Source of the DNA: the human T2T-CHM13v2.0 reference genome, Homo sapiens
Length of the DNA stretch: 64,000 nt
Direction of reading: 5' to 3'
NCBI GenBank assembly: GCA_009914755.4
Contig: CP068257.2
Span: forward strand, 35,648,001-35,712,000
In this document: in pieces, positions 1-64,000 of the stretch
Position numbering within the stretch: position 1 is the stretch's first letter
How the letters are laid out: each line of letters opens with the position of its first letter
Notes under the pieces: model-generated
What the model was told of the DNA's origin: nothing
What the model saw: only the letters and a program-made list of their open reading frames with translations
Database searches by the model: none
Position numbers and translations under genes: made by a program

Positions 1-69
1 GGGGTACCGAATGTCAGTCGTCTCATTAGTTGTGATGGTGAAGTGGTGTTCATTGTTGTGCTTGGCTAG

Positions 70-477
<408 letters not shown>

Positions 478-1079
478 TAAGAGCAGGCTTCCCTAGTTGT
501 CTTTTGCCCAAAAGTTTTAGCATCCATCCAAGACCTTTGTCTGAAATTCTGTCCCTTTTGAGATTACTTTGCATTAATATGACCAACCACTGCGATCAAT
601 TTTATTCCAAAGAGTGTTGGGGCTGTGATTTCAACCCTAGCTGCACATATATCACCGGTATCGCTGGGAGTGGAACCCAAGCAATCATATTTTAAAATTC
701 TCCAGGATGACTGATTCTGATGTAGAGTAAGGGTTGAGATTCCCCGAGTTAGAGGAACCTTACAACACCCTCATTTGCAAATAAGGACACTGAGGCCCAA
801 GGAGGTTAAATGACTGGCCAATGTCACAAAACCTGTTAATGGCATAGTCAAGATTTTACTTTTTTATACTTGCATTTTAATAGCCATTCCTTTGTGTCAG
901 TCGAAGAATAAAACCAGAAAAAGCAGTAACTTTCGTAGTATGTTAGTATGTTGTTAAAAGTGACTACCATCTAATATATGCTGCCGCCAGACATACCCAT
1001 TTCTGCTTCCAAGGTTTGTTTTAGCTTTCGTTCATTAGACCTTTGCGGTCACCTTAGGAGAGAGGGAAAGGGGAGTTTG

Positions 1080-2400
1080 GTCGTCAACTCCTCCGCCCTC
1101 AGCGCTCACTGAGGGAGCTCAAGCCTGAGAACCCAACACCGCCGGGTGTTCAAGGGGCCAGATGGGAAGAGGCGCAGCCCCGGAGCTGGGCGCCTGCCCT
1201 GCACGTCCCGCAGATGCGGCGGCGGCGCCTGCCCTGGGGCCTCCTCGCAGGGCAGCCAGCCTCGCGCGGGAAGCACCTGGCGGGGACGCACCTGGCGGGA
1301 ACGCACCCACCTTGGCGGAGACGCACCTGGCGGGACAGCCCTGCCCCGCCTAGGGACGCGGGACGTGCGCAGAGCGATGGAGACAGCGGAACCTGCAGAC
1401 CCGCCCAACCCCACCTCCATCCCCACCCCCAGCCCCCACTTACCCCGGCGTGATAAACTTTATTCGCTCTTTTAATCTTGATGTCCAGGGCGGTCCCCAT
1501 CTCCAATTCTCCGCAGCAGCCGCCACTTCCGGCTGCGCGTGACCCCAGGGAAACAAGGGGCGCCTCCCCGCTTCGTTCTGGGCCCCGCCCCTTTCCCTCT
1601 CTGCCGGCAGTGGCTCACGTGACCTCGCAGCGGCGTCGCACACACTCCCTAGCTCCGAGGGGCGAATGCCCCACGCCTTCCTCCTTCCGGCACAAGAGCC
1701 GGCCTTAGTGCGGGCCGAAGCGCTGTCACGGTTCACCCCGCCCCCTCTGGGCGTGAAAGACGGGGCCAAGCTAGCCCCACCCCTTCCGTAGGGACAGTCT
1801 TACGCCGGAAATGCTCCTTTGCTGTCCGGGTTAGCGGAGGGAGGGAGGAACGGCTCTCCCCGCGTGCCCCGCGGCTGGAGGCGGAGCCGAGCCTGTCTGT
1901 CGGTTGCAGCCTGCGCAGGAAGGATGACGCTCCCGTCAGGCTGTGCGGCGCAGACGGTCGCCCAATGGAGTTGTCTTTCAGGAGGTTTTAACTTGGTAAT
2001 GCCTGCCCTCCTCAAATGTCCTTAGTCTCCTCAACTCTAGCCCTCCACCGCTTTCTCCCTGGGGTTCTGAAGAGCCGGCGCCCCCTTGTCTGTCTGCGGC
2101 CAGGCGCCGCACCCTGCCCTTCCCGCGGGAGCGGTTCCGGTCACCCTCAGGGGTGCGGCCCCTGCGTGCTAGTCCTGCAAAGCGCTGATTGGCCGGCGGC
2201 TCGGTTGCCTCGCGTCCCAGCGCCAGCTGGGCCTAGGGCCAAGGTCTCGGGAAGCGCCGGGTGACCTCGCTCCTCTCGGAGCCGCGGGCGCTGGGTCACC
2301 CGCCAGCCGGGCTCCGCGGGCCGCGAGGGATTGTGGGTGTTCCCCAGGCGCGTGTCCTGGAACCGGGTGTTAAATATTCAGATCCGTGCGCCCCGCGCTG
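1080..2400. promoter_or_regulatory. CpG island / putative TATA-less promoter, possibly bidirectional
   Basis: CpG and GC density is very high. GC boxes include ggccccgcccc (~1579), caccccgcccc (~1733) and ccccacccc (~1775). There is a CACGTG E-box in tcacgtgac (~1616). CCAAT/ATTGG boxes are cgcccaatgg (~1959) and gctgattggccgg (~2176). ETS-like sites are cttccgg (~1680) and gccggaaatg (~1804). Candidate splice donors are GG|GTAAGTGGGGG on the minus strand (~1437-1446) and TTG|GTAATG on the plus strand (~1996-2003). I cannot determine the gene identity. Confidence 0.6.
1271..1336. repeat. 15-bp GC-rich tandem repeat (acgcacctggcggga-like, ~4 copies)
   Basis: The sequence reads aagcacctggcgggg acgcacctggcggga acgcacccaccttggcggag acgcacctggcggga and lies inside the CpG island. 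Confidence 0.7.
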
Positions 2401-2690
2401 AAGGGTGGAAAGGCACGGCCCCCAGGCTCTGGGGCTTGGAGATTGGTTGCAAATGAAAGACTGAAAGCTGGAGTGAATCTGCCTATTATTTTTATTCCCA
2501 GCAACAGCTGACCCCAGATACAGTTTGTGGGGGTGGGGGGCGTTACTGCAGGGCAGGGCAGTGCACTGTTAACGTACTTCGTTTATTGAGTTAAAATCTC
2601 TTGTAAATGTTATAAATGAGGATTTTGCCAATAAGCAGAAGGTCAAATTTCATTTTGACAAATGATTTAATTAAATAATGCGGTGAAAAG

Positions 2691-2732
2691 TGCTTTTTGT
2701 TTAAATTCTTTGCTTTTTGTTTAAATTCTTTG
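2691..2732 (+). repeat. Perfect 21-bp tandem duplication
   Basis: The unit tgctttttgtttaaattcttt occurs twice back to back. Confidence 0.85.
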
Positions 2733-3100
2733 ATTCTGATCATTATTTTTTAAAGTGCATTGCTTTTGGGATAACATCAGAAACTATCTGTAAAAAGAAT
2801 TAGTATCACGAATGCCTCCCTCTTAAGAATATAAAATGTTTTACAGGCCAGCAGTGATGGTGCTGCAGCTACAATTGCATTTGAAGGTTAATAAATGGTA
2901 TTTTCAAATATTCAGGTCTTGGTTTGCAGCTCCTCTCTGCCCTCAGGGCTTTGGTCTCTGTCTTCAATGTTTTCCTGGCAATTCAAAACTCAGCGATTTT
3001 AGAACAATTCATTAGGGACTTGAAAATCACAGTCTAGTCTATTTGAATTCAAGAAGTGGATCCCTTTCCGCTAGACTCACCCATCATTTTCAAGTGGTAA

Positions 3101-3469
<369 letters not shown>

Positions 3470-4744
3470 TCCAATCGCTATCCTTTTAAATCTTTTCCAT
3501 CCCTCACTCACACCTTAGATGATACCTTAACTTTCTGGTCCATTTGAGTTACCAAAAATCAGACCGTGTTAAAGTGTCGATCTCATGTCTCAAGTGGGAC
3601 CCTAAATCCCTTAGTGTGAGTGGGAAGGTGCAAAGCGTGGTTCTGGCATGCAGACACTTCTCAACGTACCTCTGCAAGGCCTGGCTTCTGTGTTGAGATA
3701 AGGAAGAGGAGAGAAAATGAGACAAATATCTCTTAACTAGCCACTGCTGAATTTTCTTAGTTGATTCCTGCCTCTCTGGTAACTGTCTCGTTTAAAATTC
3801 CTTTCGTGGGGTACAGATGGGGAGGTCGGGTGGGGCCTTCTCCCTGCCGCACAGTTCCATGGGAGATCTTTTCCATCACCCGCCCCCGCCGCCGTCAGCA
3901 CCGGGCAGTACACTCAGCCTCTCAGGCAAGATCACTCAGGACCATTTATCTTCCGCATAGGAAGAATTTGACCCAGGAGAAATACACATCTTTGCCACAC
4001 AAAAGGGCTGGACTGAAGACCACCCCGTGGCTACTCCTCTCTCCCCTGCTATATCCCTCTTCAATTTTGTTGTTCCCCCTTGCCATACAGACAGGGATAA
4101 GTCAGCAAGAGTGCTGGAGGAACAGATCTGCAGGCAACAAATAGAATACCAGACTCCCCTTCCAGCAGGCCCTCTGATACCTTGGAGAGATTGTCCTATG
4201 TCCTTCCCAGCTACATCACTTCCCACCAGAAACACCGTCCTCCGCAATACCGACTGCCTCCTTTCATTCCTTCCCCTGCCTTCCTGTATAGATTGAGGAG
4301 AGGACTGGGGAAGTATTTGGTGGAAGCGGGGCCAGATCTGCAGCTTTTTATTAAGCCCTGGGGGAAGTGGCCCCAATTATAGGCATCTTTCATTAGGAGA
4401 TGGAGTACTATGCCTGTAGTTTTCCATTGTGAGCCTAGTGCCAATTCTGGGACAATAGTAGAGGTCCCACTAAACATCTTTAAGTGGGTGCTATGATTCT
4501 CTGCGCAGACTCTTCCTGCAGGACTGGAGGACATGTTCCCTGAGCTGCTAGGAGTATTGGTCTCAACAGTTTTCAGCTAAGTCACTCTTCAAAGCTTGCC
4601 TTTAATGAAGAAAACTGCCTTGCCCAAGGTCATTCCCCCTTCTAGGGGGCAGCCCACACTTGACAATTAATCCATTTAGGATATAGAGGCCTCTCCGTTG
4701 TTCCAGTTTAGGACAACTCTGAAGGACCATTCCATATTCAAAAC

Positions 4745-5230
4745 TCCCAGTATTAGTTAAATACTGATGTGTAGCAAATTACCCCAATCTGTAGTAGCTT
4801 TAAATAACAAACGTCTCATTATGTCTGCGAGTTGGGAACTCAGGAGCAGCTTCCCTGGGTGTTCCTGGCTCAAGGTGTCAGATTCTTGCAGTTGTCTGAA
4901 GGCCTGTTGTCGGCTGGAAGATCCAGTTCCAAGATGGCTCCCTCACATGGCTGAGGTTGGGAGCACTCACTTCCACTCCACAGGCTGCTTGAGAAGCCTC
5001 ACAGTATGGCAGCTAGCTTCTCCCAGACCAGTCAATCAAGAGAGAGTGCAATTAGGGAGCTGCAATGCCCTGTGAGGCCAAGTATCTGAAGGACATCTAC
5101 TTTTCTTCTCTTCATCAGAAGACAGTCACTAAATCCCACTAATTCCATTTGGGAAGGGGAATTTAGCTCTACCTATGGAAGGGAGGGTCAAAGAATTTGA
5201 GGACATATTTTAATCCACTACGCTCCGCAT
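4745..5230 (+). mobile_element. MaLR/ERVL-type LTR fragment (MLT1-like)
   Basis: The sequence gtagtagctttaaataacaaa...ggaactcaggagcagcttccctgg...caaggtgtcagattcttgc...cagttccaagatggctccctcacatggctg...agtgcaattagggagctgc matches the characteristic MLT1-family motif series. The family call is from memory. Confidence 0.5.
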
Positions 5231-5764
5231 TGAATCCTGCTTCCTACACCCAAACCCTGTGCGCCTGTTGATCCTGAGAGCATCTCCCCAATAAACTTCC
5301 TGCATGTTAAATCTCCATCTTGTATTCTGCCTTCTGGCAACCTAACCTCAACAATCCAGTTATGCTAGTTTCATAATAACCCTCATAATAACCCTCAAGA
5401 CACTCTTGTGATACAGGAAAAATTACTATTTCCTCACCTTACAAAAGGGAAGACAGGCACAGAAAGATTAATGTACTTGCCCAAGGTCATATAGCAACTA
5501 AGTGGCAGCCACCAATTCTGACTCCAGAGTTCATATAGGCAATTGCTGATCAATGCGCTACATACATGCACACAACAAACGCCTGGGTGCATAACAATGG
5601 GGGGCTCATGATCTTAATCAAAAGACTGGACAAAAGACTGCCAATCAAATGGGAAAATCCAGCAGAGGTGCAATGTCAGAGTCAAAGGCAATCTTAAAGA
5701 GAGGAATGGGGGGTCATTGTATCAACTGATGGTGAAGATAGAATATTAAAACTATTGCAGAATA

Positions 5765-6810
<1,046 letters not shown>

Positions 6811-7060
6811 TGGCCACTAAGAACATCTCAATGTTGATTATGTACAAGTTTGATTAAGGATGTCCTGGATACCTTAACTACCACAACTTACACCACTTGG
6901 CAGTTAAGACACACTTTCTCAAATAACAAAATGTGAAGCATTCTTTGTAAACAAACACATAAAAATACAATATTTGTTTTTTATAAACAATATATATGAA
7001 ATTTATATATAAATAAAGAAAAATAAAATTTTAAAATAAAATTTAAATTAAAGATAAATT

Positions 7061-7350
<290 letters not shown>

Positions 7351-7716
7351 ATTAATTAAAATAAAATAAAATAAATAAAATTAGAAAATAAAATAGAATT
7401 TTAAAATGTAAACATACATAAAAATTTATATAAAAATGTTTAATGAATTTTATAAAAATAAAATTTATATATAAATTTTATATTTTATATAAATTTTTTA
7501 TTAAAATGTGATTGAAATACAATATTTGTTTCTTATTTGTCAAGAAACAAGTAAAAATATGATACCAGACTAAAAATAACAAAGTATGAATGCTTCACAC
7601 CAAAACCTATGGGATACAGGTAAAAAAAGAATCCTCTGAAAAATTATTGGAAAAAGTTTGGAAATTTGGTCAGAGTGAAATGATATGCTATCTGGGATTT
7701 GCTTCTAAATAACTCT

Positions 7717-7884
7717 AGGAGGAGGAAGAGGGAGAAGGAGGAGGAGGGGGAGGGGAGAAAGAGGAGGATGAGGAGGGGTGGAGAAGGAGGAGGGGGGAGG
7801 GGAGAAAGTAGGATGGGGAGGGGCGGAGAAGGAGGGGAGGAAATGGAGGAAGAGGGAAGGGGTACAGGAGGAGGAGGAGGAAAG
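7717..7884. repeat. GA-rich polypurine minisatellite ((GGA)n / GGAGGGG-rich, ~45-bp higher-order unit x3)
   Basis: The tract is about 168 bp and almost purely purine on the plus strand (ggaggaggaagagggagaaggaggaggagggggaggggagaaagaggagg...). It contains many G-runs of at least 3. Confidence 0.85.
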
Positions 7885-9144
7885 GTTTTATTCACTCATT
7901 CACTCTGCCTTTGTATACACTTGAGTTCCATAACAAAAGAAGAGAAGATAAATTTACAAAGTAGGATAATATTTTTGAAATATTAAGCTGAAGTATTTTT
8001 AAAATTCCTTGTCATTCCCAGCAGGTGCCCCTCAACTCTCTCTCCATCAAGTTTATACCCTGAAGCAAAAAATGTGTGTTGAAGAGCACTTTGCCAAAGA
8101 TCTGAAACATGGTTTGGTCTAGAGGAAGGGGAATAGAATGAGAAGAGCAGAAGTAGCTCCTGGGGTGGGATCCAGCTGTATTTCATGCTTGGAGTCAACG
8201 TCCCAGTTGGGGTTAGAAATGCGCAGGGCAATAGAAAACATGACAGGAAACTCGGAGCTCGAGAGAGAAGAATCAAATGATTAAAATAACCCAAAAGTTA
8301 GAGGTATGGGCTGAGTCAGCCAAGGGGGAGTCCCGGCTCTTTCTAGCGGTCCCTCTAGTGTGCTATTGCCTGTGCAGAGATGGGATTTTGAGACACTCCA
8401 GCTGGGACGTTGGCAGATAGGCAAGGGACATGGCATTTTTGAACCATATGCCTCTCTCCATCCCAAGTAGAATGCTTTTGGGGAAAGGTAAGAAGGAGAC
8501 TGAGGATGTGAAAAGAGAATTCTAAAACACTGGCTATCAGCTGGGTTCCAACTGAATAATGAGACTGATTTTCTTCTCCCCTGTCCTCAGCAGAAATGGT
8601 TACTGGGGAGCTAAACTGGGTTAATTTATAGAGAAATGAAGACTGGTACTTTTTTGGTCATCTATATGTATGCCTGTAAATTTTGAAACAGCCTACGTAT
8701 GCAAAAATCAATAGGCATTACGATTTAACAGCAACAACCAGTTAGAAAATAAAATGAAGATACAGACTGTATTCTCAATAGCAATCAAAATATAAAATAT
8801 TTGGAGTAATTTGAATGTGATCTATGTTTTAGTTACATGAGAAAAGCTATAAGGCTGAATTAAGAAATGTGAAATATGGCAAAATAGAGATTTACAGTAT
8901 TTCTGAATAGAAAATCTATTTTAAAATGTCCAGTTGTATACAATTAATTTTTAGAGCTAATTACTCTCAATATCCTAATAAAATTTTTCATGAGGAAATT
9001 CAATGAAATTCTGTTAAAATTCTTCTGAAAAAATAAAGAAGTATTTTGAAATGACATCTCTTTAAAGAGCTAATTGTAGGAGAAAGGTTTTTACTAGGCA
9101 TAAAATATAGTATAACTGTAAGAATTAAAAGAGCATCATCCTGA

Positions 9145-9540
<396 letters not shown>

Positions 9541-9544
9541 TATT

Positions 9545-10075
9545 TATTTTTTATTGTATATATTCAAGTTGTATATGAAATTTCAATAAATGATAAAAGA
9601 GGCATTGCAAATCTATAAAGAACAGGGGATTACTCAGTAAATGATATTACACTAAATGCTATTTAGAAGAAAAATTCATTTAGATTTTACCATAACAGCA
9701 TATATCAAAAAAAAGGAAGAGAGAGAAGAAAAGACCTAGTTGGATTAAAGAGTTCAGGAAATAATAAAACAAGTTAAGGCACAGACTTAATGAAAAGTAT
9801 GGAAAACTTATATGAGAAAAACTACTAAAGTCTTGCATGAGACGTCACAGTAGATTTGAACAGAAGGCAAACATACCATTATCTTGGATAGGAAAGTGTA
9901 ACATCATAAAAATGTTAAGTCTCCTCTGCTTAATTTATATATTTAAATTAACACTAACAAAAATATTAATTTATTTATGGAGCCAGGCAGGTTGATTATA
10001 AAATTTATTTGGAATAATAAATAAGGGAGAATAGCCAGAACAAATCTCAAAAGAGATGAACCGGTGGGGGGCAGG
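9545..10075 (+). mobile_element. Ancient L1 (L1M-like) ORF2 fragment
   Basis: Translation gives ...[64 protein letters not shown]. This resembles L1 ORF2 ...[32 protein letters not shown]...KFIWK.KRPRIAK with frameshifts and stops. Confidence 0.65.
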
Positions 10076-10166
10076 GGGAGGAGGAGGAGCCTAGGACGTG
10101 TCATACAGAGAGTGGCACCTGGGACTCATTTTAGCCAGTGGAAGGCAGTGAGAGTTCTGCACCTAA

Positions 10167-10475
<309 letters not shown>

Positions 10476-10494
10476 TAAAAAGGCCTGGCAACAG

Positions 10495-10795
<301 letters not shown>

Positions 10796-11455
10796 GCCTG
10801 ACCTGGCAACTTCTGCTTTTACATGCTGGGAGGGCTGAGTATGATGTAAGGAGCCCAGTGACCCTGATGGAGACACTGTTGAAGGACCACAAAGAGGAGA
10901 GGCCCTGAACAATATGGAGAAAGAAGGGGTGGGAGAGAGAGAGAAAACCCCAGCTCCCCCAGCGTAGCCACCAAGAATGGCCCTCCTGCCATGTCCACAA
11001 GGACCCAACATACACATGAAGCCATCTCGGGATTTCCACTCCACTGCCATAAAACTGCAGTCACGTGAACGACACAAAGTGAGACTGGCAAAAGGACCAC
11101 TCAGCTGAGCCACAGTCCACCAGTAGAATTGTGAAAAATAATACAGTGGCCATTGTCCTAAGCCACTGAGTTTTGAGGTGGTTTGTGATGCGGCAGTAGG
11201 TGACCAGATCAAATGATTACCGAAGGGGAAAAGACAGAATAGGGCAGGGAGACAGGAAGAGAAGCAAGACATCTCTGCATGTTATGTCATAGAATTTTGA
11301 CTCTGTATCCATGTAAATGTTTTAGCTAATTTAAAAAAATTTTAATTTAAAAAATTAAACCACACAGAAAAGAGAAATACAATGGAATTGTTAAAACTTC
11401 AGTGGGGTAGAGGTAGGAAGACTTTCTACATGACTGATAGAAACATCACAAAGGA

Positions 11456-12104
<649 letters not shown>

Positions 12105-12139
12105 TCAATTTATTATATAGAAAATTTTCCTATACATCA

Positions 12140-12525
<386 letters not shown>

Positions 12526-12559
12526 TCACATTTTGACCACAGAGGATGTGTTAGTTTTC

Positions 12560-13130
12560 TACAGCCGTGTAATAAATAACTATAAATGTAGAGATGCGAA
12601 ACAACACCCACTGATTAGCTCACAGCTCTGTGGGTTCAACTGGATTCTCTGCTTAGGGTCAAACAGGGTTGAGATCAAGGTGTCTGCCTGGCTGGGCTAT
12701 TACCTGGAGGCTCTGGGAAGCACCTACTTGAAAGCTCATTGAGGTGACGGGCAGAATTCAGTTCCTTGTGGTTGTAGGACTCCAGTCACGTGCCCTCGCT
12801 GACTGTCAGCAGGGACCACTCTCAGCTTTTAAAGACGTCTCTCTGATCAGTGGGCAGAGCCCCTCCATCATCAAAGCCAGCCATGGTGCATCAAATCCTT
12901 CTTGTGCTTTGAATCTCTTTGACTGCCCTTTCTGCTGCCAGACAGAGAACATTTTCTGCTTTTAAAAGGCTAATGATATTAGATTAGGCCCACCTAGAAA
13001 ATCTCCCTATTTGAAGATTAACCATGCCGGGTAACATAATCTTGGGAGTGATATTTCATCATATCCACAGCTTCCACCCTCACTCAAAGGGAGGGGATTA
13101 TAGAAAGAAGAAGGTCATTGGGGGTCATTC
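12560..13130 (+). mobile_element. MaLR-type LTR (MLT1-like)
   Basis: Characteristic motifs are ...cttagggtcaaacagggttgagatcaaggtgtctgcctggctgggctattacctggaggctctggg...cagttccttgtggttgtaggactccagtcacgtgccctcgctgactgtcagcagggaccactctcagcttttaaag...atcatcaaagccagccatggtgcatcaaatccttcttgtgctttgaatctc...ggcccacctagaaaatctccctatttgaag. The 73-aa track ORF at 12744-12965 is the standard read-through of this LTR. Confidence 0.6.
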
Positions 13131-13564
13131 TTAGAATTTTGACTACCAGAGGGGATAACATTCACATCTATAATAAGAACTCTAAGACACAGGACATGAA
13201 TAACAGTTTGCAAAAGAGGAAATCAAGTAGTTAGCAGACATATGGGAAAATGTTTCACTTCAATTGAAATAAAAGAAATTCTAGTAGAAATCTTCTACTC
13301 ACAGATTAAATTAGCAAAAAATACTAAATATTGGCAGCTATGTGGTGAAACAGGCATTTCATTCATTGATGATAGCAATGTGAATGGTACAACACATGTA
13401 GAAATAAATTTGGAAATATATACCAACGCCTTTAAAATGTTTATATTCTTTGGCCCAGTAATTTGACTGCTGGGAATCTATGTAAAGATTAATCCTAAAT
13501 TTGGAAAAAAAATTTCCCAGCAATCAAGTAATCCTAAATTTGAGAAAAAAACATTTTTAAACAC

Positions 13565-13925
13565 TGATATGGTTTGGCTCTGTGTCCCCACCCAAATCTC
13601 ACTTTGACTTGTAATAATCCCCACGTGTCATGGGAGGGACCCGGTGGGAGGTAACTGAATCATGAGGGCAGGTTTTTCCTGTGCTGTTCTCATGATAGTG
13701 AATAAGTCTCACAAGATCTGATGGCTTTATAAAGCAGAGTTCCCCTACACAGATCTCTTGCCTGCCGCCATGTAAGACATGACTTTGTTCTTCATTTGTC
13801 TTCTGCCATGATTATGAGGCCTCCCAAGCCATGCAGAACCGTGAGTCCACTAAACCTCTTTCTTTTATAAATTACCCAGTCTCAGGTATGTCTTTATTAT
13901 CAGCATGAGGACAGACTAATAAAAA
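13565..13925 (+). mobile_element. THE1/MST-type MaLR solo LTR
   Basis: The sequence tgatatggtttggctctgtgtccccacccaaatctcactttgacttgtaataatccccacgtgtcatgggagggacccggtgggaggtaactgaatcatgagggcaggtttttcctgtgctgttctcatgatagtgaataagtctcacaagatctgatggctttataaagcagagttcccctacacagatctcttgcctgccgccatgtaagacatgactttg...cagtctcaggtatgtctttattatcagcatgaggacagactaataaaa matches the THE1 consensus from TGATATGG to CTAATACA. Confidence 0.78.
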
Positions 13926-13929
13926 CACC

Positions 13930-14574
13930 ATGGTATTCACGGCAAATTATTAATAATGAAAAAGTGGAAACAATCTAATTGGCAAAATGGACATTGTTGG
14001 ATACATTACACCTTCAAATCAACAAGATATTAGGCAGTCACTGAAAACATGGTTATGCTGAAAGAAAATACAAGAAGGTCTGATAAATGGAGAAGAAACA
14101 TTCCATGTTTATGGAGTACAAGACTCAAGATGCCATCTCTCCCTCAATGCAATTGCATTCTATAATCCCAGTTTTTGGTTTAAAAATTTAAACACTTGTA
14201 TGATAATGCAAAGATCCTATAACAGCCAACACATTTTGAAAAAGTAGAGCACAGCAGGAGGATTTACACTGCCTGACTTTAAGACCTGGCATAAAACAAC
14301 AAGGATCGATGCTTAAAGAGAGATAAGCAGATCAATGGAACAGATTAGGGAGTCCAGAAATAAAACCGTATACATATGGTCAACAAAAATCATATATGAC
14401 TTTCAACAAAGGTGCCAAGGCAATTCCACAGGGACAGGAAAGCCTTTTCAACAACTGGTGCTGGAACAACTGGATATCCATACGGGAAAAAATGAACCTT
14501 GCCTGTTACTTGACACCATATACAAACATTAACTTGAAATGGATCATAGACCTAAAAGCTAATACTATAAAGTT
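13930..14574 (+). mobile_element. Ancient L1 (L1M-like) ORF2 fragment, 3' truncated by an Alu
   Basis: Translation gives ...STAGGFTLPDFKTWHKTTRIDA.REISRSMEQIRESRNKTVYIWSTKIIYDF... and ...FNKGAKAIPQGQESLFNNWCWNNWISIREKMNLACYLTPYTNINLKWIIDLK. This matches L1 ORF2 ...GGLTLPDFKTYYKATVIKT..QIDQWNRIE...[51 protein letters not shown]. Confidence 0.7.
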
Positions 14575-14860
<286 letters not shown>

Positions 14861-15042
14861 CTTATGTTTGGTTTTTGCTCTTCTCACAGATATGCATTAT
14901 TTCAAAACTATTTGCCAGTAAATGAAAGTATTTACTATTCAAGTTAAAAATATTTCCTATTGAATTTAAAAAAAGTGAAAGGAAATTGACAAGAGCAGCA
15001 TTAGCATTATTTCAACTGCAAGAGCCAGAAACCAATTTATTT

Positions 15043-15658
<616 letters not shown>

Positions 15659-16214
15659 CAGAAATCAAAGTAAATAACCTTAAACCAAACACAGATGAAT
15701 TGGCTTTCCTAACTCAACCCAGGATGGAGTTGTTTTCAGTTGAGTTACATATACAAAGTCAATTTACCAGTTTCCTAATAGTCTTCTTACCATTTATAGG
15801 GGAGACATCTAAGTTATGTCAATAGGCAAATCAACGAATACTACATCACAAACAGTTTCAATATTTAAGAGGCAATAAGAGAAGGAAAGCTTGTGGAAAC
15901 CACACATTTTATTTATTACCTTCATTTCATTCTCACAGCCTAGCAATAATTCAGAGCTAACGTGTGGCAACACATCTCCACTTTCCTGGTTTGTGCGTTT
16001 GCTTCCTCCTTGCCTGTCCCAGTGCGGGGCGTCGTTTGCGATGGGGGTCCTGCCCTGTGCTGACTGTAAACCTCTTGAAGCACATCAACAATGCGCCAGC
16101 ACGTCCTGAGAGTTTGTGGACTGAAGTTATTCCAAATTCTAAAATGTAAATCCACTAAAAGAAAGTATAAGAACTGTAGCCTGAACTCGCCAAAAACAAG
16201 TCCCCCAAATGTGT

Positions 16215-56650: not shown

Positions 56651-56866
56651 CAGAGCTGCACCGTCCAATATGGTAGCCACTAGCCACATGTGTTTATTTA
56701 AATTTAAGTTAATTAAAGTTTCATTACTAACTTAATTATTACCCCAAATTATAAAATTCTGCTTGTAGCCACTAGCCACATGCTAGTAGTGGCTTGTACA
56801 AGCCACTCAATACTACACGCATAGAATATTACCATTATTACAGAAACTTCTATTGGATGGCACTGT
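56651..56866. mobile_element. MER20-like non-autonomous hAT (Charlie-type) DNA transposon / MITE
   Basis: The element is cagagctgcaccgtccaatatggtagccactagccacatgtgtttatttaaatttaagttaattaaag...gtagccactagccacatgctagtagtggcttgtacaagccactcaatactacacgcatagaatattaccattattacagaaacttctattggatggcactg. The terminal inverted repeats are cagagctgcaccgtccaata and the reverse complement cagtgccatccaatagaag. Internal inverted copies of tagccactagccacatg are present. The family call is from memory. Confidence 0.5.
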
Positions 56867-57878
56867 TTTAAAATATACTGCCTCTCTTAATAATATTGAC
56901 AATTTTTATATTAGAAATCAAACAGTAGATTAGTTGGATTCTCAACCATGTTCCGTGAAGCCTAAAAGTTCTTTAAAAACCTAAGGGGTCTTAGGAAGGA
57001 TGGGTCCTTATGGTAGACAGCTCTAACTGACAAGTGTGCCAACATGGATGTGAACATCACAATTTTGCAACATAAAAGCAATATGTAAGTATGCTCTAAC
57101 CTAAAAAAAAGAAAAAAAATTCTTACTACATCTTAAAGAGTCATGTTAAAGCTTTTTCAAACAGAAAAATACATAGCTAAGAAACCAATAATTATTTGAA
57201 CAGTTAACTACAAGATAATTAACTTAATGGGAAAAAAATGGGTTCAACTGTTGCTCATGTTTGCTTCAAAGAAATGCCATTCAACTGCGAACTTTGCGCA
57301 TTCATCTTATAAGTGAAAGTTCTGATGTCTGGGGGCTGTAACCCACATGCTACAGAAAGTCATCAGCTCCAAGCATTGGTGGGATGTGACAGACACCGTA
57401 CAGGCTATCTGACTCAACCTCCAATCCCAGTCTTTTCCCCTTACTTCCTGTGATTATTGTAGAGTGAAACTGAATGTTTCACTTTCCCAGCCTCGATTGC
57501 ATTTATGGACGGGCATGACACACAGTTCTGGCCAGTGAATGGAAGTAGCAGGCTTCTGGGGGCCTTATTTCTGGAAAAAGTCAAAGAATCTTGAACTCCC
57601 GTTGTCTCCCTTCCAATCCTCTCTGCAGTTAACGTTAGATATTTTAGTGCCACATATGTAAGTAACTCCACAATATGTTGTTGTTATTATCATTTTTGTT
57701 AGCCCATGCATTCTAGCAGAAATGATATTGCTCCCCTGTCACCAGGGGTGGGGAAGATTCTATTAAAATGCCTTAAAAAGCTGCTTGGGAGGATGTTAAT
57801 ACAAAAGTGACAAACATTGCTCTAGAGAGTCAATTATCTCTTAAAGAAAAGTTAAATATACAAGAAAACTACATTTAA

Positions 57879-58796
<918 letters not shown>

Positions 58797-59230
58797 TAAT
58801 ATTTCCTCTAGTGCAGACTTGCTGCTGACAGGCTTGGTCAGCTTTTATTCATCTGAAACAGTTTTTTTTCACCTTCATTTTTGAGGGATGTTTTTGCTGG
58901 ATATAAAATTCTAAATTGACAGGTTTAAAAACAAATTTAAAGACTTTAAAGGTGTCCTCCAATTCCTTCTGGCTTTCATAGTTTCTGATAAGAAGTCCAC
59001 TGTAGAGGCTAAGGACATGAACCTCTGCAAAGAAGACATCCGAGTGGCCCACAAACACATGAAAAGATGCTCATCATCACTAATCATCAGAAAGATGCAG
59101 CTCAAAACCACAGTGCGACACCATCTCACACAGTCAGAATGCCTTTGATCAAAAAGTCAAAAAATAACATGTTGGCAAGGCTGAGGGGAAAAGGGAATGC
59201 TTACACACTGTTAGTGAAAATGTACATTAA

Positions 59231-59563
<333 letters not shown>

Positions 59564-59749
59564 GAGCTTTCTGAAAGAAGTAAGAGTTGAACTATCATTC
59601 TGCCCAATAATCCCATTACTAGGAATATACCCAAAGGAAAATAAATTTTTCTACCCAAAGGACACACGCTTCCCGTATGTTCATCACAGTGCTATTCACA
59701 ATAGCAGAGACACAGAGTCAACCCAGGTGCTCATCAATAATGGATTGGG

Positions 59750-60095
<346 letters not shown>

Positions 60096-60446
60096 TTAAA
60101 AAGAGGGAAATCATGTCCTTTGCAGCAATGTGTTTGCAGCTGGAGGCCATTATCCTAAAAAAACTAATACAGAAACAGAAAACTAAATACTGCATGTTTT
60201 CACTTACAAGTGGGAGCTAAATTTGAGTACGCATGGACATAAAGATGACAAAAATAGACAATGGAGCCTACTAGATAAGGGAGAGAAGGAGCGGGGCAAG
60301 GGCTGAAGAACTACCTATTGGGTGCTCACTACCGGGTGATAGGTTTAGTCATACCCCAAACTTCAGCATTATGCAATATACCTTCATAACAAACACGCAC
60401 ATGTATCCCTGATTCTAAAATAAAAGTTGGAAAAGGAACAAAAAAG

Positions 60447-60758
<312 letters not shown>

Positions 60759-61581
60759 TTACTGTAATGTTTTTTGTGCTTTGTATATAATGTGTCTTTT
60801 TTCCCCTAGAGCTGCATTTAAAATCTTTCTTCTAATATTAGTTTTCAGTAACTGGATTATAATGTATTTAGATTGGTGGATGTTGTGTGTATGTTGGGTG
60901 TTGGGTCTATGTATTTATTGTTTTCAAATTTAGAAAAAAATTTTAGCCATTATTTTTTCAAACCCATTTTCTGTTCTTCGCTCCTTCCTCTCTTTTTAGG
61001 TCTCCAATTAAATGTCTGTTAAACTAGCTTATACTTTCTAAAGGTCACAAAATCTGTTCGGTTTTTTTTCCCGTTTTTTTTCTCTATATGTTTTATTGTA
61101 GATGTATCTCATTTCCTTTTTTCTGATGGGAAATTTATTTCTTAATTTTACATTGATACATAATAATTGTACGTATTTATGGGGTGAATTCTATGTCTAT
61201 GTCTTCGAGCTGCCTGATATTTTTTTATTCTGCAAGGTCTAATTTTGTTTAGTTCTAGCCAGTAAAATTTTTATTTCGTATATTGTATTTTCATCTCTAG
61301 CAGTTTCATTTGGTTCTTTTTTTACTTTCTAAAATTGCTCATTTCGTTATGTACATGTTTTCACTAACTTTTCTAAACATAGTTGTATTATCTGTTTTAA
61401 GGTCTTTGTCTACTAGTTTCTTCATAGCTGTCATTCCAGGGTCTCTTCCATTGACCAATTTTCTCCTGGGTATAGGTCACATATTCCTGCATATTCCTGA
61501 TTTTTTATATATCTAGAATTTGCAGTTGAATGGTGGACATTGTGTGTGTTACAATGCAGGTGTCTGGACTGAGTTCTCATC

Positions 61582-61862
<281 letters not shown>

Positions 61863-62108
61863 GAGTTGTCATCTTTTAAAGACTTTGTTTCAATAGGCAG
61901 TTAATTTACTTGAAGTTATCAGCTTGATACCTTCAACCTCTGGGAAGTGGAATGGAGAACACAGCAAGGGAAAGCTTTTCTTTATATATTTTTGTACATG
62001 ATATTTTTTCAATGAATATGCAATAATTTTTGTAAAAGTTATTTTAAAATCTTTCATGAACATGTGTGGTCATACATTCTTGCCTCGGCTGAATCTACTA
62101 AGCATAGA

Positions 62109-62759
62109 TTGAGTATCCCTAATCCAAAATGCTTGAGACCAGCAAGTGTTTCAGATTTGGGAATTTCTTCAGATTTTAGAACGTTTGCATACACACAATG
62201 AGATATCTTAGGAATGAGATCCAAGTCTAAACAAAAAAGAATTCATTTATGTTTCATATACACCTTCTCCACATAGCCTGAAAGTAATTTTATACAATAT
62301 TTTAAATAATGATGTGTATGAAACAAACTTTTTTTTTTTTTTAGAGACAGGGTCTTGCTCTGTCATCTCGGATCACTGCAGCCTCCACCTCCTAGATTCA
62401 AGCGATTCTCCTGCCTCAGCTTCCTGAGTAGCTGAAATTACAGGCACATGCCACCATGCCTGGCTAATTTTTGTGTTTTTAGTAGAGACGAGGTTTCACC
62501 ATGTTGGTCAGGCTGGTCTCAAACTCCTGGTCTCAGGTGATCCACCCGCCTGGGCCTCCCAAATTGCTGGGATTACAGGCGCGAGCCACCGCGCCTGGCC
62601 TGAAACAAACTTTTGACTGTGCTGTGACTGTAACCCATCAGGATGGTCAGGTGTGGGATTTCCCACTTGTGGTGTCATGTCAGTGGCTCAAAGAGTTTTG
62701 GATTTTAGAGCATTTGGGATTTTGGATTTTTCAGATTATGAAGCCTCAACCTGTATAAA
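62109..62759. mobile_element. Tigger-like (TcMar) non-autonomous DNA transposon / MITE, with an Alu nested at 62330-62600
   Basis: The left end is agcatagattgagtatccctaatccaaaatgcttgagaccagcaagtgtttcagatttgggaatttc. The right end is ...catgtcagtggctcaaagagttttggattttagagcatttgggattttggatttttcagattatgaagcctcaacctgta followed by ta. Their reverse complements resemble the Tigger terminal inverted repeat CAGGTTGAGCATCCCTAATCCAAAAATCCGAAA...TTTTTGAGC..GACATGA. A TA dinucleotide is present at the right junction. Confidence 0.5.
62330..62600 (-). mobile_element. Alu SINE (AluS-like) with internal deletion and 13-bp TSD, nested in the MITE
   Basis: tttttttttttttagagacagggtcttgctctgtcatctcggatcactgcagcctccacctcctagattcaagcgattctcctgcc ... 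ggcgcgagccaccgcgcctggcc. The TSD is gaaacaaactttt (62318-62330 and 62602-62614). Confidence 0.9.
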
Positions 62760-63037
62760 TTAATCTTCATTTGATGCATTGTCATCATCTGCTCTTCAGG
62801 GTTTCACTATTTGCACAATAAATACTTAGATATGTGACTGGACTGAAACTATTCTAATCTATTCAGAGTGTTTTGGAATCAAACCCTTTATAATGTTTAT
62901 TAATTTCCCACTTGCCTTTTTCTAAACATACAATGTATTGTTTTTTTAAAGTTTATGTAAAAGCTTTCCAAAAATGTTATGAGAAGATATGCACATTCCC
63001 TACTACTGGGATTATTTGAAATTATTTTGGAGGTTCC

Positions 63038-63086
63038 AATCAATGCTATAGATATATATAAAACATATATCTATAGCATTGATTGA
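63038..63086. repeat. Perfect 21-bp inverted repeat (hairpin/cruciform capable) with 7-nt spacer
   Basis: The left arm caatcaatgctatagatatat (63038-63058), the spacer ataaaac and the right arm atatatctatagcattgattg (63066-63086) are exact reverse complements. Confidence 0.9.
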
Positions 63087-63905
63087 TTAATATATTATAT
63101 ATTAATATATTATATTATAAATATATATATTAAATAATATATTTAATATAATATATATAATATAATATACAATATAATATAATATATAATATAATATAAT
63201 ATATAATATATTATATAATATAATATATAATATATTATATAATATAATATATAATATATTATATTATATATAATATATCATATGATATATATTATATTAT
63301 ATATAATATATCATATGATATATATTATATGTATTATATATATTATACAATATATTATATTTAATATATATATTATATAATATATTATATAATATATATA
63401 TTATATTATATATATAATATAATATATAATATAATATATATTATAATATATATTATATTATATATATAATATATATTATATAATATATTATATTATATAT
63501 AATATATTTTATATATATTATGTAATATATTATAATATATATATAATATTATATTATATATATAATATAATATATTTTATATTATATATTATATATTATA
63601 TAATATATATAATATATATAATATATTATATATTTTATATAATATATAATATATAATATATAATATATAATATATTAATATATATAATATATTTATATAT
63701 TATATAAATATATATTTATATACTATATTTATATTTATAATAATATATTTATATTTATAATTTATATTTATATTTATATTATAAAATATTATAACTTAAT
63801 ATTTATATTTATAAATTTATATTTATAATAATATACAATTATATGTATAATTATATATTATATGTATTATACATTAACATATATTTTATATATATATTTC
63901 ACATA
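63040..63905. repeat. ~860-bp AT-rich complex simple repeat / minisatellite (TA-, ATATA- and TTTATA-based units)
   Basis: The block is almost entirely A/T. Examples are ...taatatattatattataaatatatatattaaataatatatttaatataatatatataatataatatac... and ...tttatatttataatttatatttatatttatattataaaatatt... It has many short self-complementary TA runs and two 33-bp direct repeats (atataatatatcatatgatatatattatat, x2). Confidence 0.9.
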
Positions 63906-64000
63906 TGTATGTGAAAGAAATTATTTGTGCATGACAGTGTTGTCTACCCAGAAAATCTGAAAAAATAAACTGAAAACCTATTGGAACCAGCAGTAGAGGT

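What the first reader, a model, noticed from the sequence alone, without database searches (positions are those of the whole stretch)
1080..2400. CpG island with promoter motifs and candidate first-exon splice donors on both strands (possible bidirectional promoter)
About 1.3 kb of very CpG-rich sequence carries Sp1-type GC boxes, a palindromic CACGTG E-box (~1616), CCAAT at ~1959, an inverted CCAAT (gctgattggccgg) at ~2176 and ETS-like CCGGAA/CTTCCGG motifs. It has no TATA box, which is the classic housekeeping-gene architecture. A near-consensus 5' splice site GG|GTAAGTGGGGG is present on the minus strand at ~1437-1446, so a minus-strand first exon would end there. A weaker donor TTG|GTAATG is on the plus strand at ~1996-2003. 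This is the only place in the window where I would expect a real transcription start. I cannot name the gene from sequence alone.
Basis: partly seen in the sequence, partly recalled or inferred. Interest (0 to 1): 0.5.

Follow-up and report, generated by a model that had tools for sequence, protein, structure and literature searches.

The report
VPS26C (DSCR3) CpG-island promoter, exon 1
This CpG-rich stretch is the ordinary, already annotated promoter and first exon of the primate endosomal-sorting gene VPS26C (DSCR3) on the minus strand; the proposed second exon on the plus strand looks like a chance match.

Summary
The CpG island is real. Window 1080-2400 has GC 68.4%, CpG o/e 0.81 and 124 CpGs, against 42.6% and 0.34 for the whole window; the criteria-passing run is 951-2500.

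The gene can be named. The minus strand reads ATG (1500) plus 19 codons, MGTALDIKIKRANKVYHAG, then GGG|GTAAGT (GT at 1443-1442). The peptide equals residues 1-19 of human VPS26C/DSCR3 (PDB 8p0x_P). This exon and donor are at the same place in seven other mammals.

Conserved promoter elements:
- an ETS site 31 nt upstream of the ATG (7/7 placentals)
- an E-box, GTCACGTGA(C), 86-122 nt upstream of the ATG (7/8 species, including platypus)
- further ETS sites
- a minus-oriented CCAAT box, GCCAATCAGCG (6/7)

There is no TATA box. Rabbit mRNA contigs start inside the E-box, which maps to about window 1613-1619.

The plus-strand donor TTG|GTAATG is at chance level (one equal-or-better site per 133 nt) and absent in 0/6 aligned orthologues, as is the plus-strand CCAAT at 1962. 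No protein-coding partner is called within 10 kb upstream in seven mammals. A generic unstable antisense RNA or an unannotated lncRNA cannot be excluded.

A solo LTR12 at about 16.5-18 kb is a second possible TSS in the window. Verdict: ordinary and already known.

The parts
951..2500 (.). CpG island (criteria-passing run).
   Evidence: 1550 bp, GC 65%, o/e 0.78. The core 1080-2400 has GC 68.4%, o/e 0.81 and 124 CpG; the island spans -1000 to +550 relative to the ATG, nearly the same extent as in Otolemur, Bos, Equus and Phoca.
1444..1500 (-). VPS26C (DSCR3) exon 1 coding part: ATG plus 18 further codons (19 in all), MGTALDIKIKRANKVYHAG, phase 0.
   Evidence: One search gives the translation; the peptide is identical to residues 1-19 of PDB 8p0x_P, Vacuolar protein sorting-associated protein 26C; the same 57-nt exon starts the gene in 7 other mammals.
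1438..1446 (-). 5' splice site GGG|GTAAGT (GT at 1443-1442); start of intron 1.
   Evidence: score 9.48 on an approximate matrix; only 25 sites in 128 kb of strand score as well or better. GTAAGT is invariant in 7/7 placentals; platypus has GTGAGT.
1..1443 (-). Beginning of VPS26C intron 1. The rest of the gene lies beyond the left end of the window.
   Evidence: Follows from the donor position; the window down to about 420-550 aligns with orthologous intron 1.
1501..1620 (-). Inferred 5' UTR and main TSS zone of VPS26C.
   Evidence: nine rabbit mRNA contigs (L002-L010) extend 66-107 nt upstream of the ATG. The longest start inside the E-box, which maps to window about 1613-1619. The TSS position in the window's own species is inferred, not shown.
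1525..1532 (-). ETS site CCGGAAGT, 31 nt upstream of the ATG.
   Evidence: One search gives the position. MGGAAGT or the GGAAG core is present at -30/-31 in 7/7 placentals; it is absent in platypus.
1613..1622 (-). E-box GTCACGTGAG in gene orientation (TCACGTGA core at 1615-1622). This is a bHLH-LZ site of the CLEAR/USF type.
   Evidence: TCACGTGA occurs once against 0.00 expected. GTCACGTGAC is perfect in Otolemur, rabbit, Bos and platypus, 9/10 in the window, Psammomys and Equus, and lost in Phoca. It always lies 86-122 nt upstream of the ATG.
1684..1690 (-). Second ETS site, CCGGAAG. The adjacent GC box is conserved in other mammals but degenerate in this window.
   Evidence: CCGGAA is kept in 6/7 species. 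The neighbouring CCCGCCCC is present in 5 other species; the window has CCGGCTCT.
1783..1812 (-). Pair of inverted ETS-like sites (TTCCGG ... CGGAAG).
   Evidence: TTCCGG is kept in 6/7 species and CGGAAG in 5/7 (CGGA in 7/7).
1582..1591 (-). Sp1-type GC box (10-mer match).
   Evidence: GC boxes recur here in the orthologues, but their exact positions drift.
1735..1744 (-). Sp1-type GC box, GGGGCGGGGT.
   Evidence: GGGGCGGGG is kept in 3 of the other species (Otolemur, Equus, Phoca) and is near-matched in rabbit and Bos.
2184..2194 (-). Distal CCAAT box GCCAATCAGCG (NF-Y type) in the orientation of VPS26C, about 690 nt upstream of the ATG.
Evidence: CCAAT is kept in 6/7 placentals (Bos has CCCAT).
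2235..2385 (.). Distal conserved blocks at the upstream edge of the island; role unknown (upstream regulatory module or alternative TSS region).
   Evidence: mean identity is 4.5-4.8 of 6 species in 2240-2280 and 2320-2360.
1268..1334 (-). Intron-1 tandem repeat carrying CAGGTG (E-box / CAG|GTGCGT donor-like) 3 times.
   Evidence: period 15, 4.1 copies; donor-like scores of 9.2-9.8; 1-4 CAGGTG copies, about 15 nt apart where there are several, lie at +141 to +222 from the ATG in all 7 placentals.
1993..2001 (+).
   Evidence: score 3.52, with one equal-or-better site per 133 nt; no GT at the aligned position in the 6 orthologues.

Best explanation
Window 951-2500 is the CpG-island promoter, 5' UTR, first coding exon and start of intron 1 of VPS26C (DSCR3). 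VPS26C is the VPS26-like subunit of the Retriever endosomal recycling complex. It is transcribed on the minus strand, and the rest of the gene runs off the left end of the window.

It works as a TATA-less, constitutively open promoter. Conserved ETS sites (GABPA/ELK/ELF class), a conserved bHLH-LZ E-box GTCACGTGA(C) (USF, MiT/TFE or MAX-type factors), GC boxes and a distal NF-Y CCAAT box recruit the transcription machinery. Initiation occurs about 100-120 nt upstream of the ATG. The 19-codon exon 1 is spliced at GGG|GTAAGT.

Any plus-strand output is most likely a short, unspliced, early-terminated upstream antisense RNA rather than a second gene.

Shown: the island, the exon identity, the donor and the motif conservation. 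Inferred: which factors bind, the exact TSS in this species, and the fate of antisense transcripts.
For: - Island statistics.
- Exon 1 peptide: MGTALDIKIKRANKVYHAG equals residues 1-19 of PDB 8p0x_P VPS26C (the 20th residue of that query came from memory). The full recalled human sequence is 100% identical to that chain.
- Orthologues: the gene starts with the same 57-nt exon followed by GTAAGT in Otolemur, rabbit, Psammomys, Bos, Equus and Phoca, and by GTGAGT in platypus.
- Donor strength: 9.48.
- Conserved footprints: ETS at -31 in 7/7 placentals; E-box in 7/8 species including platypus; ETS at 1684 in 6/7; CCAAT at 2188 in 6/7.
- Rabbit mRNA contigs begin up to 107 nt upstream of the ATG, at the E-box.
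- The minus strand is G-rich from 1800 down to 1401, as expected downstream of a minus-strand TSS.
- No TATA box.
- The island boundaries are conserved across placentals.
Against: - No transcript, CAGE or chromatin data for the window's own species could be consulted. The TSS position is transferred from rabbit RNA-seq contigs, whose 5' ends may be incomplete.
- Factor assignments rest on motif matches only.
- GC-box and CCAAT counts are not above what the island's composition gives by chance.
- The conserved distal module (2184-2385) lies about 570-770 nt upstream of the inferred TSS. The proximal-promoter model does not explain it.
Confidence: 0.93

Rival explanations
1. This is a true bidirectional promoter. 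A second, stable, spliced plus-strand gene (most plausibly a lncRNA) starts in the island, and its first exon ends at the TTG|GTAATG donor at 1996.
For: - Divergent initiation is the default at mammalian CpG-island promoters (established knowledge).
- A conserved distal module with an NF-Y CCAAT box sits about 570 nt from the sense TSS. NF-Y and ETS/GABP sites are typical of bidirectional promoters (established knowledge).
- There is a mild plus-strand G skew at 1801-2000.
- lncRNA annotation could not be consulted.
Against: - The donor scores 3.52, and one equal-or-better site occurs every 133 nt.
- The donor and the plus-strand CCAAT at 1962 are absent from all 6 aligned orthologues.
- The plus strand has no donor scoring 7 or more before 3450, which lies inside an Alu; PAS hexamers occur at 2670 and 2890.
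- Plus-strand GC skew turns to -0.32 at 2001-2100 and stays near 0 afterwards.
- No protein-coding gene is called in the 10 kb upstream flank in 7 mammals.
- No paper names a VPS26C or DSCR3 divergent or antisense transcript.
- The plus-strand ORF 2016-2264 is not on record in the assembly collection.
Confidence: 0.1
2. The distal conserved module (CCAAT at 2188, blocks 2235-2385) is an alternative upstream promoter of VPS26C itself. It would initiate on the minus strand around 2100-2130 and give a longer 5' UTR or an alternative leader.
For: - The CCAAT box is in the VPS26C orientation and conserved in 6/7 species.
- NF-Y boxes usually sit 60-100 nt upstream of a TSS (established knowledge). 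That would place a TSS near 2100-2130, far from the proximal TSS.
- I recall, unverified, that human annotations give two gene ends for DSCR3 about 430 bp apart.
Against: - No rabbit or mouse-like mRNA contig extends beyond about 107 nt upstream of the ATG.
- There is no minus-strand G skew between 2100 and 1800.
- There is no direct transcript evidence.
Confidence: 0.25
3. The island is an orphan or silent CpG island, or a processed-pseudogene fragment carrying a VPS26C-like start, not the functional gene's 5' end.
For: Only 19 codons of the gene are inside the window, so the rest of the gene could not be checked here.
Against: - The exon is followed by a consensus donor and an intron, not by exon 2 sequence, which rules out a processed pseudogene.
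- About 2.7 kb spanning the promoter and intron 1 is collinear with the VPS26C loci of Otolemur, Equus and Phoca, and further upstream blocks align as well.
- CpG o/e of 0.81 indicates a germline-unmethylated island.
Confidence: 0.02

Closest known systems
Human VPS26C (DSCR3) promoter and exon 1, chromosome 21q22.13 (location from memory)
   Same: - Exon 1 peptide identical to human VPS26C residues 1-19.
- Primate repeat content: Alu and LTR12.
- The exon/intron structure and upstream region are collinear with 7 mammalian VPS26C loci.
   Different: Nothing found that differs. Species and assembly could not be verified because no primate genome was searchable. The six aligned non-anthropoid placentals have Ser or Thr at residue 4, where the window and human have Ala (platypus also has Ala).
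TATA-less housekeeping CpG-island promoters driven by ETS/GABP, Sp1, NF-Y and USF-type E-boxes
   Same: No TATA box; ETS sites close to the TSS; GC boxes; a CCAAT box; an island of about 1.5 kb covering the TSS, exon 1 and the start of intron 1; G-rich non-template strand downstream of the TSS.
   Different: The CCAAT box lies unusually far from the inferred TSS (about 570 nt). GC boxes are not over-represented relative to composition, and one conserved GC box is degenerate in this window.
Bidirectional gene-pair promoters (head-to-head genes with TSSs less than 1 kb apart, e.g. the neighbouring PIGP/TTC3 pair, from memory)
   Same: CpG island, ETS and NF-Y motifs, no TATA box.
   Different: No partner gene: no conserved plus-strand donor, early PAS hexamers, and no called protein-coding gene within 10 kb upstream in 7 mammals.
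CLEAR elements (GTCACGTGAC) of TFEB/TFE3 target promoters of lysosomal and endosomal genes
   Same: The E-box with its flanks matches the CLEAR core 9/10 in the window and 10/10 in Otolemur, rabbit, Bos and platypus. It lies within about 120 nt of the ATG, at the inferred TSS, of an endosomal trafficking gene.
   Different: - No binding or response data are available.
- The same sequence is also an optimal USF1/2 site and an acceptable MAX/MYC site.
- Only one copy is present, whereas many CLEAR genes carry several.
- No paper in the library links DSCR3 or VPS26C to TFEB.

Membership tests
CpG island (Gardiner-Garden & Frommer; Takai & Jones) | Length >= 200 bp (>= 500 bp in the stricter version) | tested here: met
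CpG island (Gardiner-Garden & Frommer; Takai & Jones) | GC >= 50% (>= 55%) and CpG observed/expected >= 0.6 (>= 0.65) | tested here: met
   GC 68.4%, o/e 0.81 for 1080-2400; GC 65%, o/e 0.78 for 951-2500. The whole window is 42.6% and 0.34.
CpG island (functional sense) | Unmethylated in the germline and somatic tissues; H3K4me3-marked | not testable with these tools
   Only indirect evidence: the retained CpG density implies low germline methylation. The chr21 methylation paper mentions only an internal DSCR3 amplicon.
VPS26C (DSCR3) gene, 5' end | Encodes the N-terminus of VPS26C | tested here: met
   19/19 residues identical to PDB 8p0x_P; that chain is the full 297-aa human protein.
VPS26C (DSCR3) gene, 5' end | Orthologous exon/intron structure (57-nt coding exon 1, phase-0 GT donor) | tested here: met
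   identical structure in 7 other mammals.
VPS26C (DSCR3) gene, 5' end | Collinear flanking sequence with orthologous loci | tested here: met
   window 3164-461 aligns as one block with Otolemur. Equivalent blocks align in Equus, Phoca and Bos, and further upstream blocks keep the same order.
VPS26C (DSCR3) gene, 5' end | Remaining exons downstream on the same strand | not testable with these tools
   The gene body lies beyond window position 1.
Bidirectional promoter (two head-to-head genes, TSSs < 1 kb apart) | A second gene on the opposite strand starting within 1 kb | tested here: not met
   No protein-coding gene is called within 10 kb upstream in rabbit, Otolemur, Bos, Equus, Phoca, Psammomys or platypus. 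No Rfam family is found in the island. lncRNA annotation is not available here.
Bidirectional promoter (two head-to-head genes, TSSs < 1 kb apart) | A functional, conserved first-exon splice donor on the opposite strand | tested here: not met
   score 3.52, chance level; 0/6 orthologues keep it.
Bidirectional promoter (two head-to-head genes, TSSs < 1 kb apart) | Plus-strand TSS signal (CAGE, GRO-cap) | not testable with these tools
   No expression data are available for this species.
TATA-less broad housekeeping promoter | No TATA box; ETS, Sp1 and NF-Y sites near the TSS | tested here: met
   no TATA box; conserved ETS sites, E-box and CCAAT box.
TATA-less broad housekeeping promoter | Dispersed TSS cluster; ubiquitous expression | not testable with these tools
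   The only hint is that rabbit contig 5' ends scatter from 66 to 107 nt upstream of the ATG. Ubiquitous DSCR3 expression is from memory.
CLEAR-network (TFEB/TFE3) target promoter | GTCACGTGAC-type element close to the TSS | tested here: met
   9/10 match in the window and 10/10 in four orthologues, located at the inferred TSS.
CLEAR-network (TFEB/TFE3) target promoter | TFEB/TFE3 occupancy and induction on TFEB activation | not testable with these tools
   No ChIP or expression data. Literature searches found nothing.

The most novel reading that the evidence does not exclude
The single GTCACGTGA(C) element at the inferred VPS26C start site has been held within 86-122 nt upstream of the ATG from platypus to primates. 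It could be a genuine CLEAR element. That would make the Retriever subunit VPS26C a direct TFEB/TFE3 target and would couple Retriever-dependent cargo recycling to lysosomal and nutrient stress signalling, rather than the site serving only constitutive USF binding. A lesser possibility is that the sense-oriented LTR12, 15 kb upstream, supplies a primate-specific alternative VPS26C promoter when derepressed.
Probability: 0.2. Interest if true: 0.3.

Novelty: already known. Interest (0 to 1): 0.07.

Why it matters
It matters little beyond correct annotation. The finding resolves to the promoter and first exon of a well-known, ubiquitously expressed chromosome-21 gene.

The useful outcomes are:
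- The gene is named.
- The minus-strand exon call is verified.
- The plus-strand exon is shown to be a chance match.
- The promoter's conserved elements are separated from motifs that are only by-products of GC-rich composition. The conserved elements are the ETS site at -31, the CLEAR/USF-type E-box at the TSS, the distal NF-Y box, and the intronic CAGGTG cluster.

The conserved E-box gives a cheap, testable hypothesis about MiT/TFE or USF control of a Retriever subunit.

Tried and rejected
1. I tried to fetch the human locus by looking up the human VPS26C protein.
2. The Saguinus model P0047/L011 lacks exon 1 and gave only Alu matches, so it was dropped from the alignment.
3. P0101 (Castor) is not on record.
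4. I tried to recover contigs or transcripts of the window's own species by exact look-up of two window ORFs: plus 2016-2264, and minus 1150-1500 (the intron-retaining reading). Neither is on record, so there is no direct transcript evidence for either strand in this species.
5. Literature searches for a named divergent or antisense transcript (VPS26C-DT, DSCR3-AS1 and similar) found nothing. Searches for a TFEB/MITF/USF link to DSCR3 or VPS26C also found nothing relevant.
6. The DSCR3 methylation reports concern internal regions of the gene, not this island.
7. An Rfam scan found only two Alu-derived 7SL-like hits elsewhere in the window and nothing in the island.
8. Motif-count enrichment tests do not support reading GC boxes or CCAAT boxes as meaningful from counts alone.
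9. Long ORFs elsewhere in the window, including a 296-aa ORF, have no Pfam match. The 296-aa ORF is explained by a (TTTC)n tract and an antisense Alu.
10. The processed-pseudogene and orphan-island readings were rejected on the basis of the intron and the collinearity with orthologous loci.
Full report
**1. Observation**

The region is a textbook CpG island. Window 1080-2400 has GC 68.4%, 124 CpGs and CpG o/e 0.81. The whole 64-kb window has GC 42.6% and o/e 0.34. The continuous run passing GC >= 0.5 and o/e >= 0.6 is 951-2500.

The window is primate DNA:
- Rfam reports two Alu-derived 7SL-like hits.
- Tandem Repeats Finder returns an Alu consensus.
- An LTR12 element is present.

- CACGTG at 1616-1621
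- CCAAT at 1962
- ATTGG at 2188, inside gctgattggccgg
- CTTCCGG at 1526 and 1684
- CCGGAA at 1806
- five GGGCGG/CCGCCC
- no TATA box

Both splice-donor-like strings are present. On the minus strand GGG|GTAAGT has its GT at 1443-1442. On the plus strand TTG|GTAATG has its GT at 1996-1997.

**2. What it is**

Reading the minus strand from the ATG at 1500 gives MGTALDIKIKRANKVYHAG, 19 codons. This is followed directly by GTAAGT and then by G-rich non-coding sequence.

The peptide equals residues 1-19 of the PDB chain 8p0x_P, named Vacuolar protein sorting-associated protein 26C. I had appended a 20th residue, E, from memory to reach the minimum query length. My recalled full-length human VPS26C/DSCR3 sequence is 100% identical to that 297-residue chain. 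It retrieves VPS26C orthologues across vertebrates.

I fetched the genomic loci of seven orthologues: rabbit L001, Otolemur L012, Bos mutus L014, Equus asinus L015, Phoca L016, Psammomys L017 and platypus L018. In every one the coding sequence begins with the same 57-nt exon. It is followed by GTAAGT, or GTGAGT in platypus.

BLASTN shows that the window is collinear with these loci. Window 3164-461 aligns as a single block with Otolemur, Equus and Phoca. Further upstream blocks (about 3470-4900, 8300-9080 and 9540-10080) appear in the same order.

The island is therefore the promoter, 5' UTR, exon 1 and beginning of intron 1 of VPS26C (DSCR3). The gene body lies beyond the left end of the window. 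From memory, this gene lies on human chromosome 21q22.13 on the minus strand, with a gene-poor interval toward DYRK1A. That would fit the rest of the window, but I could not verify it.

**3. Promoter anatomy and conservation**

A seven-species alignment of the 1.1 kb upstream of the donor (A1) and a per-position identity profile show discrete footprints.

| Element | Window position | Conservation |
|---|---|---|
| ETS site CCGGAAGT | 1525-1532, 31 nt upstream of the ATG | MGGAAGT or GGAAG core in 7/7 placentals; absent in platypus |
| E-box GTCACGTGA(C) | 1613-1622 | 7/8 species, 86-122 nt upstream of the ATG |
| ETS site CCGGAAG | 1684-1690 | 6/7 |
| Inverted ETS-like pair | 1783-1812 | TTCCGG 6/7; CGGAAG 5/7 |
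| GC boxes | around 1582-1591 and 1735-1744 | recur, but positions drift |
| Distal CCAAT box GCCAATCAGCG | 2184-2194, VPS26C orientation | 6/7 |
| Two further distal blocks | 2235-2385 | conserved |

Details on two of these:
- The E-box is perfect (GTCACGTGAC) in Otolemur, rabbit, Bos and platypus. It matches 9/10 in the window, Psammomys and Equus. It is lost only in Phoca.
- The ETS site at 1684-1690 sits next to a GC box that is conserved elsewhere but degenerate in this window.

The island's extent, -1000 to +550 relative to the ATG, is almost the same in Otolemur, Bos, Equus and Phoca.

Against 300 Markov-1 simulations of the island, GC boxes (5 vs 4.3 expected), CCAAT (3 vs 1.3) and CACGTG (1 vs 0.24) are unremarkable. 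Conservation is what separates the functional candidates from composition noise.

**4. Where transcription starts**

I could not obtain transcripts for the window's own species.

Nine independent rabbit RNA-seq contigs carrying the full VPS26C coding sequence extend 66-107 nt upstream of the ATG. The longest begin inside the E-box (CGTGACGCCACTG...). This maps to window about 1613-1619. A mouse-like contig begins 39 nt upstream of the ATG.

The minus strand is markedly G-rich from 1800 down to 1401. Plus-strand GC skew there runs from -0.09 to -0.53. This is the pattern expected downstream of a minus-strand CpG-island TSS (established knowledge on GC skew at CGI promoters).

I therefore place the main TSS zone at about 1530-1700 on the minus strand. 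This is an inference.

**5. The plus-strand exon and bidirectionality**

I scored donors with an approximate human 5' splice-site matrix whose frequencies I recalled from the literature.

| Donor | Score | Sites scoring as well or better |
|---|---|---|
| Minus strand, GGG\|GTAAGT | 9.48 | 25 of the 6297 GT sites on both strands |
| Plus strand, TTG\|GTAATG | 3.52 | 961, about one per 133 nt |

Further evidence against a plus-strand exon:
- In the alignment, neither the plus-strand donor nor the plus-strand CCAAT at 1962 is present in any of the six orthologues.
- The plus strand has no donor scoring 7 or more until 3450, which lies inside an Alu.
- The plus strand meets ATTAAA at 2670 and AATAAA at 2890.
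- The sense direction, by contrast, has the real donor plus four further strong donor-like sites within 150 nt.
- Plus-strand G skew is weak (+0.13 to +0.17 at 1801-2000) and reverses to -0.32 at 2001-2100.
- In seven mammals no protein-coding gene is called within the 10 kb upstream of VPS26C.
- No paper in the library names a divergent or antisense VPS26C/DSCR3 transcript.

The donor and PAS asymmetry between the two directions is the known U1/PAS signature. It distinguishes productive sense transcription from short upstream antisense RNAs (established knowledge).

I conclude that a classical bidirectional gene pair is not supported. Generic, unstable antisense transcription is likely but unproven. 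An annotated lncRNA cannot be excluded with these tools.

The conserved distal module with the sense-oriented CCAAT box is the one feature the simple model leaves unexplained. It may be an upstream regulatory module or an alternative upstream VPS26C TSS.

**6. Mechanism**

The best-supported reading is a constitutively open, TATA-less housekeeping promoter.
- ETS-family factors act at the conserved CCGGAAG(T) sites.
- A bHLH-leucine-zipper dimer acts at GTCACGTGA(C).
- Sp/KLF factors act at the GC boxes.
- NF-Y acts at the distal CCAAT box.

Initiation occurs about 100-120 nt upstream of the ATG. U1 snRNP recognises GGG|GTAAGT.

The E-box with its flanks matches the CLEAR consensus of TFEB/TFE3 targets. 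It is equally a strong USF site. Which factor uses it is not testable here, and the literature searches found no link.

**7. Comparison, novelty and score**

This is a member of a thoroughly known class, and in fact an annotated locus. The novelty rating is 'already known' and interest is low.

The only mildly new points are two. First, the TSS-proximal CLEAR/USF-type E-box is deeply conserved, from platypus to primates. Second, a cluster of CAGGTG motifs in intron 1 is conserved.

**8. Other observations in the window**

The second CpG-rich patch, at about 16000-17800, contains a solo LTR12 (ERV9 LTR) at about 16545-17967 on the minus strand. It carries 41-nt repeats with CCAAT, the GATA motif TCTGTATCTAGCT and GTGGGGA, all in minus orientation. 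This matches the published description of LTR12 (PMC11853044).

The LTR12 points toward VPS26C from about 15 kb upstream.

The longest ORF in the window (296 aa, 18335-19225) is a chance product of a (TTTC)n tract and an antisense Alu.

Noticed in passing
window 16545-17967 (minus strand): A solo LTR12 (ERV9 LTR). It has 41-nt U3 tandem repeats at about 17000-17300 carrying CCAAT (3 copies), TCTGTATCTAGCT (2 copies) and GTGGGGA, with AATAAA at 16898 and 16984, all on the minus strand. It accounts for most of the window's second CpG-rich patch. It points toward VPS26C from about 15 kb upstream, so it is a potential cryptic alternative promoter or enhancer.
   Followed up: partly
window 1268-1334 (intron 1 of VPS26C, minus strand): A 15-bp tandem repeat, CGCCAGGTGCGTCCC, carries CAGGTG three times. 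CAGGTG is a class-I bHLH/ZEB/SNAI E-box and also reads as CAG|GTGCGT, a strong donor-like site. All 7 placentals have 1-4 copies at +141 to +222 from the ATG, about 15 nt apart where there are several; platypus lacks it there. Its role is unknown: intronic enhancer or silencer, or decoy U1 sites.
   Followed up: partly
window 1395-1437 (minus strand, just after the exon 1 donor): A G-run-rich stretch, GGGGGCTGGGGGTGGGGATGGAGGTGGGGTTGGGCGGG. It includes an insertion of about 24 nt that is absent from the six other placentals in the alignment. It could form a G-quadruplex or act as GGG-type intronic splicing-enhancer sequence.
   Followed up: no
window 1459-1464 and 1471-1476 (minus strand, inside exon 1): The poly(A)-signal hexamers AATAAA and ATTAAA lie inside the 57-nt coding exon, 15-30 nt upstream of the 5' splice site. 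AATAAA is kept in Otolemur and Psammomys but not in the rabbit, Bos, Equus, Phoca or platypus codons. They are presumably suppressed by U1 binding.
   Followed up: no
window 2361-2378: An AT-rich near-palindrome, TGAATATT(C/T)A, sits at the distal edge of the island in otherwise GC-rich sequence. It is kept as ATGAATATTCA in Bos, Equus and Phoca and partly in Otolemur. The binding factor is unknown.
   Followed up: no
window 9256-9402 (-) and 48052-48199 (+): Rfam Metazoa_SRP hits just above the gathering score. They are Alu elements, not 7SL genes. Many more Alus are scattered through the window, for example at 125-416, 3180-3470, 5985-6299 and 33755-34390.
   Followed up: partly
window 63090-63897: About 800 bp of AT-only simple repeat (ATATATT/TATATAATATAT units). 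GC is 7% over 63001-64000.
   Followed up: no
window 7717-7881: A purine-rich (AGG)n/GGAGG low-complexity tract with a strong local GC skew.
   Followed up: no
window 18335-19225 (+): The longest ORF in the window (296 aa, ATG start). It has no Pfam match. It runs through a (TTTC)n tract and an antisense Alu, so it is a chance ORF.
   Followed up: yes
L018 9850-9910 (platypus VPS26C promoter): Platypus has two CACGTG boxes, GGTCACGTGGG at -141 and GGGTCACGTGACGG at -97, and many GC boxes. It lacks the ETS and CCAAT sites of placentals. The E-box is therefore the oldest element of the promoter.
   Followed up: partly
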